A stretch of 64,000 bases of DNA from Leptospira biflexa. Its GTDB lineage: Bacteria; Spirochaetota; UBA4802; UB4802. How positions within the stretch are numbered: position 1 is the stretch's first letter; every line of letters begins with the position of its first letter. Below, one piece after another: positions 1-64,000 of the stretch. The stretch is from NCBI GenBank assembly GCA_020721905.1, contig DYLU01000002.1, positions 11,314 to 75,313 on the forward strand, given 5' to 3'. The notes under the pieces were generated by a model. It had not been told where the DNA came from. It made no database searches and worked only from the letters and a program-made list of their open reading frames with translations. The position numbers and the translations under genes were made by a program.

Positions 1-243
1 ATAAATTACTACTCTGTTATAGGAACTATAAAAAATGAATCATTTGAGCTGTATAAGCTTGCCCTGAAACTTAACAGTACCCTGGATTATGGCGCACTGG
101 CATTGCTCAATGACACGTTGATCTTAAGAAATACCCTTTTGCTCAAAGATTGTGATCCACAGCGATTTACGAAATCACTGTTTTATATTGCGGCGAAAGC
201 AGATGAACTAGAAGAGATGCTCATTACTAAAAATATTTATTAG
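1..243 (+). CDS. 3' end of an upstream gene (partial, 80 aa visible), hypothetical protein
   Basis: Open frame runs from the window edge to TAG at 241-243 with no start codon in the window. Helical sequence, no recognisable motif. Confidence 0.3.
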   Translation: MNYYSVIGTIKNESFELYKLALKLNSTLDYGALALLNDTLILRNTLLLKDCDPQRFTKSLFYIAAKADELEEMLITKNIY

Positions 244-761
244 TTTAGTCTTCCCTTCAGTTTATGGCCTAACTCCGCAATATATTTATAATTATCAACA
301 TTATCAGCAAAAAGCAATAGCGCAATATTGTCTTTTGTAATGAGAACTATCCTGTCTTTGTTAAATTGATAATAATCCTGAAGCTTTTTTATCTCAACTG
401 AAGCTACTTTGCTGTCCTTAAATAAAAGCAAGTAGTACACCAGATCATCCCCATATGGCCTTGATTCAGTAGCCATGATGGCAATATACATGCTTTTTAT
501 GTTTGCAGCATTGCCATCAGGATATAGTTTGGAAGCAAGAAATCGTATACCATCTGAATTCACAATACAGGGATTTCCATTAAACACCTTCTTTGCAAAA
601 TTAGGTACTTTCCCAAATATAAAACCCTGCGGCACATCTTCAGGAGCTATCGCTAATTTTAAAAAAAGAGAATTATCATCCGAATACACCATCCCCATAG
701 CCATTCCCAATGCCATAACGACACTTACATATATGACTAATGCTACATTATGTACTCTCAT
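240..761 (-). CDS. hypothetical protein with N-terminal signal/TM segment (173 aa)
   Basis: Track ORF. N-terminus MRVHNVALVIYVSVVMALGMAMG is hydrophobic. No conserved motif recognised. The 475..843 plus-strand ORF antisense to it is judged spurious. Confidence 0.4.
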   Translation of the reverse strand: MRVHNVALVIYVSVVMALGMAMGMVYSDDNSLFLKLAIAPEDVPQGFIFGKVPNFAKKVFNGNPCIVNSDGIRFLASKLYPDGNAANIKSMYIAIMATESRPYGDDLVYYLLLFKDSKVASVEIKKLQDYYQFNKDRIVLITKDNIALLLFADNVDNYKYIAELGHKLKGRLN

Positions 762-1036
762 AGCTTTACCTTTTATATTGTACTGTTTAACATCACTATA
801 CTATCGGAAAAATAATCAATTTTTAAAATTCATTTTTTCTTGACAAATAAATACCTACACAATTAAGCTAATATATGTATAGTAAATTATTTTTGTTATG
901 TCACATAAATGTTATTGACTTTTTTGTTTCAGTATGCCATTGTTTTATACAAATACCAAGTAGCAAACAATCCATAACCATTGCATGATATTTTTCTTCA
1001 TCATTCGTACTAATTCACCGTTTATGGAGTTTTTAT

Positions 1037-3112
1037 ATGGCAGATTCAAAAGATAGCCCCCAGTTTATCAGAAAACGGGATGGCAGGATAGTTCCTTTTA
1101 ATATTGAAAAGATTACAGAAGCAATATTCAAGGCTGCCCGTGCTGTTGGCGGCACTGACAGAAATACTGCAGCTCAAATTGCTAAATCAGTGGTTGATAT
1201 ATTGTCTTTATTATATAAAGGCGAGCATATTCCAACAGTTGAAAATGTTCAGGATTTAGTTGAAAAGATGCTCATAGAAAAAGGGCATGCAAAAGTTGCA
1301 AAAGCCTACATTCTGTACCGTGAACAGCACCGTAAAATACGTGAAGCGAAAAGCCTTTTCAGTGAAGGTATTCAGCTTATTGAAGATTACCTTGACAGAT
1401 CAGACTGGCGTGTAAACGAAAACAGCAATATGAGTTATTCTTTGCAGGGTTTAAACAATCATATTGCATCTGCAGTAACAGCTAAATACTGGCTTGAACG
1501 AATTTATCCTCCCGAAATCAGAGATGCACATGTTAATTGTGATCTTCATTTACATGATTTAGGATTGCTTTCTGCATACTGCGTTGGCTGGGATTTGCGC
1601 GACCTTTTGCTGAGCGGGTTTGGTGGTGTCCCCGGCAAAGTTGAAAGTAAACCTGCAAAACATTTCAGAAGTGCACTGGGACAGATAGTTAATTTTTTCT
1701 ATACCCTGCAGGGTGAATCGGCAGGTGCTCAAGCCTTTGCAAACTTTGATACGTATCTGGCTCCATTCATACGTTACGATAACTTAGATTATGCTGGCGT
1801 AAAACAGTGCCTGCAGGAATTTATTTTCAATATGAATATACCTACCCGTGTAGGATTCCAAACACCATTTACCAATATCACACTTGACCTTACTGTTCCC
1901 CGTTCTATAGCTGATGAACATGTTATCATTGGGGGACAATTCATGGTTGAGACATACGCACAGTTTCAAAAAGAAATGGATATCTTCAATACCGCCTTTG
2001 CTGAATGCATGCTTGAAGGTGATGCTCGCCACAGAATATTCACATTCCCCATACCCACATACAATATCACCAAAGATTTTGACTGGGAAAATCCTGCAAT
2101 AAACCTGCTATGGGAAATTACTGCTAAATATGGTATACCCTATTTTGCAAACTTTGTCAATTCTGACATGGATCCGGATGATGCACGTTCCATGTGCTGC
2201 CGTCTGCGACTTGATAACAGGGAACTACGCAAACGGGGTGGAGGTCTGTTTGGTGCAAATCCACTAACCGGAAGTATTGGTGTAGTAACCATTAATATGC
2301 CGCGTCTTGGATACCTTTCCAAAACAAAAGATGAATTTTTTGACAATCTTGCTCATTTAATGGATTTAGCTCGAAATTCATTGGAAATTAAACGTAAAGT
2401 TCTGGAAAACTTTACTGCTAATAATCTTTATCCTTATACTAGGGTTTATTTACGTGATGTATATCAACGATTCCAAAAATACTGGGTTAATCATTTCTCA
2501 ACTATTGGCCTTGTTGGGATGAACGAAGCCTGCCTTAATCTTTTAGGTCAGGACATAACAACTGAAGAAGGGAAAGAGTTCACTGCTCAGGTACTGGATT
2601 TTATGCGTGATAAAATTACCACCTATCAGCATGAAACGGGTAATTTATATAATCTGGAAGCAACACCTGCTGAGGGAGTAAGTTACCGCTTTGCGCGCCA
2701 TGATAAAAACAAATTCCCGGACATCATAACATCCGGTAAAAATGAGCCATATTATACCAACTCTATTCATCCACCGGTAGGATTTGCTCATGATATATTT
2801 GATTTGCTGGATCACCAGGATCAACTGCAGACAAAATTCACCGGGGGCACGGTAGTTCATTGCTTTTTAGGTGAAAAGATTGATGATCCGCAGATGGTTA
2901 AACTTCTGGTTAAAACCATTGCTTTTAACTACCATATACCATATTTTACCATTACGCCAACGTTCAGTATTTGTCCTGTTCATGGGTATATTCCGGGCAA
3001 TCATAAATTTTGTCCTTATGAGCATACAAAAGAAGAACTTGAGATGTTTGGCATAGATGTCGAAATTGAAGATAAAAAGCCATTGCAGATTGAAACACAG
3101 ATACAGCAGTAA
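1037..3112 (+). CDS. nrdD: anaerobic ribonucleoside-triphosphate reductase (class III RNR) large subunit, lacking the glycyl-radical tail
   Basis: N-terminal ATP-cone (FIRKRDGRIVPFNIEKITEAIFKA). Typical NrdD body motifs. C-terminal metal-site region ICPVHGYIPGNHKFCPYEH. Ends at TAA 3110-3112 before any RxxGY glycyl-radical motif. SD ggag upstream of ATG. Confidence 0.9.
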   Translation: MADSKDSPQFIRKRDGRIVPFNIEKITEAIFKAARAVGGTDRNTAAQIAKSVVDILSLLYKGEHIPTVENVQDLVEKMLIEKGHAKVAKAYILYREQHRKIREAKSLFSEGIQLIEDYLDRSDWRVNENSNMSYSLQGLNNHIASAVTAKYWLERIYPPEIRDAHVNCDLHLHDLGLLSAYCVGWDLRDLLLSGFGGVPGKVESKPAKHFRSALGQIVNFFYTLQGESAGAQAFANFDTYLAPFIRYDNLDYAGVKQCLQEFIFNMNIPTRVGFQTPFTNITLDLTVPRSIADEHVIIGGQFMVETYAQFQKEMDIFNTAFAECMLEGDARHRIFTFPIPTYNITKDFDWENPAINLLWEITAKYGIPYFANFVNSDMDPDDARSMCCRLRLDNRELRKRGGGLFGANPLTGSIGVVTINMPRLGYLSKTKDEFFDNLAHLMDLARNSLEIKRKVLENFTANNLYPYTRVYLRDVYQRFQKYWVNHFSTIGLVGMNEACLNLLGQDITTEEGKEFTAQVLDFMRDKITTYQHETGNLYNLEATPAEGVSYRFARHDKNKFPDIITSGKNEPYYTNSIHPPVGFAHDIFDLLDHQDQLQTKFTGGTVVHCFLGEKIDDPQMVKLLVKTIAFNYHIPYFTITPTFSICPVHGYIPGNHKFCPYEHTKEELEMFGIDVEIEDKKPLQIETQIQQ

Positions 3113-3154
3113 GAAATTTATAATTTTGTTACTATATTAAACGGGGGTTACATA

Positions 3155-3346
3155 ATGCAAAAGCACCACGAAAAAAAAATACCTGTTGAAGTATATTCAA
3201 GGGTTGTTGGGTATTTCAGACCAGTTAACCAATGGAATAAAGGAAAACAGGAAGAATTTCAAGAAAGAAAAGAGTTTATGAAAGATGAATTATTTAAGGT
3301 AGCCACACATGAATATTCGGGGTATTCAAAAAACCTCACTCATTGA
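3155..3346 (+). CDS. stand-alone glycyl-radical module of NrdD (63 aa), in-frame with nrdD after a TAA stop
   Basis: Translation VYSRVVGYFRPVNQWNKGKQEEFQERKEF matches the conserved NrdD C-terminal glycyl-radical motif (SRVxGY...NxGKQxE). Own SD gggggt 7 nt upstream of ATG 3155. Same reading frame as nrdD, with 14 codons including TAA between them. Overlaps the nrdG start by 38 nt. Confidence 0.6.
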   Translation: MQKHHEKKIPVEVYSRVVGYFRPVNQWNKGKQEEFQERKEFMKDELFKVATHEYSGYSKNLTH

Positions 3347-4004
3347 CTTTCCGCAGGTTATTAGCACTGTCCTTTTTACCGGTGGATGCAATTTACGCTG
3401 TCTTTACTGCCATAATGCATCATTGGCGTGCAATGACTGTAATTTGCAACAATATTCAAACCATGAGGTGCTGGAATTTTTACATAAACGAAAGCACCTT
3501 ATTGGTGGTGTTGTCATTACCGGTGGTGAACCAACACTTGCAAAGGGTATAATTCCCTTTTTAGAAAAGGTAAAAGAAACAGGATTAAAAGTAAAATTGG
3601 ACACTAATGGATTTCAGCCTCAGGTGTTAAAAAAAATACTGTCACAAAGGCTTGTTGACTACATAGCAATAGATATTAAAACATCACCAGAAAAATATCC
3701 AGTATTGACAAGAACAAAACTTTCATTTGATTTAATCATGAAATCTATTGCACTGCTCAAAGAACACCACGTAACATTTGAACTCAGGACAACCTGTGTA
3801 CCAGGGTTTGTAACCATTGAAGATTTTCAAGGTATAAAAGAGCGTGTGGGTAATGTTATGTATTATTATCTGCAGCAATTTGATAACCAGCACACACTGG
3901 ATGAATCGCTTCGCACAGTTAAACCTTACCCTAAAGATGTTTTATATTCATTCCAGCAGTTTGTAAAAACATTTGCTACCATTTGTGAAATTCGGGGATT
4001 ATAA
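3309..4004 (+). CDS. nrdG: anaerobic ribonucleotide reductase activating protein (radical SAM)
   Basis: CNLRCLYCHN radical-SAM cysteine motif near the N-terminus. GGEPTL SAM-binding motif. Immediately downstream of nrdD. Confidence 0.85.
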   Translation: MNIRGIQKTSLIDFPQVISTVLFTGGCNLRCLYCHNASLACNDCNLQQYSNHEVLEFLHKRKHLIGGVVITGGEPTLAKGIIPFLEKVKETGLKVKLDTNGFQPQVLKKILSQRLVDYIAIDIKTSPEKYPVLTRTKLSFDLIMKSIALLKEHHVTFELRTTCVPGFVTIEDFQGIKERVGNVMYYYLQQFDNQHTLDESLRTVKPYPKDVLYSFQQFVKTFATICEIRGL

Positions 4005-4075
4005 AAAATCTGTTGACATTACCTGATATCATTTTTTCTGTGTTATGTATTAATTTCAGGGAGGACAAATAATTT

Positions 4076-4171
4076 ATGAGCAAGCAGTATAGTCCACGCA
4101 TTAAGCGCAAACGTGCAAAACGAAGACTCAAAAGAAAGAAAAAAATGCTGGCAAAAAAGTTATCTAAATAG
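4076..4171 (+). CDS. 31-aa highly basic micro-protein (MSKQYSPRIKRKRAKRRLKRKKKMLAKKLSK)
   Basis: ATG at 4076 is preceded by a strong SD (gggagga) at 4059-4065. 17 of 31 residues are Arg/Lys. Stop TAG at 4169-4171. Below the 60-aa cutoff of the ORF track. Confidence 0.35.
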   Translation: MSKQYSPRIKRKRAKRRLKRKKKMLAKKLSK

Positions 4172-4173
4172 CA

Positions 4174-6855
4174 TTACTTATTTTTAGATTTCAGAATAAT
4201 CTCATCACCAACAACAAGCAGGATGTTATCAATATCAATTTTATCAGAAGAGGGATATGTAGCATTACAGGTAAGCCATATCCCTTTTTCATTACTAAGT
4301 GGTATATACAAGAGCACCGTATCAAAGTATAATCGATTATCCTTGTTCTTCTTGTCAATAAATCTGCTTGAATGGGAACAACCAAAGGCAATATATGACA
4401 TGATCCCATTTTTTGCAAGCATGTAGCGTAAATACAGTATTGCATCAAGCTGTGTGCCTTTCCCTGATCTAGAAAATTGCAAAAGCGATGTAGCTCTATA
4501 AGGGGTGGGATTTATGGTATATTGTTTCAGTTTCCCCATAAGCTCTGATATGATTTCTTCAAATGTCTTCCCGTTTAATTCAGTTTCAGTAAGAAAATAA
4601 TCTGCAATTTTAAAATGCAAACTTTCTTCATTAATCCATTCAATCAGGTTTTCAGATGTAAGCGCCATTATCATAAAATTCCTGTTATTATGTGCCGATA
4701 GTTCATAGGCATTAAATCTGATGTGCTGTATGCCATGCTCTTCTTTTGTAACATTGCCCTGCAATTCTGATACTATAACAGGCTCAACCTGTGAACCCAT
4801 AACAACAATATCCATATCAAATTGCGATAGATTATAATTCTGCTGGATGTGCACTACAGGAATTCCCTTGTTTATAATAAATGATAGTTCCACCAGGGCA
4901 TAGCTGTTCAGGTTTTTATCAAAACATGCCTTAATTCCCCTTTGCAGTGAATTGTTTAAATATTTTATTTTCTTTTTTTCAATCTTTCCGTTTTCACTAA
5001 CCAGGTATATTGTACATCCTGTTATTGTTACATCGCTACCAAAAGCATAATCATTTACCTGTGATGAACTGCCAGTATAATACAGGTCATAAATTGAACA
5101 ATATGCAGTATTATTAATAAATCGTAATGCATAACAAGAATACAGCAGGCCATTAGTTTTTCCTTGTATAGTTTCAAAGGCTAATCGTGAAAAAACATTT
5201 TGATACACATAATCATCAAAAGCATTCTTCAAATAATCACTATGCCATGGTATATCAGAAACTATCACCTCATGCTTCTTGCGGTACATGCTTCCATCAG
5301 ATTCTTCCAGATCAGCTATTGTTGCCAGCAATGCATATGCATGTGAATCAAATCCCCGGGCTATTCTTTTAAACAATACACTTTTTGCATCATTGTATCG
5401 CTTTAATGCCACGAGCGCATGTATATATTTATCAAAAAATCTACTTTCATTATTGTGCTCAACAACAGATACTATCGATCCAAACTGCTCATTCTGCTCA
5501 TAATATTGAATTAATAAAGCTGTAACTTTATCATCTGGGTCTGGTATTGATTCTAATATACTGATGGCTTTTTCAATGTCATGGTATGCTGTAATTTGAG
5601 CAACGATATAAGCAAGATCATTACTGTAAGGATACTCTTTTAACAAAGATTCAAGATTTGCTCTTTTATTAATCAGTACATCTTTTTCTCTATACAACAG
5701 ATAAATCAATAATGGTAGATAATGCCCTTGATTGGCATCAAAAGATTTCTTTAGATATATATAATCATAGTAGCTTTGCCATAATACTGATCTAAACTTT
5801 TCATTATTTTTTAGTAAACTTTGCATTACCAGCTCATATCCCAAAACCTTGTTTTCATATTTATATTTCATCAATAGAGATAAAAATCTGCAGGCTGCTA
5901 ACTCATTGTATGAGTGTAAAGCTTCTTTATAATATTTCAATGCTTCATAACTTTGCAGCGATTCATAAAAAAGCGCAAGTTTAAAAGCCGGATCATTGGA
6001 ACGCTGCTTATTATACTGTGTAAGCAATTGATTTTCATATTCATAATATGTTTCATACCATTGGACATCATGATAATATGAATTTTCTGTATCAGGTAAA
6101 TGTATACTCTGGTCAGTATCATCATAAAACTGTATTTTCAAAAACATGTCTTCTGCTAGTTTATAATATAGGGCAACTGTAAAGCCGCCTTCAGATTCTA
6201 TATGAAACATCCTGACCAGCTTTTTCTTATCCGTCAGAGCATTAACACATATTTTTTTCCCGTTAATATAACAAACATAATCCATATTTGAATAAATCCT
6301 GAGTGTAACGGGTACACTGGCTTTAAAAGACCCACTGCAAAGGCCAGTAGCGTTATACTCCTGAGTAAATTGCTTAACAGGGATAAAACCATTTTGATAT
6401 TGAAATACACGTACCTTGTTTTTACCTGATAAGAAATAAGGATTATTGGTGCATTGAAGAGCTGCAATGCTTTGCGGCATTTTTTCTTTGATATTATCGT
6501 ATATATCCCATCGATTGTTACCCTTAGTGGCGTCTTTTTGGTGTAACTCATCAATGAGAGTAACAATATCCTGAACATACAGCTTTTCAGCATCTGTATC
6601 AGCACTTCTGATTAATTCTTTAAGTAACAATACTGTCTTACTGACCCCTGCAACTTGTTGTATATGATGAATATCTGCCAGAATTAATGCAGGATCAGCT
6701 TTCCCTGATACTATTTCTTTTTCATACAGTTCTATTATATTGAGTGAATTGCCGTTACAGTATATTTGCTTACTGTCTTTACTGATAACAGGCAGAGCTT
6801 TTACAGGAACTATCGCCACCAGTACAATGGCCGTTACTATTAATAATTTATTCAT
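4174..6855 (-). CDS. large secreted protein (893 aa), TPR-like helical repeats, possible degenerate transglutaminase-like C-terminal region
   Basis: N-terminal signal peptide MNKLLIVTAIVLVAIVPVKA. Long Tyr/Leu-rich helical-repeat middle. C-terminal segment SGKGTQLDAILYLRYMLAKNGI resembles a transglutaminase-like core, but the catalytic Cys is replaced by Thr. Function unknown. Confidence 0.55.
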   Translation of the reverse strand: MNKLLIVTAIVLVAIVPVKALPVISKDSKQIYCNGNSLNIIELYEKEIVSGKADPALILADIHHIQQVAGVSKTVLLLKELIRSADTDAEKLYVQDIVTLIDELHQKDATKGNNRWDIYDNIKEKMPQSIAALQCTNNPYFLSGKNKVRVFQYQNGFIPVKQFTQEYNATGLCSGSFKASVPVTLRIYSNMDYVCYINGKKICVNALTDKKKLVRMFHIESEGGFTVALYYKLAEDMFLKIQFYDDTDQSIHLPDTENSYYHDVQWYETYYEYENQLLTQYNKQRSNDPAFKLALFYESLQSYEALKYYKEALHSYNELAACRFLSLLMKYKYENKVLGYELVMQSLLKNNEKFRSVLWQSYYDYIYLKKSFDANQGHYLPLLIYLLYREKDVLINKRANLESLLKEYPYSNDLAYIVAQITAYHDIEKAISILESIPDPDDKVTALLIQYYEQNEQFGSIVSVVEHNNESRFFDKYIHALVALKRYNDAKSVLFKRIARGFDSHAYALLATIADLEESDGSMYRKKHEVIVSDIPWHSDYLKNAFDDYVYQNVFSRLAFETIQGKTNGLLYSCYALRFINNTAYCSIYDLYYTGSSSQVNDYAFGSDVTITGCTIYLVSENGKIEKKKIKYLNNSLQRGIKACFDKNLNSYALVELSFIINKGIPVVHIQQNYNLSQFDMDIVVMGSQVEPVIVSELQGNVTKEEHGIQHIRFNAYELSAHNNRNFMIMALTSENLIEWINEESLHFKIADYFLTETELNGKTFEEIISELMGKLKQYTINPTPYRATSLLQFSRSGKGTQLDAILYLRYMLAKNGIMSYIAFGCSHSSRFIDKKNKDNRLYFDTVLLYIPLSNEKGIWLTCNATYPSSDKIDIDNILLVVGDEIILKSKNK

Positions 6856-6867
6856 AAAGTTTCAATA

Positions 6868-8235
6868 TCACTTGCCAATGCAAAAGCGTGAAAAAATAGA
6901 ATTCAGAACATCATCAACGGATATTTCACCAGTGACCGCTCCTATTGTATCAATAACATTTTGAAGTGCTGATGCAATAATTTCATGGGGGCTGCTTATG
7001 GCTATATGATGAAGCGCTTCCCGTGCATACTCAAGAGACTGCTCCAGTAATTGTATCATACGAATATCAGCAATAAAAGAATTTTTGTACTCAACATACT
7101 GTGACCTGATAAATTGATATACCGCATCCTCCAGTGCAGGGACACCATAGCCTGTTTTTGCAGAAAACACAATTCCTTTTTGTCCAATAGCATCCTGAAT
7201 TATTGCTATTGATTCTTGTGTTGCAATATCAGTTTTATTAATGACTGGTATAAACGGTTTATTGCTCATTAATTTCATGATATGCTCATCATCAGAAGTA
7301 AGACCCGTTACTGCATCAATGATAAAAATTATCAGTGATACCTCATCTATCAGTTTGTAGCTCCGCTGCACACCTAAAAGTTCAATCCCATCTGCATATT
7401 CATGTATTCCGGCAGTATCAAGCAGATTGCATTGCATACCCTTAATTGAAACCGATTCTTTTATCACATCCCGGGTTGTCCCCGGTGTATCCGATACAAT
7501 TGCCCGTTCATGATTGAGCATACAGTTTAGAAAGCTGGATTTACCTGCATTGGGTTTTCCTACAATTGCAATATCAATACCGTGAGAAAGATGCTGGCCA
7601 ATCCTACATCTGTTAAGTATTTCCTGTAGTTTATCAATGATAGCGAGCATTCTTTGATGTGCATTTTCAAACGATATAATCTCAATATCATCATCCACAA
7701 AGTCAATAGCACATTCAATATCTGCCTTCAATTCAATAATGTTATGTTTAATATCATTGATTGCATTTTTCAGTGACCCATGCTTTTGCTGTATTGCGGT
7801 TGCTATCTCCCATTCACTGCGTGCAGCAATAATATGGTTTATTGCTTCTGCTTCAGTCAGATCCATCTTGCCATGTAAAAATGCCCGTCTGGTAAACTCA
7901 CCCGGTTCAGCTATCCGTACATTCAGTGCAATAATACAATTCATTATTTTATTTACTATGATTGGATTGCCATGGCAGAATATTTCCACCATATCCTCAC
8001 CTGTATAACTTTGCGGGCGTTTATAATAAATGACAATACAATCATCAATTTCTTCATTGTTATCATGAATACTACCGTAATATGCATATCGGGGAATAAA
8101 TTCCCGGGTATGCCCTTGTAGCCTGAATATAGAAGAAGTGACCCGTAAAGAATCAGGGCCGCTTATCCGTATAATGGCTATTGGTGAATGTACTGGCGGG
8201 GTTGCCGGAGCACATATTGTATCATCCATCTGCAT
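6868..8235 (-). CDS. mnmE: tRNA modification GTPase MnmE (TrmE)
   Basis: G-domain motifs GKPNAGKSS and DTAG. C-terminal CIGK tetrapeptide typical of MnmE. Start ATG overlaps the jag stop (TAATG). Confidence 0.9.
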   Translation of the reverse strand: MQMDDTICAPATPPVHSPIAIIRISGPDSLRVTSSIFRLQGHTREFIPRYAYYGSIHDNNEEIDDCIVIYYKRPQSYTGEDMVEIFCHGNPIIVNKIMNCIIALNVRIAEPGEFTRRAFLHGKMDLTEAEAINHIIAARSEWEIATAIQQKHGSLKNAINDIKHNIIELKADIECAIDFVDDDIEIISFENAHQRMLAIIDKLQEILNRCRIGQHLSHGIDIAIVGKPNAGKSSFLNCMLNHERAIVSDTPGTTRDVIKESVSIKGMQCNLLDTAGIHEYADGIELLGVQRSYKLIDEVSLIIFIIDAVTGLTSDDEHIMKLMSNKPFIPVINKTDIATQESIAIIQDAIGQKGIVFSAKTGYGVPALEDAVYQFIRSQYVEYKNSFIADIRMIQLLEQSLEYAREALHHIAISSPHEIIASALQNVIDTIGAVTGEISVDDVLNSIFSRFCIGK

Positions 8236-8873
8236 TACCTTTTTTCTACAGGCATAATTCTTACCTTTCTATAAATGCCCTGTCCCTCACTCCTTGTGGT
8301 AACCTTTGAATCATTCTGCAATGTCAAATGTATAAGCCTGCGTTCAAATGGATTCATGGGCTCTAATGCCCAGGGCTTGCCGGTTCGGGCAACTTTCAAT
8401 GCAATTTCTTTGGATAATTTTCGCAAAGCTTTTTCTCTTTTTGCCCTGTATGATTCAATATCAAGAATTATCTTTTTTTCTGAATTGGTCATTTTATTAA
8501 CCAGAAGGTTAACCATAAACTGCAATGCCTCCAGGGTTTTCCCTTTTTTACCTATAATTAAACCTGAACTAAAGCTTTCCAGTTCAACATATACCTTATT
8601 TTCGCTTTCCTTATAATCTTTAACCCTGGCTTCAACTTCCATCAACATCAAAATCTTTTCAATAATTTCTTTTACCTGTTGGCCAATATCATCTGCCTGT
8701 TGGTAATATACTCGTATTTTAGCAGGGCGTGATATGCCAAAACCAAAGATACCGCTTTTCCCTTCATCCAGCACTTCAATATTGATTTTGTTCATATCAT
8801 TAATTTTTAATAACGATAAGGCTTTCTTTGTTGCTTCTTCAACGGTCTTCCCTTCAATATCTAACACCTTCAT
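8235..8873 (-). CDS. khpB: RNA-binding protein KhpB/Jag (Jag-N, KH and R3H domains)
   Basis: Conserved position between yidC and mnmE. KH/R3H-like sequence (ERRLIHLTLQNDSKVTTRSEG). Start corrected to ATG 8873 (MKVLDIEG) with SD aggagg 7 nt upstream. The track start at 8912 is a TTG. Confidence 0.8.
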   Translation of the reverse strand: MKVLDIEGKTVEEATKKALSLLKINDMNKINIEVLDEGKSGIFGFGISRPAKIRVYYQQADDIGQQVKEIIEKILMLMEVEARVKDYKESENKVYVELESFSSGLIIGKKGKTLEALQFMVNLLVNKMTNSEKKIILDIESYRAKREKALRKLSKEIALKVARTGKPWALEPMNPFERRLIHLTLQNDSKVTTRSEGQGIYRKVRIMPVEKR

Positions 8874-9122
8874 GTTCACGCCTCCTACGAAACTTTGATA
8901 ATAATAGTTCAATGTTTTGTATGGTGATGTTTCTTCCCTCCTTTAATTTTTAATTTTCAATATTTCTTCTTCATGCATTTATCTCAATTACCGTATGAAA
9001 TCGATTGTTTACATAACCTTCCCAATATATTAGCCAGTTTGCATGGTCGTAGTTACAGCCATGTATAACTCTTCTGAAGATAATGTACTTATAAAGTCCT
9101 CACATTTCACACAAAATTTGTA

Positions 9123-10745
9123 TTACTTTTTCCTGCTTAATGTATTAATAAACATCTGATGGCCTATCTGTAATACATTTTGCATAATCCAGTACAACAC
9201 CAGCCCTGAAGGCATATTCCAGAAGATAACAATAAATATTAGCGGCATGAGCATCAACATCTTCTGTTGCTGGGTGGCTTCACCTGAAGACATCTTCTGC
9301 TGCAGATATGTTGTACCTGTCATAATCAGAGGCAATATATTAATATTAAACCCTGCTATCCTGTAAATTGTATCAGGCAATGACAGATCCTTTATCCACA
9401 GAATAAAAGGTGCCTGCCATAAATCTACAGAGTTCACCAACGCACTATAGAGAGCAAAAAAGAAAGGCATCTGCAAAAGCAACGGTAAACACCCGCCCAT
9501 TGGATTCACTTTATTTTTTTTGTATACTTCCATAATCTTTTTATTTAAAACATCAGGCTTATCTTTATACTTTTCACGCAATTCCTGAATTACAGGATTC
9601 AATTCCTGCATTTTCTTCATGGATTCCGTGGAGCGTTGCGTCAGTGGTAAAAACATTATTTTTGTAATAACTGAAAAAATTACCAGTGACCACCCTAAAT
9701 TCCCTACCAGCCTGTTTATTTCAAGCAGGCACCACATCATAAAGTCCCTGATAGGTTCAATCCACTTGCTGACATCTGCAGCATCACCAATGTGCTTATC
9801 AACAGCCAGTAGTTTATCTTTATTCTTTGGACCAACATATACTTTAAAATCATGTGTGATCGTTTCACCGGGTTTCAGTGGTTTGATTGGTACCACAATA
9901 CCCGTCCTGAAGCCAGACTGTTCCCTGTTATCATACACCACACCTGAACCTGCAAAACCCTGTGGTATCATAATTAAAAGATAGTACCTGCTCATTATGC
10001 CAGCCCATTGTACCACACCGTTTTCACGTTTAAGGTCTTCCGGTGTAGAAAAGAATCCGCCACCCTTTCGTGCTTTTTCAAAACTGTCATCTATATAATA
10101 AATACTGTATAACTCATTATATGAATTATCAAAATCCATTGATGGCCCTAAAAAATCAGACGGGGAAAATATTACACCCCCTTCAGGAAATGTAAATTCG
10201 TTTTGCCCTTTATTTGTGATAGCATACGATACAACAAAATATTGTCCTGTTTCGTTATACGTAAATTTCTTTGAAATTTCCAGTCGATTTTTTTGTACGA
10301 TAGCAACTGTGGAAAAGTGCACTGCCGATCCATCTTTTTGCATTTTCCATAATACTGGCGGTATATCCTTTGCATGCAAAAATTCCCCCGTTGAAAAATG
10401 AACAGGGAAATCAAAAAATCCTTTTGCATCAAATTTTGATTGAGTTACAATTAATTCAATCTTTCTTACTTTATCAATAAACGATGTACATTGCCCATCT
10501 TCATTGGAAAGTACTGCTGTATAGTATTTTGCATCAATAGTAACATCTTCCTTTTTTGAAGATGCTTGCTGAAGTTTTGAAACGACAGAAATTTCAGGTT
10601 TTTGTATTTCTTCAGTTTGCACTGTTTCAGGTTCAGCACTTTTTTCCGGGATTGGGGCTGTTTTTTCCTGTGGTTGAAAGAAATAAAACCACAGTATCCA
10701 TATTCCCAGTGATAATAACACAGCAATCAAAGCCCTTTTTTCCAT
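9123..10745 (-). CDS. yidC: membrane protein insertase YidC (540 aa)
   Basis: N-terminal TM segment, large periplasmic domain, C-terminal 5-TM core with the GGCLPLLLQMPFFFALY motif. Confidence 0.9.
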   Translation of the reverse strand: MEKRALIAVLLSLGIWILWFYFFQPQEKTAPIPEKSAEPETVQTEEIQKPEISVVSKLQQASSKKEDVTIDAKYYTAVLSNEDGQCTSFIDKVRKIELIVTQSKFDAKGFFDFPVHFSTGEFLHAKDIPPVLWKMQKDGSAVHFSTVAIVQKNRLEISKKFTYNETGQYFVVSYAITNKGQNEFTFPEGGVIFSPSDFLGPSMDFDNSYNELYSIYYIDDSFEKARKGGGFFSTPEDLKRENGVVQWAGIMSRYYLLIMIPQGFAGSGVVYDNREQSGFRTGIVVPIKPLKPGETITHDFKVYVGPKNKDKLLAVDKHIGDAADVSKWIEPIRDFMMWCLLEINRLVGNLGWSLVIFSVITKIMFLPLTQRSTESMKKMQELNPVIQELREKYKDKPDVLNKKIMEVYKKNKVNPMGGCLPLLLQMPFFFALYSALVNSVDLWQAPFILWIKDLSLPDTIYRIAGFNINILPLIMTGTTYLQQKMSSGEATQQQKMLMLMPLIFIVIFWNMPSGLVLYWIMQNVLQIGHQMFINTLSRKK

Positions 10746-10860
10746 GACAACCTCTTGATAAATTTTTTACTCAAATACAACAATATCACATATGTATACT
10801 ATCATACCGTGGAAAGGAGATAACAGGAAGGGAATATTTTTCCGTACTTAAAAATGATCA

Positions 10861-11082
10861 TCAGGGGACAGGGTCATACCCACCATCACAAAATGGATGA
10901 CAGCGAAGAATCCTTTTAACAGATAAAAAACCACCTTTCAAAAGACCATGTTTTGTCAATGCCTCAATTGCATATTGAGAACACGTTGGATAAAATCTGC
11001 ATGCATTGGGTAATACTGGTGAAATCACAAGTTTATATAATTTTATTAAAACTACCGGTATGGTAACAATATTTATCTTCAC
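10861..11082 (-). CDS. yidD: membrane protein insertion efficiency factor YidD
   Basis: 73 aa. Conserved YidD Cys motifs ([15 protein letters not shown] ... [13 protein letters not shown]). Overlaps the rnpA stop by 4 nt. Confidence 0.85.
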
Positions 11083-11444
11083 TGTTTTAGTACTCCTGAT
11101 TTAAACAATACTTGTTTAACTGACACAACAAGATGATTATATCCCATAGCCTTACAGGTGGTATCCGGGAATATAATAACAGCAAAACCCTGCCGTATTT
11201 GGGGCATCAGAGCTAATAAAATAGAACGAATTTGCCTTTTAATTCTATTCCGTTCAACTGCATTCCCGTAGTTTTTGTTAACCACTATGGCAAAACAAGA
11301 TTGTAATGTGTTGCTCAAATACCCTCCTGCCTGTAATGGCTTCATATATACTATCATCTTCACTCCTTTGCCATATACCCTCTTACCGTTAACAATAGCT
11401 TCTTTAAATTTCTTCAGCCCCTTTAATGAATATCTCCTTTTCAC
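11079..11444 (-). CDS. rnpA: ribonuclease P protein component
   Basis: 121 aa basic protein in the canonical position between rpmH and yidD. RnpA-like RNR-type motif region ([13 protein letters not shown]). Confidence 0.85.
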
Positions 11445-11466
11445 GGAATAATGATATTAACAAGAA

Positions 11467-11625
11467 TTACTTAGAATTTCGCTTTTCGTCAGAAACAGTT
11501 AATTTGTATCTACCCTTTTGTCTTCTCCTGCGCAATACTTCCTGACCTGCTCTTGTACTCATTCGTGCCCTGAATCCGTGTGTCCGTAATCGTTTGATTA
11601 CTCCTGGTTGAAATGTTCTTTTCAT
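11467..11625 (-). CDS. rpmH: 50S ribosomal protein L34 (52 aa)
   Basis: Hand translation of the minus strand gives [52 protein letters not shown], the near-invariant L34 sequence. Not in the ORF track because it is under 60 aa. Stop TAA is at 11467-11469. Confidence 0.88.
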
Positions 11626-11797
11626 CATCCCACCTCATTATTAAGAATATTAGTTCAAAGTAGAAAAAATCGTATATAATTACAATAAAAGATATAAAAT
11701 GTTTAGCTATGTTACACGTATTTTTACAATAGCACAACTTTTTTTTAATACACAACAAAAATGCTATTTTAAACGTATTGTGTTTTGTGTCAAGAAT

Positions 11798-12607
11798 TTA
11801 TTGAGGCTTTTTTGATGCAATCACCAGTATAGTGTCAGAAAAACACAGTAAGTTAGCAAGAGTATTATATAATTTTTTATATTTTTGGGCGATAGTTCCA
11901 AAACGTTCAGGATGGTAACCTGAAGGAAAACATCTGATATTAGAAAATCCAATTTGCTGCAAAAGTTTTTTAATACTCCATGGTGCCACATCGATACGGT
12001 GATCCTGTGGATGAGACCTTACCCACTCTTTCCTGTGGCAATAAAATAATGGCCCAAAATACGACGGCAACGTACAGGCAAAAATGCCATAAACTTCAAG
12101 CATCTCATATATTTTGACAAACATAGCATACGGGTCACTAAAATGTTCAAGTACAAACCATGCGGTTATCACATCGTATTTCCTTACAGGAATAAAATCT
12201 TCAAATCCTGTACTATGAACCGGGATATTATATTTGTGTCTGCAATAGCTTGCAGCATATTCTGATATTTCCAGTCCTTCAACCTCGCCAAATCCTGTAT
12301 CTCTGGCAGCCTTGCAAAAAAAACCTAAAGCACATCCAATATCAAGAAGGCTTTTTGAAGAAAGGTTTTCCCTCAAATATTTTTTTATTATTGAAAGCCT
12401 GAAAAGGGATGCAGTATATATTGACTCAAAATCATCTTCATATGTCTTGCCATACTGTGCTTGATATTCCTGGCCAAAGTAATCAGTAGAGTATATTGCT
12501 GGCAAATGACTGGCATTATAAATAATGCGACACCTTGGGCATAGTAACAGATTCTCTGAAATTTTTCTATATTTTGATGATGTGCAGACAGGGCATTTAG
12601 ATGTCAT
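11798..12607 (-). CDS. class I SAM-dependent methyltransferase with N-terminal Cys4 zinc-ribbon
   Basis: N-terminal CPVC...CPRC motif. SAM motif I LDIGCALGFF. Methyltransf_11/23-like architecture. Confidence 0.7.
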   Translation of the reverse strand: MTSKCPVCTSSKYRKISENLLLCPRCRIIYNASHLPAIYSTDYFGQEYQAQYGKTYEDDFESIYTASLFRLSIIKKYLRENLSSKSLLDIGCALGFFCKAARDTGFGEVEGLEISEYAASYCRHKYNIPVHSTGFEDFIPVRKYDVITAWFVLEHFSDPYAMFVKIYEMLEVYGIFACTLPSYFGPLFYCHRKEWVRSHPQDHRIDVAPWSIKKLLQQIGFSNIRCFPSGYHPERFGTIAQKYKKLYNTLANLLCFSDTILVIASKKPQ

Positions 12608-13113
12608 TGTTTCTTTTTCTTTTTAGCTGGCTCTACAACAATAGGCACACCTTTTATCCGTGCTTTATCAAGTGACAATAACACCAGTTCTGCATATTGT
12701 TCCGGTATTTCGATAAATGAATATGTAGAATGTATATCAATCTTGCCAACGAGCTTCCCATCAATACCTGAACGTTTTGATATTTCCCTGATGAGGTCGC
12801 CGGGTGTTATCTTATGATTTTTACCAATGTTAATAAAAATTCTTGCCTTACCATCCTTAATATCTTCAAAGATAATAGTACCATCAGATGTTTTTGTAAA
12901 ATTTAATGCGGCAACCTCCGCCATATCAAGCTTTGAGATGTCCCCAATACATTCCTTCAGTAAGGCAGCAGTTATCCGTTTTGTTGATCCAAACCATGGT
13001 AAATGTTTTCTCATTGCTTTTACCAAAGCAAAATATGGTGTAAGATCTTCATGTAAGGCTGATTCCAGTATTTTTTCAATCTTTTTTAACTGATTCATGA
13101 CAGCTTCACTCAA
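12604..13113 (-). CDS. stand-alone DbpA-type RNA-binding domain protein (169 aa)
   Basis: C-terminal 75 aa (RIFINIGKNHKITPGDLIREISKRSGIDGKLVGKIDIHSTYSFIEIPEQ...IKGVPIVVE) align to the DbpA/YxiN C-terminal RNA-binding domain. No helicase core. Lys-rich tail. 4-nt ATGA overlap with the downstream methyltransferase. Confidence 0.6.
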   Translation of the reverse strand: MSEAVMNQLKKIEKILESALHEDLTPYFALVKAMRKHLPWFGSTKRITAALLKECIGDISKLDMAEVAALNFTKTSDGTIIFEDIKDGKARIFINIGKNHKITPGDLIREISKRSGIDGKLVGKIDIHSTYSFIEIPEQYAELVLLSLDKARIKGVPIVVEPAKKKKKQ

Positions 13114-13190
13114 TCCTTTCTACGTTATAAATAATAGATATTTTTCACATTAATTAGGGAATTTATATATTGGCAAGCATATTTCTACAA

Positions 13191-13838
13191 TTATTCTTTA
13201 CACTTATACCCAACATTTCGTATGGTTTCTATTATATTATTAAACTCATCCCCCAATTTAATTCTAAGCCTTCTTATATGAACGTCAACCGTACGAGTAC
13301 CCCCAATATACTCAACCCCCCATATTTGTGAAAGTAACTCCTGACGTGTAAAAACTATACCTTTATTTTCCATTAAAAATTTAAGTAATTCAAATTCTTT
13401 ATATGTTAGCAATATATTGTCATTGTTTACTGTTACCGAATACTTTTCAGGCTCTATGGTAATATTGCCAACTTTGATAACCGAATCCTTTAATTCAATT
13501 TCAGCACCTATCAGACGATCAATACGCGCTTTTAATTCACCTTTTCTGAAAGGGAACACAATAAAATCATCAAAAAACCAGTCCCTGTTTACTGATTCTA
13601 AATATCCAGCCCGTACAATAAGTATGACTGGCAATCGCTGAAAACGCTTTCGAAGCTTTGAAAGATAAAACTGTGTATCGCTGATATCAATTTGCTCAGT
13701 ATCAAATAATGCTATATCAAATCCTTCATCCTTTAGAGTATTAATAGTACCATGAACACTTACATCTAAAATCTGAAGCATTCTTACTTCAAGAACCAAT
13801 TCCTTATTTTGTGTAATGAGTGCCGTTTTAATTTTCAT
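13191..13838 (-). CDS. OmpR/PhoB-family response regulator (receiver plus winged-helix DNA-binding domain)
   Basis: C-terminal trans_reg_C signature (LTYKEFELLKFLMENKGIVFTRQELLSQIWGVEYIGGTRTVDVHIRRLRIKLGD). N-terminal receiver-like domain. No adjacent histidine kinase. Confidence 0.7.
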   Translation of the reverse strand: MKIKTALITQNKELVLEVRMLQILDVSVHGTINTLKDEGFDIALFDTEQIDISDTQFYLSKLRKRFQRLPVILIVRAGYLESVNRDWFFDDFIVFPFRKGELKARIDRLIGAEIELKDSVIKVGNITIEPEKYSVTVNNDNILLTYKEFELLKFLMENKGIVFTRQELLSQIWGVEYIGGTRTVDVHIRRLRIKLGDEFNNIIETIRNVGYKCKE

Positions 13839-15001
13839 TTTTTATTAACTAATGTTAAAAAAATATTCATATACCGTTCTGCTACATTTTCGGCATAAAA
13901 GGTTGTAATCTTTTTTTTATTATTTACAGAACAGTATTGATAGAGCTTTTTATCATTATAAAATTTCATAATACTTTCAGCACACTTTTCCACATCACCA
14001 ACATTAATGAGCATTGCATTTTCACCATGGATAAGAAAATCAACCTGCCCCCCATGGTTGGTAGCAACAATAGGCAATCCGCAATACATGGCTTCCATAA
14101 ACACAATGCCAAATCCTTCATGCATTGATGTAAGTACAAACAAATCAGATTGCGATAGATAGGCAAATTTTTTCTCGTCGGCAACAAATCCCATAAACTG
14201 CACTCTATCGTGTAATGACAATTCTTTCACAAGTGATTCTAAGTATTCCCTTTCAGGACCATCTCCCATAATGAGAAGTTTGATGGCAGGATTATCAAAA
14301 AGAGCTATCGCCCTTATAAGAATATCAATTGATTTACGCTTTATCAATCTTCCAATAGTTATACAGATAAAATCTTTTTCATGCAGCCCCAATTTTTTCC
14401 GTGATGTTTTTGGTATTACTGGCGGATGGAATGCTAACGGTATAATCTGAATTTCTTTTTTTGGTGCATAGTATTCTATTGCGTTATTGCGGGTATTTGA
14501 TGATTGTGCCACAATTACATCAGCTCTGTTAAGGAGAAAACGAACAACAGATTTAAAAAATCGACTTCGGTGAGGTGATATTTTTTTACTTGGATCATAA
14601 ATATCACCACCATGCAATGATAAAACATTTGGAATGCCAAATAACTTTGAAATTACATACCCTAGAGGGCCTGATGGAACAACAAAATGCGTATTGATAA
14701 CATCAAACTTATATTTTAAGGCAAGCGATAGTGCCCGTATAAGCCCTGCAGGCAGGTAGCTAAGCATTGAAATAAATGTTGCTGCATCCCTTGATTTTCT
14801 GAAAAAAATCTTTACCCTGTGCACATGAATCCCATTAATATTTTCATAGGAGGGTAACCCTTTAAATGACGAAGTGATGACATGCACATTTGCTGACTTC
14901 ACCCACTCCAATGCCAGGTCATATGTTGCAACACCCCCACCCCCCCCTAATGGAGGAAATTCATAATTTATAATTAATATATTAATCTTTTTTTCTTTCA
15001 T
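13835..15001 (-). CDS. GT4-family glycosyltransferase (388 aa)
   Basis: GT4 C-terminal motif EGFGIVFMEAMYCGLPIV. N-terminal FPPLGGGGGV Gly loop. Overlaps the response regulator gene by 4 nt. Confidence 0.8.
   Translation of the reverse strand: MKEKKINILIINYEFPPLGGGGGVATYDLALEWVKSANVHVITSSFKGLPSYENINGIHVHRVKIFFRKSRDAATFISMLSYLPAGLIRALSLALKYKFDVINTHFVVPSGPLGYVISKLFGIPNVLSLHGGDIYDPSKKISPHRSRFFKSVVRFLLNRADVIVAQSSNTRNNAIEYYAPKKEIQIIPLAFHPPVIPKTSRKKLGLHEKDFICITIGRLIKRKSIDILIRAIALFDNPAIKLLIMGDGPEREYLESLVKELSLHDRVQFMGFVADEKKFAYLSQSDLFVLTSMHEGFGIVFMEAMYCGLPIVATNHGGQVDFLIHGENAMLINVGDVEKCAESIMKFYNDKKLYQYCSVNNKKKITTFYAENVAERYMNIFLTLVNKK
14935..14947. repeat. homopolymeric tract C5-A-C8 (G-run on the coding strand) inside the GT4 glycosyltransferase
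   Basis: Sequence accccc a cccccccc taatgg read directly. Encodes the GGGGG loop of the GT4 N-terminus. Confidence 0.6.
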
Positions 15002-15312
15002 ACAAAATACTCCATCTTTAACAAAAAAGGTTAAGTTTTTCTCACACTAAAACATGCCTTTTATATTTCAAATACTATTTAATCGCGCATAGCTAAAACA
15101 ATCTTCCCCCTGAACAAACTATGCATGCTATAAAAATACATTCTGGAATAAATATCCGATATAAATTAAAAAATAATGTTTTGTTAAAAATAATATTTGC
15201 CAAAATACATTAGAAGAAGGTACTATACTATAAACGCTAATGGGGAAAAATTCTATTTTATTACTAAAGGAAAAGGTTTTATCTTAATACTATCAAAAAA
15301 AGGTGGTGAATT

Positions 15313-15933
15313 ATGAAATTCTTTCAATTTTTAGCTATTATTACCACACTATCTTCATTATTTGCCTGTTCAACTATCGATGTAGCTTCTACCAATAAAC
15401 AGGCAATACAAAAAAGAATGAAGCGGGTTGCAGTATTTCCCTTTGACATAAAAGGTGCCGGCTGGGGAGATGAATTTTCAGATGCTATCTCACATCAATT
15501 TTTTAAAAGCGGAAAAGTTACTACCATTGAACGTGAAGCCATACAAAAAATTCTGCAGGAACAGCAGCTTTCTGCCTCTGGTTTAATTGACGATAAACAG
15601 GCTGTAAAAATTGGTAAATTTTTAGGTGCAGATGTTATCATCATTGGCCGTGGCTCTGCTTTACAGGCATACAGAAACAATAAGTTTGAACCCAACTGTA
15701 TTGATACTTTTACATTAAAAGCCATTAATACTGAAAATGGCGAAATTTTGCTAACCGTTCGCAAAGAACCAGGAAGGGCATGGGACTGGCGTTACAGAGC
15801 AAAGTTTTGCTGTGGATTAACATTAATCTGGAATCTCAATGATATTTTAATAGAGAGTTCACAATATGATGACATTGCAAAACAGATAGTTAAGCAAATC
15901 CTTGGTATTTTACAAGAAGAAAATAAAAGATGA
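15313..15933 (+). CDS. CsgG/TolB-N-like periplasmic lipoprotein (206 aa) with C-terminal W/CC motif
   Basis: Signal peptide plus lipobox (LSSLFAC). Core resembles the CsgG/TolB-N/FlgO-like lipoprotein fold (KRVAVFPFD...KVTTIEREAIQKILQEQQLSASGLIDDKQAVKIGKFLGADVIIIG). C-terminal WDWRYRAKFCCGL. SD aaggtgg upstream. Confidence 0.6.
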   Translation: MKFFQFLAIITTLSSLFACSTIDVASTNKQAIQKRMKRVAVFPFDIKGAGWGDEFSDAISHQFFKSGKVTTIEREAIQKILQEQQLSASGLIDDKQAVKIGKFLGADVIIIGRGSALQAYRNNKFEPNCIDTFTLKAINTENGEILLTVRKEPGRAWDWRYRAKFCCGLTLIWNLNDILIESSQYDDIAKQIVKQILGILQEENKR

Positions 15934-16709
15934 TATTTAAATGTACAACATATACCAGCCTTTTAATCCTGGTTAGTATTGTTGCTTTTTTTTCTTCTGC
16001 CTATTCATCCGAATTTGATGAGCTGGACAAGCCTCCTGAAGGTATACACAAAGATCAGATAATACTTACAGGCTCAGTTTCTATTGGCATTCCTTACGGC
16101 GATCTTATTTCAGCCGAAGAAAAATTTACTAAAACTTCAACCTACACCTTTGAGAATGAAATAACTAAACTTATTTATCTATCACATTTAGCTTTTGGAT
16201 TAACAATGTCAGGAGAATATCTTCCTATCGATTATATTGGTATTCGCTCAAAACTAAGGCGCAGTGTTATAGTTCAGAATACAAATTTTGGCGCTGACTA
16301 TCAATCCTGGAAAAAAACACTGTACAGCGATTATTCTGTTTATTTTGGCCCATCTTTTCATGTTACTAATAGAAAGCCATGGGACATTAGTTTATCACCC
16401 ATGCTTGGCTATGTATTTGCTACTTATAAGCCAACTCCTATAGCCCGCGTACTTATTGATGGGTATATACCACCGCCAACACAACAGTTTTCAAGTATGA
16501 CCTATGGTGTTGATGTTATGCTCAGCATATTTTTCAGCGGGGGGCTTGTTTTCCAGATTGGTGGGGAATGGATACGTAACAATATACTATTTTCATCAAT
16601 ACCAGATGCCGTTAATCCACAAACAAACCAGATTTTTTATACAAAGAAAGATGCCACCATTGATTCCGTTCTTTTCTGTGTTTCAGCAGGTTACGCCTTC
16701 TATAATTAA
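15930..16709 (+). CDS. putative outer-membrane beta-barrel protein (259 aa)
   Basis: N-terminal hydrophobic signal. Alternating hydrophobic beta-strand pattern. Aromatic-rich C-terminus (AGYAFYN). 4-nt overlap (ATGA) with the upstream lipoprotein gene suggests translational coupling. Confidence 0.5.
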   Translation: MIFKCTTYTSLLILVSIVAFFSSAYSSEFDELDKPPEGIHKDQIILTGSVSIGIPYGDLISAEEKFTKTSTYTFENEITKLIYLSHLAFGLTMSGEYLPIDYIGIRSKLRRSVIVQNTNFGADYQSWKKTLYSDYSVYFGPSFHVTNRKPWDISLSPMLGYVFATYKPTPIARVLIDGYIPPPTQQFSSMTYGVDVMLSIFFSGGLVFQIGGEWIRNNILFSSIPDAVNPQTNQIFYTKKDATIDSVLFCVSAGYAFYN

Positions 16710-16831
16710 TATATTTCAATTGTAATCACACTATGCAAAGATACAAATTCAATTTTCTATACATTAGCTGGACTTTGTCATATAATGCATAGTATTTCTA
16801 TTGTTTGCATCTACAATTATTTACCCGCATC

Positions 16832-17821
16832 TTATTCTATTACAGCATTGCCTGTATTAACAAGCATTGAGACGACACGTGCTGTAGTTAATTTATCCTT
16901 AGTCTTCAACTTTACAGGTAACCGCAAAAACTGATGCATACATCCTCTTCGTCTGTGTTCTAATGGGAAACTTCCATCATCAAATTGCTTCTTTATACAC
17001 TGATTAAATAACCGTATCCTGAACGCTTCAGCTGTATCGTCTAAAAAAAGTGAAAACTGAATGGCATCGATGCTATCATAGTCTAAATAAAATGGGTATC
17101 CCAGCAATTCATGATTATATGCAACTCTGCACCTGCAACCAGCTTCTGTAAATATGGCATCATTGCGGAACATATAGGCGATAGCTCTTTGAAAACTATC
17201 ATTGCAATTCCTGGTATCTATTTTCATCAGGGCTTTTGCACACATGACAGTTGCAACCGCACAACTTGGAGCATCAGTATGCACTAATCCAAGTCCTTTT
17301 CCAGTACGTTTAAAAAGCAAATATTTCAGTGAATCACCAACTGAACCGATTGGGCAATACAGCCAGCCACCATCATCCCTCTGATGAGACAGAATCCATT
17401 CTATACCTTTCTCCACTTCCTTTCCCTGATATCCGCTTTCCAGCAGGTAATACACTAACTGTCCGGTAATACATGCCGTTGAACAGAAAGGTTTCCAGTT
17501 TAAAGTAAATCCGCCATCATCCTGCTGAAATTTTAGTATTTCTTTAAGAATTGAGTACACAATATTATCACTGACATTACATCCACTTTCAACAAATGAT
17601 GAAAAAAACCACATAATCCCAATACCCGGTGCATCAAAATAATCATAGGCTTTTTTATTGAGAGAATGCAAACTGATTGAATTTACTATTACTTTGCTGT
17701 CTTTTTGTACATTATTTTCTTTTAAGGCAGGAATACTTTTTAATAAAAAAAATAATGATACTGCATCATCTGCCAACCATTGGATTACATCACCATTTAA
17801 ATATTTTGATTGAATCTTCAC
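16832..17821 (-). CDS. prenyltransferase/squalene-oxidase repeat (alpha-alpha toroid) protein, 329 aa
   Basis: Three QxxDGG[FW] repeats (QQDDGGF, HQRDDGGW, KQFDDGSF), characteristic of terpene-cyclase/prenyltransferase beta repeats. No signal peptide. Confidence 0.6.
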   Translation of the reverse strand: MKIQSKYLNGDVIQWLADDAVSLFFLLKSIPALKENNVQKDSKVIVNSISLHSLNKKAYDYFDAPGIGIMWFFSSFVESGCNVSDNIVYSILKEILKFQQDDGGFTLNWKPFCSTACITGQLVYYLLESGYQGKEVEKGIEWILSHQRDDGGWLYCPIGSVGDSLKYLLFKRTGKGLGLVHTDAPSCAVATVMCAKALMKIDTRNCNDSFQRAIAYMFRNDAIFTEAGCRCRVAYNHELLGYPFYLDYDSIDAIQFSLFLDDTAEAFRIRLFNQCIKKQFDDGSFPLEHRRRGCMHQFLRLPVKLKTKDKLTTARVVSMLVNTGNAVIE

Positions 17822-17836
17822 CTATAGTATAGTTGC

Positions 17837-18565
17837 TTATTTTTTTAAACTGGCAATGCGATTATAATTCTCTACAATGACGGGGTTATCCGGGGCAAGC
17901 TTTCTTGCCTTTTCAATGATTTCAACAGCTTTTTTTACATCACCAGCCTGAACATAACTCATAGCAAGATTATTGCAAATATACGCTGAAGAAGGTGCCA
18001 GTGCATATGCAGCCGAATATGCAGTCTGTGCCTGGGTAATCCTGCCTAAAGCCATAAGCACATTGCCCAATTCATTATATGCATAGTACATCTCTGGATC
18101 AAGTGAAATAGCTTTTTCTAAATACTCTTTAGCCTGCCAGTACGAACCAATTCCTGAATAGGCCAATCCCAGAATATAATATGCAACAGGTTCCTGCTTG
18201 ATCTGCAACGCTTTACGGGCCCACGTCATTGCATCTGTATAGCGCTTATAATCTATATATATGAAAGCAATATCAATGAGAGGATTCACGCTATCTTTTT
18301 GAATTTCTGCACAACGCTTTAAATGTTTTAGAGCCGATTCATAATTACCCTTCCTGCCATGGATATGACCGGCTAAATAGCGAAGATTATAATTTGGTGA
18401 ATTTGTCTCAAAATCTCTTGAAACATCCAGAACCGATGCTACTTCGGCTAATGCATCATCATATTTTCCTTGCTCAAACAGTTTCAAGGCTTTATCATAA
18501 TCTGCATATAGCACCACGGGGATTGTTAGTATAAAAGCATAAAGAAAAAATAATTTAATTTTCAC
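17837..18565 (-). CDS. secreted TPR-repeat protein (242 aa)
   Basis: N-terminal signal peptide (MKIKLFFLYAFILTIPVVLYA). Multiple TPR-like W-LG-Y-A-F-A-P motifs (AYYILGLAYSGIGSYWQAKEYLEKAISLDP). Confidence 0.7.
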   Translation of the reverse strand: MKIKLFFLYAFILTIPVVLYADYDKALKLFEQGKYDDALAEVASVLDVSRDFETNSPNYNLRYLAGHIHGRKGNYESALKHLKRCAEIQKDSVNPLIDIAFIYIDYKRYTDAMTWARKALQIKQEPVAYYILGLAYSGIGSYWQAKEYLEKAISLDPEMYYAYNELGNVLMALGRITQAQTAYSAAYALAPSSAYICNNLAMSYVQAGDVKKAVEIIEKARKLAPDNPVIVENYNRIASLKK

Positions 18566-18589
18566 GTTTTATCCCCCATAAAATATAAT

Positions 18590-18649
18590 GTATTTACCTT
18601 ACCCTTAAGCCCATTATTGTATATAAAAACATGCTTAAGGGTAAGGGTG
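18590..18649. repeat. near-perfect 15/16-bp inverted repeat (ACCTTACCCTTAAGC ... GCTTAAGGGTAAGGGT) with ~22-nt AT-rich loop
   Basis: Read directly in the ppdK-to-TPR intergenic region. No T-tract follows on either strand, so it is not a canonical terminator. Confidence 0.45.
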
Positions 18650-18739
18650 TAAATATTTTCATCATGTTTAAAAGCTACTTTATGCCCATTTATAGTAAAT
18701 AGTGTCATTAGATCAAGAGATCATTGCACAACCATACTT

Positions 18740-21454
18740 TTACCTGGGAAACCGTATTTCTGCTTGCGCTGCAGCCAGTCGGGCAATTGGTACTCTAAAT
18801 GGTGAACAGCTTACATAATCAAGCCCCACTATATGACAAAACTCCACTGAACTTGGTTCGCCACCATGCTCACCGCAAATACCAAGTTTGAGCCTGGGAT
18901 TTACGGATCGCCCTTTTTCAAAAGCCATCTTTATAAGCTGCCCAACTCCATCACGATCAAGAATTCTGAATGGATCATTTGGTAAAATTTTCTTATCAAC
19001 ATACTCTTTTAAAAATTTTCCTGCATCGTCACGGCTAAAACCAAATGTCATCTGTGTGAGGTCATTTGTACCAAATGAAAAGAACTCAGCAACCCCTGCT
19101 ATCTCATCAGCTGTTACTGCAGCTCGTGGGACTTCAATCATTGTGCCAACCATATAATCAACTTTCACTCCCATTTCTTTCATGACAATTTCAGCAGTTT
19201 TTACAATAATGTTTTTCTGTAGTATAAGTTCTTTAACATGACCCACCAGCGGAACCATAACCTCAGGCTTAACATCCACACCTTCCTTTACCAGCTGACA
19301 TGCTGCTTCAAATATTGCACGAGCCTGCATCTCTGTAATTTCAGGATAGGTAATGCCCAACCGGCAACCCCTGTGCCCTAACATGGGGTTAAATTCATGG
19401 AGTTCTTCAACCTTAGCTTTCACATCTTCAACTGTTATTCCTAATTCTTTTGCCATCTCTTTCTGTGATTCCAGATCATGTGGCAAAAATTCATGTAATG
19501 GCGGATCAAGTAGCCTGATAGTTACTCCCAATCCTTCCATTGCCTTGAATATTCCATAAAAATCCTCTCTCTGCATGGGTAGCAATTTATCCAGTGCTTT
19601 CTTCCTTCCTTCATAGGAATCAGCAAGTATCATTTCCCTGACTGCCTTTATTCTGTCACCTTCAAAGAACATATGCTCAGTACGACACAGTCCTATGCCT
19701 TCAGCTCCAAAATTTCGAGCAACCTTTGCATCATGGGGAGTATCTGCATTGGTCCTTACTTTAAGCTTTCTGATTTCATCAGCCCACTGCATAATGGTCC
19801 CAAATTTACCTGTTACTTCCGGTTCAACAGTTGCAACCTTTCCAAGCATTACCTCGCCTGTTGAACCATCTATGGAGATATAATCTCCTTCTTTTAATAC
19901 AACATCTTCAACTTTCATCACCCGCTTTGCGTAATCTATCTCCAGCACACCACAACCTGATACACAGCATTTGCCCATTCCCCTGGCAACCACAGCAGCA
20001 TGAGATGTCATACCACCACGGGCAGTAAGTATACCTTCAGCCGCGTTCATGCCCTTTAAATCCTCGGGAGAGGTTTCAATTCTAACCAAAATTACCTTCT
20101 CACCACGTTCTTTCCATTCATGGGCATCATCAGCATTGAAAACAATTTTCCCTGTTGCAGCACCCGGTGAAGCAGGAAGACCTTTTGCAATAACCTTGCG
20201 TTGTGCTTTGGGATCAAAAGTTGGATGGAGTAACTGGTCAAGTGATTGCGGATCCACTCTTAAAACAGCATCCTCTTTTGATATCAGGCCTTCTTCGACC
20301 ATATCAACAGCAATATTTATAGCAGCCCGTGCAGTTCGTTTACCATTTCGCGTCTGGAGCATCCACAACTTTTTGTTTTGTATGGTAAACTCTATATCCT
20401 GCATGTCGCGATAATGTTTTTCAAGAGTCATGTACACATCCACTAACTGCTTATATGCTTCAGGCATATACTCTTCCAGTGACGGATATTTTTGTTTACG
20501 TTCTTCCTCTGATACGCCATTTTCCCTGGCCCACCGGCGAGAACCTTCAAGTGTTATCTGTTGTGGTGTTCTTATTCCTGCAACCACATCCTCACCCTGA
20601 GCATTAATCAGGTATTCACCAAAAAATTCCCTTGCACCTGTGGCAGGATCCCTTGTGAAGGCAACACCCGTGGCACAGTCATTGCCCATATTGCCAAATA
20701 CCATTGCCTGAACATTTACTGCAGTGCCCCAGCTATCATCAATGTTATTCATTTTTCTGTACAGGATAGCACGCTCATTATTCCATGATCTGAAAACTGC
20801 TCCTATTGCTCCCCATAACTGCTCATAGGGATCATCAGGGAATGATACATTGAGCCTATCTTTTATAATTTTCTTAAATCGCGCTACCAGCTCTTTTAAA
20901 TCATCCACAGTAAGACCAAGGTCATTTTTAACTTTCCTTTTATCCTTAATTTCATCCATGATCACTTCAAATGGATCATGCTCATCCTTGCTTTCGGGCT
21001 TCAATCCCAATACAACGTCACCATACATCTGGATAAAGCGGCGGTATGAATCCCATGCAAACCGCTCATTCCCGGTTTTTCTTGCAAGGCCTTTTACCAC
21101 ATCCTCATTTATTCCTAAATTAAGAATGGTATCCATCATTCCCGGCATTGATGCCCGTGCACCCGACCTCACTGACACAAGTAAAGGATTGGAAGGGTCA
21201 CCAAACTTAGTGCCCATAATTTCTTCTACCTTATGTAATGCAGTAACTACTTCCTCTTTTAGCCCATCAGGCATTTTCTGATTGTTTGTATAATATTCAT
21301 TGCATACTTCTGTTGTAATTGTAAAGCCCGCAGAAACAGGAATGCCAATACGTGCCATTTCTGCTAAATTAGCACCTTTTCCACCTAAAAGGTTCTTCAT
21401 ATCAGCAGTTCCCTCCGTAACGTTACCACCAAACAGATACACACGCTTTGCCAT
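18740..21454 (-). CDS. ppdK: pyruvate, phosphate dikinase (904 aa)
   Basis: N-terminus [40 protein letters not shown]. Phospho-His domain and PEP-utilising C-terminal domain. Length typical of PPDK. Confidence 0.92.
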
Positions 21455-21645
21455 TGTTATTCTCCCTTTTTTCTTAAATTTATTCTATCGTTACCATAAA
21501 AAATGATAACATATCTCATTTTCATCATACATACACAGCAGGCTATTTTTACCAGCATTACCTAACGGTTTAACATCCTTATATTACTGCATTTCTATTG
21601 TAAAGATTAATTTCTCATTATGATTATCATTTTAATAATTATATG

Positions 21646-22575
21646 CTATTGTTTTAGCAAATCATTTACAATTTTAACAAAACATGCATCTCTATCAATA
21701 CAATTTTCACAATTATCTGACTCAAAAATACTCATATTGCAATCTACTGTATTTGTTTCAACCATAATTTCTTTATACCGTATATACTGCACTTCATCAT
21801 CTGTTAACGCTTGCTCACCCTGTTTGTATAATTTTTGTACGATAGTTTTTTGTAATTCAATCTCCTTTTTGTCTACAACATGCTCAGCTGGAATGTTTGT
21901 CTTTTTCTTCTGCAAAGCCACAAACCCTCTTGTTTTATATCTGATAGCATGTTTACGGGTAATTATGAAATAGAGTATACCAGTGGCAAGCCCGCCCAGA
22001 TGTCCTATATGTGAGATGTTATCAAATCCACCTGAAAGCTCCAGAAACAGTTCCAGAGCACCATATATTATCACCAGTGTCCGTGCTTTTACTGGTATAA
22101 TAAAAAAAAGTAAAATTTCAACATCCGGGAATAATATGCCAAAGGCCAGAAGAAGCCCAAATACTGCTCCTGAGGCGCCAATAGTAGGTATATAATATCC
22201 CGTTTTACCTGACAATAAAGCTATGATAAAAATTGCCGTGCCTGCCCCAACACCACAGGTTAAATAGTATATAATGAATTTTTTACTCCCCCACAATCTT
22301 TCAACAGGCATACCAAAGATATAAAGAGCATACATATTAAATACAATGTGTGCAAAACCTGAAGTACTGTGTAGAAACATATACGAAAATAGCTGCCATA
22401 GATAAAATTTATCAACTACCAGATAAGGAATTAAGCCCAGGTAATATGTAACAATATCCAAAGGTAAAACATTATTAGCAACAGTATATGGGACAAGTGT
22501 ATTACTCAACAAAAGTTGAATGAGAAAAATTATACCATTTGCTATTATAAGGGTAACAGCCCAGTTCTTATACAT
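21646..22575 (-). CDS. rhomboid-family intramembrane serine protease with Cys-rich C-terminal tail
   Basis: GASGAVFGLL (catalytic Ser) and HLGGLATG (catalytic His) motifs. About 90-aa soluble C-terminal extension containing CNMSIFESDNCENCIDRDAC. Confidence 0.8.
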   Translation of the reverse strand: MYKNWAVTLIIANGIIFLIQLLLSNTLVPYTVANNVLPLDIVTYYLGLIPYLVVDKFYLWQLFSYMFLHSTSGFAHIVFNMYALYIFGMPVERLWGSKKFIIYYLTCGVGAGTAIFIIALLSGKTGYYIPTIGASGAVFGLLLAFGILFPDVEILLFFIIPVKARTLVIIYGALELFLELSGGFDNISHIGHLGGLATGILYFIITRKHAIRYKTRGFVALQKKKTNIPAEHVVDKKEIELQKTIVQKLYKQGEQALTDDEVQYIRYKEIMVETNTVDCNMSIFESDNCENCIDRDACFVKIVNDLLKQ

Positions 22576-22609
22576 AAACGAATCCTGCTATATCCATTAC
22601 ATAGTTTTA

Positions 22610-22927
22610 TTACTGATCCTCATATTGAGGACACATTCTTGAAACACCAGGCTCAAAATTTCTGCAAACTGCCGGCCGTGTATCATAAATGGTGCAGCTA
22701 TACAGCCCATCATCATTCATAATTAAAAAAGGACATCGTTGAATTGAATGCCCATTTCGTGATGATACAAGATGGTCCCCTGCCCATACACTGCTTTCAT
22801 TCTCAATTATATGTAAGATATCATCCCTTCCTTCAGTGTGCCAGCGTTTAAAATCTTCTTCAGTGGCATAGGCAATCATATCTACAAAACAACACGCCCC
22901 ACACCGTTTACACTCTTTCCCTGGCAT
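22610..22927 (-). CDS. YkgJ/UPF0153-family putative Zn/Fe-chelating protein (CxxCxxCC)
   Basis: N-terminal CKRCGACC motif plus downstream conserved Cys residues (CPFL, CTIYDTRPAVCR), typical of PF03692. Confidence 0.7.
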   Translation of the reverse strand: MPGKECKRCGACCFVDMIAYATEEDFKRWHTEGRDDILHIIENESSVWAGDHLVSSRNGHSIQRCPFLIMNDDGLYSCTIYDTRPAVCRNFEPGVSRMCPQYEDQ

Positions 22928-22950
22928 ACGTTATACTATTACAAAATTGA

Positions 22951-23580
22951 TTATGATAACCCTTTCAACGCAAACTGGAATATAAATTCAATTAAATCAT
23001 CTATGGTCATCCATTCTTCCGGAGAAAACCACAACCGTGTTCTAACAATCATTGAAGCAATAAGATTCAAAGTAATTTTCTCATCTACTTTTCTGAATAA
23101 TCCCTTTTCAATTCCACGCTTAAGTATAGTGTACCCTATACAATTATATTCATCACGCAGATCCAGAATAACTTTCCTCCTTTCAGGAGAAAGATTCCTG
23201 AGCTCTGTATCAAATAATAACTTTGAAGCTCTTTTTTCCCCCAAAGTAATTTTAACATGAGTTTCTATCAATAATCGTAATTGCTGCAGGGGATCTCCAT
23301 CTTCTTTTTCCAGATACCTGATAGGATTGACGATCTCTTCCATTTCCTCTTTTAAGATTGAGAACAGTATCTCTTCTTTACTTTCAAAAAAATTGTAAAT
23401 ATTGGCAGGCCTGAAACCACATTCATTTGCAATATCCTTCATACTGGTTTCAGCATACCCTTTTTCCCAAAAAAGTACCTGTGATTTTTGCATTATCAGT
23501 GTTCTCTGTTTACCATTTTCTTTTACTACAACATCAGGCATCGATATTATCTCCTTAAACTGATAATAAATTGCTTCCAC
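22951..23580 (-). CDS. TetR/AcrR-family transcriptional regulator
   Basis: N-terminal HTH (QRTLIMQKSQVLFWEKGYAETSMKDIANECGFRPANIYNFFESKEEIL). Confidence 0.8.
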   Translation of the reverse strand: MEAIYYQFKEIISMPDVVVKENGKQRTLIMQKSQVLFWEKGYAETSMKDIANECGFRPANIYNFFESKEEILFSILKEEMEEIVNPIRYLEKEDGDPLQQLRLLIETHVKITLGEKRASKLLFDTELRNLSPERRKVILDLRDEYNCIGYTILKRGIEKGLFRKVDEKITLNLIASMIVRTRLWFSPEEWMTIDDLIEFIFQFALKGLS

Positions 23581-23683
23581 TCTACTTTAATAGCAAAGCA
23601 TTACGAATGAAATCATTGCACCATATCACAATGCTATATTCTTTAAATTTACCACATTAAAATACCATTATCGTAAATACAAG

Positions 23684-23718
23684 AAAAAAAACCTCGTACC
23701 ATATATACGAGGTTTTTT
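23684..23718. terminator. bidirectional rho-independent terminator (A-run / CCTCGTA-loop-TACGAGG / T-run)
   Basis: Sequence aaaaaaaacctcgtaccatatatacgaggtttttt read directly. Terminates the minus-strand hydratase operon. Confidence 0.7.
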
Positions 23719-23751
23719 AAAAAAAACAGGAGGTTCCTTATAACTTTATTT

Positions 23752-24521
23752 TTATTCACCCTTAAATTCAGGTTTTCGCTTTTGTGCAAACGCCATCATG
23801 CCTTCCATACAATCTTTGGTAGGAAATAGTTTTGCCAGTTCTTCCCGTTCCATTTTTAAATGCATTTCAGGAGACATTGAAGGACTGGCTGACAATACCT
23901 TCAAGATTGCTTTGACAGATAGCGGTGGCCTTTGAGCTAATTCTTCTGCAAATTTCAATACTGCACCCATAAAATCCTGTTCTTCAAAAACTTTATTTAC
24001 CAGACCTATTGCAAGTGCTTCTTCTGCCTCAAGTTGTTTTCCAAAAAGCATTAATTCTAATGCCTTTGCTCTTCCAACCAACCGAGGCAAACGTAATGTA
24101 CCGCCATAACCTGGCATAATACCTAAATTTGTCTCAGTTAAACCTATTCGTGCACCCTTTTTCATGAGCCGTATATGACATGCCATTGCCAATTCACAAC
24201 CACCACCTAAGGCATGCCCATTTAATGCAGCTATAACTGGTTTAGGATAATCTTCTATTTTGTTCCATACATCCTGGCCACGTTTCAAAAAATCAACTGC
24301 ACTGAAATCCCCAAATCCCTGTGAAAGATCCGCACCGGCACAGAAAATCTTATCGCCCGAACCCGTTATAACCAGCACACGAATATTTTTATCAATTTCC
24401 AGTGTATCCAGATACTTTCGCATAGTTTCAAAAACATCATGGCTCAGCTGATTAGCTTTAGGTTTATTAATTGTTAAAACACCAATCATCCCTTTTTGTT
24501 CTAATAATACTGCATCTGACA
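23752..24521 (-). CDS. enoyl-CoA hydratase/isomerase (crotonase family)
   Basis: Crotonase fold motifs (ITGSGDKIFCAGADL, ALNGHALGGGCELAMACH). Start corrected to ATG 24521 (MSDAVLLEQ) with SD aggagg 7 nt upstream. The track ORF extends to 24561. Confidence 0.85.
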
Positions 24522-24532
24522 TATGACACCTC

Positions 24533-25696
24533 CTATCTCCCAATTGTTTTAAACGAACCATCTATAATTTCAGGTTCTGGTTTTAGAATGTCTAATTTAA
24601 AGCGCTGTGCCAGATAATTAAGGCAATCAGTTAATTGTTGTGGTTGGACTCCTGATGCCAGTGCAAATGGCCCAGCAAATGCATTCATCCCATATTTTAC
24701 ACCATCATCAATATCCTGAACACCAGCAGCAATACCTTCTTTATATACCTTTACTGCTTCATTAACCTGGACTGCCATAAGATGGAGCGGTGTTATTTCT
24801 TCAGTATCCGGCATCTCAGGAATAATAGCTTTACCATCCTTCCATTCATATATGCCTTTCCCGCTCTTCATCCCAAGATAGCCTTTTTCCAGGCATCCAA
24901 GCAAAAATTTTCCTGGTTTATACCGGGGCGATAGTGTCTGTGCATAATATTCCAGTGTATGGCAGAAAACATCCAGCCCAACAAAATCAGCTGTTTCAAA
25001 AGGAGCCATTTTAACACCCATTTTCTTCATTTTTCCATCTATTTGTGCGGGATGGATTTTTCCTTCATCTAAAATAGCACTAAGTAATGCCTGATTAGGT
25101 GCACTGATTCTGTTAACAATAAAACCCGGTCTATCTTTCAAAACTTTTACGGGGAATTTATCAATTTTCTTTGTTAATTCAAACAAAATATTAATCGTAT
25201 TCTCCGATGTCTTTGCGCCATAGATTAACTCAACCAGTTTCATCCTGGTTACAGGGTTGAAATAATGCATTCCAGCAAATCGCTCAGGATTTGTGACAGC
25301 GGTAGCTATTTCAGTAATGCTCATGGTAGAAGTGTTTGTTGCAAGTATTGCATCAGAAGCGCATGCGGATGAAGCTTTTGCAAATACATCCTTCTTCAAT
25401 TGCATATTTTCCGGTACAGCCTCAATGATTACATGAGCATCCGATACTCCTTTTTGTAAATCTGTTGTTATACTTATTTTTCCAAGAACTTCATCAACAG
25501 TTCCCTGCAATTTCCCTTTTGATGCAAGGAAATCTAAACTTTCCTTTACTTTTTTTATCGCATTATCAAGGAATTCCTGTTTAACATCTATCATAGTAAC
25601 CATGAACCCATTTTGAGCGCACACCTGTGCTATGCCATGACCCATTGCCCCCGAACCTATAACGGCAATTTTCTTTACATCATTAATATTTTTCAT
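24533..25696 (-). CDS. 3-hydroxyacyl-CoA dehydrogenase (NAD-binding, with C-terminal extension)
   Basis: Rossmann motif IAVIGSGAMGHGIA. 3HCDH N- and C-domains. Start corrected to ATG 25696 (MKNIND), with the SD ggaggt lying within track codons 2-3. Confidence 0.85.
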   Translation of the reverse strand: MKNINDVKKIAVIGSGAMGHGIAQVCAQNGFMVTMIDVKQEFLDNAIKKVKESLDFLASKGKLQGTVDEVLGKISITTDLQKGVSDAHVIIEAVPENMQLKKDVFAKASSACASDAILATNTSTMSITEIATAVTNPERFAGMHYFNPVTRMKLVELIYGAKTSENTINILFELTKKIDKFPVKVLKDRPGFIVNRISAPNQALLSAILDEGKIHPAQIDGKMKKMGVKMAPFETADFVGLDVFCHTLEYYAQTLSPRYKPGKFLLGCLEKGYLGMKSGKGIYEWKDGKAIIPEMPDTEEITPLHLMAVQVNEAVKVYKEGIAAGVQDIDDGVKYGMNAFAGPFALASGVQPQQLTDCLNYLAQRFKLDILKPEPEIIDGSFKTIGR

Positions 25697-25723
25697 AATT
25701 ACCTCCATTTATAAAAATAATAG

Positions 25724-26920
25724 CTATTTAAGCTCCTTACTTGACATTTCCAGTATGTTGCGAGCAATAATCAAATGCTGTATCTGTCCGGTACCTTCAA
25801 AAATATCCATAATCTTGCTATCCCTCATCCATTTTTCTGCTAAATAGTGAGTTGAATATCCCACCGGCCCAAGCAATTCACTGCATCGCTGGGTTATCAA
25901 GGTTGCATACCTGCCTGCTTTAGCTTTTGCCATTGATGCTTCTAAGTTATTAAACTGGTTATTATCAGCCATCCAGGCAGCACGCCAGGTTAAAAGTCTC
26001 ATAGCTTCAACATTAGCATCCATCAAATACCACTCACGCTCAACTGCAGAAACATTTGATAAATTCTTCTTATAATCAAAAGTATATCCTTTCTTTTCAT
26101 ATTGTTCCCGGGTAAATTCAACAGCTGCACGTGCAATACCTGTTGCCATTGAAGCAACCAATGGCCTGGTATTATCAAATGTTTTCATGACACCTTTGAA
26201 TCCCTCCGTGGACATTTTCACTTCAGGATCCCCCAATATGTTATTATAAGGAATTCTGCAATCGCTGAGCACAAAGGTACCAGTATCAGAACCCCTGATG
26301 CCTAATTTATGCTCTAAATGCTCCAGAGTAAAACCAGGAGTCCCTTTTTCCACAACAAATGATTTGATTCCAGATTTCCCGGCTTTTTTATCAACTGTCG
26401 CCCATACAACCACCACTTCACTTCTGTCTGCGCAGGTAACAAAAATCTTTTCTCCATTGAGTACCCAGTAATCGCCATCACGAGTAGCGGTTGTTGTAAT
26501 AGCTCCTGAATCAGAACCTGCGCCCGGTTCTGTAATTGCCATAGCAGCCCACTTATTACCAAAACGTTCCAGCTGTTCATCATTAGCAACTGCCAAAATG
26601 GCCGCGTTCCCTAAACCAGCATTTGGGAATGACAATAAAAGAGCTGCATCTCCCCAACACATTTCTTCAATGGTCACTACCATCCCCAGGTTTGCTCCGC
26701 GTTTTGGCTTCTTTACTTCACCCGAAGCAGAAGATTCACCCTCTTTCTTTTTCTTAGGGCGGGCCATTACCTTTATCCCTCTGAACATATCAAGTTCCTT
26801 AGGATATTCATGCTCGGCTTCATCATATTTCCTTGAGATTGGACGCAGAACACCTTCTGCCAGTTTATGCATGTTATCCTGTAATGTTTTTATATAATCC
26901 GGTGTTACTAATTGAATCAT
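25724..26920 (-). CDS. acyl-CoA dehydrogenase with Lys-rich insertion (398 aa)
   Basis: ACAD C-terminal motif DIFEGTGQIQHLIIARNI. Start corrected to ATG 26920 (MIQLVTPDY) with SD ggagga 5 nt upstream. The track extension to 27049 overlaps the upstream ACAD. Insert ARPKKKKEGESSASGEVKKPKRG lies near the N-terminal domain. Confidence 0.85.
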   Translation of the reverse strand: MIQLVTPDYIKTLQDNMHKLAEGVLRPISRKYDEAEHEYPKELDMFRGIKVMARPKKKKEGESSASGEVKKPKRGANLGMVVTIEEMCWGDAALLLSFPNAGLGNAAILAVANDEQLERFGNKWAAMAITEPGAGSDSGAITTTATRDGDYWVLNGEKIFVTCADRSEVVVVWATVDKKAGKSGIKSFVVEKGTPGFTLEHLEHKLGIRGSDTGTFVLSDCRIPYNNILGDPEVKMSTEGFKGVMKTFDNTRPLVASMATGIARAAVEFTREQYEKKGYTFDYKKNLSNVSAVEREWYLMDANVEAMRLLTWRAAWMADNNQFNNLEASMAKAKAGRYATLITQRCSELLGPVGYSTHYLAEKWMRDSKIMDIFEGTGQIQHLIIARNILEMSSKELK

Positions 26921-26939
26921 TGTTGTCCTCCTCACACTA

Positions 26940-28037
26940 TTAAATAATTGCCATGGCTTCACTAATTGCAATACTACGCCCATTACGATAATATCGCTCA
27001 ACAGGATGATCCCTGATATACCCATGGCCACCAAGAATCTGAACCCCATAATCAGTAAGTTTCATAGTCATTTCTCCAGCATAAATCTTTGCAAGGAATG
27101 ACTCACGTTTTGCATCCATGCCTAACTCAATAGCTGATGCAGCCTTCCATGTTAATAGCCTCATTGCATCAACTTCATAAGCCATTTCAGCTATCATAAA
27201 AGCTATGGATTGCCTGCTGGCTATGGGATCACCAAACTGCTGGCGTTCTTTTGCATATTTCCTTGCGTATTCATATGAAGCACGTGAAATGCCTGTTCCA
27301 ATAGCAGCCATTGCAGTTCTTGTTCTCTGGATTAGCCAATGAAATGCTGTTTCATCCCCTAATTTGTTTCTTTCATGAATTGTACAATTTTCAAACGTAA
27401 CTTCAAAAGTTGGCAGTGCCCACCAACCGCAATTTTTTTCTTTTTCTCCAACAGATAGTCCTTTTTCATCTTTATCTACTATAAACAGATGTGGATTGCC
27501 CTCATAATTTGCTATAACTATCATATGCAACGCTTCATCAGCAAGGGGAACAAAGCACTTTTTCCCATTTATAACATACGAGTTAGCCTTCTTTTCAGCT
27601 TTTGTTTCACAATTCCATACATCAAAACCCACACTAAGTTCGTTAATTGCCAGTGATGCCGGAACAAATGAATCACTGGAAAATTCCGGAAGATACTTTT
27701 CCTTTTGCTCTTTTGAGCCTAAATGAACCAGGGGGAGTACAAAGAGAGCAGGCAGCATTGCATAGACTGCAAAGCTCATATCTCCAAAAGCCAGTTCCTC
27801 AAGAACTAAAGAATGGAGAATTGGTGAACTCCCCATACCATATCCACCATATTCTTCAGGGATCATTGACTGAATTATACCTAGTTCCCAGAATTTTTGG
27901 ACTGCCTGTTTATCCAATTGCCTTTTTTCATCCCATTGGTGAATAGAATCTATCACTGTAGCCTGAACAAGCTGTCGGACAGTATCCTGCATCATCTGCT
28001 GTTCTTCAGATAATGCAAAACTTATTTCTTCTACCAT
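26940..28037 (-). CDS. acyl-CoA dehydrogenase family protein (365 aa, short)
   Basis: ACAD three-domain layout. C-terminus GGHGYIRDHPVERYYRNGRSIAISEAMAII has the canonical YEGT replaced by SEA. Adjacent to the second ACAD, so possibly a heteromeric partner. Confidence 0.8.
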   Translation of the reverse strand: MVEEISFALSEEQQMMQDTVRQLVQATVIDSIHQWDEKRQLDKQAVQKFWELGIIQSMIPEEYGGYGMGSSPILHSLVLEELAFGDMSFAVYAMLPALFVLPLVHLGSKEQKEKYLPEFSSDSFVPASLAINELSVGFDVWNCETKAEKKANSYVINGKKCFVPLADEALHMIVIANYEGNPHLFIVDKDEKGLSVGEKEKNCGWWALPTFEVTFENCTIHERNKLGDETAFHWLIQRTRTAMAAIGTGISRASYEYARKYAKERQQFGDPIASRQSIAFMIAEMAYEVDAMRLLTWKAASAIELGMDAKRESFLAKIYAGEMTMKLTDYGVQILGGHGYIRDHPVERYYRNGRSIAISEAMAII

Positions 28038-28053
28038 ATAATAACCTCCTTAA

Positions 28054-28091
28054 TAAAATAAGTACTGACATGTCAGTACTTATTTTATTAT
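28054..28091. promoter_or_regulatory. perfect 38-bp palindrome AATAAAATAAGTACTGACATGTCAGTACTTATTTTATT, candidate TetR operator of the beta-oxidation operon
   Basis: Read directly. Lies between the TetR stop (28105) and the ACAD SD/start (28044-28037). Shares the core TACTGACATGTCAGTA with the second site at 28838-28860. Confidence 0.6.
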
Positions 28092-28104
28092 TGAAATAAG
28101 TCAA

Positions 28105-28719
28105 CTATTTTTTATTAAAAATACCATGTGCAATAATGTTAGAGGCCTTATCAGATATTGCTTCTAAATCGCCAATTAGCATGTTGTCATCCATTGTTAT
28201 AGTCAAATAATAATGGGCTAACCGGAAGACTCCTCCAGCAATTAGATTGGCCATAAAATTTAGATCCATCTGTTTATCAATATTATTGAATTTCACTGCA
28301 ATATTAAGATCAGCAATAATCATATTAATTAATTTGTTTTCAAAATGCTGAATTTTTTGCTCAAAATGATCTGGCAAGCCTAAACCGGCACGTAAAATTA
28401 TATTTGCCCGGTCTCTATCTTCAAAGAAAAATCTGAATGCTTCATACAACCTTTTTTTAAGATACATATATGGAGAAATTGTTTCTAAATCTTCTTTAAC
28501 CGATAATTCATTGATATAGTTTTCCCATTCAATTAAAAATCTTTCCAGTAACGATATAAAAAGATGTTCCTTATTGGAAAAATATTGATAAACAGTTCCC
28601 CGACCAATTTTTGCCGATTCAATAATATCTGAAATTTGTGTTGCATAATAGCCCTTTCCCGAAAATAACCTTTTTGCATGAAGCAATATTTTATCTCTTG
28701 TATCATCTGCTCTGGTCAT
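28105..28719 (-). CDS. TetR/AcrR-family transcriptional regulator
   Basis: N-terminal HTH (RDKILLHAKRLFSGKGYYATQISDIIESAKIGRGTVYQYFSNKEHLF). Flanked on both sides by related palindromes. Confidence 0.8.
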   Translation of the reverse strand: MTRADDTRDKILLHAKRLFSGKGYYATQISDIIESAKIGRGTVYQYFSNKEHLFISLLERFLIEWENYINELSVKEDLETISPYMYLKKRLYEAFRFFFEDRDRANIILRAGLGLPDHFEQKIQHFENKLINMIIADLNIAVKFNNIDKQMDLNFMANLIAGGVFRLAHYYLTITMDDNMLIGDLEAISDKASNIIAHGIFNKK

Positions 28720-28837
28720 TATGCCTCCTTTGTTTTTTTCAACTCAATGACAATGAGTAGCAAAAAACAATTACATTCTTAAAAAGAAATTTAAAAAAAT
28801 TATTTTTTTTTAATAAATTATTCTTGACAAATCAAAA

Positions 28838-28860
28838 TAATACTGACATGTCAGTATTAC
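28838..28860. promoter_or_regulatory. second palindromic site AATACTGACATGTCAGTATT in the divergent TetR/SCP2 promoter region, just downstream of a TTGACA -35 hexamer
   Basis: Read directly. TTGACA at 28823-28828 precedes it. Same core as the 28054-28091 palindrome. Confidence 0.6.
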
Positions 28861-28921
28861 AAGCAAATTTTTTATATTTGCAAAATATTTTACATAATAT
28901 TATTTTTTAAGGAGGATCAAC

Positions 28922-29479
28922 ATGGTTATTGCACCAAATACTTCAATTGATCAATTTCTCACAGAAATTATGCCAAAAGCAGCAACGGAAATGCTTCAAA
29001 ATTCCAATGCACCCAAAGAACTTGGTGGCACTGAAATCACCATGGTTGTTGAAGTTAATGGTAAATCCTATGGATTCAAAGTTAAAGATGGCAAAAATAT
29101 TGAAACATGTGGTGATATCGCAAAACCTATGCTGAGATTAAAAATATCCGAAGCTGATTTAAAGAAAATGATTGAAACCAATAATCTCGATATGCTGTTA
29201 GGCATGCAGAAGGATCTGACAAGAGCCCGATATAATGCTCTATCTTCTTTGAAAGGTAGTTTTATTGCCAAATTAAAAAATGACGATGGTTCTGAATTTA
29301 CCATTGAAGCAATACTTAACGGTGCAACATCACCACAATCAATTTTCCGTATGACAACAAAAGACTCAGCTGCTTTGATGAAAAAGGAAACAAATCCTGT
29401 TAATCTTTTCATGTCAGGTGCAATGAAAATCGAAGGTGATATGAGTTTTGCAATGGCAACCCAACCCCTATTCACTTGA
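28922..29479 (+). CDS. SCP2 (sterol-carrier-protein-2-like) lipid-binding domain protein
   Basis: SCP2-like C-terminal pattern (LFMSGAMKIEGDMSFAMATQPLF). 185 aa. Strong SD aaggagga. First gene of the plus-strand ligase/thiolase operon. Confidence 0.65.
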   Translation: MVIAPNTSIDQFLTEIMPKAATEMLQNSNAPKELGGTEITMVVEVNGKSYGFKVKDGKNIETCGDIAKPMLRLKISEADLKKMIETNNLDMLLGMQKDLTRARYNALSSLKGSFIAKLKNDDGSEFTIEAILNGATSPQSIFRMTTKDSAALMKKETNPVNLFMSGAMKIEGDMSFAMATQPLFT

Positions 29480-29492
29480 TAGATATGCTTTA

Positions 29493-29532
29493 CATCTCAA
29501 CCACATTTTTCATGTGGTTGAGATGTTTTTTT
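29493..29532 (+). terminator. hairpin CATCTCAACCACAT-ttttc-ATGTGGTTGAGATG followed by T7 (possible attenuating terminator)
   Basis: Read directly. Perfect 14-bp stem, then ttttttt. Lies between the SCP2 gene and the ligase gene. Confidence 0.6.
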
Positions 29533-29554
29533 ATCGATCACATGGAGGACAACA

Positions 29555-31432
29555 ATGGAAACTTTACCCTGGTACAAAGAATATAAAGTTTTAGGTATAC
29601 CAAAAACATTTAAGCCTTATCCTGATAAACCTGTATATGATATTCTTGAAATAGCTGCAAAAAAATACAAAAATAATGGCCTTTTACAAAAGGATTATTT
29701 TATATCTTATCCGCAACTTCTTGAGTATGTAAACAGACTGGCTTCACGCCTACAGTCTTTTGGACTGATCAAAAATGATATTATTGCAACGATTTTACCA
29801 ACTTCTACAGAATTTATAATTGCTGATTACGCAATTTCAAAAGCAGGGCTCATCCATCTGCCATGCAGTTCACTTGAACCTGCTGAAGCTCTTGAACACA
29901 AATTTAAAGAAGGTAAGCCTAAAGCTATAATTTGTACCAGCAACGATATTAAAATTGTCACCCACTTAATAAAAAAGACCAGTGTCAGAGCTATCATCAT
30001 TGCAGACACACGTACCAGCAACTTTGTTCCAACTATCGATACCAATAAAATTAAAATACCAAGCTCCTCAATTTATGAGTTATACTCATTAATCCAGAAT
30101 TCTTCAGGAAACATTAATCCAGTTCCTATTAATGTAGAAACTGATATCGAAACATTAATTTTTACAGGTGGTACCACAGGTATTCCAAAAGGCTGTATGC
30201 TCACACATAGAAATATATATGCTAACTGTATACAGAATCTCCATGCATTAGGTGCCGGAGGATTGACATTCAAGGGGGCAATATCGGTTATATTGGGATT
30301 ACCATTTTTTCATACCTATGGGCATTGCCTTATGCATACAATGATGCTTTTTGGATTCAATATCATCATTATCAACGATCCACGTGATACTAAATCAATG
30401 GTTGAAAATATAAAGAAGCACTATCCGGTTATGCAGATAGGTGTACCAGCTCAATTCATGAAATTAGCTAAAGAAGATCTCAGCGGTATAGGCATAATTG
30501 GTCTTTCAGGATCGGCTCCTCTATCTGAATCGACACAGGAAGAATTTGAAAAACGTTCAAATAGCGGCATAATGGAAGGTTATGGTCTTTCAGAGATGTC
30601 CCCAGTGACACACCTTAATCCTTCAGTGATATACCGTATTTTAGGAGGGCGTTTTGGTGTCCGATTAGTATCTCTCTTATCATCAATTCCCGGAAATAGT
30701 TACTTAACCAATCAGCTCTTTCGTTTGATAGGGACAAGAAACTTTGGCTGGATTTTTACTAAAATTATTTCATATCGCATGAAAAAAACAAGTCAAAAGC
30801 CCGGAAAGAAATCTGTAGAAAAACGAAGAACAATTGGTGTTCCATTCCCCGACACTGAAGTACGTTTTCTTGATTTTGAAACTGGTAACATTCTGACAAT
30901 TGATGATATGCTGGCTGGAAAAAGAGCAGAGATGCTTTTAAAGGGACCACAGCGTATGTTAGGATACTGGCCAAAACCTGATAGTGGCTGTGATGCTGAA
31001 GGTTTCATTCATACCGGTGACATAGTACAGATAGACTCTAATGGTTATTTTTACATTGTTGATCGTTCCAAGGATATGATTAATGTCTCAGGTTTCAAAG
31101 TATATTCAAAAGAAATTGATGACATCGCTGGTGAACATCCACATGTTGAAGCAGCTGCAACTGTTGGAATACCTAATCCAGAAAAAGAAGGTAGCGAAGT
31201 AGTTGTTCTTTTTGTTCAGTTGTATCCACAATACAAAAACAAAACAAAAGAACAAGATATATTAAAATACCTTCAATCAAAAGTTGCAAAATATGCAGTA
31301 CCCAAATTTATACAACTGGTAGATGAACTTCCCCGAACAGCAGTTGAAAAAGTTGATAAAAAAATATTACGGCAAATGGCTATTGATCATTTTCTACTAT
31401 CAAAAAAGAAAGCAAAAATCAAAACAAAATAA
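29555..31432 (+). CDS. AMP-dependent acyl-CoA synthetase/ligase (625 aa) with ~60-aa insertion
   Basis: AMP-binding motifs (FTGGTTGIPKGCMLTH, GYGLSEMSPV). Basic insertion (RFGVRLVSLLSSIPGNSYLTNQLFRLIGTRNFGWIFTKIISYRMKKTSQKPGKK) before the C-terminal domain. SD ggagga plus ATG. Confidence 0.8.
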   Translation: METLPWYKEYKVLGIPKTFKPYPDKPVYDILEIAAKKYKNNGLLQKDYFISYPQLLEYVNRLASRLQSFGLIKNDIIATILPTSTEFIIADYAISKAGLIHLPCSSLEPAEALEHKFKEGKPKAIICTSNDIKIVTHLIKKTSVRAIIIADTRTSNFVPTIDTNKIKIPSSSIYELYSLIQNSSGNINPVPINVETDIETLIFTGGTTGIPKGCMLTHRNIYANCIQNLHALGAGGLTFKGAISVILGLPFFHTYGHCLMHTMMLFGFNIIIINDPRDTKSMVENIKKHYPVMQIGVPAQFMKLAKEDLSGIGIIGLSGSAPLSESTQEEFEKRSNSGIMEGYGLSEMSPVTHLNPSVIYRILGGRFGVRLVSLLSSIPGNSYLTNQLFRLIGTRNFGWIFTKIISYRMKKTSQKPGKKSVEKRRTIGVPFPDTEVRFLDFETGNILTIDDMLAGKRAEMLLKGPQRMLGYWPKPDSGCDAEGFIHTGDIVQIDSNGYFYIVDRSKDMINVSGFKVYSKEIDDIAGEHPHVEAAATVGIPNPEKEGSEVVVLFVQLYPQYKNKTKEQDILKYLQSKVAKYAVPKFIQLVDELPRTAVEKVDKKILRQMAIDHFLLSKKKAKIKTK

Positions 31433-31457
31433 TAATCAGAGAACAAGAGAGGTACCA

Positions 31458-32636
31458 ATGAGAGAATGTGTATTTATTGATGGTGTGAGAACACCCAACG
31501 GAAGAGCTCATCGTGAAAAAGGCTGGTTCAGAAACTTAAGGCCTGATGAGCTTTTAACACCAGTGTACAATGCACTATTTGAGCGAAACAGTAAAGTTGC
31601 CCCTGGTATGATTGATGCTGTTTTTGTTGGTTGTGCTAATCCATCAGGCATGCAGAACGATATCGGCAGGTTAGCATGGTTAGCATCTGGACTACCAGAT
31701 TCAGTCCCTACCAATACTTTGACCAATCAATGTCCATCCGGCATGTCTGCCACCATGCATGCCGCACGAGCAATTATGACCGGTGAAGCAGATATCATCA
31801 TAGCTGCTGGCATAGAGGATATGGAAAAAGTACCAATGGGTGCCAATATGGATTTCCCTCCACGCTTGTTGAAATACTATAATGGAGCGGATCTTTTAAT
31901 GGGAGCTACTGCCGAAAAAGTAGCTGAGAAATGGAATATATCTCGAGATGACATGGAAAATATGGCATACTGGTCAAATAAAAAGGCATGGGAAGCAACA
32001 CAAGCCGGCAAATTCAAAAAGGAGATAGTTCCAATAATGGGTCTTGATGATAATGGAAATGAATTCTTAGTAGATAGGGATCAATGGATTCGCGAAAAGG
32101 TAGATAGGGAAAAAATGAAAACCATGATGTCACCATTCAAGCCCAATGGCGTTGTAACAGCAGCAACATCATCACCGCTGACACAGGGTGCTTCAGCACT
32201 ACTTCTCATGAGTAGAGAAAAAGCTGATAAATTGGGACTCCCGTATACATATAAATACTCATATGGAGTATTAGCCGGATGTGATCCTACTGTAATGGGA
32301 ATTGGACCAATTCCTGCTATAAAGAAACTTGTTGCACGGACTGGTTTGAATCTAGACGAAGTGGGAGCAATTGAACTGAATGAAGCTTTTGCAAGTCAGT
32401 CATTAGCATGTATACGTGAACTTAAACTAGATAATGACAATGCTCCATTTAAGCGTGTGAATGTTTGGGGCGGTGCTATTGCTTTAGGTCATCCGTTAGG
32501 TGAATCAGGTGCACGTATTATTGTAACGTTGCTTAATGTGTTACAAACTGAATTCCCGAATGCGAAATATGGACTTGCTTCGCTATGTGGTGCTTTTGGC
32601 AATGCAGGAGCATTACTGGTTGAAAAAGTTAATTAA
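31458..32636 (+). CDS. thiolase (acetyl-CoA C-acyltransferase / 3-ketoacyl-CoA thiolase), 392 aa
   Basis: N-terminus MRECVFIDGVRTPNG. Active-site Cys context NQCPSG. C-terminal GHPLGESGARI and CGAFG motifs. Start corrected from track 31323 to ATG 31458 (SD gagagg). The upstream 45 codons overlap the ligase. Confidence 0.85.
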   Translation: MRECVFIDGVRTPNGRAHREKGWFRNLRPDELLTPVYNALFERNSKVAPGMIDAVFVGCANPSGMQNDIGRLAWLASGLPDSVPTNTLTNQCPSGMSATMHAARAIMTGEADIIIAAGIEDMEKVPMGANMDFPPRLLKYYNGADLLMGATAEKVAEKWNISRDDMENMAYWSNKKAWEATQAGKFKKEIVPIMGLDDNGNEFLVDRDQWIREKVDREKMKTMMSPFKPNGVVTAATSSPLTQGASALLLMSREKADKLGLPYTYKYSYGVLAGCDPTVMGIGPIPAIKKLVARTGLNLDEVGAIELNEAFASQSLACIRELKLDNDNAPFKRVNVWGGAIALGHPLGESGARIIVTLLNVLQTEFPNAKYGLASLCGAFGNAGALLVEKVN

Positions 32637-32662
32637 CCAAATTATTTTATACTGAGTGTACA

Positions 32663-32700
32663 TTTCCGCCGCCAGGTGCGGCGGAAATTAAATCTTAATT
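32663..32700 (+). terminator. GC-rich hairpin TTTCCGCCGC-caggt-GCGGCGGAAA followed by a weak T-rich tail
   Basis: Read directly downstream of the thiolase stop. Perfect 10-bp stem. T-tract interrupted (ttaaatcttaatttt). Confidence 0.5.
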
Positions 32701-32777
32701 TTAGTTCATAATTTATGTGCACATAAATAGTCATACCAAATAAATGTAACAATTTTAATTGCAAAAGGAGGTTTGTC

Positions 32778-33416
32778 GTGAAACGATTTTTAACTATCTT
32801 TTTAACAATTATTTTTGCAGGTATCTCAATCCTTGTTTTTTCACAACAATCAAACTGGAAATTAGTACATGAAAGTAAAGAAGATCAAGCTTTCTTACAA
32901 ATTTTCACTCGTGATATCCCCGGTTCGCCTTATAAAGAATTTAAGGGTGTAAGCTTTTCTGATATTCCTTTTGATATTGCTCTCAAAGTTATTCAGGACT
33001 ACAATAATTATCACAAATGGTATGGCATGTGTAAAGCATTGTATCCAATAAATGTGCGCAACCCAAAAGATCTTGATATGTATTTTATCCTTGACCTTCC
33101 TGTTGTTACAGATCGCGATGTTATTGTTAAAGTTGAATGCGGCTGGGATGAGAAAAAAGGGACCGCCTGGGTAAACATGACATCAGTAAATAATAGTACA
33201 TATAAAAATGACAGCGGTTTAGTGCGTATGACATCTTTAAAAGGAAGATGGGATATAATCAAAAAAGATGATAACCATGTAGAAGTTATTTATCAGGTAC
33301 ATGCTGAATTAGGAGGATCTCTGCCAGCCTGGGTGGTCAATATTGCAGCAAAAGATCAACCGTTAAAGACTTTAAAAGGTGTTTATAAATACAGTAAAAA
33401 GATACGCGATAAGTAA
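32778..33416 (+). CDS. secreted START/SRPBCC-like lipid-binding domain protein (212 aa)
   Basis: N-terminal signal/anchor (MKRFLTIFLTIIFAGISILVFS). START-domain-like features (W...ALYPINVRNPKDLDMYFILDLP...SLPAWVVN). SD aaggagg. Confidence 0.55.
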   Translation: MKRFLTIFLTIIFAGISILVFSQQSNWKLVHESKEDQAFLQIFTRDIPGSPYKEFKGVSFSDIPFDIALKVIQDYNNYHKWYGMCKALYPINVRNPKDLDMYFILDLPVVTDRDVIVKVECGWDEKKGTAWVNMTSVNNSTYKNDSGLVRMTSLKGRWDIIKKDDNHVEVIYQVHAELGGSLPAWVVNIAAKDQPLKTLKGVYKYSKKIRDK

Positions 33417-33443
33417 AAATAAGAATATACTTATTGATAAAAA

Positions 33444-33474
33444 AGGGGCATTTTGATATATGCCTCTTTTTTTA
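33444..33474 (+). terminator. rho-independent terminator (AGGGGCAT-loop-ATGCCTCT, then T8)
   Basis: Read directly after the START-domain gene. One G-U wobble in the stem. Confidence 0.55.
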
Positions 33475-33560
33475 TTATGAATAATCTTGACACATAATAC
33501 AATATAATTTTTTTAATGTAGAAATACTTATTTTAATTTTGCAACCAAACAGGATATCCT

Positions 33561-33950
33561 ATGGTAATGGTTTTTATACTGATAGTAGGCATTTATGTAA
33601 TCACCATTGGACTGTTAGAACTTGTAATACCTGCCCGCATGTTACAATTATGGATTAAAATTTCTTCAAGCAGGTTGTATTATCTTTATGGAATTCTATT
33701 AATAATAGCGGGATTCCCCCTAACTCAGGTACCATCATCCAACCCTTTATCTACCCCACTTTTCATTGTTGGATTAATAGTGGTCTTTTCTGGACCGTTC
33801 ATTCTAATTTATCCTGAAAAGATAAAAAACATTTTTTTTCAGGGACTTGAAGAACTTGGACAAAAAGGAAGCCGCTTTGCTTTGATTATTGATGCAATAG
33901 CTCGAATTGTCACAGGAATATTATGTATAGCTGCGTATTTGCTTAGTTAA
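33561..33950 (+). CDS. small integral membrane protein (129 aa, ~4 TM)
   Basis: Track ORF. Strongly hydrophobic helices. No motif recognised. Confidence 0.4.
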   Translation: MVMVFILIVGIYVITIGLLELVIPARMLQLWIKISSSRLYYLYGILLIIAGFPLTQVPSSNPLSTPLFIVGLIVVFSGPFILIYPEKIKNIFFQGLEELGQKGSRFALIIDAIARIVTGILCIAAYLLS

Positions 33951-33956
33951 GATAAT

Positions 33957-36422
33957 CTAAATGACAATATTAACCAATTTTCCAGGCACAACTATTACTT
34001 TTCTGACTGTTTTTCCAGCTATCATCTCTTTAATTCTGTCATCATCAAGTGCTACCTTTTCAATTTCCTCTTTTGTAATATCAGCAGGCACATTGCGTTT
34101 TGACCGTATCTTTCCATTTATCTGGAAAACAACTTCTATCTCATCCTTTGCAATAAGCTCTTCTTTGAAATCAGGCCACGGCTCATCCAGAATAAAATTC
34201 TTATGTCCCAGCACCTCCCATAATTCTTCAGCAAGATGTGGCACAAACGGCCCAAGCATTGGCAATAATTTATCAAATAATTCGGATACTACCATCTTTC
34301 CGGTATCTGTTCGTATTATTTCTTCATTTACCTGATACAATGCATTTACCAATTCCATCATACGGGCAATTGCCGTATTAAACTGCATTCTGTTTTCAAT
34401 ATCGTGTGTCACTGCTTTTACGGTTCTGTGGATTTCCCCTCTAAGATTTTTTAAAGCTTTATCCAATACAATAGTATCAAAATTATATTCAGTATAACAA
34501 TCACCATATTTGTGAACAATTCGCCAAACGCGGTTAACAAACCGATAGCAACCTTCAACCCCCTTATCCGACCAGTCCAGATCCTTTTCAGGAGGAGCAG
34601 CAAAAAGCATAAATAATCGTACAGTATCAGCACCATATTTGTCTATGATATCATCAGGATCCACAATATTGCCTTTGGATTTGCTCATTTTGCTGCCATC
34701 TTTTATTACCATTCCCTGTGTCAGCAAACGAGTAAAAGGCTCCCGATATTGGAAAATCCCCAGATCATTCAGGACCATGGTAAAAAAGCGTGCATACAGC
34801 AAATGCATACAGGCATGTTCTATTCCGCCTATATACTGGTCAACCGGAGTCCAGTAATTGACCTCATCAAAGTCAAAAATGTCCTTTGAATGGGGAGAAG
34901 TAAACTTTGCAAAATACCATGAAGAATCAACAAAGGTATCCATGGTATCCGTTTCACGCTTTGCTTTACCCCCACAGTGTGGGCATGTAGTTTCATAAAA
35001 TTCAGGCATCATGGTAAGTGGTGAACGAGAATCACCATGAAAATCAACATTCGTTGGCAATATTACCGGCAAGGCATCATACGGTACAGGCTGTGCGCCA
35101 CACTTTTCACAATACACGATTGGTATAGGACAGCCCCAGTAGCGTTGTCGTGATATTAACCAGTCTTTGAGGCGGTAATTTACTTTTTTGTAACCAATAC
35201 CTTCTTTTTCAGCATAGTCTGATATTGCTTCAATGGCCTTCTTATTAGCCATACCTGTGAAGGGACCAGAATTCACACATATACCATCCTCAACATATGC
35301 ATCTTTCATTGATGCAACATCAATAGGGGAAGAAGGATTATCAATAACCAGCTTTACAGGAATCCCATATTTTTTTGCAAAAGCGAAGTCACGTGTGTCA
35401 TGTGCCGGGACAGCCATGATAGCACCCGTTCCATATTCCATAAGAACAAAATTACCAACATACAGAGGCACAATATCACCATTAAACGGATTTATGATTT
35501 TTATTCCTGTATCTATGCCTTCTTTTTCCTTTTCTTCAGAAAGTCTGTCTACCAGGGACTGTTCTTTGATCCTTTTAATAAATGCCTTTACTTTTGAATC
35601 TTTTACCCGCTCCAGAAATGGATGTTCAGGAGCTATTACCATAAATGTTACACCATAAATGGTATCTGGACGCGTGGTAAAAATTGAGAAATCCTCACCT
35701 GTATCAGCAACCTTAAAATTTACAACCAGTCCTGTTGAGCGGCCAATCCAGTTTCTTTGCATCACAATAACACGCTCAGGCCAGCCATCTTTTAGCATAT
35801 CATGACCATTCAAAAGATCTTCTGCATAATCGGTTATTTTTAAAAACCATTGCTCCAATTCTCTCTGCGTTACCTGCGTTTCACATCGCCAGCATAAGCC
35901 ATTTTCAACCTGTTCATTAGCAAGTACTGTATTGCATGTTGGGCACCAATTAACCGGTGCTTTGCGCTTGTAGGCCAATCCTTTCTCATACATCTTTATA
36001 AAAATATATTGATTCCATTTATAATATTCTGGTATATAGGTGGCTATCTCCCTTTCCCAATCATAAGAGTATCCTAACATTTTAAATTGCTTTTTCATGT
36101 AAGCAATATTGTCATCAGTCCATTTTTTAGGAGGAATATTATGCTTGATGGCAGCATTTTCTGCTGGTAAGCCAAATGCATCCCACCCCATTGGATGAAA
36201 AACATTGAATCCCTGCATTCGTTTATAGCGAGCTACAACATCTCCAATTGAATAATTGCGCACATGACCCATGTGTATTCTACCCGAAGGATACGGAAAC
36301 ATTTCTAATATATAATACTTTTTCCTGTTTTTATCACGTTTTGATAAAAATACCTGTTCTTTATTCCAACGCTCCTGCCATTTTTTTTCAATTTGTCTGG
36401 GATTATATTCTTTCTCATGCAT
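33957..36422 (-). CDS. leuS: leucyl-tRNA synthetase (821 aa)
   Basis: HIGH-region PYPSGRIHMGHVRNY. KMSKS motif (KMSKSKGN). CP1 editing domain length typical of bacterial LeuRS. Confidence 0.92.
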   Translation of the reverse strand: MHEKEYNPRQIEKKWQERWNKEQVFLSKRDKNRKKYYILEMFPYPSGRIHMGHVRNYSIGDVVARYKRMQGFNVFHPMGWDAFGLPAENAAIKHNIPPKKWTDDNIAYMKKQFKMLGYSYDWEREIATYIPEYYKWNQYIFIKMYEKGLAYKRKAPVNWCPTCNTVLANEQVENGLCWRCETQVTQRELEQWFLKITDYAEDLLNGHDMLKDGWPERVIVMQRNWIGRSTGLVVNFKVADTGEDFSIFTTRPDTIYGVTFMVIAPEHPFLERVKDSKVKAFIKRIKEQSLVDRLSEEKEKEGIDTGIKIINPFNGDIVPLYVGNFVLMEYGTGAIMAVPAHDTRDFAFAKKYGIPVKLVIDNPSSPIDVASMKDAYVEDGICVNSGPFTGMANKKAIEAISDYAEKEGIGYKKVNYRLKDWLISRQRYWGCPIPIVYCEKCGAQPVPYDALPVILPTNVDFHGDSRSPLTMMPEFYETTCPHCGGKAKRETDTMDTFVDSSWYFAKFTSPHSKDIFDFDEVNYWTPVDQYIGGIEHACMHLLYARFFTMVLNDLGIFQYREPFTRLLTQGMVIKDGSKMSKSKGNIVDPDDIIDKYGADTVRLFMLFAAPPEKDLDWSDKGVEGCYRFVNRVWRIVHKYGDCYTEYNFDTIVLDKALKNLRGEIHRTVKAVTHDIENRMQFNTAIARMMELVNALYQVNEEIIRTDTGKMVVSELFDKLLPMLGPFVPHLAEELWEVLGHKNFILDEPWPDFKEELIAKDEIEVVFQINGKIRSKRNVPADITKEEIEKVALDDDRIKEMIAGKTVRKVIVVPGKLVNIVI

Positions 36423-36571
36423 ACATCATCCTCCAATAATACATTTACACACCAGATGCATCCAGTACATTAATAATATCTACCAATAGTTATTGATCAA
36501 ATACATATGCACATTATTCACACAGGTTTTATCGTCAAGTATTTTGTTACCAGACAGCTATCATACTTAAA

Positions 36572-38335
36572 TTATATGCCAAAATGTCCATACTGCTTTC
36601 CTTCAATCTGCACTATTATTTTATTGTACATACTGATGATATCCCTATACAGGACAATAGCTGTAACCTTATTTTCTTTTACTACAGGTAAAAAATCGAT
36701 TCCATATTCATCCATTCTTCGTAGAGCCTCTGCTGCAGAATAACTCTCAGTACAGGGATTAACATGTAACACTATATCCTGACAGATCAGCAATTCAACC
36801 ACATCACTGGAAAGCAGTGCCTGTCTTACTTCATTCAATGAAAGTATCCCTGTATACCCCCCTTTATCATCAACCACAACAAGCCTTTCAACTTCAATCA
36901 GTTTATCCATTGCAGATTTGAGTGGCGCTTTTGTAGTAATTGTCTGGAAATCCTTGCTCGCTATTGACCGGACATTAACCGATTCAAGAACATTAATTCG
37001 GCTTTTACGAACATCAATACCTTCTTCCAGCAACTCTAATTCATAAATGGTGCCTTTATTATAGTAGGTAACAGTCAGGTGCGATATAACCGAAGCAAGC
37101 ATAGAAGGAAGAATGATTCTATAATCATTGGTCAATTCAAATACCATCAATATGGCTGTAATTGGTATTGAGTTTAAGCCAGCAAGCATACCACCCATGC
37201 CTATAAGTGCATATGCAACAGGATCAAGTGTTACTCCAAAAAAAGAAAGCATTGAAGCAAACAAATAACCAACCAGTATGCCTATACATAACGATGGAGC
37301 AAATAAACCGCCATAAGCTCCTGTTTGAAAATACAGTGCTACAAATGTAATTTTTAATACAAACAGGATAAACAAAAAATTTACTGAAAATTCTTTTGCC
37401 AGAACTTTATTGATTAATTCATACCCTATACCATAAATATCTGTAAAAAACATAACCGCAATAGCAAATAAAAGCGATAATGGTAACACTATGGTTATCG
37501 TGTCATCCTTTATTACTTTTTTATAAAATTTTCTTATTATGTGCGATAGCTCCATAAATAAAAGCGCAATAATGCCACACACCATTGCCAGTAAAATAAA
37601 ATAAAACACTTCACCAGTATTAACCTGAAATTTTGGGATCTGTAACAATGCAACATTACCTAAATAAGCTTTTGAGACCATATCTGCAGATACAGACGCT
37701 ATTACCAGAGCACTCAATGACTCATTTTTTAAATCATTGAGTAATATTACCTCTATCCCAAAAAAGACCCCTGCAATAGGGGCATTGAATATAGCAGAAA
37801 TTGCAGCACCAGCTCCTGCAACTGTATAGGTAGTCATTTTACGGATATTCAAACGAAAAAGTGATGAAATATATGAACCAAGCCCGCCGCCAATTTTAGC
37901 AGAAGGCCCTTCAGGCCCCAGCGGTGCACCAGTACCCAATGTCACAGCAGAAGCTATCAGATGAAACAATGTTGTAAAAAATGGTATGGGGATTTTTTGC
38001 AACAGGACAGATTTTATAACATTTGTAACTCCTCGTTCGGACGCCTGCTGCGGGAATAATCGCGTTAAGCCTATAATCATCAACGCACCTATAACAGGAA
38101 CTATCGACATAACAAATGAAGGGATTTCAAGGTAGCCTGAAAAGTGAGAAGGATTAATTGCAAAGCGCATCCACTCAATAAGGGTATGAAAAACCATGGC
38201 ACCCAGGCCTGCAGCAGTTCCAATTACAAGGGAAATGCCAATCTGTAATATGTATTCTTTCAGGTCATATCTGGTAGTGAAAAATTTTTTTATACTATCA
38301 TAATAGTGCTGAATAATATGTAGTATATTGTCCAT
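36572..38335 (-). CDS. ClC-family voltage-gated chloride channel / H+-Cl- antiporter with C-terminal CBS pair
   Basis: ClC selectivity motifs GPEGP and GxFxP-like (GVFFGIE). About 10 TM helices. C-terminal CBS-domain region. Confidence 0.85.
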   Translation of the reverse strand: MDNILHIIQHYYDSIKKFFTTRYDLKEYILQIGISLVIGTAAGLGAMVFHTLIEWMRFAINPSHFSGYLEIPSFVMSIVPVIGALMIIGLTRLFPQQASERGVTNVIKSVLLQKIPIPFFTTLFHLIASAVTLGTGAPLGPEGPSAKIGGGLGSYISSLFRLNIRKMTTYTVAGAGAAISAIFNAPIAGVFFGIEVILLNDLKNESLSALVIASVSADMVSKAYLGNVALLQIPKFQVNTGEVFYFILLAMVCGIIALLFMELSHIIRKFYKKVIKDDTITIVLPLSLLFAIAVMFFTDIYGIGYELINKVLAKEFSVNFLFILFVLKITFVALYFQTGAYGGLFAPSLCIGILVGYLFASMLSFFGVTLDPVAYALIGMGGMLAGLNSIPITAILMVFELTNDYRIILPSMLASVISHLTVTYYNKGTIYELELLEEGIDVRKSRINVLESVNVRSIASKDFQTITTKAPLKSAMDKLIEVERLVVVDDKGGYTGILSLNEVRQALLSSDVVELLICQDIVLHVNPCTESYSAAEALRRMDEYGIDFLPVVKENKVTAIVLYRDIISMYNKIIVQIEGKQYGHFGI

Positions 38336-38346
38336 GAGGAAAAAAA

Positions 38347-38805
38347 TTACTTGGCATTACGAAGTATTTCAATAATATCTTTAGTGTTCTTGACCTGAAT
38401 CATTTCATTGCGTATTGTATCGTTTTTAAGAATCGACATTATTTTAGACAATAGTTTTAAATATTCTTTATGTTGACGTTCACCCGCAGCAACCAGTACC
38501 ACCAGATGTACCGGCATTCCGTCAATGGAATTAAAATCAATGCCGTTTTTAGAAATACCTATAGCAAATGAAATTTTATGTATTGATTCCAGTTTAGCAT
38601 GCGGAACAGCAATCCCAAAACCAATACCTGTTGTCATGATTTCTTCACGTTCCTTCAATGCAGTGATGAATGCTTTAATATCGGAACATACATCGGTGCC
38701 TTTGAATACATCCGCAAGCTCTTCTATAGCCTTATATTTGTTCTTTGATTTTAAAAACTTAATAAATTTGGTATCAGTAAACTCCAGTAATGAACTCACA
38801 ACCAT
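38347..38805 (-). CDS. PTS EIIA type-2 domain protein (PtsN / EIIA-Ntr-like regulator), 152 aa
   Basis: Active-site region GIAVPHAK with the phosphorylatable His context of EIIA(Fru/Ntr). 11 nt upstream of the ClC gene on the same strand. Confidence 0.7.
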   Translation of the reverse strand: MVVSSLLEFTDTKFIKFLKSKNKYKAIEELADVFKGTDVCSDIKAFITALKEREEIMTTGIGFGIAVPHAKLESIHKISFAIGISKNGIDFNSIDGMPVHLVVLVAAGERQHKEYLKLLSKIMSILKNDTIRNEMIQVKNTKDIIEILRNAK

Positions 38806-39222
38806 CTCCTGATGTTATATTGTAAAGTATTCAATTCATGACATCAAAAACATACTATATTTCATATACACTTGATTATCGAATACATAACCCATCATGA
38901 TAATCAATTTTCAATACTATCCGGCACAATATGCTTTTGTTTTTACTGACTTTTAGATATATTTTTAAAATATTTCATGTCAATGATTTAATTGGAAAAC
39001 TCAATTAATTTCTTAACTTAAATTTGTAAACAAAATAATAAAACTTGTACACTACTACCTCATGCAGTTGAGGCTTACAAACACATATCAGCAAAAATTA
39101 TTAATAATAAAGAGCAATTTTAGAAAAATTTTTTATTGACTTTAAAAAAATATTTATATGTTAAAATCTTAATGAACAATCAATAACAAATCCATATACA
39201 ATATTACATAGAGGGGGTTATT

Positions 39223-41037
39223 ATGGGTTACACACATCTATCTCAGGTGTTCTGGGATCAGGTTAAAAAGTATGGTGATAATAAGGTAGCTCTTCGATAC
39301 AAGCCAAAAGATGAGTGGATCGAGTATACCTGGAAGCAATTTGGTGATATGGTACATAATACCAGCAAAGCATTAATTGAATGCGGTATTGGCGAACAGG
39401 AAACAGTGGGAATATTTTCACAAAATATGCCCCAATGGTCAATAGCAGACATTGGTTCATTATGTATACGGGCAATCCCTGTCCCTATTTATGCAACCAA
39501 CACTGCAAAACAGGCCGAATACATCATCAACCATGCAGAAATAAAAGTGATATTTGTTGGAGATGCCGAACAATACTCCAAAGTCATGCAGATACTCCCT
39601 GAAAATACATTTTTGCAGAAGGTTATTGTATTCAAAGAGACTGTCCCAATACAAAAATCAGATAAAATAATGTATTTAAGCGATTTTTTGAAAATTGGGC
39701 AGCAGTCAACTAAAGATAATGAAGTCAAAGAAAGGATGAGCAGAGGGAAATTAGATGATCTTTTAACTTTAATTTATACATCTGGCACCACTGGTGAACC
39801 CAAGGGTGTAATGCTAACTCACTCAAATGCCCTTTTTCAAAGAGAACAGCATGATTTACGACTGATTGATCCAAATGAAAATGATATATCACTGGCATTT
39901 TTGCCATTAAGCCATGTATTTGAACGCATATGGACATACTATGTGTTTGCAAAAGGTATGACCAATAATTACCTGGAGGACCCGGCAAAGATTGTTGAAT
40001 TTATTCAGGAAGTCAAACCTACCATCATGTGTGCTGTTCCACGCTTCTATGAAAAGATTTATGCAACAGTATTTAACAGATTAGAAAGCGCTCCTCCTGC
40101 AAAGCAAAAACTTTTCAAATGGGCAGTTAAAGTAGGTTCTCAGCATAATAACAAAAAGAAAGATCAGCTTTTTATATCACCAATGTTGCGCCTGAAATAT
40201 AAAATAGCTGACGAACTTGTACTCAAAAAAATACGGGATGTTGTGGGCGGAAGAATAAAATTCTTCCCCTGTGCGGGAGCTCCCCTTTCACAGGAAATTG
40301 AGGAATTCTTCTATGCCTGTGGCATATTTATTTGTTATGGTTATGGATTAACGGAGACCACAGCAACCGTTACCTGCCATGAACAGTATAATTTTAAATT
40401 TGGTGCAGTAGGCAAACCGCTTCCCAATGTCGAGGTCAGGATTGATCCCAACAATGGCGAGATTTTAGTCCGTGGTGGCAATGTAATGAAAGGCTATTAC
40501 AAAAAGCCAGAGGCAACTGCTGAAGTGCTTTCATCTGATGGATGGTTCAGAACCGGTGATGCCGGATTCTTTGAAGAAAATGGTGAACTCAGAATTACTG
40601 AGCGAATCAAAGACCTCATGAAAACATCAGGCGGGAAATACATCGCTCCTCAGATGATAGAAAGTACCATTGGCGCCGACCACTATATTGAACAGATTGC
40701 TGTTATTGGTGATCAGCGTAAATATGTTACTGCACTGGTGGTACCTTCATTCCTGGCTCTGGAAGAATATGCAAAAGCCCATAATATATCATATACAAGT
40801 AAAGAAGACCTTATCTCAAAACCCGAGATTATTGAATTTTACCGGCAGCGTATAGAGGAAATGCAGAAGGAATTTGCACGCTTTGAAAAGATAAAAAAAT
40901 TTACCCTTCTCCCTCAGGAATTTACCGTTGAATCAGGTGAGATAACTCCAACATTAAAACTTAAACGCAAAGTTATTGCAGAAAAGTATAATGATATCAT
41001 TGATGAAATGTATAAGGATGATAAGGGTGAAAAATAA
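39223..41037 (+). CDS. long-chain-fatty-acid--CoA ligase (AMP-forming, 604 aa)
   Basis: Motifs YTSGTTGEPKGVMLTH, GYGLTETT and TGDAGFFEENGELRITERIKDLMKTSGGKYIAPQ. Sigma-70-like promoter TTGACT-17-TGtTAAAAT at about 39137-39170. Confidence 0.85.
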   Translation: MGYTHLSQVFWDQVKKYGDNKVALRYKPKDEWIEYTWKQFGDMVHNTSKALIECGIGEQETVGIFSQNMPQWSIADIGSLCIRAIPVPIYATNTAKQAEYIINHAEIKVIFVGDAEQYSKVMQILPENTFLQKVIVFKETVPIQKSDKIMYLSDFLKIGQQSTKDNEVKERMSRGKLDDLLTLIYTSGTTGEPKGVMLTHSNALFQREQHDLRLIDPNENDISLAFLPLSHVFERIWTYYVFAKGMTNNYLEDPAKIVEFIQEVKPTIMCAVPRFYEKIYATVFNRLESAPPAKQKLFKWAVKVGSQHNNKKKDQLFISPMLRLKYKIADELVLKKIRDVVGGRIKFFPCAGAPLSQEIEEFFYACGIFICYGYGLTETTATVTCHEQYNFKFGAVGKPLPNVEVRIDPNNGEILVRGGNVMKGYYKKPEATAEVLSSDGWFRTGDAGFFEENGELRITERIKDLMKTSGGKYIAPQMIESTIGADHYIEQIAVIGDQRKYVTALVVPSFLALEEYAKAHNISYTSKEDLISKPEIIEFYRQRIEEMQKEFARFEKIKKFTLLPQEFTVESGEITPTLKLKRKVIAEKYNDIIDEMYKDDKGEK

Positions 41038-41071
41038 AAAAAACGGCGCTTTAAAAAGCGCCGTTTTTTTT
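41033..41071. terminator. bidirectional rho-independent terminator (A-run / ACGGCGCTTT-aa-AAAGCGCCGT / T8)
   Basis: Sequence aaaaaaaacggcgctttaaaaagcgccgtttttttt read directly between the convergent ligase and fadH-like genes. Confidence 0.85.
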
Positions 41072-41081
41072 ATATCTTATG

Positions 41082-43100
41082 TTACACCTTTACCGCTTGT
41101 TGCAGATTAGCTATGGCTAAAAATGCTTCATGAATAGCATCATTTATTTTTCCTATCTTTTTACAATCGCCAATGACCGTATGCGAAATACCAGCTTTGT
41201 GCAATTCATTCCCCAGTGGATTAACTGATCTAGAGCCCACTGCAATAACCACATTATCAAATTCATGTGTTACAAAATCGTTATCCTTTGAAAAAACTAC
41301 TGCTTTATCAGTAATCTCAGTGACCCTTGCAGAAGTAATCACATTAACTCCAAATTTTTCCAATTCCAATTTCATTATCCATTTTGTTGATCTGCCAACA
41401 TCCTTCCCAATAGCAGGAAGCATCTCAATTATGGTAACATTACTTGTGCCTTGTGTCATAAATCCCTTCAATCGTTCTACAGGTTCTGCATCAAACAACA
41501 TCAAAAAATGCAGTGCTTCAGGAGACAATGTACCCTTATTTGCAATAAACAGTGCTGTTTCTATACCTACAGCACCTCCGCCTATCACCGCAACATTACG
41601 TCCTAATTTTGGATTATCACGCAAAATGTCCCAGGCTGAATATACATGATGCTGATGTATGCCCTTAATTGGTGGCATTATTGGCTCTGCACCTGTTGCC
41701 ACTATAACATGGTCAGGCTTGCTATTGCGTATTAAATCCATTGTTACCGTTGTATTTAGATGCACGGGGATATCATATTCCTCAATCATTGCTTTATAAT
41801 AACGGATAATTTCAAGAAGCTCATGTTTATGTGGAGGTGCAGCTGCGATTTCAAGCTGACCGCCAATTTCATGTTCTTTTTCATAAATTTCTACTTCATA
41901 CCCTGCCTCTTTTGCCCGTACTGCTGCTTCAAGCCCGGCAGGTCCAGCACCCACAACCATAATCTTCAATGGATGTGAAGTTTTTGCAATAGAACGTTCA
42001 AACTCATACCCTGCACGCGCGTTCAAAATACATCCTACCGGCATGCCACTGAACAATGTATCAGTACAACCCTGATTACAACCCACGCAAGGCCGTATCA
42101 ATTTTACTTTGCCCTGCATAGCTTTCCTGGGCCAGTATGGATCAGCAATCAGTACTCTTCCCAGGTTTACCATGTCTGCCATGCTGTCGCGCAGTATTTT
42201 TTCAGCTTCATCAGGTGAGCTTATTCTGTTGGACGCCATAACCGGCACGCTCACTGCTTTTTTAATAGTAGCAGCTAAATATGCATATCCTGCCCGTGGT
42301 AATTCCATAGGAAGCTGAGGAACCTTGGCTTCATGCCATCCACCAGTAACATTAATGATATCCACACCTGCTTCTTCATATACCCTGGCAAACAAAGGTG
42401 TTTCTTTGCTTGTGTTGCTTCCCGGAACAAAATCATTGCCCGCCATCCGTATGCTGATTGGAAAATCCTTCCCCACTGCCTGGCGCACCTTTTCAATCAC
42501 CTCTCTGGGGAAGCGTGTCCTGTTTTCAAATGATCCGCCGTATTTGTCTGTTCGTTTATTTGTTATGGGCGATAGAAACTGTGTAATGAGATATCCTGCC
42601 GATGCAATAATCTCAACGCCATCAAAGCCAGCTTCCTTTACACGCAGCGCAGCATCAACGAAAGCTTTCTGGACCATCTCAATATCTTCTAACGACATTT
42701 CCCTGGGTGTCTGTTTTGAGTAATTTGAATACACCGCTGAAGGGGCAATAGGCTGTACACCATCTGTCATCATTGAATAAGAATAAGCCCCTGCATGGAA
42801 CAATTGTACAAATGTTCGGGCACCTTCATTTTTTATTATCTGTGCTAATTTTGCAAAATCAGGAATCCTGTCATCTGATGCCAGCGATAAGGCAATCCTG
42901 CCTGAACCTACAATATCTATCCCTACCGGCCCCACAGTAACAAGGCCAGCGCCACCTTTTGCTTTTTCTTTGAAATATTCATAGTACCTATCATTCAAAG
43001 TACCATCGTATGAATACAATAATCCTAAAGAAGGATAAGCAATCCTGTTTTTGATTTCCAATGTATTGATGGTTATTGGTGTGAAAAGTAGTTGATACAT
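41082..43100 (-). CDS. fadH: 2,4-dienoyl-CoA reductase-like NADH:flavin oxidoreductase (OYE TIM-barrel plus FAD/NAD(P) domain, 672 aa)
   Basis: OYE-like N-terminus. 4Fe-4S Cys motif RPCVGCNQGC. Rossmann GxGxxG motifs (VVGAGPAGLEAA). Same length and architecture as E. coli FadH. Confidence 0.8.
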   Translation of the reverse strand: MYQLLFTPITINTLEIKNRIAYPSLGLLYSYDGTLNDRYYEYFKEKAKGGAGLVTVGPVGIDIVGSGRIALSLASDDRIPDFAKLAQIIKNEGARTFVQLFHAGAYSYSMMTDGVQPIAPSAVYSNYSKQTPREMSLEDIEMVQKAFVDAALRVKEAGFDGVEIIASAGYLITQFLSPITNKRTDKYGGSFENRTRFPREVIEKVRQAVGKDFPISIRMAGNDFVPGSNTSKETPLFARVYEEAGVDIINVTGGWHEAKVPQLPMELPRAGYAYLAATIKKAVSVPVMASNRISSPDEAEKILRDSMADMVNLGRVLIADPYWPRKAMQGKVKLIRPCVGCNQGCTDTLFSGMPVGCILNARAGYEFERSIAKTSHPLKIMVVGAGPAGLEAAVRAKEAGYEVEIYEKEHEIGGQLEIAAAPPHKHELLEIIRYYKAMIEEYDIPVHLNTTVTMDLIRNSKPDHVIVATGAEPIMPPIKGIHQHHVYSAWDILRDNPKLGRNVAVIGGGAVGIETALFIANKGTLSPEALHFLMLFDAEPVERLKGFMTQGTSNVTIIEMLPAIGKDVGRSTKWIMKLELEKFGVNVITSARVTEITDKAVVFSKDNDFVTHEFDNVVIAVGSRSVNPLGNELHKAGISHTVIGDCKKIGKINDAIHEAFLAIANLQQAVKV

Positions 43101-43111
43101 AGGGCCTCCTT

Positions 43112-43130
43112 AACATAACACTGTTATGTT
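43112..43130. promoter_or_regulatory. 19-bp palindrome AACATAACA-c-TGTTATGTT immediately 5' of the fadH-like SD
   Basis: Read directly. 9-bp perfect arms with 1-nt spacer. It begins directly adjacent to ggcctcc (SD on the minus strand, 43105-43111). Confidence 0.45.
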
Positions 43131-43328
43131 TAAATTTTATCACATCATCACTATATATTACAACTTTTTTTGCAGAATTAATAATAAAAAATTTTTACTA
43201 TCATTTACCAACATATCTGCCATTATGTGCTACTATATATTTTAATAGATTTTTATAATCATATATGTAAATTTTAATTTTTATTTTTGTAAATCAGTAT
43301 ACTATACGTCAATATTGGAATTCATAAA

Positions 43329-44189
43329 ATGATTACACCTCATACAAAAGGCATTCTGTATGTACTTCTTTCCGCAGTTACTTTTTCTTTATCAACGGTG
43401 TTTGCAAAATACATTACCAGTACATCCCCCATTCATGGTATTGAGGTATCTTTTGTAAGATTCCTCATTGGGTTCATTATCTCTTCAGGTTATATTGTAA
43501 TCCACAAAATGAGCATTTGCCCTAATAATGTACCTCTGGTGCTTACCCGTGCTGTATCAAACACCGTGGCTGTAATACTTTTTTTTGTCGGAGTTCAATA
43601 TACAACAGTTACCAATGCTAATATGCTCAATATGACATATCCTGTTTTTGTATTTGTGCTTGCTCCTTTATTTAATAAGGAACGCATTATAAAAATTAAT
43701 ATTTTGTATCTCATGATAACTCTGGCCGGCACCTATCTGGTGATACTGCCTCATTACAGTACCATCAATATTGGTGATGTATATTCATTTCTTTCGGCAA
43801 TCATTTCTGCTATTGCTGTGGTAGCTCTGCGTGAATCACGAAAATATGATAGCACATCAATAATTTTATTTCATCTTATGACTATTGGGCTTGTTATAAA
43901 TGGCATTGCCATGATCCCGGTATTTACAATTCCTGATAGTGTCACATTTGTTTATATGCTTTTTTCAGGTTTAAGTGCATATTTAGGACAGGCTTTTTTT
44001 ACTGCTGGATTTAAATTCATTGATGCAACAAGTGGTTCAATACTATCTTCAAGCAGGATATTTATTGCAGCAAGCATGGGAATATATTTTTTCAATGACT
44101 CATTTGCCACTAACATCATTATTGGCGGGTTATTAATCACGGTGGCTCTGATAGGTGTAAGTCTGGAGGAACACAAAGATATACATTAA
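43329..44189 (+). CDS. EamA/DMT-family transporter (10 TM, 286 aa)
   Basis: Two EamA-like halves. Hydrophobic profile. Typical length. Confidence 0.75.
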   Translation: MITPHTKGILYVLLSAVTFSLSTVFAKYITSTSPIHGIEVSFVRFLIGFIISSGYIVIHKMSICPNNVPLVLTRAVSNTVAVILFFVGVQYTTVTNANMLNMTYPVFVFVLAPLFNKERIIKINILYLMITLAGTYLVILPHYSTINIGDVYSFLSAIISAIAVVALRESRKYDSTSIILFHLMTIGLVINGIAMIPVFTIPDSVTFVYMLFSGLSAYLGQAFFTAGFKFIDATSGSILSSSRIFIAASMGIYFFNDSFATNIIIGGLLITVALIGVSLEEHKDIH

Positions 44190-45136
44190 TCTTCTATAAA
44201 TCCCCGCATCACCATATCCACACTACCTGCCAGCGCTTCCAGGTCATAGCCACCCTCAAGGAACGCTATCATCCTGCCACCACTGAACTCATTTGCAACC
44301 TGTTTTAACAGGACTGTAAATTTATAGTATGATTCTGAAGCAAGCCCTATGTACGATAAGGGATCGGCATTGTGGGCATCAAAACCAGCCGAAATGAGGA
44401 TAATATCAGGTTCAAATTTTGTTAATGCAGGAACTATCTGATTTTTAAATACATCCAGATACTCAGGCTCACCACTACCTGCCGGCATTGGGAAATTCAG
44501 TGTGTATCCTTCACCCTCACCTTTACCCCGTTCACTGCGGGCACCGGTTCCAGGATAATGAGGATACTGATGTGTGCTGATATACAGTACAGTTTTATCA
44601 CGTTCAAAGGTATGCTGCGTTCCATTACCATGATGTACATCCCAATCAACTATCGCAACTTTCTTCAACCCATGCTCCACCTGCAAATATTTGGCTGCAA
44701 TTGCAATATTATTGAATATACAAAAACCTGCAGCATAATCATACTCAGCATGATGACCGGGCGGTCGCACTGCACAAAAGCCGCGTATTGCTTCACCTGA
44801 CATTATTGTATCACACATGTTGAGGCTGCCACCCACCGCAAATAGCGCCACCTCATATGAACGCTTACACACTGCCGTATCCATTGAATCTAAATAATGT
44901 ATGCCGGATTCTATCTCCTGCTTTACGCGTTCAATGTATTCCGGAGAATGCACAAGTTCTATATACCGTTTTGCTCCAATTTTAGGTTCAACTTTAATCA
45001 GGGATTTATAATATGTCTGCTGACGTAATCGCTGATCTATAGCTGCCAGCCGTTCAGGCCTTTCTGGATGACCCCATCCTGTATCATGATCCATATATAC
45101 AGGATCAAAAAGGTATGCAGTAGGTACCATATACAC
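44186..45136 (-). CDS. histone deacetylase-family protein (AcuC/HDAC-like deacetylase)
   Basis: HDAC motifs (VDWDVHHGNGTQ, GFCIFNNIAIAA, ISAGFDAHNADPL, YEGGY). Confidence 0.8.
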   Translation of the reverse strand: MYMVPTAYLFDPVYMDHDTGWGHPERPERLAAIDQRLRQQTYYKSLIKVEPKIGAKRYIELVHSPEYIERVKQEIESGIHYLDSMDTAVCKRSYEVALFAVGGSLNMCDTIMSGEAIRGFCAVRPPGHHAEYDYAAGFCIFNNIAIAAKYLQVEHGLKKVAIVDWDVHHGNGTQHTFERDKTVLYISTHQYPHYPGTGARSERGKGEGEGYTLNFPMPAGSGEPEYLDVFKNQIVPALTKFEPDIILISAGFDAHNADPLSYIGLASESYYKFTVLLKQVANEFSGGRMIAFLEGGYDLEALAGSVDMVMRGFIED

Positions 45137-45217
45137 CCCGCATATTCAATAATGGTTTTCCAAAACCAAATAAAATGTTTTATAAAAAGTCAAGTACTTT
45201 AAAATTGGGCAGGTAGT

Positions 45218-45853
45218 TTACAGAGGATACCTAACCCCTAACCGTATTACCAGCCCTGACATATCCAGCTCTAAATCGCCGCTTTTAAGAGGTAAACTGC
45301 GATATCCAGCTTCAGCATAAAAATCAACCTTTGAATCAGCAGCTGGTTTTAACGAAGCACCAAAAAACAATTCCCACGAAAGTCCGCTAAAAAGTTTGGT
45401 AATGGAATCTGCAGTATATGACTTGCCTGTATTTGAGTCAGTAAAATCGGGCTGTGAATAATGTAATATCATGAATGAATAGCCCAGGCCAATGGTTATA
45501 AAAGGTGTTACATACAGTTTATCCTTTAAGTTTGGCAAGCGCACCTGTGCGTTGAACATCATGGGGACAATATAAGCATTGGTATCAGCCTTAACATCAA
45601 CAAATACAGTACCTTCCTGCTTAACACCTATTTTCCTGTCCCATCGTACCCATACAAATCCCGACTCAATCCCTGTCACAAAATAAGGATCAAGGAGCCA
45701 ACTATAGCGCAACGAAAGATCAAATCCATATTTGGATGGATCACTTGCGTATGATGTTCCTAACGCGCCATTTAATTCAGTGTTTGCACTAAAACCATTT
45801 ACAGTAGTTCCTATTACTATAAGTGTAAAAAATATAATAATTATTCTTTTCAT
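45218..45853 (-). CDS. putative outer-membrane beta-barrel protein (211 aa)
   Basis: Signal peptide (MKRIIIIFFTLIVIGTTVNGFSA). Alternating amphipathic strands. C-terminal LGVRYPL. Divergent from the paralogous lipoprotein gene. Confidence 0.5.
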   Translation of the reverse strand: MKRIIIIFFTLIVIGTTVNGFSANTELNGALGTSYASDPSKYGFDLSLRYSWLLDPYFVTGIESGFVWVRWDRKIGVKQEGTVFVDVKADTNAYIVPMMFNAQVRLPNLKDKLYVTPFITIGLGYSFMILHYSQPDFTDSNTGKSYTADSITKLFSGLSWELFFGASLKPAADSKVDFYAEAGYRSLPLKSGDLELDMSGLVIRLGVRYPL

Positions 45854-46075
45854 AAAAAACCTCTCTTGCCAATGTTTTTATATATTGTATATATTGTATG
45901 GCCCTGTGTCAACATCAATATGTGTTGCTCCACTTCAAACTTGAACTTGCAATTTTTATTTATTATCAATACATAAAAATTGTTGATTATTTACTTGATT
46001 TAAATAAAGCTTGTTACATCATCTATTCAATAACCAAAAATGTCGTAATATATTATTTATTCAAGGAATATCATT

Positions 46076-46699
46076 ATGAAAAATTTAACACTGCTTTCAA
46101 TATTTCTTTTTATGCTTTCATGTACATCCGTAGACAAATCAGTGTACATAAAAGATAAACAGGCATTGCAAAAGCCAATACGCATTGCAGTTTTAACCTT
46201 TGTTGACGCACCCAAATACCCTGGATCGGGAATAAGTATTGCTGATGCATTGACCAATGAACTGGTTCAGATATCAAATTGGGATCTGGTGGAACGTTCA
46301 CAGATAGAGAAGATTTTAAAAGAAAAATCATTTGATATGACTGGATTAACCGATTCTCAGATTACCGATATTGGCAAATTAGCAAAAACTGACTATATCA
46401 TAGTGGGTAGTGTTTCAGATTATTATTATGACAGGCAATTTTATATTGTACCAAAAACAAAGATAGCATTCAATGCCCGCATTATCAATACACAAACAGG
46501 CAGCATTGTAGGCACTTTACGCTATAACCGTGAAACCAATAAGAATGCATGGTGCGGATGCTGTCTTTTAGGATGGTATTATCTGCCAGTGCTGTTGTTG
46601 ACTGATCAGAATATTAATACGGATGTAAGCAAAGCTGCTCGTGATGTGGTAAGAACTATCAATAAGGATGTGAGTGGCAAAAGGAGCTGTTGCATATAA
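46076..46699 (+). CDS. CsgG/TolB-N-like periplasmic lipoprotein paralog (207 aa) with C-terminal WCGCC motif
   Basis: Lipobox MLSC. Core IRIAVLTFVDAPKYPGSGISIADALTNELVQISNWDLVERSQIEKILKEKSFDMTGLTDSQITDIGKLAKTDYIIVG parallels the 15313..15933 protein. C-terminal AWCGCCLLGWYYLPVLLL ... KRSCCI. Confidence 0.6.
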   Translation: MKNLTLLSIFLFMLSCTSVDKSVYIKDKQALQKPIRIAVLTFVDAPKYPGSGISIADALTNELVQISNWDLVERSQIEKILKEKSFDMTGLTDSQITDIGKLAKTDYIIVGSVSDYYYDRQFYIVPKTKIAFNARIINTQTGSIVGTLRYNRETNKNAWCGCCLLGWYYLPVLLLTDQNINTDVSKAARDVVRTINKDVSGKRSCCI

Positions 46700-46710
46700 A
46701 TCAAATCCTT

Positions 46711-46881
46711 TTACTGATAGCTATCTATCATAGTTCCCAGGCCTTCAACACTGACATGTGAAATTACATTTGCTTCTACCAGTTTCTCGCTTAATCCGGT
46801 ACGTACTGCTGCCAGTCCCTTAAGCAAATTGTTGAGCTGTTCTATACTCTGCTCTATTGCTGTTAGGTGTTGTGCCATCAT
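46711..46881 (-). CDS. small hypothetical helical protein (56 aa)
   Basis: ATG at 46881 preceded by a strong SD aaggaggg. Sequence MMAQHLTAIEQSIEQLNNLLKGLAAVRTGLSEKLVEANV... The track start at 46902 is a TTG. Confidence 0.4.
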   Translation of the reverse strand: MMAQHLTAIEQSIEQLNNLLKGLAAVRTGLSEKLVEANVISHVSVEGLGTMIDSYQ

Positions 46882-47254
46882 GACACCCTCCTTTGTGTCC
46901 AACAGTAATTTCTATTTGCAATATCGACTAAACCTGCTATATTCTTAATATAATATTTTTGAAGAAATTTTTTGTATTTTTTAAATTATCTTCCCATCCT
47001 ATTCATTACCATAATGCCATAGTAAAACACAATACATTGACCATTTGTTGTCAATTGCTGAAAAGTAAACACAAACTGGCAAAATTTTTGCAACTTAACA
47101 CTCAATCCTTTCCCTTATATAGGGAAAGTCAAAAGGATCTATCCTTTTATTAAGGAAATGTTTGATGCGTTATCTAAAAACAGTTGCTATATTCCATAAT
47201 AAGGGGATAAGGGTTACATGAATACATTCCATTTTTTGAAGGAGACCATGCATT

Positions 47255-49075
47255 ATGAAAATTAGCAAATTCCTTTTTGCAACGTATATCTTCATTATAT
47301 TCATGATTTTTCCCACATTTTATGGATTCGCTGATACTACCATTGCAATCCATCTTGATCAGGAAATATTAAATGTAAAACCAAATACAAAAGCCTGTGC
47401 TATTGTACACATAGATTTGCCCACAAAAGGCTATATCTATGCCAACCCCAAAGGTGAGGGAACCGGAAAAGCAACAACCGCTAATGCAAAAGCAACCCAA
47501 CATATAGTACCAGGAAAAACGCGCTATCTTCCCGGAACCTTTTATATTTCACCTCTTGATAGCAAACCGGTGTATATTTATAAAAAGCACACCTCGCTCT
47601 GTATTCCATTCACAATAAATACAGCACAAGAAGGCTCATATTCTTTATCATTCATAATTGAGGCTTTATATTGCAATGATGTATCCTGCACCCCCGTACT
47701 GCAAACTGTTACCCAGATAATTAACGTTGATAAATCAGCACCTGATTTTGATACATCATTATGCACCACATATAAAGAGCCTGACGATATAATTCACACA
47801 GTAAATAAAGAAGACACGTCCGGTCATTTTAATATAATAGATGCAGGTGGTAGCTCAACACTGAGTTTGTTTCATGCAATCATTTTTGGAATTCTTGCAG
47901 GCTTTTTACTCAACTTTATGCCCTGTGTACTTCCTGTAATAAGCCTTAAAATTTTAAGTTTTATATCATATGGCAACAACAAACCAGGGAAGGTAAGGAT
48001 AATGGGATTGCTGTTTACCGCAGGGATATTAACATCTTTCTTGGCACTGGCTTCGCTTGCAGCATTTGCCGGTTATAACTGGGGTGAGCTTTTTCAACAT
48101 AAAATTTTTATTATTATCATGGCAGCCATAATTTTTGCACTGGCTTTATCGTTTTTTGGTGTGTATACATTCAATATTCCACAGCTCTCACTATTGCAAA
48201 GTGCCAATGTCTATTTAGATTCATATTTCAAAGGAATAGTTGCCACACTTCTTGCTACCCCCTGCAGTGGTCCTTTTTTGGGGGCTACACTGGCATGGTC
48301 ATTAACGCAGCATCCTGTAATAATTTTTATAATTTTTATTAACATTGGTCTTGGCATGTCACTTCCATACCTGCTTTTATCATTTTATCCGTCACTTATC
48401 AGATTCATCCCCAAATCCGGAGACTGGATGATAACATTTGAGCAGTTTATGGGATTTTTAATGGTTGCCACCACCATCTACCTTATATCATTACTTGATG
48501 CAGGTACATTGACAACAACTATCTGGTTTTTGTTACTTGTATCCATTGGATTATGGCAATGGGGGCGGTTTGGGAATATAACAAAACCATCAATACAGCG
48601 AATAATTTCATTTGTTGTGCTTGTGCTACTTGTTGTTTCTGCTAGCATGATATTTTCCAGCAAAAAAACATCAAAAGCTGAAATAACCTACAAGCCTTTT
48701 GACTGGGAGGAGATAGTTCATAACAATACATCACAGGTTTCAATGGTCATTTTTACTGCTGAGTGGTGCCCCAACTGCAAATTCGTTGAGGCTACAGCAT
48801 TATCATCTTCCAGTATTATTGAATTCATATATAAAAATAATATCTCTGTCTACAAAGCCGATATCACCACAAAGAATCCGCCAGCAGAGAGCATATTACT
48901 ACAACTTGGTTCACGATCGATACCGTTTGTGGCTATCTTCCCTTCAGGAGGTAATTTTTCACAGCCTGTTATACTGCGTGATATTTATACAGCAAAAGAT
49001 TTATTGAAGGCTTTGCAAAAAGCCCTGGAATTGAGTAAACAATCAGAGATCCCTCAACTGATGACTATCCCTTAA
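47255..49075 (+). CDS. dsbD: thiol:disulfide interchange protein DsbD-like (N-terminal periplasmic domain, CcdA-type TM core, C-terminal thioredoxin)
   Basis: TM-core Cys pair (MPCVLPV ... PCSGPF). C-terminal thioredoxin WCPNCK. N-terminal signal peptide. Confidence 0.8.
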   Translation: MKISKFLFATYIFIIFMIFPTFYGFADTTIAIHLDQEILNVKPNTKACAIVHIDLPTKGYIYANPKGEGTGKATTANAKATQHIVPGKTRYLPGTFYISPLDSKPVYIYKKHTSLCIPFTINTAQEGSYSLSFIIEALYCNDVSCTPVLQTVTQIINVDKSAPDFDTSLCTTYKEPDDIIHTVNKEDTSGHFNIIDAGGSSTLSLFHAIIFGILAGFLLNFMPCVLPVISLKILSFISYGNNKPGKVRIMGLLFTAGILTSFLALASLAAFAGYNWGELFQHKIFIIIMAAIIFALALSFFGVYTFNIPQLSLLQSANVYLDSYFKGIVATLLATPCSGPFLGATLAWSLTQHPVIIFIIFINIGLGMSLPYLLLSFYPSLIRFIPKSGDWMITFEQFMGFLMVATTIYLISLLDAGTLTTTIWFLLLVSIGLWQWGRFGNITKPSIQRIISFVVLVLLVVSASMIFSSKKTSKAEITYKPFDWEEIVHNNTSQVSMVIFTAEWCPNCKFVEATALSSSSIIEFIYKNNISVYKADITTKNPPAESILLQLGSRSIPFVAIFPSGGNFSQPVILRDIYTAKDLLKALQKALELSKQSEIPQLMTIP

Positions 49076-49085
49076 AGGTATACCA

Positions 49086-49610
49086 ATGCAATCACTCAAA
49101 TATTACCATGAACTAATACAAAAAGTTGATGCATTTACAGACTCTGTCGTTTCAAAGTACGGCTACCAATTGCATTGCAGAGAGGGCTGCAGCAGTTGTT
49201 GTATACTGGAAAGTGTAATGCCCGTTGAACTTGTATCAATAGCACAATGGTTTGCAAAACAACCTGAATCAATACGATCTATAATTAAACAGGGAGATAC
49301 ACATTTCTGTATGTTTTTGCATAACAATAGATGCATTATCTATCCCATAAGACCTGTAATTTGCAGAACCCATGGCTACCCGGTCTTCATCCATAACAGT
49401 GTTGATATCTGCCCATTAAATAATAATATAAGCTTTGAACCAGAGTATATTCTTAATTTAGAGAACTGTAATACAATGCTTGCAGCTATTAATATTTTAT
49501 TCATTAAGGAAGTACAGATTCCTGCATTACAGACAGAACGCATTAATCTACGGGCGTTTTTTCAAAGCTCTGAAACCGATATCCTTTCTATAGTGCATAC
49601 CCTCAAATGA
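49086..49610 (+). CDS. YkgJ/UPF0153-family CxxCxxCC protein (second copy, 174 aa)
   Basis: CREGCSSCC motif and downstream Cys residues (CMFLHNNRCIIYPIRPVICRTHG). 3' end overlaps the convergent purD by 63 nt. Confidence 0.65.
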   Translation: MQSLKYYHELIQKVDAFTDSVVSKYGYQLHCREGCSSCCILESVMPVELVSIAQWFAKQPESIRSIIKQGDTHFCMFLHNNRCIIYPIRPVICRTHGYPVFIHNSVDICPLNNNISFEPEYILNLENCNTMLAAINILFIKEVQIPALQTERINLRAFFQSSETDILSIVHTLK

Positions 49611-50798
49611 TACTCTCGGTATAGCATTATATACTTTCTGGTAGGCTTCTTCTAAACTGTCAGCTATTGCCGTAATATTCAGCACTCTTCCGCCACTGGT
49701 AAGTAACTGTCCATCCCGTTTGGTACCTGCATGAAAAACAAGAATATCCTCCGGCAGCAGATCCAATCCTGTAATAGGCAAACCTGTTGTATATGAACCG
49801 GGATAGCCGCCTGAGGCAAGTACCACAGTAATAGCATGTTTATTCCTGAATGTAAGATTTATACCGGAAAGTTTCCCATCAATAGATGCCGTTATGTAAT
49901 CACCCAATTTACCGCTTAAAAGAGGTAACAGAACCTGTGTTTCAGGATCACCAAAGCGAACATTGAATTCCAGTACTTTAATATCATTGCCTTTAATAAT
50001 GAGGCCGGCATACAGTATCCCAACAAAAGGTATGCCCTCGTTTTTCATACCCAGAATCACCGGTTGAAGAATTTCCCTGTGCACCCTTTCCAGTATTCTG
50101 CTGGTAACTACCGGAGCCGGTGCATATGCACCCATACCGCCAGTGTTTGGTCCTTCATCATTATCATATACCCGCTTATGGTCCTGGGCAGCAATAAACG
50201 GCAACACTGTTGTACCGTCACTGATCCCCAGTACAGATGCTTCTTCACCATCACAAAAATCCTCAACAAAAACTTTTGCGTTATCTTTGACCATCTCATG
50301 AATAAACTGCAGTGCAGTCTCCCTTTCCCTGCACACCCCTACGCCCTTACCTGCAGCAAGTCCATCTAACTTTATGACAACCGGGAATACCGCTGAAGAT
50401 TCAATATAGCCTATCAGTGATTCTTTGCCTTTAAATTCCCTGAAATGAGCAGTGGGTACATTATATTTTTGCATGATATATTTTGCAAAAAGCTTGCTTC
50501 CTTCAAGCTGTGCAGCCTGAGTTGTTGGACCAAATACTGTAATGCCTCTATTCTGTAAAAAATCAACCACCCCATCAACAAGAGGGGCTTCAGGTCCAAT
50601 TATGACAATATCAATATTTTTTTGTTTACATATAGTATACAATGATTCAAAATCATTCACCGCAATCTGAATTCTGAACCTTTCATCAATACCACCATTA
50701 CCGGGTGCAACATATACCTCACTGGCACTGCCATCATGAAGTAACCTCCATGCAATGGCATGTTCACGCCCGCCAGATCCTACTACTAAATATCTCAT
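49548..50798 (-). CDS. purD: phosphoribosylamine--glycine ligase
   Basis: ATP-grasp architecture. N-terminus MRYLVVGSGGREHAIAW. Conserved PurD motifs. Confidence 0.9.
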   Translation of the reverse strand: MRYLVVGSGGREHAIAWRLLHDGSASEVYVAPGNGGIDERFRIQIAVNDFESLYTICKQKNIDIVIIGPEAPLVDGVVDFLQNRGITVFGPTTQAAQLEGSKLFAKYIMQKYNVPTAHFREFKGKESLIGYIESSAVFPVVIKLDGLAAGKGVGVCRERETALQFIHEMVKDNAKVFVEDFCDGEEASVLGISDGTTVLPFIAAQDHKRVYDNDEGPNTGGMGAYAPAPVVTSRILERVHREILQPVILGMKNEGIPFVGILYAGLIIKGNDIKVLEFNVRFGDPETQVLLPLLSGKLGDYITASIDGKLSGINLTFRNKHAITVVLASGGYPGSYTTGLPITGLDLLPEDILVFHAGTKRDGQLLTSGGRVLNITAIADSLEEAYQKVYNAIPRVSFEGMHYRKDIGFRALKKRP

Positions 50799-50973
50799 TG
50801 ATTCCTCCTGTAATATGCTGGTCTTGTTGTAAACAAGAGATATAATTTTTCAATCATTTTATGCATACACCTTTCGTGCGTACAATATTTTTTATTTACT
50901 ATAAGAATAATTCTTGAACTTACACTATGTACAGTATATGAGATAACAACACTCTTGTATAAGGAGGTTTGCT

Positions 50974-51849
50974 ATGCGCCTTAGTAATGAAGCAAAAGTT
51001 GGGCTTCTGGTTATGACAAGCTTTACGCTTTTTATTGTACTGGTTGGACTGTTAACAAAATTTAACATTTCACAAAAAGGGTACCGGTTACATGTATATT
51101 TTGGATTTTTAAACGACCTTCGTGTTGGAGCTCCTGTCAAAATTGGTGGTGGCATTAAGATTGGATATGTTGACGAGATACGCCAGACAGGTGAAAAAAC
51201 TGATGTTATACTATGGATAGATAAGGGATACCGGTTATCAAAAGCAGCAACATTTTCAATCTTTACATCGGGCATGATTGGGGAAAAATATATTAATGTT
51301 GTCATTCCTCCAATCAGTGATGATGTTGGTTTTCTCAACGACGGGGATATGAAGTATGGTATTGATCCTGCAAGCTTTGACCAGATGATGCAGACCTTCC
51401 AGAGCTTTATGCAGGATAAAAGCGGTGCCCAGATCCTTGCAGAGATATTCCAGAATTCCAATAAATTTGTAGCAAACTTAAATAAAATGGTTGATGAAAA
51501 CCGCTATGATGTTCGACAGTCAGTTGGTACTGCACGTGCAGCTATTGTAACTTTTTCCCAGCAATTGCAGCAATTTATGAATCAGATGAACGTTATTTCC
51601 AAAAATATGGCATATATCTCTGAAAAAAACCGCGAAGATATTACCATTACATTGCAAAATCTTTCCGAACTTACATCAAGCATGAATAAAATTGCATACC
51701 GACTTGAAAAGGGCCGTGGAACAATGGGTAAGCTTTTATATGACGAAGAAATTTATACTAACATACGTGATGCATCTATTTCAGCAAAAGAACTTTTTTC
51801 AAGGCTTGAAAAAGATCCATCATTACTACTCTTTAAGCAGAAAAAATAA
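50974..51849 (+). CDS. MlaD/Mce-domain protein (291 aa)
   Basis: N-terminal TM. MCE domain (YRLHVYFGFLNDLRVGAPVKIGGGIKIGYVDEI). C-terminal coiled region. SD aaggagg. Confidence 0.75.
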   Translation: MRLSNEAKVGLLVMTSFTLFIVLVGLLTKFNISQKGYRLHVYFGFLNDLRVGAPVKIGGGIKIGYVDEIRQTGEKTDVILWIDKGYRLSKAATFSIFTSGMIGEKYINVVIPPISDDVGFLNDGDMKYGIDPASFDQMMQTFQSFMQDKSGAQILAEIFQNSNKFVANLNKMVDENRYDVRQSVGTARAAIVTFSQQLQQFMNQMNVISKNMAYISEKNREDITITLQNLSELTSSMNKIAYRLEKGRGTMGKLLYDEEIYTNIRDASISAKELFSRLEKDPSLLLFKQKK

Positions 51850-51851
51850 CA

Positions 51852-53201
51852 ATGCCTAAAAAACAAAAAACAATATATGTTTGCAATGAATGCGGGGCAA
51901 CATTCCAAAAATGGTTAGGTAAATGCCCGGAATGCAGTGCCTGGAATACCATCGTTGAAGAAATACAGGATACTCCTGTTTCAAAAAGTGAAAAGCCTTT
52001 TGAAAATTCCATTCATCCCCTTTCACAGATGCTGTCAGAAACTATTCAGCGTATTCCAACCTGTATTGGCGAATTTGATCTGGTATGCGGCGGAGGAGTG
52101 GTCCCCGGTTCCATCATCCTGCTGGGTGGTGAACCAGGTATAGGTAAATCCACGCTGGCCTTACAGGTAGCTCAACACTGCAACACCCTGTACTGCTCCG
52201 GCGAAGAAACCCTGCAACAGATACACTTACGCTCACGCCGCCTCAATATCAAGCCTGATTCAATACATCTATCTTCAGTTACCGATATTGACCATATTGA
52301 AGCACTCATACGAACCAACATCCCTCAGCTTGTCATTATCGACTCTATCCAGACTCTGTATTCTAAAGATATAACGTCACCCGTTGGTTCCGTAAGCCAG
52401 ATTCGCTATACCGCCTCACGGCTTGCTGATATTGCAAGGCAAACGCAAACCTGCATACTGTTAATCGGGCATATCACCAAGGATGGCTCCATTGCTGGTC
52501 CAAAAATACTGGAGCATATGGTTGATACAGTACTCTACTTTGAAGGTGACTTTACTCGTGACTATCGCATATTACGTGCCTTTAAAAACCGTTTTGGCTC
52601 AATTAATGAGATTGCATTATTTACCATGACCGCCACTGGATTAACTGAAGTAAAGGACAAGAACAAACTATTTGTTCAATCACACGATGCAAGCTTCCCG
52701 GGAAGTGCTATCAGTGCCACCATAGAGGGAACGCGAACCATACTCTTTGAAGCGCAATCGCTTGTTACCGCAACAAGCTTTTCTAACCCTCGCAGGATGG
52801 CAGATGGTTTTGATGTTAACAGGCTTAATCTGCTTGTTGCAGTCATTGAAAAGCATGCAAAGATTTCATTAAGCTCCTTTGACATATTTATTAATGTTGC
52901 AGGCGGATTTACGATCGATGATACATCATGCGACCTTGCAATAGCAGCCGCCATTATATCAAGCTTAAAAAATATTGTCATTCCGCATTCAACCGGCATC
53001 ATTGGCGAATTATCGCTTTCCGGACAGGTCCGCTCTGCAAGCCACTCGGTACGCAGGCTATCTGAATTTTTAAACTCCGGGATAACTACCATCATTTTAC
53101 CCCGCAATAATGTAACTGAGGTTTCAAATACTGGCTTTGCAGGAACATTAATACCTTTAACCACTATCGCGGAGCTTACACAAATTTTACAGCATCTTTG
53201 A
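51852..53201 (+). CDS. radA: DNA repair protein RadA/Sms
   Basis: N-terminal zinc finger (CNECG...CPEC). Walker A GGEPGIGKST. KNRFG motif. Lon-like C-terminal domain. Confidence 0.9.
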   Translation: MPKKQKTIYVCNECGATFQKWLGKCPECSAWNTIVEEIQDTPVSKSEKPFENSIHPLSQMLSETIQRIPTCIGEFDLVCGGGVVPGSIILLGGEPGIGKSTLALQVAQHCNTLYCSGEETLQQIHLRSRRLNIKPDSIHLSSVTDIDHIEALIRTNIPQLVIIDSIQTLYSKDITSPVGSVSQIRYTASRLADIARQTQTCILLIGHITKDGSIAGPKILEHMVDTVLYFEGDFTRDYRILRAFKNRFGSINEIALFTMTATGLTEVKDKNKLFVQSHDASFPGSAISATIEGTRTILFEAQSLVTATSFSNPRRMADGFDVNRLNLLVAVIEKHAKISLSSFDIFINVAGGFTIDDTSCDLAIAAAIISSLKNIVIPHSTGIIGELSLSGQVRSASHSVRRLSEFLNSGITTIILPRNNVTEVSNTGFAGTLIPLTTIAELTQILQHL

Positions 53202-53335
53202 TTTTTAGGTTGATTATTGCAACATTGTACGTAATACTTATGCAAATAATTGAAATATAGTATGCTCCATGCTATATCTTATATAACACCACAGCACTAT
53301 AGAAAATATCATTCATTGACTCATAGAGGTAACAC

Positions 53336-54832
53336 ATGAAACCAAAAGACGGCTATTCAGCTGAAGAGCTTTTCAACTCCACACAGGGGCTATCATATAA
53401 CGATTTTATTATCTTACCCGGTTATATTGACTTTAACCCTGACGATGTTGATTTAGAAACACAATTAACCCGCAATATTAAACTCAAACGGCCTCTGGTA
53501 TCCAGCCCTATGGACACTGTGACTGAATCTAAGATGGCTATCAGTTTGGCATTATTAGGTGGTATTGGGATTATTCATTACAACAATACCATTGAGGAAC
53601 AGGTAGCTCAGGTACAAAAAGTTAAACGATTTGAAAATGGATTTATTACAGACCCGGTTGTTTTATCTCCTGAACATACTATTAGCCATATTGATGAAAT
53701 TAAGGAAAAATTTGGCTTTTCAGGCATACCCATCACTGTTGATGGCAAATTAGGTTCAAAACTGGTAGGCATTGTTACCAACAGGGATATCGATTTTGAA
53801 ACCGACAGGTCAAAAAAAATTAAAGATGTGATGACCACCGACCTGGTCACTGCAAAGATTGGTATTGTACTGGCACAGGCAAATGAGATACTTAAAAAAT
53901 CAAAAAAGGGCAAATTGCCGATAGTTGATAATGAAGGAAGACTTGTTGCTCTGATGAGCCGTAATGACCTTGTTACCAACAGAGAATATCCATTTGCATC
54001 AAAAGATGGCAATAAGCAGCTTATGGTTGGAGCAGCCATTTCCACCAAGGATGAATCAAAAGAGCGATTGCAGGAACTTGTTGAAGCTGGCGTCAATGTT
54101 GTGATCATAGATGCAGCACAGGGAAACTCCATCTACCAGATAGAGATGATTAAATATATTAAAAAGAAATACCCTGAACTTGATGTCATTGCAGGTAATG
54201 TTGTAACCATTGAGCAATGTGAAAACCTTATTAAGGCAGGAGCAGATGCATTGCGCATCGGCATGGGTCCAGGCTCAATCTGTACTACACAGGTTTCCAT
54301 GGCTGTTGGCCGTGCACAATCAACTGCGGTATACCGCTGCAGCAAGTTTGCAAAACAACATAATATACCAACAATTGCAGACGGCGGCATTGCCACAATG
54401 GGGCATATAGCCAAGGCACTAGCAATTGGTGCATCAACTGCAATGATGGGCTCCATGTTTGCCGGTACCGAAGAAGCCCCCGGGGAATATTTTTATGAAA
54501 ATGGTGTGCGCCTCAAACGCTATCGCGGCATGGCTTCACTGGAAGCAATGGAAAAAGGCGGTTCAAAGCGATATTTTGCTGAAGATTCCAAGATACTCGT
54601 TGCACAGGGAGTTTCCGGCGCTGTAGTTGATAAAGGGTCAATGTTTGATTATGTGCCATATCTGGTGCAGGGTTTGAAACACGCATTTCAGGATATGGGT
54701 GTGCGTACTATTAAAGAGCTTCACGAAAAGCTCTATAAACAAGACCTTCGCTTTGAATTGCGTTCTCTGTCAGCTCAAATCGAAGGTGGTGTGCACAACA
54801 TTTATTCATATAAAGAACCAAAGTATCTGTAG
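53336..54832 (+). CDS. guaB: inosine-5'-monophosphate dehydrogenase
   Basis: CBS pair. Catalytic loop GPGSICTTQ. 498 aa. Confidence 0.92.
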
Positions 54833-54835
54833 CTA

Positions 54836-55501
54836 TTACATCACTGATGTAATAATTCGTATGATGTCACCGGGTGCGTGGGCTATTGCATTGGGATGAT
54901 GCTGCAAAAGTAACGTCACAGGTCTGTAACCCCAGCTTACGCCTATACTGTACATACCGCATGTATGAGCCATTTCAATATCCGTAACCGAATCACCAAT
55001 CATGGCAATGTGCGATGGTTCTATGCCCATGGTGCGTGCAATGAGCAGTCCACCATACGGATCAGGTTTACGGGGTATGGAATCCTGCAATCCTAAAATT
55101 ACGCTGAATGCAGTATCTGGAAAATAGTGTTCAGCCATCGCTACAGTAAACTCATGTGATTTATTGGAAAAAACGGCAATTGAAATTTTCTTGTTCGATA
55201 GTTCCTTTAAAAGGTCATGCACGCCCGGATACGGTTTTGTTTCCCTGTTCCAGTTTTTTGCATACTCATCCTTTAATTCAGCAACAAGTTTTGTAATTTC
55301 GTCTTCTGTACCGTTTGCCCCAGCCGCACGCTGGATGAGCATTGTCATTCCATCACCAATAAACTGCTTATATGCCTCTACCGGGTGTGTGCGATACCCA
55401 TAGTGTGTCAGGACAGTGTTTACACTGTATGCCAGATCAGCTATAGTATCCAGAAGTGTCCCATCCAGATCAAATATGATACCTTTAATTCCCATGTGCA
55501 A
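54836..55501 (-). CDS. HAD-superfamily hydrolase (phosphoglycolate-phosphatase-like)
   Basis: Motif I IIFDLDGTLLDT. HAD-IA layout. Confidence 0.75.
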   Translation of the reverse strand: MHMGIKGIIFDLDGTLLDTIADLAYSVNTVLTHYGYRTHPVEAYKQFIGDGMTMLIQRAAGANGTEDEITKLVAELKDEYAKNWNRETKPYPGVHDLLKELSNKKISIAVFSNKSHEFTVAMAEHYFPDTAFSVILGLQDSIPRKPDPYGGLLIARTMGIEPSHIAMIGDSVTDIEMAHTCGMYSIGVSWGYRPVTLLLQHHPNAIAHAPGDIIRIITSVM

Positions 55502-56275
55502 TTATTTTTGCCCCGATGATTCAAGCCAGTTTTTAAATTTATACTGCTGGGCTTTGGCATAACACCACAGGGAAAACGGAAGAATCCTGTTTATAATCAT
55601 CATACATCTGAATATTTTTGAAGGGAACACATACCGTTTATTTTTCAGTATTCCTTTGACAACTTCTTGTGCAACCTTTTGTGGTGTTTGTGTGGGGAAA
55701 GGTACTGGTGTTCTTTCGCCTGCTGTTTTAAAAAATTCAGTTCTGGTTGCTATTGGATAAACCACTAAAAGGTGAATGTTTCTATCCTTTTCAAAATTAA
55801 ATGAATAAGCAAACCCGTCAAGAGCAGCCTTGGTAGCTGAATATAATGCATACCCCGGCAACGGTAGTTTTGCCATTGCAGAGGCAGTAAATACAATACA
55901 TGCTTCTTTCCCTTTACTTATCTCCATCAACTTCTCAAGAAAATAAATTGGGGCAATATAATTTACCGAAACTATTTTGTGGATATGATTGTAATCGGCT
56001 TTTTGTAATTTTTCAAAGTAGGCAAAACCAGCATTTGCAATACAAATATCTATCTTTCCCATAACGGCAAGTGCTTTCTTAAACAACATGTCTATATCTT
56101 TATGCTTGCTTACATCACAGCGCACCGCTTTTATATTTTTATTTTGTGCGATAGCTCCCGGATTAAGATCTCCAACCACAATTTTTGTATTGTATTTTGT
56201 TAACTCTTCCAGCAAAGCTTTCCCTATCCCGGATGAAGCACCTGTCAATACTATGCATTTATTGTTAAGATCCAT
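55502..56275 (-). CDS. SDR-family short-chain dehydrogenase/reductase
   Basis: TGASSGIGKA cofactor motif. Catalytic YSATK. Confidence 0.8.
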   Translation of the reverse strand: MDLNNKCIVLTGASSGIGKALLEELTKYNTKIVVGDLNPGAIAQNKNIKAVRCDVSKHKDIDMLFKKALAVMGKIDICIANAGFAYFEKLQKADYNHIHKIVSVNYIAPIYFLEKLMEISKGKEACIVFTASAMAKLPLPGYALYSATKAALDGFAYSFNFEKDRNIHLLVVYPIATRTEFFKTAGERTPVPFPTQTPQKVAQEVVKGILKNKRYVFPSKIFRCMMIINRILPFSLWCYAKAQQYKFKNWLESSGQK

Positions 56276-56433
56276 CCTGCACCTCTCTGTAAGATTTTTT
56301 AATTTTGGCTTAAACTATAGCAGAACTTAAATATTGCAAGAAGAATTCATTGGCTCATGAAACCCATTACATTTTGATACTTGACAATTTTCATACAGCC
56401 ATTACAATTTTTGAAGAATATGTATGAAAAGCC

Positions 56434-57039
56434 ATGGTTAAGCCACTGAAAACTATTGAAAAACTTAAAAATGGCCAGGCTGTCACCATAGTTGCTCTGG
56501 GCGATTCATTAACCTATGGGTGGATGGTTGATAAAGGTTATATTGATTATTTCCATGATTTTCTAACATCGCATTACCCAACAGCATCAATTACCATAAT
56601 CAATAAAGGCATACCGGGCGACACAGCCGATGGTGGATTACACCGTGTTTCGTATGATGTCATTTCATACAAACCTGATTGCGTGCTTATACAGTTTGCA
56701 TTGAATGATTACGCATGCGGGTATTCACCCCGTGTATTTGGGAACTACATACGGGCAATAATCAATGCTATACAGGCACAATTGCCATCTGATATTGTAC
56801 TGATAACTTCCGTTTGGTTTGGGGATTTTCCTGAAGCAAAAAATGCATATACATTATATGATACAATACTATCCATTGCTGATGAGTTTAAGCTTCCTGT
56901 ATCAAAAACACATGAATACTGGAAAAACGCTGTTACCAGGGGCACACCATTACAGGAACTTGTACAGTTTGATGGCGTACACCCAACCCAGGAAGGGTAC
57001 TATATAATGTCACAGGCATTACAGGATTTATTCAGTTGA
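56434..57039 (+). CDS. SGNH/GDSL-family hydrolase
   Basis: Block I VALGDSLTYG. Block V DGVHP. Confidence 0.75.
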   Translation: MVKPLKTIEKLKNGQAVTIVALGDSLTYGWMVDKGYIDYFHDFLTSHYPTASITIINKGIPGDTADGGLHRVSYDVISYKPDCVLIQFALNDYACGYSPRVFGNYIRAIINAIQAQLPSDIVLITSVWFGDFPEAKNAYTLYDTILSIADEFKLPVSKTHEYWKNAVTRGTPLQELVQFDGVHPTQEGYYIMSQALQDLFS

Positions 57040-58306
57040 AGGGATATACTATTTCACCATTGCAGATAGTATATTCAACCTTACCAAAAAGCTCTCTTCC
57101 CATAAATGGCGTATTCTTACATCGCGAAATAATAAAATCTTCACTCACTGTAATCTTTTTATCAGGATTAATAACTGTAATATCAGCAACCGCACCTTCT
57201 TTTATATAGCCTCTATCAATACCAAGAATCTTGCAGGGATTTGTGGTCACCTTTTCAAATGCCTGTATAAAGCTAAAACCGTTCTCTTTAACAAGCACGG
57301 TAATAATTAATGGCACAGCAGTTTCAAGCCCTATAATGCCAAACGGTGCAAATGCTATCTCCTGCATCTTTTCATTGTGGAGATGAGGTGCATGGTCTGT
57401 AGCAATGACTTCTATAACGCCATTGCGCAACCCTTCAATAATTGCTTTTCTGTCCTCTTCCGTCCGTAATGGTGGGTTCATTTTTGCCATGGAAAGGTGT
57501 TCCGCTATGGCATCATCGGTCAGTGAAAAATAATGCGGTGCTGTCTCACAGGTTACCTGTATAGTATCCCTTTTAGCCATAGCAATAATCTCCAGTGAAC
57601 CTTTGGATGAAACATGTGCTACGTGCAATCTTCCTTTTGTTAGCCGTGTAAGCAATACATCGCGCGCAATCATAATCTCTTCAGCTTCACGGGGAATACC
57701 TTTTAAACCCAAAAAGATTGAATTGTTCCCTTCATTCATTATCCCATCACCAGATAATGTGATATCCTCTGCATGCGTTATGATTGGGACATTAAACATC
57801 CGGGAATACTCTAATGCGCGCCTCATAGTGGTTGAGTTCATAACGGGTTTACCATCATCGCTGAATGCAATTGCACCACCTTCAATCAGCTCACCCATCT
57901 CAGTAAGTTCCTGGCCCAGTGAACCTTTTGTTATAGCTGCAACAGGATAAACATTAATTGGTCCGGATTCAGCCTGCTTTTTTATGTATCGTACAAGCGC
58001 CTGATTATCAATCACGGGATTTGTATTTGGCATGGTACATACACTGGTGTACCCTGATTTAGCTGCAACCTTACAGCCCCCTGTGATAGTTTCAATATCC
58101 TCACGGCCGGGTTCTCTAAAATGTACGTGCATATCCACCAGCCCGGGAACCACAATGCAATCTTTTGCATTAATGAGCTGTGCATCATCCTTTGTAATAT
58201 TCTTATCTATCCTCATTACTTTGCCGTCTGCAATAAGAATATCAAATTCTTCATCAGTTTTAGAAGCAGGGTCAATTAATCTGCCATATTTAATTAACAA
58301 TTTCAT
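57032..58306 (-). CDS. pyrC: dihydroorotase
   Basis: Metal-binding HVHFREPG motif. 424 aa. Immediately downstream of pyrB. Confidence 0.88.
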   Translation of the reverse strand: MKLLIKYGRLIDPASKTDEEFDILIADGKVMRIDKNITKDDAQLINAKDCIVVPGLVDMHVHFREPGREDIETITGGCKVAAKSGYTSVCTMPNTNPVIDNQALVRYIKKQAESGPINVYPVAAITKGSLGQELTEMGELIEGGAIAFSDDGKPVMNSTTMRRALEYSRMFNVPIITHAEDITLSGDGIMNEGNNSIFLGLKGIPREAEEIMIARDVLLTRLTKGRLHVAHVSSKGSLEIIAMAKRDTIQVTCETAPHYFSLTDDAIAEHLSMAKMNPPLRTEEDRKAIIEGLRNGVIEVIATDHAPHLHNEKMQEIAFAPFGIIGLETAVPLIITVLVKENGFSFIQAFEKVTTNPCKILGIDRGYIKEGAVADITVINPDKKITVSEDFIISRCKNTPFMGRELFGKVEYTICNGEIVYPFN

Positions 58307-59253
58307 TACTCAACCTCTTTCTCATCCAGTGGAGCTCCGCCTGCCAGAAGATAAAAAATAGCCATTCTCACTGCTACCCCATTGGTGACCTGCTCATTTA
58401 TTATTGAATGGGAACTGTCGGCCACTTCACCATCTATTTCAATCCCACGGTTAATTGGTCCAGGATGCATCACAATAACATCTTTCTTACATCGTTTAAG
58501 GCGTTCATTGGTTAATGCAAAACGCTTATGATATTCCCGTATTGAAGGGAAAAATGATCCCTGCTGACGTTCACGTTGTATTCGCAACATATTAATGACA
58601 TTGAGCTTTGGAAGTATTTCATCAAATTCATAATAAATATCAACACCATACATCCTGAATTCATCAGGAACCAGCGTTGGAGGCCCAATCAGGCTGATCT
58701 TTGCTCCCAATCGCTTAAAAATCTCAATATCTGAACGAGCAACACGTGAATGAAGAATATCACCCACTATACCAATGTGCAATCCTTTGATATTGCCCAC
58801 TATATCCATCAGTGAATATGCATCAAGCAGAGCCTGGGTTGGATGGGCATGATTGCCATCCCCTGCATTAATAACAGATGATTTTATATTACGGGATAAA
58901 AAATGCGGCGCTAATGACGCCGCATGACGCATAACAATAAAATCTGCTTTATACGCCTCCAGCGTATGGACAGTATCAATCAGAGATTCTCCTTTGACTA
59001 CGCTTGATGTTTGTACCGCAATATTAATTAAATCTGCTGACAGGCGTTTTGCTGCCAGCTCAAAACTTATGCGCGTGCGCGTTGAGGGCTCATAGAATAA
59101 AAGGCAAACAGTCTTACCCCGTAAAACCGGCACTGTTTTAATTGATCGTGTAAAAAGGGCTTTGAAATATTTTGCAGAATTACATATTAATAAAATTTCT
59201 TCGGTAGTTAATGATTGTATATCCAGTAAGTCTTTTCTTTGTAAACCACTCAT
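58306..59253 (-). CDS. pyrB: aspartate carbamoyltransferase catalytic subunit
   Basis: STRTR motif (YEPSTRTRISFE) and HPxQ motif (HAHPTQALLD). Confidence 0.9.
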   Translation of the reverse strand: MSGLQRKDLLDIQSLTTEEILLICNSAKYFKALFTRSIKTVPVLRGKTVCLLFYEPSTRTRISFELAAKRLSADLINIAVQTSSVVKGESLIDTVHTLEAYKADFIVMRHAASLAPHFLSRNIKSSVINAGDGNHAHPTQALLDAYSLMDIVGNIKGLHIGIVGDILHSRVARSDIEIFKRLGAKISLIGPPTLVPDEFRMYGVDIYYEFDEILPKLNVINMLRIQRERQQGSFFPSIREYHKRFALTNERLKRCKKDVIVMHPGPINRGIEIDGEVADSSHSIINEQVTNGVAVRMAIFYLLAGGAPLDEKEVE

Positions 59254-59398
59254 ATCCTGTTTTACCTTTTATTAGTTACATATAATCCCAAATAGTTTAA
59301 ATATTTTCAATAATTTTTTTTAATATATTTTTGATTGAACTATTATGTATGTACTGTAGTTTTGTAATCTGAGTTTACATTGTAAAAAAGGAGAACAT

Positions 59399-60052
59399 AT
59401 GAACGACTATACTGCCTTTTATGACCTTGATCATACCATACTTGCATCAAGTTCAGGTACACTCATTGTCAGGGATCTTTACAAAAGGGGTATGATATCA
59501 CTATTACCTCTTATCAATGGCATGTTACTTTCACTGTTATATAAATCAGGTATTATCAATACACAATCACTGATAACAAATTGGGTTAGAAGATTAAAAG
59601 GTATAGAAGCGAAAACCATGGAACAGTTTTCTGAAATTTTTTTTGAAGAGACAGTTAAACATTACATTTATCCTCAGGCTCTTGAATCAATGTATATGCA
59701 TAAAGCTAAAGGAGCATCCATTGTTTTACTTTCTGCATCACTGGATTTCATATGTAAACCTATAGTAAAGCATCTTCACCTTGATGATCTTCTATGTACT
59801 GAAATGGAAGTAAACAATGGTTACTATACCGGTTCAATAAAAGGCAAGTACTGTTGCGGGATAGAAAAACTTAACCGGGCCATACAGTTTTGCACAGCTC
59901 ATAACATCGATATCAAATCTGCATATTACTATGCTGATTCTGTTGCCGATATACCTGTTCTTGAAGCGGTTGGATTCCCTCAATGTGTCAATCCTGATTC
60001 TGCTTTACGGAAAATAGCCCATATAAAAGGCTGGCCTGTGCACAGGTGGTGA
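59399..60052 (+). CDS. HAD-IB family hydrolase (phosphoserine-phosphatase-like)
   Basis: Motif I FYDLDHTIL. HAD-IB cap architecture. Confidence 0.7.
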   Translation: MNDYTAFYDLDHTILASSSGTLIVRDLYKRGMISLLPLINGMLLSLLYKSGIINTQSLITNWVRRLKGIEAKTMEQFSEIFFEETVKHYIYPQALESMYMHKAKGASIVLLSASLDFICKPIVKHLHLDDLLCTEMEVNNGYYTGSIKGKYCCGIEKLNRAIQFCTAHNIDIKSAYYYADSVADIPVLEAVGFPQCVNPDSALRKIAHIKGWPVHRW

Positions 60053-60053
60053 T

Positions 60054-61700
60054 TTAATGCTTGAACCTCTGAACAATGGGTATACGCCTTCCAACACCAA
60101 AAGCCTTGGTAGTTACTTTCAATCCAACTGGTGCCTGTTTTCGTTTGTATTCATTTCTGTCGATAGTTCGCAAAACAGAATATACTATGTCAGGATCAAA
60201 TCCATCGTCAATAATCTGTTCTGCACTCATTTTCAATTCAACATACCGTTCAATAATCTGGTCTAATATCTCATATGGGGGAAGTGAGTCCTGATCTTTC
60301 TGATTTTCACGTAATTCTGCAGAGGGAGCCTTTTCAAGTATTGATCCGGGTATTATCTCTTTATCTCTGTTAATATAATAGGATAATGCATACACAAGGG
60401 TCTTAGGCATATCAGAAAGCACCGCCAGGCCCCCAGCCATGTCACCATATAAGGTACAGTAGCCCATTGATAATTCCGATTTATTCCCTGTTGTAAGTAA
60501 CAGCATACCAAATTTGTTGCTGAATGCCATCAATATATTCCCACGTATTCGTGCCTGTATATTCTCTTCTGCAATATCAAACGGCAAGTCTTTAAAGTAG
60601 GGGACTAATTCATGTATATAAGTGTTAAAAAGATTCTTTATTGGAATAGTATGGATTTCTATTCCTAAATTATGTGCCAATTCCACCGAATCATCAACAC
60701 TTCCCCTAGAAGAAAATATAGATGGCATGGTAATCCCCAACACATTCTGGGGACCTAAAGCTTTAACAGCCAGGCATGCTGTCAGTGCCGAATCAATTCC
60801 GCCACTTAACCCTAATACAACTTTTTTAAATCCTGATTTATATACATAATCCCGTATGCCTAAAATGAGTGCTTTTTCAATATCAGCAATGAAGTCCTCT
60901 TCACAGCTTATGTGCATATATTCTTTTTCTGTATCAAACACTATGCAATCTTCTTGAAAATCTTTAGCTTTGAGTATAAAATTCCCTGTTTTATCTATAA
61001 CAAAACTGTTTCCATCAAATATAAGACTATCATTGCCTCCAACCTGATTGACATAGATTACAGGCACCTTATATTTTTTTGCCACATGCTGGATTTTAGT
61101 CCATTTTATGGAATTTTTCCCCTTTACATACGGGGATGCTGAAATATTAACCAGTATATCAGCACCTTTTTTAATACAGTTTTCAATAGGGTCAACAGCA
61201 TAGTGCCTGAACTCCATAAACATATCCTCGCTTTGGCTCATGTCATTCCATATATCTTCACATATGGTAACACCAATATTAGTGCCTTTATAGGTAATGA
61301 TTTCCTGAGATGGTGCAGGTGAAAAGTACCGTAATTCATCAAATACATCATAGGTGGGGAGTAAGGTCTTATAATGCTTTGACTGTAATTTTCCACCATA
61401 CATAAAGGCTGCAGCATTATACAGCATAGGAGGATTGTCATAATTATAATCCACATATCCGCAAATGATACCGCAATCACTGCTCAGAGGAGCTATCGCA
61501 TCCAACGCTCTAAGATTATCATCAATGAGTTTTTTATGCTCCAATAAATCCATAGGAGGGTACCCAATTGTTGCCATCTCAGGGAAAATAACTAAATCTG
61601 CACCCTTTTTTTTTGCAAGAGTAACAAACTGAGAAATCTTATTACAATTTCCCTCAATATCTGCAATGATTGGATTCACCTGAGCTATCGCAATCTTCAT
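60054..61700 (-). CDS. nadE: glutamine-dependent NAD+ synthetase (CN-hydrolase plus NAD synthase domains)
   Basis: N-terminal nitrilase-like domain. C-terminal PP-loop GLSGGIDSA. 548 aa. Confidence 0.88.
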   Translation of the reverse strand: MKIAIAQVNPIIADIEGNCNKISQFVTLAKKKGADLVIFPEMATIGYPPMDLLEHKKLIDDNLRALDAIAPLSSDCGIICGYVDYNYDNPPMLYNAAAFMYGGKLQSKHYKTLLPTYDVFDELRYFSPAPSQEIITYKGTNIGVTICEDIWNDMSQSEDMFMEFRHYAVDPIENCIKKGADILVNISASPYVKGKNSIKWTKIQHVAKKYKVPVIYVNQVGGNDSLIFDGNSFVIDKTGNFILKAKDFQEDCIVFDTEKEYMHISCEEDFIADIEKALILGIRDYVYKSGFKKVVLGLSGGIDSALTACLAVKALGPQNVLGITMPSIFSSRGSVDDSVELAHNLGIEIHTIPIKNLFNTYIHELVPYFKDLPFDIAEENIQARIRGNILMAFSNKFGMLLLTTGNKSELSMGYCTLYGDMAGGLAVLSDMPKTLVYALSYYINRDKEIIPGSILEKAPSAELRENQKDQDSLPPYEILDQIIERYVELKMSAEQIIDDGFDPDIVYSVLRTIDRNEYKRKQAPVGLKVTTKAFGVGRRIPIVQRFKH

Positions 61701-61741
61701 AATAATTACCCTTTTATTGTGACCCTTTATAAATATCCATC

Positions 61742-63019
61742 CTAATATTGTCGTATGTTTTTTGTAATGATATGCTGTATAGCGCTGCTTAACATCATTT
61801 TCAAAACCATATCCTGCTCCTTTGTATAAATAACAAACAATTTTTGTAATGAACCTGCATCACATATTCTTTTTAATGAGAAAACAATTGCTGTTTTGAC
61901 ATACAGTTCCTTTTCTTTTGGGTAGTGCTCGAGTAACGGAATCACTACATTTTTACCTTTAAATTGTGATAAGGCCGCTGCTGCTTCAGCGCGCATTCTC
62001 AAATCTTCATCATCTAATGACCCTACAATCAGCGGTACTGTGCGCTCATCACGAATTACTCCCAGGGCATATACTGCATAAATGCGCAGGCTCCTGTTTT
62101 CTTCATTGTTCACAATATGCTGTAATCCACGGATATCACCTGCATTTTTAGCATTTATAAGCGCTTTTATTATCTTACGTTTTATATAGACTTCTCGTTC
62201 AGTTAACAACTGTCGTGATAAATACATGGTACTTTCTTTAGTTAGTAATGCTGACAGAGCATCTACTGCAGCATCCCTCACAAGATCAGAGTAATCTGAT
62301 AATGCACGGACAAAAATATAATACGCTGCCCTATCATGCAATGCTGATAAAACATTTATTGCCTTTACCCGTACTTCCTCATTTTCATCACCCGAGGCAA
62401 TCGAGCGCACATATGGCAAAGCAGCGCTGATATCATTATGAACAACACAATCAAGGGCAAAATACCGTACCGATTTATTGGTATCCTGAAGCAGCCCGAC
62501 AATAATTTCATAAAACCTGTTATCATAGAGATGGTAGAGTGATTCCAATGCATATATTCTGTAGATTACTTCATCACTTCTGGCTAAACGTATAATAAAC
62601 GGGTACATTCTATCATCACCATTCTTTTTTAGAGCCAGTATGACTGATTCCCTTACTGCAAAAAATGGTGACGATAAAAACTCAATTATCACCGGCAATA
62701 CTTTTTTATCATGCATATCAGCAAGTATCTCAATAACCATTTTCTGTACTGTTATTGAATGTACTGAATGCAATATATCCTTAAAAAATTCTATATTGGT
62801 TCTCATTTTACTTTTTTTCAGTATCTGTAATGCCTGTATCTTTTGGTCGTTATCTTTACCTTTAACAATTAACTCTTTTAATTTCAGGATGCATTCATCA
62901 GAAAGGTCAATATGACTAACATCAACATTATGAGCAAATGCATTTATACATTCATTATTTGCAAAACTAAGTGTATAAGCAATAAACACAAAAGTCAGTA
63001 TAATACCTATTTTTTTCAT
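61742..63019 (-). CDS. secreted HEAT/ARM-repeat protein (425 aa)
   Basis: Signal peptide (MKKIGIILTFVFIAYTLSFA). Repeated ...VR..A..AL... HEAT-like units (PBS-lyase type). Confidence 0.65.
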   Translation of the reverse strand: MKKIGIILTFVFIAYTLSFANNECINAFAHNVDVSHIDLSDECILKLKELIVKGKDNDQKIQALQILKKSKMRTNIEFFKDILHSVHSITVQKMVIEILADMHDKKVLPVIIEFLSSPFFAVRESVILALKKNGDDRMYPFIIRLARSDEVIYRIYALESLYHLYDNRFYEIIVGLLQDTNKSVRYFALDCVVHNDISAALPYVRSIASGDENEEVRVKAINVLSALHDRAAYYIFVRALSDYSDLVRDAAVDALSALLTKESTMYLSRQLLTEREVYIKRKIIKALINAKNAGDIRGLQHIVNNEENRSLRIYAVYALGVIRDERTVPLIVGSLDDEDLRMRAEAAAALSQFKGKNVVIPLLEHYPKEKELYVKTAIVFSLKRICDAGSLQKLFVIYTKEQDMVLKMMLSSAIQHIITKNIRQY

Positions 63020-63080
63020 GAAAATGACACCACCTGTGTATAGTCAGGTTACAGTAAAATAGTTCAGAATTATAATCAAT

Positions 63081-63106
63081 AAAAAAACCCGACCCCCAGG
63101 GCCGGG
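63081..63106 (-). terminator. rho-independent terminator after the TetR gene (minus strand: hairpin CCCGGCCC..GGGTCGGG-like, then T7)
   Basis: Sequence aaaaaaacccgacccccagggccggg on plus. On the minus strand this is a GC hairpin followed by ttttttt. Confidence 0.6.
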
Positions 63107-63134
63107 ATTTAAAGGACATACTATATCAAAAGCA

Positions 63135-63743
63135 CTATTTCAATACACCACTGAAATAATGGGTTACCAGTGAATTAATAACCTCTTTGTCAGTGACATT
63201 CTTTTTCTCCTTATCAAACTGGTATACCAAAAACATTACCGAGCCAATAAGCATAATTGCAGTAATTTCTGCATTCAGCGTTTTTTTGTATAGGCCTTTT
63301 TTCTTTATCTCTTCTATATCCCGTGCAACAATATTAATCAAATGTTTTAAAAACTGGTCAACACGTTCAACTACCTCTTCATCTATGCCCACAATATCTT
63401 TAAATATGAGCTTTATTACTATTGGCTCACTTAGAATAGCTTTGATACATTCAGTTATTCTATCAGTATTGAATTTAATTATATCTTTCTGTGACGGGTT
63501 TTCTTTTAAAAGATCCCTGAGATCATCAGGGTCAAGAATATCATCAATACTTTCTTCAATAGATTCAAGAATTGCATAAAGGATTTCTCTTTTATTACCA
63601 AAATACTGATATACTGTGCCCCGGGCAATATTCAATTCTTCACAGACCTGCCCTATATGGGTGCTCTGGAAACCTTTGTCTATAAACATCTTTTTAGCGA
63701 TATCTACAATTTGTTGTCGCCGTTTTTGTCCTTTTGCTGGCAT
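63135..63743 (-). CDS. TetR/AcrR-family transcriptional regulator
   Basis: N-terminal HTH (RRQQIVDIAKKMFIDKGFQSTHIGQVCEELNIARGTVYQYFGNKREIL). Confidence 0.8.
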   Translation of the reverse strand: MPAKGQKRRQQIVDIAKKMFIDKGFQSTHIGQVCEELNIARGTVYQYFGNKREILYAILESIEESIDDILDPDDLRDLLKENPSQKDIIKFNTDRITECIKAILSEPIVIKLIFKDIVGIDEEVVERVDQFLKHLINIVARDIEEIKKKGLYKKTLNAEITAIMLIGSVMFLVYQFDKEKKNVTDKEVINSLVTHYFSGVLK

Positions 63744-63766
63744 TTGTATACCCCTTTAAATAAATT

Positions 63767-63874
63767 CTATTTTATTTCACCTTTTGCACGAAGCAACTCT
63801 TCTTTGATTGGTTGCAAAGCTTCCTGAAGTTCCTTAATCATTCTTTCAGCTTTTTCCTGCAATTCTTTACTCAT
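63767..63874 (-). CDS. 35-aa helical micro-protein (MSKELQEKAERMIKELQEALQPIKEELLRAKGEIK)
   Basis: ATG with upstream aaaggaa SD-like sequence. Coiled-coil-like. Directly upstream of the TetR gene on the same strand. Below the ORF-track cutoff. Confidence 0.3.
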   Translation of the reverse strand: MSKELQEKAERMIKELQEALQPIKEELLRAKGEIK

Positions 63875-64000
63875 ATACCATATATTCCTTTATTTTCAAT
63901 AATCATATATGCTTACTATACATATCGTTAACATTTTCATTATTTTATATAAAAAAAGATTTTTTGTTATAAACGTTATACATAGCATACTTTTTTGCGT

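Follow-up and report, generated by a model that had tools for sequence, protein, structure and literature searches.

A candidate two-piece class III ribonucleotide reductase with its predicted glycyl radical on a small separate peptide, found also as a lone gene in phages

The window analysed here, a stretch of DNA of 64 kb, contains three consecutive genes, nrdD-large, nrdD-small and nrdG, which probably (at roughly 80%) specify a heteromeric class III ribonucleotide reductase (RNR) from one operon. The glycyl radical would reside on a separate subunit, which NrdG would activate and which would dock in trans on a reductase body that has no radical loop of its own. The broader proposal, namely a two-subunit class III RNR whose glycyl radical is carried by a free peptide of ~6-8 kDa that also exists as a lone gene in many phages and prophages, in some cases extended by a zinc ribbon or joined to dCMP deaminase, stands at somewhat better than even odds. 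A naturally split enzyme with a trans-acting glycyl-radical subunit was the first of three explanations put forward, without a preference, in the original prediction, and the comparative data presented below support it.

The nrdD locus in the window

The features of the locus are collected in Table 1. The nrdD-large product matches positions 1-530 of 562 in the Pfam NRDD family (PF13597; E 1e-181) and positions 4-652 of 684 in the NCBIfam model NF006126 (score 1055 bits; model cutoff 548); its aligned range on T. maritima NrdD is residues 100-611. NCBIfam models for class I/II RNRs match the ATP-cone alone, far under their cutoffs. The protein consists of an ATP-cone and an alpha/beta barrel, with the glycyl-radical loop absent at its end, and an R..GY motif is found nowhere in its 691 aa. 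Its finger-loop motif, SMCCRLRLD, resembles the SCCR motif of T. maritima-type NrdD (PMC4493059), Cys388 (SMCC388R) being the presumed thiyl-radical cysteine. The signature of the metal site, CP[VI]H-x(8-10)-CPxxH, occurs in essentially all of the 240 large-subunit homologues listed. A histidine occupies the fourth ligand position in nrdD-large, where fused relatives have a cysteine (CPKC, CPMC, CTAC). Alignment of the tails from 80 loci and 120 Anaerolineae proteins, and their comparison with fused junctions, divided the C-terminal extension into a conserved part, H[TS]xEELxx[FY]G[IV]E (EELEMFG at 3032-3052), and a variable tail.

Table 1. Coordinates, in the window, of the genes and sites of the nrdD locus.
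Feature	Position	Strand	Description
nrdD-large	1037..3112	+	691 aa, 79.1 kDa; catalytic subunit of class III RNR
ATP-cone of nrdD-large	1064..1333	+	residues 10-99; PF03477, E 2.9e-24
Finger-loop motif SMCCRLRLD	2189..2215	+	residues 385-393; aligns to GCR cysteine of chain 8p23_A
C-terminal metal site	2972..3025	+	CPVH (646-649) ... CPYEH (659-663); predicted ligands Cys, His, Cys, His
C-terminal extension of nrdD-large	3026..3109	+	past the point where fused NrdDs enter the glycine loop
TAA stop of nrdD-large	3110..3112	+	stop at this point in relatives: TAA 55, TAG 10, TGA 7
Intergenic spacer	3113..3154	+	42 nt; Shine-Dalgarno GGGGG at 3143-3147, 7 nt before the ATG
nrdD-small	3155..3346	+	63 aa, 7.7 kDa; predicted glycyl-radical peptide
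Gly19 codon GGG	3209..3211	+	predicted radical glycine in RVVG19Y
nrdD-small/nrdG overlap	3309..3346	+	38 nt, different frames
nrdG	3309..4004	+	231 aa, radical-SAM activase; TIGR02495 NrdG2, E 1e-60
CX3CX2C cluster motif of nrdG	3387..3410	+	residues 27-34

The nrdD-small ATG lies 14 codons past the nrdD-large TAA, in the same frame. The product (...YSRVVGYFRPVNQWNKGKQEEFQERKEF...) has a conserved core at residues 9-40 (3179-3274), IPVEVYSRVVGYFRPVNQWNKGKQEEFQERKE, which covers the last 32 positions of the Pfam NRDD profile (531-562 of 562; E 3e-10) and positions 651-682 of 684 in NF006126, resuming where the nrdD-large match ends. Jointly, the two ORFs span the NrdD family profile end to end. 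When the peptide is aligned by profile to residues 613-645 of T. maritima NrdD, Gly19 falls on Gly621, the radical site of that enzyme (PMC4493059); Gly19 is invariant throughout the nrdD-small homologues. All Pfam and NCBIfam matches of the peptide are to NrdD models, and none is to Pfam Gly_radical (PF01228). A gene ending in TAA just after its Cys/His site without an RxxGY motif, followed by a 63-aa ORF with its own Shine-Dalgarno sequence, RVVG19Y and an overlap with nrdG, is what had been described from the DNA at the outset, and each of these elements is indeed in place.

The nrdG product also matches the Pfam families Radical_SAM and Fer4_12. No terminator-like site was found on the + strand between 700 and 4300, hence none among the three genes. 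The overlap between nrdD-small and nrdG falls into classes of 23 nt (40 loci), 38 nt (23 loci) and 50 nt (5 loci), and judging from its conservation the peptide gene is coupled to nrdG through it. The tail of the peptide contains a conserved EY[SQK]G, considered as a second functional motif and rejected: it is absent from the orphan and phage copies, and its conservation is explained as an out-of-frame shadow of the NrdG N-terminus, MNI[RK]G. A natural fusion of the peptide to NrdG (L200, 318 aa) was likewise not relied on as a Rosetta-stone link because close relatives from its own 90% cluster have two proteins, of 59 aa and 267 aa, in place of one; an indel in a long-read assembly may account for the fusion.

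PHROGs, NCBIfam and Pfam contain no family devoted to the stand-alone peptide, which matches, weakly, only the C-terminal ends of their full-length NrdD models. Current annotation pipelines call the large subunit a complete "ribonucleoside triphosphate reductase" while the peptide either goes without a name or receives that of the full enzyme; the split architecture is therefore invisible in databases.

The break between the two ORFs among relatives

The order large, small, nrdG is kept in 72 species-level loci and is common to Spirochaetota and Anaerolineae (Chloroflexota). All carriers are metagenome-assembled genomes or metagenome contigs. Whether relatives share the stop had been left as a question, and they do: homologues are split, and among the matches listed none of 120 Spirochaetota and none of 120 Anaerolineae large subunits has RxxG[YF] at its C-terminus, so that the glycine motif is missing from all 240. 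A stop codon lies less than 45 codons upstream of the core motif in 84 of 85 cases. The peptide likewise occurs as a small protein: it has 701 homologues, the best 120 of which are all 44-96 aa long, and the best 150 matches in a library of representatives at 50% identity are all of 47-192 aa.

The two ORFs could still be joined during translation, by programmed stop-codon readthrough or a frameshift, into one NrdD with a long linker. Consistent with such recoding, they share a frame uninterrupted by a second stop in the window and in loci L003-L006, L009 and L013. Over the 72 loci, however, the frame of the small ORF relative to nrdD is random (20, 31 and 21 loci for 0, +1 and +2; chi-square p = 0.21), and the closest relatives of the window, with peptides 94-98% identical, have it in frames +2 and +1. 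Gaps between the ORFs range from 16 to 371 nt, one Anaerolineae locus shows an overlap of 32 nt instead, and all three stop codons are used. A Shine-Dalgarno-like motif and an ATG of its own are present for the small ORF in 72/72 loci, and orphan copies exist without any nrdD upstream (see below). A search of the whole window against Rfam gave no match, and therefore no known recoding or riboswitch element. Recoding, which includes the readthrough named second among the original explanations, is thus rejected as a general mechanism and very unlikely here; the in-frame TAA on which that explanation was based is real at this locus but coincidental as a feature, since the frame is random in relatives.

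The third explanation, a sequencing or assembly error or a recent pseudogene, has nothing in its favour but the stop that interrupts a gene normally continuous. It is rejected given that the identical 63-aa peptide is encoded on independent Logan, JGI and NCBI contigs, from independent assemblies and sources, and that the break is common to more than 70 species and 240 protein clusters. The sequences also bear the mark of purifying selection: the nrdD-small core has 21 residues invariant over 41 homologues and a median dN/dS of 0.05 (pS 0.87, with synonymous sites near saturation), a conservation that by sequence comparison is far beyond chance, and there are conserved extensions on both sides of the break.

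The position of the break is marked in fused relatives (~60% identical), where 3-5 residues separate the last metal ligand from EVYSR. Both sides have gained conserved sequence at this point: the large side ~15-30 aa, ~12 of them conserved, and the small side 5-12 aa. Large insertions, possibly inteins, occur in some nrdD-large homologues (1002-1148 aa), which brings to mind a post-translational rejoining of the two polypeptides through a split intein or some other ligation. Halves of a split intein would nonetheless need far longer extensions than those at the break, neither ORF matched an intein family, and the N-termini of the orphan peptides are unrelated, making such rejoining highly improbable. 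From the sequences, the locus is best described as a single-chain NrdD ancestor divided after the second knuckle of the metal site and ahead of the strand leading to the glycyl-radical loop, with both halves, by all indications, independently translated and under strong purifying selection in Spirochaetota and Anaerolineae.

Orphan and phage copies of the peptide gene

Orphan peptide genes were found in a Mu-like prophage and in other phage regions, in genomes that also hold the canonical locus. In a first viral scan, 26 of 26 loci had neither the large subunit nor nrdG within 6-10 kb; in a second, the same was true of 59 of the best 80. One locus has the peptide gene in two tandem copies. There is no conserved partner gene beside the phage orphans, whose unrelated neighbours include genes for terminase, DnaB, methylases, amidase, SLT and exonuclease. 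The INPHARED phage genomes yielded only two matches, a fused NrdD and a 144-aa CDS of ANMV-1; uncultured viral contigs are therefore the source of essentially all phage copies. Some large phage contigs hold the complete split system; a dCMP deaminase fused to the peptide occurs once. The viral copies have a dN/dS of 0.10, and in phages, too, the radical glycine is invariant, as are its flanks. It is plausible from these sequences that the peptide is functional on its own. That it stands as a lone gene in prophages, and likewise in most of the top-scoring IMG/VR matches, suggests, by analogy with GrcA, an exchangeable radical module for RNR.

The stand-alone peptides, chiefly the phage copies, might instead be decoys, titrating NrdG or obstructing the barrel of the host enzyme and so acting as inhibitors instead of cofactors, as the lack of an adjacent activase or reductase and of any conserved neighbour would allow. 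This alternative bears on the orphans and not on the operon of the window. Phages normally boost dNTP supply, which speaks against it, and the invariance of the glycine and its flanks, the complete systems on large phage contigs and the dCMP deaminase fusion indicate a role in nucleotide supply. Decoys are accordingly regarded as quite unlikely.

The orphans also bear on the standing of the peptide at its canonical locus, in that they show it to be usable outside the operon. The peptide could then be a mere spare part or regulator, with a fused NrdD encoded elsewhere or the radical of the large subunit otherwise supplied. No second nrdD is present within the 64-kb window. The large subunit is highly conserved (identity of at least 74% inside each phylum and 62% between Spirochaetota and Anaerolineae), retains the ATP-cone, the finger-loop cysteines and the metal site, and in every case precedes the peptide and nrdG with their conserved overlap, which is the signature of one functional unit; moreover, an activase without an adjacent glycine substrate would make no sense. 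A spare-part or regulatory role at this locus is therefore unlikely. Within the two-piece enzyme, nrdD-small appears, at the level of the locus, to be obligate rather than spare because no other copy of the radical loop lies beside the enzyme.

The proposed enzyme and known systems

By homology, NrdG would act on the free peptide of 7.7 kDa and remove a hydrogen from its Gly19; the peptide's loop would then enter the barrel of nrdD-large (79 kDa), facing the finger-loop cysteine of SMCC388R. Such docking would mirror the covalently attached loop of the T. maritima and T4 NrdDs, and the usual nucleotide reduction would then take place. In glycyl-radical enzymes the buried glycine loop must exit the barrel to meet the activase, and oxygen cleaves glycyl-radical proteins at the radical glycine. 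More speculatively, and again by analogy with GrcA, a detached loop could mean that only the 63-aa peptide needs replacing after oxygen damage; phages and prophages with a lone peptide gene would presumably load the host NrdD with this exchangeable module during infection. The two chains were modelled as a concatenate with AlphaFold2, using a block-diagonal alignment of 36 large and 39 small homologues. The first run gave a pTM of 0.62 and a mean pLDDT of 69.5, with values below 50 for the finger loop and for residues 642-754; in a second block-diagonal run, with 67 Anaerolineae large subunits added, the pTM was 0.72 and the pLDDT of the peptide (692-754) was below 50. Both runs modelled the barrel and neither placed the peptide; docking thus gains no support from the models, which, given the block-diagonal alignment, is weak evidence against it at most.

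No mention of a split NrdD or of an NrdD spare part was found in open-access papers and bioRxiv, in agreement with the initial remark that the arrangement had not been described for NrdD. If the proposal is correct, an autonomous glycyl-radical cofactor would for the first time be known outside the formate lyases. This radical module could be produced and activated, thrown away once oxygen has damaged it, and exchanged by virus and host, all without involving the 79-kDa body. It would offer a ready-made minimal substrate for studies of NrdG, and the split system a clean test bed for loop docking and radical transfer. The phage copies would represent a new type of auxiliary gene, one that affects the dNTP supply in anoxic environments. 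According to a 2026 review (PMC13450708), formate lyases alone are known to have spare-part proteins; the question of whether other glycyl-radical enzymes have equivalents of GrcA has been raised in print (PMC8683613); a naturally detached RNR loop, in two phyla and many phage contigs, would answer it.

The locus belongs to the same sequence family (NF006126/PRK08270, PF13597) as the canonical NrdD and NrdG pairs (T. maritima, 4COI/4U3E; phage T4, 1H78), with which it shares the ATP-cone, barrel, finger-loop cysteines, metal site, RVxGY loop and adjacent radical-SAM activase. It differs from them in carrying the radical loop on a separate, independently translated polypeptide of 63 aa, in the histidine at the predicted fourth metal-ligand position and in the extensions on both new termini.

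The autonomous glycyl-radical cofactors GrcA/YfiD of E. coli and Y06I of phage T4 are spare parts for pyruvate formate-lyase (PFL). Like GrcA, nrdD-small specifies a small protein with the glycyl-radical loop alone, presumed to act in trans and to depend on an activase; like GrcA and Y06I, it is also phage-borne as a lone gene (PMC8683613). The peptide is, however, homologous to NrdD and not to PFL, and about half the size of GrcA (about 7.7 versus 14 kDa). Its partner at the locus has no loop of its own, so it appears to be no backup for an oxygen-cleaved full-length enzyme. The likeness to GrcA drawn in the original prediction consequently holds in part, for a small radical-loop protein presumed to act in trans, and seems to fail for a spare copy, the peptide being the sole radical loop next to the enzyme; genuine spare copies that stand alone occur in prophages and phages instead.

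An RNR in two pieces has a precedent in the class II enzyme NrdJa/NrdJb of Pseudomonas aeruginosa (Crona et al. 2015, as outlined in PMC9669993). In that account, too, the catalytic chain is spread over two consecutive genes, the second of which carries a C-terminal functional module, in NrdJb one that includes a zinc-finger region. The RNR class, the adenosylcobalamin cofactor and the place of the break are different, and NrdJb is described as a large folded protein without a radical site, whereas nrdD-small carries the predicted one. Homology to the adenosylcobalamin-dependent NrdJ was considered and rejected, the resemblance being architectural only.

A viral parallel already deposited and annotated is the 144-aa CDS of the archaeal virus ANMV-1 (KP703175, AJP62049), named "anaerobic ribonucleoside triphosphate reductase". 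Like nrdD-small, it is a stand-alone NrdD C-terminal module (…CEMYSRIVGYLRPVNQWNKGK…), virus-borne and with no reductase body nearby; unlike nrdD-small, it keeps a zinc-ribbon-like region before the glycine loop and so corresponds to the whole C-terminal domain.

Organization of the nrdD locus

The locus comprises three closely spaced + strand genes: nrdD-large, a 63-aa ORF and nrdG (see table). As the original prediction held, nrdD ends at its TAA just after the metal site; the CPVH...CPYEH motif lies 28 residues before the C-terminal end, and no R..GY motif occurs anywhere in the large subunit. Profile coverage of this protein stops at position 530 of 562 (Pfam NRDD) and 652 of 684 (NF006126), and the small ORF supplies exactly the missing end (NRDD 531-562, E 3e-10; NF006126 651-682). 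The prediction was also right in giving the small ORF its own Shine-Dalgarno sequence (GGGGG, in the spacer, seven bases upstream of the ATG), an RVxGY-type motif and an overlap with the nrdG start, which amounts to 38 nt. All its factual statements are confirmed. No terminator-like site was found on the + strand between the three genes, and Rfam gave no match in the window. An 893-aa ORF directly downstream of nrdG, without a Pfam match, also adjoins the operon at locus L001, where mnmE comes next.

Features of the window locus and of related loci
Feature	Position	Strand	Remarks
nrdD-large, class III RNR catalytic subunit	1037..3112	+	691 aa, 79.1 kDa; Pfam NRDD E 1e-181, ATP-cone, NCBIfam NF006126 1055 bits
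C-terminal metal site of nrdD-large	2972-3025		predicted
nrdD-large stop TAA	3110-3112	+	followed by 42-nt spacer
Glycyl-radical peptide ORF	3155..3346	+	63 aa, 7.7 kDa; RVVG19Y
nrdG, TIGR02495 NrdG2 activase	3309..4004	+	CX3CX2C at residues 27-34
893-aa ORF	4174-6855	-	
Tandem peptide genes, L030	3764-3943, 3998-4171		59 aa and 57 aa
nrdR, L118	1309-1767		Anaerolineae
nrdR, L201	2498-2956		Anaerolineae
Peptide in frame with NrdG, L200	5233-6189		318 aa; 1.8-Mb Anaerolineae contig
Orphan peptide, L053	4001-4123		same genome as L007; Mu-like prophage early region
Orphan peptide, L070	1831-2007		same genome as L022; amid endolysin, transglycosylase and phrog_2045 protein
Orphan peptide, L071	4001-4174		
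Orphan peptide, L076	4001-4159		
144-aa CDS of archaeal virus ANMV-1, L113	4680-5114		annotated 'anaerobic ribonucleoside triphosphate reductase'
Features of phage contig L190	6480-8606, 9974-10132		
Features of phage contig L153	1151-1813, 6726-9935, ~10034		large subunit 1069 aa

Nature and position of the break

Three explanations had been proposed for this arrangement: a naturally split enzyme, programmed readthrough of the TAA, and a sequencing error or pseudogene. The last is excluded by an identical peptide in independent assemblies, a clade-wide stop and a dN/dS of 0.05. The exact 63-aa sequence is present in independent Logan, JGI and NCBI assemblies, and the 90% cluster to which it belongs comprises 17 members, spread over dozens of contigs. 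With the peptide as query, a search of 5.8 billion proteins returned 701 matches, the best 120 of which are all 44-96 aa long, with Spirochaetota MAGs as the named entries; a profile run against 1.84 billion representatives at 50% identity returned 4650 (1733 at E <= 1e-10), the best 150 spanning 47-192 aa. When one genome per GTDB species was scanned, 140 stretches were found to encode a relative, the best 80 all from Spirochaetota or Leptospirales MAGs. The break is shared by these relatives: in 84 of 85 occurrences, the core motif is preceded by a stop codon at a distance of fewer than 45 codons. Glycine motifs are absent from the C-termini of the large subunit's best 120 homologues, which are 674-713 aa long and at least 74% identical. 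For 104 distinct core sequences, pN is 0.12 and pS about 0.88, synonymous sites being near saturation; operon copies have a median dN/dS of 0.05 and viral copies one of 0.10.

Readthrough, which the in-frame position of the small ORF in the window had suggested, is excluded by scattered frames, variable gaps, three types of stop codon and a separate SD-like motif and ATG. Across 72 species-level loci in which a large subunit adjoins the small ORF, the latter lies in frame 0, +1 or +2 relative to nrdD in 20, 31 and 21 cases, respectively (chi-square p = 0.21); the gap measures 16-371 nt, with a median of 64.5, nrdD stops at TAA in 55 loci, TAG in 10 and TGA in 7, and an SD-like motif is found 3-18 nt before the ATG in all 72. 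Even peptides 94-98% identical to the window's are in frame +2 (L007) or +1 (L008, L010), and the two ORFs of one Anaerolineae locus share 32 nt, the small one starting before the large one ends. Judging from these relatives, the in-frame layout of the window is a coincidence. A split intein is very unlikely: neither extension flanking the break is long enough to be an intein half, and no intein domain was detected on either ORF.

The large subunit aligns with residues 100-611 of T. maritima NrdD and the peptide profile with residues 613-645. Fused NrdDs that share about 60% identity with the large subunit, taken from viral contigs and one INPHARED record, read ...PYFTI[ST]PTF[ST].C..[HC]GY..G....C(2-4 residues)C-x(3-5)-E[VI]YSR[IV]VGY.RPV... 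at the junction; the split form reads ...PYFTITPTFSICPVHGYIPGNHKFCPYEH + TKEELEMFGIDVE... and a stop, then M...KKIP + VEVYSRVVGYFRPV.... This comparison places the fission after the last metal ligand, within the 3-5 residues that precede the strand entering the glycine loop. It is accompanied by three changes: the fourth metal ligand is His in the split form and Cys in the fused; the large subunit has acquired an extension, of which H[TS]xEELxx[FY]G[IV]E is conserved, and then a variable tail; and the peptide begins with a short basic leader. The predicted C-terminal metal site of the split subfamily reads Cys-His-Cys-His (CPxH...CPxxH), the nearest fused relatives having Cys as final ligand. 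The conserved EY[SQK]G motif near the peptide C-terminus is an out-of-frame image of NrdG MNI[RK]G, the overlap with nrdG being 23 nt (40 loci), 38 nt (23) or 50 nt (5); orphan peptide copies lack it.

A divergent peptide, PCEVYSRIVGYLRPVQNWNKGKQQEF, led to loci carrying nrdR, nrdD (689 aa), a small ORF (55 aa) and nrdG, and another Anaerolineae contig has the same order with products of 677 and 48 aa for nrdD and the small ORF. The 689-aa subunit shares 62% identity with its counterpart in the window, along with the CPVH...CPYDH-SEEDLERFG tail. Its best 120 homologues, from Anaerolineae or Chloroflexi MAGs wherever named, all share the tail motif except the variant P0474, and none has the glycine motif. 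Conservation in two phyla makes the split enzyme a distinct NrdD subfamily, one that extends to Spirochaetota and Chloroflexota at least. Of the proposed explanations, the natural split is the one supported at the sequence level (240 large homologues listed without the glycine motif, and a separate conserved peptide): two independently translated, co-conserved halves, together colinear with fused NrdD, are predicted to share one operon with the activase.

The Anaerolineae nrdR (Zn_ribbon_NrdR plus ATP-cone) lies upstream of the operon at L118 and L201; none is found directly upstream in the window. At L200 the peptide is joined to NrdG through a linker of about 40 aa; members of its 90% cluster from other assemblies are separate 59-aa and 267-aa proteins, and the fusion may be an assembly indel rather than a real substrate-enzyme fusion. 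In six Anaerolineae large subunits of 1002-1148 aa (P0443, P0445, P0459, P0477, P0508, P0510), an insertion of about 330-470 aa, probably an intein, splits the NRDD match; Pfam did not name the insert of P0443, the one protein scanned.

Peptide copies outside the operon

Second copies occur in 4 of 80 genome loci (L053, L070, L071, L076), with neither large subunit nor nrdG nearby; these genomes also hold the canonical operon. The L053 copy follows Mu-type transposition B, Gam and gp16-like genes. At L030, from a Spirochaetota MAG, tandem peptide genes lie between nrdD-large and nrdG, and only the second overlaps nrdG and retains an EYQG tail.

Viral contigs also encode the peptide (IMG/VR loci L087-L112 and L121-L199). 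At all 26 loci of a first IMG/VR scan, the peptide ORF stands alone within +-6 kb; at least 570 stretches that encode a relative emerged from a broader scan. The best 80 of these include 59 orphan ORFs of at most 150 aa, lacking both large subunit and nrdG within +-10 kb, 4 small ORFs accompanied by a large subunit in the same stretch, 4 fused NrdDs and 3 of intermediate length, 10 stretches not being parsed by the classification pattern. The orphans are flanked by ordinary phage genes, with no recurrent partner, and the GC content of their loci varies from about 30 to 60%. The peptide gene stays under selection even apart from nrdD-large and nrdG. Some large phage contigs (95-122 kb; L190, L153, L142/L144) seem to encode the split system itself. 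In L190, small ORFs separate the large-subunit gene from the peptide gene, which is located about 1.4 kb further downstream; the length of the L153 large subunit suggests an insertion, possibly an intein.

Some variants, including the ANMV-1 CDS, have a zinc-ribbon-like region before the glycine loop and hence carry the whole C-terminal domain. Others have a CxCGG...CxxC ribbon after the loop, the order opposite to NrdD, or keep the second knuckle alone (for example P0253, MICCGEPCEVYSR). Stand-alone variants include P0153, P0155, P0180, P0215, L113, L147, L167, L172, L185 and L196. P0243 (192 aa), a single occurrence on a 1.6-kb Logan contig, has the peptide fused N-terminally to a dCMP deaminase (NRDD 526-562, dCMP_cyt_deam_1, phrog_174). 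No dedicated Pfam, NCBIfam or PHROGs family was found for the stand-alone peptide.

Possible mechanism and relation to known systems

By homology with the T. maritima and T4 enzymes, NrdG would generate the radical on Gly19 of the peptide, whose loop would occupy the large-subunit barrel beside the finger-loop cysteine (SMCC388R); once the loop had docked, catalysis would take the ordinary class III route. In two AlphaFold2 runs the barrel was modelled and the peptide was not, giving no evidence for or against docking. Oxygen cleaves glycyl-radical enzymes at the radical glycine; for PFL, GrcA/YfiD and T4 Y06I take the place of the lost piece (PMC8683613). On this pattern, a detached loop may provide a radical module that could be replaced at little cost and reached directly by the activase, and phage copies may load the host enzyme.

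A search of the open-access full-text literature found neither a split NrdD nor an NrdD spare part, in keeping with the original view that none had been described; the 2021 YfiD paper raised spare parts for other glycyl-radical enzymes as a possibility (PMC8683613). By sequence the pair belongs to the NrdD family; the large subunit fails one defining feature, a radical motif on the same chain. Like GrcA/YfiD, the window peptide appears to be an autonomous radical loop; it falls outside that family, since it lacks homology to PFL and the locus encodes no partner with a loop of its own. With the split class II reductase NrdJa/NrdJb, the split NrdD shares its architecture only.

Follow-up and report, generated by a model that had tools for sequence, protein, structure and literature searches.

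A class III ribonucleotide reductase probably formed from two subunits, with the glycyl-radical domain on a separate small protein

The window, which comprises the whole 64,000-nt stretch of DNA analysed and comes from a metagenome-assembled genome, contains a locus that very probably encodes a class III ribonucleotide reductase (RNR) that naturally consists of two subunits, a large catalytic one (NrdD-L) and a 7.7 kDa glycyl-radical one (NrdD-S), the latter presumably activated by NrdG. Class III enzymes are the anaerobic, oxygen-sensitive RNRs, which supply DNA building blocks when oxygen is absent. Every relative examined within the genus, the family and the order has the glycyl-radical segment on an ORF of its own, and the split is therefore more than chance. 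A natural split in which the glycyl-radical subunit works in trans had been one of three options in the initial annotation, next to readthrough of the stop codon and a sequencing error or pseudogene, and it is the one supported here, by the conserved split and by selection on the small ORF in its own frame. As that annotation had also supposed, the arrangement appears to be new for NrdD: searches of the PMC and bioRxiv literature for a split or standalone NrdD glycyl-radical domain, for Leptospira nrdD and for a glycyl radical supplied in trans gave no description, a review of glycyl radical enzymes (GREs; PMC13450708) and an RNR phylogeny (PMC9531940) make no mention of a split NrdD, and no validated spare part for ribonucleotide reductase was known as of PMC8683613.

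Locus layout and the two gene products

The ORF coordinates, the glycyl-radical motif, the Shine-Dalgarno sequence and the overlap with nrdG, all proposed from the letters of the window, proved correct when checked against the sequence and Pfam. The features are as follows.

1037–3112, + strand: nrdD-L, class III RNR catalytic subunit without the glycyl-radical domain (GRD), 691 aa, 79 kDa (Pfam, NCBIfam)
2972–3025, + strand: Zn site of NrdD-L, C646-x2-H649-x9-C659-x3-H663 (invariant in 45 split large subunits, alignment A2)
3026–3109, + strand: 28-aa C-terminal tail of NrdD-L (TKEELEMFGIDVEI...), with the motif EEL..(F/Y)G(I/V)E conserved in split lineage A
3110–3112, + strand: TAA stop of nrdD-L (sequence; same in the source-run contig)
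3113–3154, + strand: spacer between nrdD-L and nrdD-S, 42 nt, in-frame codons E I Y N F V T I L N G G Y I
3143–3147, + strand: Shine-Dalgarno sequence GGGGG of nrdD-S, 7 nt ahead of the ATG at 3155 (sequence)
3155–3346, + strand: nrdD-S, separately translated glycyl-radical subunit, 63 aa, 7.7 kDa, pI 9.3 (Pfam, profile match, selection)
3200–3214, + strand: glycyl-radical motif RVVGY of NrdD-S, with the radical glycine G19 at 3209–3211 (alignment A1)
3344–3346, + strand: TGA stop of nrdD-S (sequence)
3309–4004, + strand: nrdG, radical-SAM activase, 231 aa (Pfam Radical_SAM; NCBIfam NrdG2 TIGR02495 above cut-off)

In the window, nrdG starts 38 nt ahead of the end of the nrdD-S ORF, and this overlap makes translational coupling from nrdD-S to nrdG likely. 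No terminator was found between nrdD-L and nrdD-S, and the 42-nt spacer (3113–3154; spacer-encoded peptides EIYNFVTILNGGYI) holds no second in-frame stop.

NrdD-L carries an ATP-cone (aa 10–99, Pfam 2.9e-24) and an NRDD core (aa 128–665, Pfam 1.2e-181, profile positions 1–530 of 562), is matched above cut-off by NCBIfam PRK08270, and has the NrdDs 8P23, 4COI and 1H78 as its nearest solved structures. The RxxGY glycyl-radical motif is absent from it, as it is from NrdD-L of every relative examined. Catalytic-core residues were invariant across 45 split large subunits (A2), which shows that the large subunit is not in decay. At the Zn site, fused NrdDs have the pattern C-x2-H...C-x2-C (alignment A3) or belong to the CxxC...CxxC type, the fourth ligand being a Cys just ahead of the GRD strand (CPxC), whereas split NrdD-L of this lineage has a His in its place (C-x3-H). 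This change of ligand is consistent with a metal site that was completed inside NrdD-L after the split, and hence with co-evolution of the large subunit.

The 63-aa ORF at 3155–3346 (sequence MQKHHEKKIPVEVYSRVVGYFRPVNQWNKGKQEEFQERKEF...) covers Pfam NRDD profile positions 531–562, the C-terminal glycyl-radical segment, and in profile comparison it matches the GRD of the Thermotoga NrdD (4COI 612–644). NCBIfam NrdD models match it as well; NCBIfam has no model that is named for the small subunit. Standalone homologues numbered 701 (34–111 aa); in an alignment of 48 homologues (A1), E12, Y14, S15, R16, G19, Y20, R22 and P23 are invariant, and only about 10–15 residues precede the β-strand and Gly loop in homologues of 48–69 aa. 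Among genus relatives, nrdD-S differs mainly at third codon positions (e.g. 2/0/13 and 10/5/26 differences at positions one/two/three), with 11 synonymous and 4 nonsynonymous changes, against a synonymous share of only 17.8% among all possible changes. The same bias holds in relatives whose nrdD-S lies out of frame with nrdD. The gene is under purifying selection and protein-coding in its own frame.

Conservation, origin and alternative readings of the split

The gene order nrdD-L, small GRD ORF, nrdG was recovered at about 50 loci, from Spirochaetota/Leptospirales metagenome-assembled genomes and isolates and additionally from WOR-3 and TA06. At these loci the small ORF encodes 48–69 aa and has its own Shine-Dalgarno sequence (type GGAGG/GGGGG, kept throughout) and ATG, and its overlap with nrdG, 23–137 nt long, is likewise kept. 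The spacer between nrdD-L and nrdD-S is 0–371 nt long, and the small ORF shares the nrdD frame at only about a third of the loci, which is the chance expectation; another frame is used in L007, L008, L009, L010, L016 and L017 and in most of the order.

In the nearest phage NrdDs the domain is fused, RITGY following directly on the Zn site, which makes the split a derived condition in the host lineage. An AU test rejected the monophyly of the split forms taken together (p = 3e-93); the phylogeny was built with IQ-TREE in 'quick' mode with SH-aLRT support only, and its deep placements are uncertain owing to long branches (phage NrdDs, L098). At least three lineages underwent fission at this same point, namely type A in Spirochaetota/WOR-3, type B in Thermodesulfobacteriota and type C in the Spirochaetota family f21. 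The type C small subunit also bears a glutaredoxin-like CPNC domain.

A sequencing or assembly error, or an nrdD broken recently in this genome alone, would fit the window, where a single in-frame TAA is followed by a segment that keeps the frame. The initial annotation had pointed to the reads at 3110–3112, where a sense codon would have indicated an error, and to close relatives, where a fused nrdD with the same linker would have done so. In the source-run contig the TAA is present, with no alternative base in the reads, and among the read sets the window sequence itself occurs in the source run only. The relatives are uniformly split, in about 50 genomes that include all those examined in the genus, family and order, with differing spacers and stop codons, and purifying selection acts on the two ORFs alike; an error or pseudogene thus has practically no probability left. 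Contigs of related strains from other metagenomes, used for frame and stop only, keep the stop as TAA or TGA, and their spacers show 1-nt insertions. RNA runs were left out, as they gave small shares only, probably from conserved parts of relatives. The spacer insertions bear directly on programmed readthrough of the TAA, which would yield a 770-aa NrdD fused through a long linker and which is suggested, in the window, by a small ORF in frame 14 codons past the stop. Together with the variable spacer and a reading frame that is not conserved, they mean that readthrough cannot be the conserved mechanism. A Shine-Dalgarno sequence and ATG are moreover kept ahead of the small ORF, and no sign of TAA recoding was seen in the window genome, so that readthrough was judged extremely improbable. 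The spacer RNA, examined for a recoding structure, folds no better than shuffled sequence (z = 0.21).

Fragmentation by a mobile element or an intein was also considered and rejected, the spacers (0–371 nt) being variable and without ORF, endonuclease or intein motifs; repeats near the split amount to short chance matches. An RNR polypeptide in two pieces is likewise seen in nrdA split by a homing-endonuclease element (PMC3045599) and in split inteins, but here there is no intervening element, the spacer is non-coding and the pieces are not re-joined.

Predicted complex and radical supply in trans

Structure prediction of the complex was run with the A2 profile (residues 110–691) and the A1 profile, and gave an ipSAE of 0.75 for NrdD-L:NrdD-S, compared with 0.00 for the best of 3 controls. 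The runs agree on at least 85% of about 200 contacts (partner pLDDT 64–67), which join NrdD-S residues 4–46, around the Gly loop, to the Zn-site region (643–659), the barrel (544–615) and the NrdD-L tail (667–677). NrdD-S is confidently predicted in the GRD position of fused NrdDs, although the complex score may reflect solved fused NrdDs with the GRD in place (4COI, 1H7A, 8P23) and speaks for resemblance, which is not proof of binding.

We infer binding, activation by NrdG and enzyme activity along the following lines. NrdD-S would be translated from its own Shine-Dalgarno sequence and ATG on a shared nrdD-L/nrdD-S/nrdG transcript and dock into NrdD-L, its Gly loop entering the barrel at the place of the GRD in fused NrdDs. 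NrdG would put the glycyl radical on G19, probably while NrdD-S sits on NrdD-L, in the way that has been proposed for YfiD and cleaved PFL, and the radical would then move on to the active-site cysteine, with ribonucleotide reduction as in fused NrdDs.

The two-subunit enzyme shares with canonical NrdD/NrdG systems (E. coli, phage T4 1H78, Thermotoga maritima 4COI, Prevotella copri 8P23) the ATP-cone, the NRDD barrel, a C-terminal Zn site, the RxxGY motif and an adjacent radical-SAM activase NrdG. It differs in that the GRD, which is the C-terminus (last about 60 aa) of the same chain in canonical NrdD, is a separate 63-aa protein with its own start. Other GREs also consist of more than one polypeptide, such as benzylsuccinate synthase BssABC and 4-hydroxyphenylacetate decarboxylase HpdBC; in both, the large subunit retains the Gly radical and the small subunits are accessory, whereas here the Gly radical site is on the small subunit.

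To our knowledge, the only known case of a glycyl-radical domain supplied in trans is the PFL spare-part protein (YfiD/GrcA, T4 Y06I). The initial annotation had drawn this analogy, which holds for the mechanism, a glycyl-radical domain acting in trans, and fails for the role of spare part, as NrdD-L itself lacks a Gly loop. YfiD/GrcA and T4 Y06I are, like NrdD-S, small standalone proteins with a Gly loop homologous to the C-terminal GRD of the parent enzyme; their C-terminal ~67 residues fold like the parent's glycyl-radical domain, and where oxygen has cleaved PFL, YfiD (127 aa, residues 1–60 disordered) provides the Gly loop in trans, with the radical-SAM activase as its activator (PMC8683613). 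YfiD/GrcA is nevertheless an optional repair part, the GRD of PFL itself being intact until oxygen cleavage, whereas NrdD-L is without a Gly loop in all relatives; because NrdD-L never had one, NrdD-S is obligatory. YfiD moreover combines PFL homology with an extra N-terminal region, whereas NrdD-S is matched by NrdD models only, is 63 aa long and lies in the nrdD operon.

These comparisons also weigh on the reading of NrdD-S as a PFL-type spare part for another GRE, or as a vestige, with NrdD-L inactive or served by another radical source. Known standalone spare parts (YfiD/GrcA and T4 Y06I for PFL; PMC8683613) give it a precedent, but NrdD-S is of the NrdD type and not the PFL type (Pfam NRDD C-terminus, NCBIfam NrdD models, Thermotoga NrdD GRD), it sits between nrdD-L and nrdG in every locus, and NrdD-L would be radical-less if it were missing, which makes this reading very unlikely. 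Within the preferred two-subunit reading, NrdG might instead activate free NrdD-S in solution, with loading into NrdD-L afterwards. The small size of NrdD-S and the overlap of the nrdD-S and nrdG ORFs, suggesting coupled synthesis, would suit this order of events; activation of YfiD by PFL-AE, however, is proposed to need prior binding to cleaved PFL (PMC8683613), and activation of the free subunit was regarded as the less probable course.

The NrdD radical domain thus appears as a constitutive, separate 63-aa subunit throughout a spirochaete lineage as well as in further phyla. If active, such an enzyme would be a natural test of radical-piece swapping after oxygen damage, of NrdG acting on a free versus a bound glycyl-radical peptide, and of the minimal GRE chain able to carry a radical. 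Oxygen destroys glycyl radical enzymes by cutting the chain at the radical glycine. As the catalytic and radical parts of NrdD are normally one chain, a separate radical piece may be swappable, and we tentatively propose, as a possibility with the odds against it, an exchangeable radical cassette, in which new NrdD-S, its synthesis coupled to nrdG, would reload into undamaged 79 kDa NrdD-L after O2 cleavage at Gly19. Selection would then have favoured such repair on several occasions, given the three or more lineages in which the chain was split at that point, and if the proposal is true, a built-in repair cycle would let the enzyme work on through intermittent oxygen, as in biofilm or sediment.

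The genome holds a second RNR large subunit (PF02867, 776 aa), which is probably class II, since no class I small subunit was found in the genome; with another RNR present, essentiality of the split enzyme cannot be argued. For annotation, pipelines label an nrdD of this kind 'truncated' or overlook the 63-aa gene.

The split nrdD locus

The window lies within contig C6 of a 3.04-Mb bacterial genome, 95% complete, assembled from a 2014 biofilm metagenome, whose closest relatives are uncultured Spirochaetota (Leptospirales, Leptospiraceae). These 64 kb (37% GC) are ordinary chromosome and not prophage, since MnmE, YidC, PPDK, LeuRS, CLC, DsbD and IMPDH are encoded there, and nrdD is the only class III ribonucleotide reductase (RNR) gene of the genome. 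Re-analysis of the window sequence reproduced exactly the nrdD stop, 63-aa ORF, glycyl-radical motif, Shine-Dalgarno sequence and nrdG overlap described by the initial annotation:

1037-3112, + strand: nrdD, encoding the large subunit NrdD-L (691 aa, 79 kDa)
3110-3112, + strand: TAA stop of nrdD, 28 aa past the Zn site
3143-3147, + strand: GGGGG Shine-Dalgarno of nrdD-S, 7 nt before ATG 3155
3155-3346, + strand: nrdD-S ORF, encoding the small subunit NrdD-S (63 aa; ATG 3155, TGA stop)
3209-3211, + strand: radical glycine G19, within RVVGY of NrdD-S
3309-4004, + strand: nrdG, radical SAM activase (NrdG2, TIGR02495), starting 38 nt before the nrdD-S end

In NrdD-L an ATP-cone occupies aa 10-99 and the NRDD core matches Pfam profile positions 1-530 of 562; the Zn site is C646-x2-H649-x9-C659-x3-H663, and the RxxGY motif is absent from the 691-aa sequence. 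The nrdD-S product aligns precisely with the final 32 positions of the Pfam NRDD profile, and in NCBIfam NrdD models it corresponds to the glycyl-radical segment at the C-terminus. Within the 42-nt spacer there is no further in-frame stop beyond the nrdD TAA, conceptual readthrough of which gives a 770-aa protein, and no terminator was found between nrdD-L and nrdD-S.

Natural split, readthrough or error

The initial annotation left three explanations, namely a naturally split enzyme, TAA readthrough, and a sequencing error or pseudogene. In all 8 same-genus and 4 same-family genomes the large ORF ends past the Zn site and a tail, and a separate 63-67-aa ORF for the glycyl-radical domain (GRD), with its own ATG and Shine-Dalgarno (GGGGG/GGAGG/AGGGAG), follows 24-371 nt downstream; none is fused, which settles the comparison with relatives proposed at the outset. 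A scan of genome contigs recovered the order nrdD-L, GRD ORF (48-69 aa), nrdG in ~50 Spirochaetota/Leptospirales loci, and also in WOR-3 and TA06 genomes, with nrdG overlapping the GRD ORF end by 23-137 nt (commonest 23 or 38). In a search of 301 genomes from the phylum, all those in the window's order carry the GRD on a short open frame of 54-137 aa, and outside the order it is sometimes fused (frames ~700-850 aa) and sometimes in ~185-aa frames. The protein database holds 701 standalone homologues of the small ORF (34-111 aa), many named Spirochaetota. The nearest phage NrdDs (Clostridium phages phiCTP1/FA88, Oceanotoga phage, gut phage) are one fused chain, with R(I/V)TGY directly after the Zn site and without the 50-aa insert.

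Readthrough was rejected: the small ORF shares the nrdD frame in the window and loci L004-L006, but differs from it in loci L007, L008, L009, L010, L016, L017 and most of the order, and related-strain contigs from other metagenomes carry 1-nt spacer insertions at 3133/3135 while keeping the stop as TAA or TGA (A3111G). At read level, where the initial annotation wanted the stop inspected, the source-run contig agrees with the window and shows no variant base in the stop codon. Small-ORF differences in genus relatives fall at third codon positions and are mostly synonymous (locus L005, 2/0/13 changes by codon position, 11 synonymous versus 4 nonsynonymous; locus L011, 10/5/26), although just 17.8% of possible changes are synonymous, so the small ORF is a protein-coding gene on which purifying selection acts in the ORF's own frame, even where readthrough cannot reach. 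The GRD motif is invariant in 48 homologues and the NrdD-L catalytic core highly conserved in 45 split large subunits, so neither part is decaying; error or pseudogene was rejected on the stop in the source contig, the split relatives and this conservation. NrdD-S as a vestige or foreign spare part was likewise rejected. With the split kept across relatives and selection in its own frame, a naturally split anaerobic RNR is the best explanation, and a genuine, functional two-subunit enzyme is very probable.

Predicted complex and proposed activation

Co-folding of the large-subunit profile (residues 110-691) with the small-subunit profile placed NrdD-S confidently on NrdD-L (ipSAE 0.75 versus 0.00 for the best of 3 controls; >=85% contact agreement between runs; partner pLDDT 64-67), with residues 4-46 around the Gly loop predicted to contact the Zn-site region (643-659), the barrel (544-615) and the NrdD-L tail (667-677). 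Since fused NrdD structures have been solved (4COI, 1H78, 8P23), this score may stem from resemblance to them, and we read the model as the GRD in its expected position, a resemblance and not binding by the window copy.

A detailed activation model is likely, if less so than the split itself. The 79-kDa NrdD-L would be completed by the 7.7-kDa NrdD-S, produced from the shared transcript with its synthesis tied to translation of nrdG, and NrdG would install the radical on G19, probably inside the NrdD-L:NrdD-S complex. Two-subunit NrdD would work similarly to pyruvate formate-lyase (PFL):YfiD, in which the fold of PFL 693-759 recurs in YfiD residues 61-127 (PMC8683613), but would not be a spare-part system, because NrdD-L never has its own Gly loop. 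Validated spare parts are YfiD and T4 Y06I only, both for PFL, and those for other glycyl radical enzymes are merely possible (PMC8683613); searches of PMC CC and bioRxiv turned up no description of an NrdD in two pieces or of a standalone NrdD glycyl-radical subunit. The most interesting possibility raised by the split, and a plausible one, is that the oxygen-sensitive part becomes cheaply replaceable.

Zn sites, probable repeated fission and other RNR genes

The Zn site is invariantly C-x2-H-x9-C-x3-H in the 45 aligned large subunits of the split lineage, whereas fused NrdDs use as fourth ligand the Cys of CPxC immediately before the GRD strand; the metal site seems to have been completed inside NrdD-L once the C-terminal segment was lost, a co-evolved change. 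Separately, NrdDs of loci L084-L095 (Desulfuromonadales, Geoalkalibacter, Malonomonas), L072 and L074 end ~10 aa past an unusual CPHxH Zn site, and no RxxGY motif lies within 1.2 kb downstream of nrdD there.

In a tree of large-subunit cores (C-terminal region excluded; IQ-TREE quick search, SH-aLRT), split forms did not group together, and a single clade of all of them was rejected (AU test, ΔlnL 236.5, p 3e-93). Type A forms a Spirochaetota/Leptospirales clade (100) and a WOR-3/TA06 clade (97), needing two changes. Type B (Thermodesulfobacteriota MAGs L070/L073), sister to fused Thermoanaerobacteraceae NrdDs, has a canonical CPKC Zn site. NrdD-L of type B bears helical tails and the GRD subunit (68-87 aa) a helical N-terminus, which may form a coiled-coil docking pair; type B appears to be the third split of independent origin. 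In type C (Spirochaetota family f21), which is a second architecture of the split enzyme, NrdD-L has a helical tail and retains a canonical CxxH...CPKC Zn site; the separate ~185-aa small subunit has the GRD (TETEVYSRIVGY) then a glutaredoxin-like CPNC domain, with nrdG next. The sister (96) of type C in the tree is a fused phage NrdD (L003) sharing the GRD and Grx-like extension.

G176:C19:204700-209800: type C locus L096
G201:C2:115800-120900: type C locus L097
L003 (MT835493, gut phage scaffold), 2983-5391: fused phage NrdD, 802 aa, glutaredoxin-like CPNC domain C-terminal to the GRD

Fission at one same point (Zn site | GRD strand) at least three times is the most economical reading, with the reservations that the tree search was a quick one, that branches are long and that the locus may have been transferred horizontally.

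The window genome probably also encodes a class II, B12-dependent RNR, since a class I/II large subunit is present and no class I small subunit was found in this genome. A weak 'RNR large subunit' PHROG match within the window, on an oxidoreductase fusion, is probably spurious.

G000:C117:18559-19971, - strand: RNR large subunit, class I/II (PF02867), 776 aa (locus L099, elsewhere in the genome)
41082-43100, - strand: NADH:flavin oxidoreductase (Old Yellow Enzyme family)/pyridine-nucleotide-disulphide oxidoreductase fusion, 672 aa (window)
47255-49075, + strand: DsbD-like protein (DsbD_TM and thioredoxin domain; window)

Follow-up and report, generated by a model that had tools for sequence, protein, structure and literature searches.

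Does an nrdD gene that stops short of its glycyl radical motif encode a damaged enzyme, an enzyme completed by reading through the stop codon, or an enzyme built from two polypeptides? The question is raised by a locus of Leptospira biflexa, contained in a 64,000-nucleotide stretch of DNA analysed here as a whole (hereafter the window), in which the gene of the class III (anaerobic) ribonucleotide reductase (RNR) NrdD is followed by a small ORF and by the activase gene nrdG. We consider it very probable that the locus encodes a naturally two-polypeptide class III RNR followed by its activase, because the NrdD family models are divided between the two ORFs without a missing part, the split is conserved, the small ORF is under selection and has its own translation signals, and the two proteins dock in a structural model.

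Organization of the Locus

The features of the locus are as follows.

1037–3112, + strand: nrdD core ORF, 691 aa, 79.1 kDa; ATP-cone and class III RNR barrel, without glycyl radical loop
1064–1333, + strand: ATP-cone, core residues 10–99 (PF03477, E 2.9e-24)
2195–2200, + strand: Cys387-Cys388 in SMCCRLR, presumed finger-loop thiyl radical site, invariant in 40 aligned cores
2972–3025, + strand: putative metal-site remnant CPVHG...CPYEH (C646, H649, C659, H663), all four residues invariant (alignment A1)
3026–3109, + strand: core C-terminal tail, residues 664–691, first part TxEELExFGIxV conserved
3110–3112, + strand: core stop codon TAA
3113–3154, + strand: spacer of 42 nt, equal to 14 codons, leaving the small ORF in the frame of the core
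3143–3147, + strand: Shine-Dalgarno sequence GGGGG in the spacer, 7 nt upstream of the ATG at 3155
3155–3346, + strand: ORF of the small glycyl radical subunit, 63 aa, 7.7 kDa, pI 9.3
3200–3214, + strand: RVVGY glycyl radical motif, small-ORF residues 16–20, with the Gly19 codon at 3209–3211
3309–4004, + strand: nrdG activase, radical SAM, 231 aa (TIGR02495 NrdG2, PF04055)

The initial annotation had described an nrdD that ends just past its Cys/His site without a glycyl radical motif, and downstream of it a 63-residue ORF with a Shine-Dalgarno sequence, the RVVGY motif and an overlap with nrdG; all these elements are present in the DNA. The core stop codon falls 28 residues past the Cys/His site, and the start of nrdG shares 38 nt (3309–3346) with the end of the small ORF, an overlap or close abutment that is kept in related loci. 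Cys387-Cys388 of the core presumably belong to the finger loop.

Two Reading Frames Covering One Family Model

In the profile search the core covered positions 1–530 of the 562 positions of the Pfam NRDD model (PF13597; E 1e-181), and the small ORF covered positions 531–562 (39.7 bits; cut-off 26.2). The same division was seen with NF006126, of which the core spanned positions 4–652 of 684 and the small ORF positions 651–682. The core score of 1055 bits for the latter model (cut-off 548) identifies a class III RNR catalytic barrel, and the score of nrdG for TIGR02495 (204 bits, cut-off 131) identifies an adjacent radical SAM activase of the NrdG2 type. A class III RNR is further expected to carry an RVxGY loop on the same polypeptide. 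The motif scan found no RxxG[YFW] motif in the whole nrdD core, and the sole glycyl radical motif of the pair is that of the 63-aa ORF, which supplies it in trans.

Alignment of 40 small ORFs (A2) revealed 21 invariant columns, including R16, V17, G19 and Y20, with V18 near-invariant. In the 40-core alignment, L668 of the core tail is near-invariant and G672 invariant, and the conserved tail segment TxEELExFGIxV has no counterpart in fused NrdD proteins with short linkers. Where the core has C646, H649, C659 and H663, fused relatives show CxxH/CxxC...CxxC; in the zinc-ribbon comparison the four core residues are invariant, yet the fourth Cys of the fused relatives is replaced. The four residues may bind a metal. 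In a variant form (L160, L165) the small subunit carries KC.

NRDD core and small ORF each occur once in the genome. A second RNR (PF02867) is also present, so the split class III enzyme need not be essential, and an argument from essentiality was dropped for this reason.

The 63-aa protein used alone as a query gave no match among solved structures, and PHROGs contained no family of its own, the only match being a weak one that falls at the C-terminal end of the NrdD large-subunit family. Neither Pfam, NCBIfam nor PHROGs holds a dedicated model for such small ORFs, with the risk that truncated cores are mistaken for pseudogenes.

Conservation of the Split and Purifying Selection

Of 41 genomes drawn first from the same order, 40 have the radical peptide, and in every one of these it lies in a small frame; in a second draw from the order a small separate frame was found in all 45 other genomes sampled, representing six families. 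The best 80 species-level loci were split without exception. The 150 best representatives found among 1.84 billion proteins were each 47–109 aa long. Since it recurs in every relative examined, the split pattern is far beyond chance. Most of the genomes compared are metagenome-assembled; the same split is present in the single-contig genomes G032 and L110.

The small ORF is under purifying selection, with dN/dS values of 0.03–0.2 that also hold for the portion outside the nrdG overlap. Among the 74 species-level loci containing both the core and the small ORF, the latter opens with ATG in all 74 and is preceded by a Shine-Dalgarno-like motif in 73. The first of the options offered initially, in which the class III RNR is split by nature and its glycyl radical subunit is made separately, is strongly supported.

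Proposed Assembly and Activity of the Enzyme

A model of the core in complex with the small subunit scored 0.77, the best of three controls scoring 0.00; 58 of 80 solved complexes attain the mark applied, as do 2 of 110 mismatched pairs. The runs shared at least 84% of contacts, with a partner pLDDT of at least 65. The predicted interface comprises 212–232 contacts and sets core residues 667–679 against small-subunit residues 8–11. Passing the mark may in part reflect memory of, or likeness to, solved structures of fused NrdD.

We propose that the 79-kDa core supplies the ATP-cone, the catalytic barrel with Cys387/Cys388, the remodelled Cys2His2-type metal site and an acidic tail that is conserved. 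Translation from a separate ATG, served by a Shine-Dalgarno sequence of its own, would yield the 7.7-kDa protein, which would provide all of NrdD that lies past the metal site, namely the beta-strand PVEVY, the glycine loop SRVVGY with Gly19 and the next helix, and translation of nrdG would be coupled to that of the small ORF through their overlap. Both proteins are presumably made and assembled, and NrdG presumably acts on the small one, taking hydrogen from Gly19 by means of S-adenosylmethionine while its target is either free or docked. Once seated in the core, the small protein would pair its strand with core residues 642–646 and lay its N-terminal part on the tail (667–679), and the glycyl radical at Gly19 would then yield the thiyl radical on the finger loop. 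Oxygen destroys glycyl radical enzymes by cleavage of the chain at the radical glycine. After such cleavage the cell might replace the 7.7-kDa piece and not the whole enzyme.

Radical Modules Away from Their Cores

Elsewhere in Spirochaetota the NrdD joint takes one of three forms: it is fused, it is split, or it is split and the small protein bears a thioredoxin-like domain, the last form being that of a related lineage with cultured members. The fused or split state switches at least six times on the core tree. Chromosomes, prophages and phage contigs contain extra stand-alone small modules, and tandem duplicates of the module occur in relatives. Phage-encoded modules include those at L126 4001–4117 and L114 4001–4156. 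Copies also lie in phage genomes having neither core nor NrdG, as exemplified by one complete phage genome of 57.9 kb. Such stand-alone copies imply action in trans.

These observations bear on the strongest alternative, in which the split is real and the small protein is permanently bound, the arrangement having been fixed by neutral fission with no exchange, repair role or benefit. The repeated changes of the joint suggest that either state is tolerated, the predicted interface is extensive, and here the small ORF is always encoded beside its core. The stand-alone copies, the tandem duplicates and the phages with only the small module speak against permanent binding, as stand-alone and phage modules make sense only if the small subunit enters cores it was not made with. 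Neutral fission retains an appreciable chance of being the whole story, though on balance we doubt it. An exchangeable subunit is the reading developed further here: the small proteins would be autonomous glycyl radical cofactors of class III RNR, and the modules (50–60 residues) carried by phages of these spirochaetes would plug into a host core, boosting dNTP supply in anaerobic infection. We put this forward tentatively, as a proposal that is quite possible but still somewhat short of probable.

Frame, Spacer and Stop Codon

The remaining alternatives concern the stop codon itself. Programmed readthrough of the TAA, the second option of the initial annotation, would join core and small ORF through a long linker into one NrdD polypeptide, and the small ORF would not be translated separately. 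It accords with the two ORFs lying here in one frame 14 codons apart, and a few relatives (L156, L148) do carry a fused long-linker gene. These fused forms are a minority scattered among split ones, and relatives do not uniformly carry a fused nrdD with the same linker. In the 74 loci the relative frames 0, 1 and 2 are found 21, 30 and 23 times, which is random, the spacer length varies between -1 and 371 nt, and each of the stop codons is in use (TAA in 58 loci, TAG in 9, TGA in 7). Additionally, contigs from two independent samples, belonging to relatives at 94% identity, have a 1-nt insertion in the spacer. Given this variation of frame, gap and stop together with the insertions, the frame shared by core and small ORF in the window is, by comparison of sequences, a coincidence. 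Readthrough would not account for the conserved start codon and Shine-Dalgarno motif either, and no stimulatory RNA signal was detected: the spacer has no stable fold (z -0.95), and the Rfam scan of the whole window gave no match. Taken together, the evidence refutes readthrough for the clade, and we consider its probability negligible. The terminator scan found no + strand terminator in the spacer.

A sequencing or assembly error, or recent pseudogenisation of nrdD, was the third option, and nothing except the stop codon itself speaks for it. It is refuted by a split conserved over six families of the order and beyond, by the selection on the small ORF, by a core intact across the full model, and by a separate assembly of the probable source run that is identical to the window; as this assembly probably comes from the same source, it is not an independent confirmation. 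The differences listed for samples X2 and X3 include no change at 3110–3112, and such a change is probably absent there. This option, too, is almost certainly wrong.

The last alternatives, post-translational ligation resembling split-intein splicing and service of the small protein to a different glycyl radical enzyme, are both exceedingly improbable. No observation favoured them. Neither piece contains an intein domain, and the flanks of the break leave no room for one: the core tail has 28 aa and the N-terminus of the small protein about 10 aa, both are variable in length, and the junction has no conserved nucleophile. The small protein is matched by models of NrdD and of nothing else, PF01228 included, and its ORF lies between the core ORF and nrdG.

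Among metatranscriptome contigs, two of 86 nt cover positions 3274–3359 with one mismatch each, the others being derived from relatives. They constitute weak evidence of RNA, being short and possibly DNA carry-over, and the gap that the contigs leave at 3108–3243 is no argument against transcription.

Relation to Known Systems

The canonical single-chain NrdD/NrdG systems (phage T4, E. coli, Thermotoga maritima 4COI, Prevotella copri 8P23) share with this locus the barrel, the ATP-cone, the glycine-loop sequence and the gene order with an adjacent activase, and the two ORFs jointly span the family model. The differences lie in the placing of the glycyl radical loop on a separate 63-aa polypeptide, in the putative metal site, which is C-H-C-H here and C-C-C-C or C-H-C-C there, and in the extra conserved tail of the core.

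To our knowledge, a small replacement module (GrcA/YfiD) is known for pyruvate formate-lyase (PFL) alone. A 2026 review likewise describes spare-part proteins for formate lyases only. The comparison with GrcA/YfiD made at the outset is apt as an analogy: in both cases a small free-standing protein is only the glycine radical module of a large glycyl radical enzyme, is presumably activated by the activase of the parent enzyme, and has relatives carried by phages. The likeness does not extend to homology, as the small protein has no match to PF01228 and matches only PF13597 at E values up to 0.1. Moreover, GrcA/YfiD is a back-up, whereas here the core has no radical module of its own, and the small protein, the only such module in the genome for this NrdD, is thus an obligate subunit. 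By analogy with GrcA, the small protein might rescue an oxygen-cleaved enzyme. Conserved as a separate protein, duplicated in relatives and carried alone by phages, it is a candidate exchangeable radical spare part, which would be the first outside PFL. If this is true, an oxygen-damaged 79-kDa core would be re-armed by swapping a 7.7-kDa piece, of which some lineages keep extra copies. A radical module that is naturally separate, abundant, diversified, duplicated, free-standing and phage-borne makes the spare-part question directly testable. Target recognition and activation by NrdG could moreover be studied on a minimal substrate about 60 residues long, and the system would provide a natural example of a radical domain leaving and re-entering a barrel, as well as a new type of phage auxiliary metabolic gene of very small size.

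In the openly accessible full-text literature searched, a class III RNR in two pieces is nowhere described. Split RNRs of other classes are represented by the class II NrdJa/NrdJb of Pseudomonas aeruginosa, encoded by two consecutive genes (as cited in PMC9669993), and by the class I NrdA-a/NrdA-b of Aeromonas phage Aeh1 (PMC3653736). As at the present locus, neither intron nor intein accompanies the division of their catalytic chain between neighbouring genes, and those proteins work as a non-covalent complex. They differ in class and in break point, as the break here isolates the radical-bearing element, and the gap here contains no homing endonuclease. The coding sequence of nrdD is also found in more than one piece in phages, interrupted by a group I intron in T4 and fragmented in Aeromonas phage phiAS4 (PMC3653736). 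In those cases an intron, or a break occurring sporadically in a single phage, is responsible. The gap of 42 nt found here contains no intron, an intron reading having been rejected, and belongs to an order-wide split maintained under selection.

Organization of the split nrdD locus

The class III (anaerobic) ribonucleotide reductase (RNR) of the window is encoded by two open reading frames on the forward strand, followed by nrdG:

1037-3112 (+): nrdD core ORF, 691 aa, ATP-cone and class III RNR barrel, Cys/His cluster C646-P-V-H649 ... C659-P-Y-E-H663
3110-3112 (+): TAA stop codon of the core, 28 residues past the Cys/His cluster
3143-3147: GGGGG, within the 42-nt spacer between core and small ORF
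3155-3346 (+): small ORF starting at ATG 3155, 63 aa, RVVGY at residues 16-20
3309-4004 (+): nrdG, TIGR02495, 204 bits vs a cut-off of 131

The initial annotation read this arrangement correctly: the core ends at its TAA just past the Cys/His site, and a motif scan found no RxxG[YFW] within it, while the small ORF has its own Shine-Dalgarno sequence, carries RVVGY and shares 38 nt with nrdG. The matches to Pfam NRDD are exactly complementary (positions 1-530 in the core, 531-562 in the small ORF), and those to NF006126 cover positions 4-652 and 651-682, respectively. Scans of the region between the two ORFs found no terminator, no stable fold and no Rfam family. One core and one small ORF are present in the window's genome, which is 95% complete. 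A class I/II-type RNR large subunit is also present in this genome (locus L144, G000:C117:18559-19971, - strand; PF02867, 478 bits, 776-aa frame), so the split NrdD is not its sole RNR. Directly after nrdG comes an 893-aa ORF of opposite orientation (4174-6855, -) with no Pfam match at E 1e-4, and an mnmE-jag-yidC cluster occupies 6868-10745 (-). Such clusters are often found near the replication origin.

A candidate autonomous radical subunit

On computational evidence, drawn mostly from metagenome-assembled genomes and with weak support for expression, the core and the 7.7-kDa small protein most likely constitute the active enzyme, joined non-covalently. NrdG would generate the radical at the small protein's Gly19, from which it would be handed to the finger-loop cysteine of the core. 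Translational coupling of the small ORF and nrdG may keep radical carrier and activase in step, and after O2 cleavage at the radical glycine only the small piece would have to be replaced. The protein is not homologous to GrcA (YfiD), the spare part of pyruvate formate-lyase, but would be its functional analogue. According to a 2026 review of glycyl-radical enzymes, spare-part proteins are known for formate lyases only, their existence for other enzymes being undetermined (PMC13450708).

Interrupted RNR genes are already known, namely class II NrdJa/NrdJb and phage Aeh1 NrdA, and phage nrdD may be intron-interrupted or sporadically fragmented (PMC9669993, PMC3653736). The full-text literature searched yielded no description of a conserved NrdD break at the radical domain. 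The locus is therefore regarded as a class III RNR whose radical subunit is autonomous, a conserved NrdD split not found described in that literature.

Additional, stand-alone and phage-borne copies

Several genomes in a phylum-wide draw carry 2-4 small-subunit genes. The following copies were located in related genomes; no core or nrdG was found within 3.5 kb of the last four:

L028 (= L057), 4162-4356 and 4399-4584: two tandem genes between core and nrdG, genome of the window's order
L029, 3919-4176: second copy, genome of the window's genus, beside Mu GemA (prophage), with a Cys-rich C-terminal extension
L032, 3645-3809: stand-alone copy adjoining RusA and ArdC-N
L030, 3044-3247: stand-alone copy with leuS and thiD on either side
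L033, 3522-3722 (-): stand-alone copy flanked by genes for a TonB-dependent receptor and a DUF4430 protein

Relatives of the small protein are also encoded on 30 IMG/VR viral contigs (L114-L143), at 52-84% identity over the best segment. In 27 of the 30, one of them cut by the contig end and some near-duplicates, the module is a small frame with no core or nrdG within 4 kb; two viral contigs carry a fused nrdD, and on three (L138, L141, L143) the module has its own CxxC...CxxC ribbon. The phage-borne modules, of 50-60 residues, have a terminase large subunit as neighbour on two contigs (L114, L120) and a DnaB-like helicase on a third (L126). Five whole viral records (G312-G316), one of which is a genome of 57.9 kb that bears terminal repeats and is rated 100% complete, contain NRDD only as a C-terminal piece of about 30 residues, and neither core nor NrdG above cut-off was found in them. 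Such modules are hard to explain unless they act in trans with host core and host NrdG.

These copies bear on the possibility, which we consider real though rather doubtful, that the small protein is a neutral, permanently bound subunit. The single copy in the window's genome is compatible with such a role, but tandem, stand-alone and phage-borne copies fit it poorly.

A word-indexed search returned 701 clusters of 34-111-aa relatives, named in their sources as hypothetical or 'anaerobic ribonucleoside-triphosphate reductase', and when 1.84 billion representatives were searched exhaustively, 2839 matched, the best 150 of them all 47-109 aa long. No model dedicated to the small protein exists in Pfam, NCBIfam or PHROGs, where only the end of NrdD models is touched.

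Conservation of the split

Of 41 genomes of the order searched in six frames, 40 contain the radical peptide, without exception on an open frame of 49-137 aa rather than a long one. The phylum-wide draw included 45 other members of the order, from six families, and every one likewise has it in a small frame. The split also recurs in 80/80 best loci among species-representative genomes, all of them Spirochaetota metagenome-assembled genomes under titles such as 'Spirochaetota bacterium' and 'uncultured Leptospirales bacterium', with sludge or sediment samples indicated by a few record names.

In the 74 of these loci with both core and small ORF, the gap measures between -1 and 371 nt, the two ORFs stand in relative frame 0, 1 or 2 in 21, 30 and 23 loci, and the core stops at TAA (58), TAG (9) or TGA (7); the same-frame relation in the window is thus accidental. 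The small ORF, 46-65 aa long, starts with ATG in 74/74 loci and follows an SD-like motif in 73/74. Contigs about 94% identical that span the region, from two independent samples, have a 1-nt insertion in the spacer. Readthrough of the TAA into a fused protein, one option of the initial annotation, is ruled out by the random frames, variable gap, three stop codons and this insertion, and the spacer offers no stable fold. Sequencing error or pseudogenization, another of its options, is ruled out by the order-wide recurrence of the split and by a small-ORF dN/dS of 0.03-0.21 against six close relatives, similar over the 51 codons outside the nrdG overlap.

In two species of the window's genus (L009/L010, L038/L039) the spacer holds an insert of about 370 nt instead of about 40 nt, repeat-rich by eye (e.g., CCTGAA...TTCAGG). 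The insert may be a small mobile element and, as far as these sequences go, shows that the spacer tolerates insertions.

Conserved residues and predicted docking

An alignment of 40 small proteins has 21 invariant columns, with the consensus P-V-E-V-Y-S-R-V-x-G-Y-x-R-P-x-x-Q-W-N-x-G-K-x-E-E-F-x-x-R. The 40 aligned cores share the presumed finger-loop CC (387/388), C646, H649, C659, H663 and G672, and L668 is nearly invariant. Fused relatives read C-x2-(H/C) ... C-x2-C and, 4-5 residues later, E(V/I)YSR, which places the break between the metal ribbon and the strand leading into the glycine loop. The window's clade has probably shifted its fourth metal ligand to H663.

A model of the complex, built with custom alignments, scored 0.77 (best control 0.00), a mark attained by 58/80 solved complexes and 2/110 mismatched pairs; runs share at least 84% of contacts, with partner pLDDT of at least 65. 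In the model, small-protein residues 11-14 are paired with core 642-646, residues 8-11 abut core 654-659 and the conserved tail 667-679, and the remainder extends into the barrel. Because fused NrdD structures are already solved, this predicted fit shows likeness to them rather than independent proof of binding.

Forms of the joint across Spirochaetota

Comparison with further loci from outside the window's order distinguished five forms of the joint:

(i) same split, core tails like CP(L/Y)PHTEEEL..YGKY: L025, L026, L157, L158, L162, L163
(ii) split, core ending right after C-P, small protein with a fourth Cys ('KC', four residues before EVY): L160 (core 1499-3571, -; small 1205-1366, -), L165 (core 836-2851, +; small 2775-3089, +)
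(iii) split, core keeping CxxC and ending in a charged helix, small protein with a thioredoxin-fold domain: L022 (small 3605-4171, +), L023 (3198-3737, -), L024 (3386-4000, +)
(iv) fused, short linker: L147, L149-L154, L166, viral L140; variant with a thioredoxin-like domain after the glycine loop: L027, L152, L155
(v) fused, long linker retaining the tail motif: L156, L148

In form (ii) the core stops after the third metal ligand and the 'KC' cysteine takes the position of the fourth ligand in fused NrdD, hinting at a metal site to which both chains contribute. The small subunit of form (iii), about 140-180 aa, has a helix at its N-terminus, the glycine loop and a CPNCP-bearing thioredoxin-fold domain of about 100 aa; its fused counterpart is L027 (3100-5640, -). 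The charged helix ending the core in this lineage (KAEKERELRLKLERLEKEKE) could form a coiled coil with the small-subunit helix, holding the pieces together, and the redoxin domain may be the enzyme's built-in reductant.

A tree was computed from 40 cores truncated ahead of the joint (IQ-TREE quick, with SH-aLRT support); in it, the window's order falls inside a single all-split clade of 17 rows that is well supported. The tree requires at least six changes between split and fused states, in one direction or the other, four of them forced by starred branches, so the joint is evolutionarily labile.

Follow-up and report, generated by a model that had tools for sequence, protein, structure and literature searches.

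A conserved lipoprotein and beta-barrel operon of Leptospirales-like spirochaetes, built from familiar envelope folds

Three envelope lipoproteins, PelC, CsgG and LpoB, are the closest described counterparts of the lipoprotein discussed here. PelC assembles as a dodecameric ring with a membrane-inserted conserved Trp, CsgG uses two transmembrane hairpins to build a 36-stranded barrel, and LpoB carries a long disordered linker between its lipid anchor and its globular domain. Work with PelC has shown that its Trp149 rotates into the bilayer, clamps acyl chains and is needed for PelBC assembly, and that the PelB porin, with 16 strands, sits atop the PelC ring (PMC12141448). In CsgG, the constriction loop presents stacked rings of Tyr66, Asn70 and Phe71, in precursor numbering (PMC7304575).

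The locus considered here (locus 1) lies in a window of 64,000 nucleotides, the whole stretch of DNA that was analysed, and consists of a lipoprotein gene, lipo1, followed on the same strand by barrel1, a gene for a predicted outer-membrane beta-barrel (Table 1). A preliminary description made from the DNA letters had proposed both reading frames, their translational coupling through an ATGA overlap and a lipobox on the first product, and all of these were found as proposed; the lipo1 signal peptide ends LFA-C19, with the Cys kept in at least 90% of homologues. A Shine-Dalgarno-like AAGGTGG stands 5′ of the lipo1 ATG, and further upstream the TTGCCA-18-TACTAT block, a putative promoter judging by its match to consensus, is conserved in three related genomes, again in intergenic DNA. 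A terminator scan at locus 1 returned a single terminator-like site, inside the lipo1 gene and at chance level, and an Rfam scan of positions 14900-16900 gave sub-threshold noise only. Each of the two genes has dozens of homologues, and the wide range of their identities, from 96% down to ~40%, indicates that lipo1 and barrel1 are real genes kept by selection. Across 27 spirochaete genome bins, homologues were found at 47-96% identity; the sources are all metagenome-assembled Spirochaetota, mostly from digesters and sediments, under the depositor labels Leptospirales or Leptospiraceae. In the databases, the lipo1 homologues are named “CsgG/HfaB family protein” or “curli assembly protein CsgG”, and those of barrel1 solely “hypothetical protein”. 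Locus 1 is thus a real, conserved and uncharacterised envelope operon built from familiar parts.

Table 1. Positions of the genes and sequence elements at and around the two loci, numbered from the first letter of the window.
Feature	Position	Strand	Basis
Divergent GT4 glycosyltransferase gene	13835..15001	-	Pfam Glycos_transf_1, 5e-46
Promoter-like TTGCCA-18 nt-TACTAT, ~90 bp 5′ of the lipo1 start	15197..15226	+	consensus scan
lipo1, 206-aa lipoprotein, TolB-N/LpoB/CsgG-N/PelC fold	15313..15933	+	
lipo1 signal peptide and lipobox, residues 1-19, lipidated Cys19	15313..15369	+	read from sequence
lipo1 Trp-rich amphipathic tail segment, residues 155-180, with C166-C167 at 15808-15813	15775..15852	+	
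ATGA stop/start overlap of lipo1 and barrel1	15930..15933	+	read from sequence
barrel1, 259-aa 8-stranded outer-membrane beta-barrel, sequence family without a model	15930..16709	+	
barrel1 near-invariant mature N-terminal peptide SEFDELDKPPEG, residues 27-38, predicted periplasmic	16008..16043	+	
Squalene-cyclase-like alpha/alpha-toroid gene, 329 aa, convergent with barrel1	16832..17821	-	
barrel2, unrelated putative outer-membrane protein, 211 aa, divergent from lipo2	45218..45853	-	
lipo2, paralogous lipoprotein, 207 aa, with WCGCC and a C-terminal CC	46076..46699	+	

The lipo1 product has a PelC/CsgG-like fold of the TolB-N/LpoB/CsgG-N/PelC type. When its structure was searched with Foldseek against the PDB libraries, the best solved match was PelC, with TM scores up to 0.68, and CsgG was missing from the matches at E below 0.03; the CsgG/TolB-N type of fold that had been proposed from the DNA therefore stood, with PelC as its nearest solved relative, and the proposed barrel proved to be of an 8-stranded, OmpW/OmpA-like kind. 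Like PelC (PDB 5t0z, 5t10, 9h80), lipo1 is a small lipoprotein of the PelC fold in which a Trp close to the domain's C-terminal end is conserved, and each of the two has an outer-membrane barrel encoded alongside it. The two differ in sequence (10-13% identity), in the partner, which is 8-stranded for lipo1 and for PelC is PelB, a 16-stranded porin with a TPR arm, and in the tail, which in lipo1 is longer than in PelC (~50 residues) and holds a strongly beta-periodic segment. No pel genes were found near locus 1. A profile search of 1.84 billion representatives showed the lipo1 core domain to be very common, with 23,683 clusters, often in tandem repeats within large proteins, while full-length matches that include the tail came to only ~30 clusters in the same set. 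Within this known and very large fold family, lipo1 forms a new branch. Sequence searches with the lipoprotein and barrel family profiles against all PDB chains gave nothing usable, and a literature search for CsgG-like lipoproteins in Leptospira and other spirochaetes returned generic annotation in Brachyspira only.

The likeness to LpoB, the activator of PBP1b (PDB 4q6l), is more limited. The Pfam LpoB model (PF13036) matches lipo1 above threshold, at 30.9 bits against 22.3, whereas the LpoB equivalog TIGR02722 fails, at 30.5 bits against a cut-off of 110.55. lipo1 carries a hydrophobic tail and a C-terminal helix that LpoB lacks and, unlike LpoB with its long flexible tether after the lipid anchor, it has no tether at all. 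The residues STIDVA immediately after Cys19 are near-invariant among homologues, and AF2 predicts a strand at residues 22-26, ~2-3 residues past the lipidated Cys; a conserved strand adjoining Cys19 leaves the domain without a tether, so it must lie on the membrane. Whether that membrane is the outer or the inner one is, to our knowledge, not readable from the sequence of a spirochaete lipoprotein.

Another distinctive part of lipo1 is its Trp-rich segment, of which residues 157-169 read WDWRYRAKFCCGL. The lipoprotein had been described as ending in this segment; in the AF2 model and the family alignment it is internal: the last core strand precedes it, and ~37 residues follow, among them a conserved amphipathic C-terminal helix. 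Within the close family, W157, C166, W173, D177, Y185 and D186 each show at least 90% conservation, and C167 is more variable than C166; in 20 distant full-length relatives, G154 and W157 still reach at least 90%. The vicinal cysteines, previously taken for a conserved tail, occur in 48 of 65 close homologues but in only 3 of the 20 distant ones. Their positions in the distant relatives are filled by L, I, M, A, V, S, T or G, and nine of the 20 have no Cys whatsoever past residue 130. The CC motif is therefore clade-specific and not a family signature, and with so few distant relatives carrying it there is no basis for the redox or metal dependence that had been suggested.

What persists through the family is the pattern of the segment. 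Residues 155-167, family-averaged as R-A-W-D-W-R-Y-R-A-K-F/Y-C-C, have the strongest 2-residue hydrophobic periodicity of mature lipo1 (rank 1-3 of 177 windows; mu(180 deg) about 1.1 vs mu(100 deg) about 0.05), in close and distant family alignments alike, and W157-W173 is the most hydrophobic 17-mer of the mature protein. AF2 renders the tail segment as two short helices at pLDDT 67-74, without a hairpin. Taken together, the beta-periodic hydrophobic segment and the tetherless domain point to a membrane-contacting element, in which the two cysteines would be small apolar residues at the tip. W157 or W173 might be the counterpart of PelC Trp149, as a positional analogy.

The second gene of the operon encodes a beta-barrel, as had been predicted. 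An AF2 model built from 37 sequences has a pLDDT of 91.5 and eight long antiparallel strands, the fold of OmpW, of the OmpA and OprF N-terminal domains, of NspA, of PagL and of the Legionella Dot/Icm porin III (9nh2). At the sequence level, barrel1 matches no known 8-stranded outer-membrane protein: searches of Pfam and NCBIfam at E up to 1 gave noise only, and PDB sequences gave no match. The fold is thus known and the sequence family new. Two features set it apart from the known 8-stranded barrels, namely an F[DE]EL[DE][KL]PP[EA]G N-terminal peptide and an FSGG periplasmic turn that is invariant in the family. The peptide, with the fuller pattern S-x-F-[DE]-E-L-[DE]-[KL]-P-P-[EA]-G, directly follows the predicted signal-peptidase site, and its columns F29, E31-K34 and P36-G38 are invariant in the 37 sequences, with variants among the 25 genome loci. 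Its low pLDDT in the model suggests that it is flexible in the monomer. A peptidoglycan tether through Lys34 was considered and set aside, the Lys being replaced by Leu in several loci. At the other end, barrel1 stops in GYAF(S/Y)N and not in the terminal aromatic residue of a beta-signal; across the family an invariant GYAF is followed by two residues (S/Y/K/T, then N/H), which puts the aromatic at -3. No Cys is conserved in the 37 sequences. When conservation was mapped on an assumed topology with periplasmic termini, as in all even-stranded outer-membrane proteins, it was highest in the N-tail (0.82) and the periplasmic turns (0.71-0.97), with lower values in the outer loops (0.44-0.68) and in the strands (0.56-0.69). 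The functional face of barrel1 therefore looks periplasmic.

Conservation of the pairing depends on the gene from which it is viewed. With one genome taken per species, 27 lipoprotein-seeded spirochaete loci were obtained, and in 25 of them a barrel gene stood immediately downstream of the lipoprotein on the same strand, with a 4-bp overlap at the junction in 14 of the 25, a 1-bp overlap in one and otherwise 5-85 bp. The two exceptions, L019 and L023, hold a lipoprotein homologue without a barrel, in unrelated contexts. A search of metagenome contigs with the barrel1 motif gave 62 barrel-seeded loci, of which 55 had room upstream and 49 had room downstream. The lipoprotein lay next to the barrel in only 23 of the 55 and was missing in the other 32, where the upstream gene was unrelated, a 3-hydroxyacyl-CoA dehydrogenase or a DUF3857/3858 protein. 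The proposed pairing thus held from lipoprotein to barrel and not in the reverse direction; the lipo1 subfamily is nearly always accompanied by a barrel, and the barrel family is broader and has no need of the lipoprotein.

The neighbours at locus 1 comprise, beside the 8-stranded barrel, a GT4 glycosyltransferase, a response regulator, the squalene-cyclase-like gene and a TPR protein. The most persistent neighbour of the barrel is the cyclase-like gene, present in 38 of the 49 barrel-seeded loci; its product at locus 1 matches squalene-hopene cyclase 2sqc at E 7.6e-8 (phmmer) and has no signal peptide. In locus L088, the cyclase-like gene overlaps ispD. The genes for the GT4 enzyme and the secreted TPR protein are often nearby without being constant, and against NCBIfam the GT4 gene gave generic matches only, all below cut-offs.

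A second copy of the pairing had been proposed elsewhere in the window (locus 2), and here the lipoprotein half of the claim stood. lipo2 is a paralogue with the WCGCC motif, 30% identical to lipo1 (E=9e-19), and matches Pfam CsgG at 8e-12. In its family GCC is well conserved, a further C-terminal GC(C/L) is conserved as well, and CC is found in 19 of 20 close homologues. The 17 residues that match the W157-W173 segment read WCGCCLLGWYYLPVLLL in the lipo2 family and are uniformly apolar. A related, coupled barrel was not found. barrel2 lies on the opposite strand and has no detectable similarity to barrel1 (BLASTP E=0.057). Remote homology between the barrels was dropped as an explanation, since with hhalign the barrel1 family aligned to barrel2 over the signal peptide only. 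barrel2 has a weak, sub-threshold match to the Pfam OMP_b-brl model and no match among PDB chains, and the barrel1 N-terminal motif is missing from it. Its adjacency to lipo2 is kept in one close relative only (L041, 86% identity); beside lipo2 homologues at 53-61% identity it was absent (0/4), and their neighbours were entirely different. Because barrel2 is unrelated, divergently oriented and non-syntenic in relatives, the seemingly repeated two-gene architecture is coincidental. Downstream of lipo2, at a distance of 0.55 kb, is a DsbD-like gene; a link between it and the Cys motif was rejected, the adjacency being lost in four distant lipo2 homologues.

The explanation that fits these data best, and that we put forward tentatively, is that lipo1 is a membrane-apposed accessory lipoprotein, co-expressed with a small barrel and docking on its periplasmic face. 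An uncultured Leptospirales-like spirochaete would then have, at locus 1, a bicistronic operon for its envelope. The alpha/beta core of lipo1, starting right after the lipidated Cys, would be held flat against the membrane, and the W157...W173 segment, much like PelC Trp149, would dip into the periplasmic leaflet of the outer membrane with two small apolar residues, the cysteines, at its tip. On the periplasmic face of barrel1, the flexible N-terminal peptide and the turns would offer the docking surface, and lipo1, in its presumed oligomeric state, would sit beneath the barrel as an accessory or stabilising subunit, a layout like that of PelC-PelB or LptE-LptD. Since an 8-stranded barrel has no lumen for it, the product of such an operon would not be a polymer-secretion pore.

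Support for docking comes from the 25/27 adjacency with its 14/25 overlaps of 4 bp, from the STIDVA strand after Cys19 and from the retention of W157 at 90% or above while CC is swapped for small or apolar residues. The tail, the most beta-periodic and hydrophobic stretch in close and distant alignments, adds to this, as do the precedent of PelC Trp149 (PMC12141448) and the confident 8-stranded model of barrel1, with its conservation peak on the periplasmic parts. Against docking stand the 32/55 barrels without the lipoprotein and their tighter link to the cyclase-like gene (38/49), the lack of a barrel at L019, L023 and in the whole lipo2 branch, the short helices at pLDDT 67-74 that AF2 gives for the tail, the sorting of spirochaete lipoproteins mentioned above and the positional nature of the W157/W173-Trp149 equivalence.

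Second in probability, somewhat behind docking, is that the two products are independent envelope proteins whose genes simply share a transcript. lipo1 could then work alone in the periplasm, scaffolding or regulating as LpoB or other lipoproteins of the TolB-N fold do, and the barrel could be, for instance, an OmpW/AlkL-like passage for a hydrophobic compound, perhaps tied to the terpene-cyclase-like neighbour. The barrels that lack the lipoprotein and stay beside the cyclase-like gene speak for such an arrangement, as do lipo2 and the two lipo1 homologues without a barrel; the overlap with ispD in L088 and the above-threshold Pfam LpoB match also agree with it. Against independence stand the 25/27 adjacency and the frequent 4-bp overlap, maintained across 47-96% identity, and the concentration of barrel conservation on the periplasmic face. 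The cyclase-like gene is convergent, and thus not co-transcribed with the barrel, and has no signal peptide; lipo1, for its part, has no LpoB-like tether and falls far short of the LpoB equivalog cut-off.

A third way to read the locus takes the CsgG annotation at face value. The Pfam CsgG model (PF03783) passes on lipo1 at 39.9 bits against a threshold of 20.8, with a match limited to positions 36-97 of its 210, and lipo1 shares with CsgG the lipobox of a lipoprotein. Alignment of the lipo2 family with E. coli CsgG (hhalign) runs collinear from the lipobox as far as the strand INTxTGxI / VNVSTGEIL, and this strand (VNVSTGEIL / INTENGEIL) belongs to the core that is collinear between CsgG and these lipoproteins. 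Relative to CsgG, the same alignment has a 5-residue deletion at the Tyr/Asn/Phe constriction loop, with no Y/N/F triad, and a TM1 region shortened by ~13 residues, and it stops before TM2. With TM1 and TM2 placed on it at the residue ranges reported by Goyal et al. 2014, the hydrophobic insertion of lipo1 falls at the place of the second CsgG membrane hairpin. lipo1 is also smaller, at 206 aa against 277 aa (PDB 6lqh), and no csgE, csgF or curlin genes occur in the neighbourhood of locus 1. As judged from these alignments, the lipoprotein shares its fold and some sequence with the periplasmic core of CsgG and lacks the channel-making parts. With transmembrane hairpin 1 and the constriction loop missing, it is not a curli-type channel, and the CsgG/CsgF-like secretion module that had been suggested is not supported.

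A composite pore could nevertheless be imagined in which each lipo1 subunit contributes one transmembrane hairpin at the CsgG TM2 position to an 18-24-stranded barrel, with barrel1 as a CsgF-like adaptor or plug. Besides the profile match and the collinearity up to the strand before TM2, the strict alternation of aromatic and basic residues at 155-167, with mu(180 deg) 1.12 against mu(100 deg) 0.03, would suit such a hairpin, and the invariant N-terminal peptide of barrel1 recalls the inserted N-terminus of CsgF (PMC7304575). This is improbable, given that TM1 is deleted and the constriction loop missing, that the return strand would have only ~5 apolar residues, and that the lipo2 segment is uniformly apolar and not amphipathic. 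A more specific version, less probable still, makes the lipo1 family a stripped-down CsgG relative without TM1, whose single Trp/Arg-alternating hairpin per subunit, with a Cys-Cys tip, forms a new oligomeric pore adapted or gated by the barrel1 peptide in the manner of CsgF; were it true, it would be a previously unseen spirochaete secretion device.

An exopolysaccharide exporter like that of Pel, made of the GT4 enzyme, the PelC-like lipoprotein, the outer-membrane barrel and the periplasmic TPR protein, is highly improbable. PelC is indeed the best structural match to lipo1, a divergent GT4 gene and a secreted TPR protein are at hand, and the GT4 product matches the PelF model at 67.9 bits. 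That score is below the cut-off of 100, however, and BshA-type models score higher; the GT4 and TPR genes are inconstant neighbours, no PelA, D, E or G equivalents are present in the neighbourhood, and barrel1 has 8 strands where PelB has 16 on the PelC ring (PMC12141448).

Least probable of all is that the vicinal cysteines form a functional redox or metal site: their frequency in the close homologues of both lipoproteins, the further GC(C/L) of the lipo2 family and the DsbD-like gene near lipo2 speak for it, and against it stand their scarcity and small or apolar replacements in distant lipo1 relatives, the absence of a conserved Cys in barrel1 as a pairing partner and the loss of the DsbD adjacency in distant lipo2 homologues.

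Spirochaete outer membranes are poorly understood, and few partnerships between lipoproteins and barrels have been defined there. The annotation of these lipoproteins as “CsgG” does not imply a curli-type channel. If the docked complex of lipo1 and barrel1 is real, it would show the PelC/CsgG-N/LpoB fold docking under a minimal 8-stranded barrel and not under a large porin, and it would provide a role for a family of barrels that neither Pfam nor NCBIfam has modelled.

Among the metagenome loci gathered with the barrel gene as seed, a gene encoding a squalene-hopene-cyclase-like protein lies tail-to-tail with the barrel gene in 38 of 49, and there it is a more frequent partner of the barrel gene than the lipoprotein gene is. 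The window has this arrangement, as do L058, L075 and L088, among others, and in L088 the cyclase-like gene overlaps ispD. The product in the window comprises a single alpha/alpha-toroid with squalene-hopene-cyclase-like DDGG(W/F) repeats; it lacks a signal peptide, and all Pfam models scored below threshold against it.

In L053 and L054, the lipoprotein homologue upstream of the barrel aligns only to query residues 19-72 and is separated from the barrel by 281 nt. The lipoprotein gene may have decayed or been frameshifted there.

The paralogous lipoprotein, lipo2, has a conserved K/R-G-C-(C/L) motif at its extreme C-terminus in addition to GCC (10 of 12 aligned family sequences), and this second motif has no counterpart in the lipo1 family. 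Its cysteines could pair with those of GCC. A DsbD-like gene and, after it, a gene for a small protein with a CxxCxxCC annotation in a relative lie 0.55 kb downstream of lipo2, an adjacency retained only in the close relative L041.

Several proteins from public metagenomes, including P0145, P0150, P0152 and P0162, carry the CsgG-N/LpoB-like core domain in three to six tandem copies and are 450-1200 aa long, a layout that none of the characterised single-domain lipoproteins resembles.

On the other side of lipo1, the 4-bp overlap between the glycosyltransferase (GT4) gene and a regulator gene suggests that the two form one operon, divergent from the lipoprotein operon. The N-terminal half of the regulator matches a GlnR-type atypical receiver domain. 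The intergenic block near the GT4 start is kept in four genomes and may be the promoter or leader of that gene.

Features of the window discussed here
Feature	Position	Strand	Remark
OmpR-type winged-helix regulator	13191-13838	-	4-bp overlap with end of GT4 gene (13835-15001, -)
Second conserved intergenic block, TTTTTCTCACACTACAACATGCCTTTTATATTTCAAATACTATT	15038-15080	+	near start of divergent GT4 gene
Squalene-hopene-cyclase-like gene	16832-17821	-	329 aa; tail-to-tail with barrel gene
lipo2 cysteine sites	46076-46699, residues 159-163 and 203-207	+	family alignment
DsbD-like thiol:disulfide transporter	47255-49075	+	DsbD_TM plus thioredoxin
Small protein	49086-49610	+	directly after DsbD-like gene; CxxCxxCC domain (PF03692) in relative's annotation
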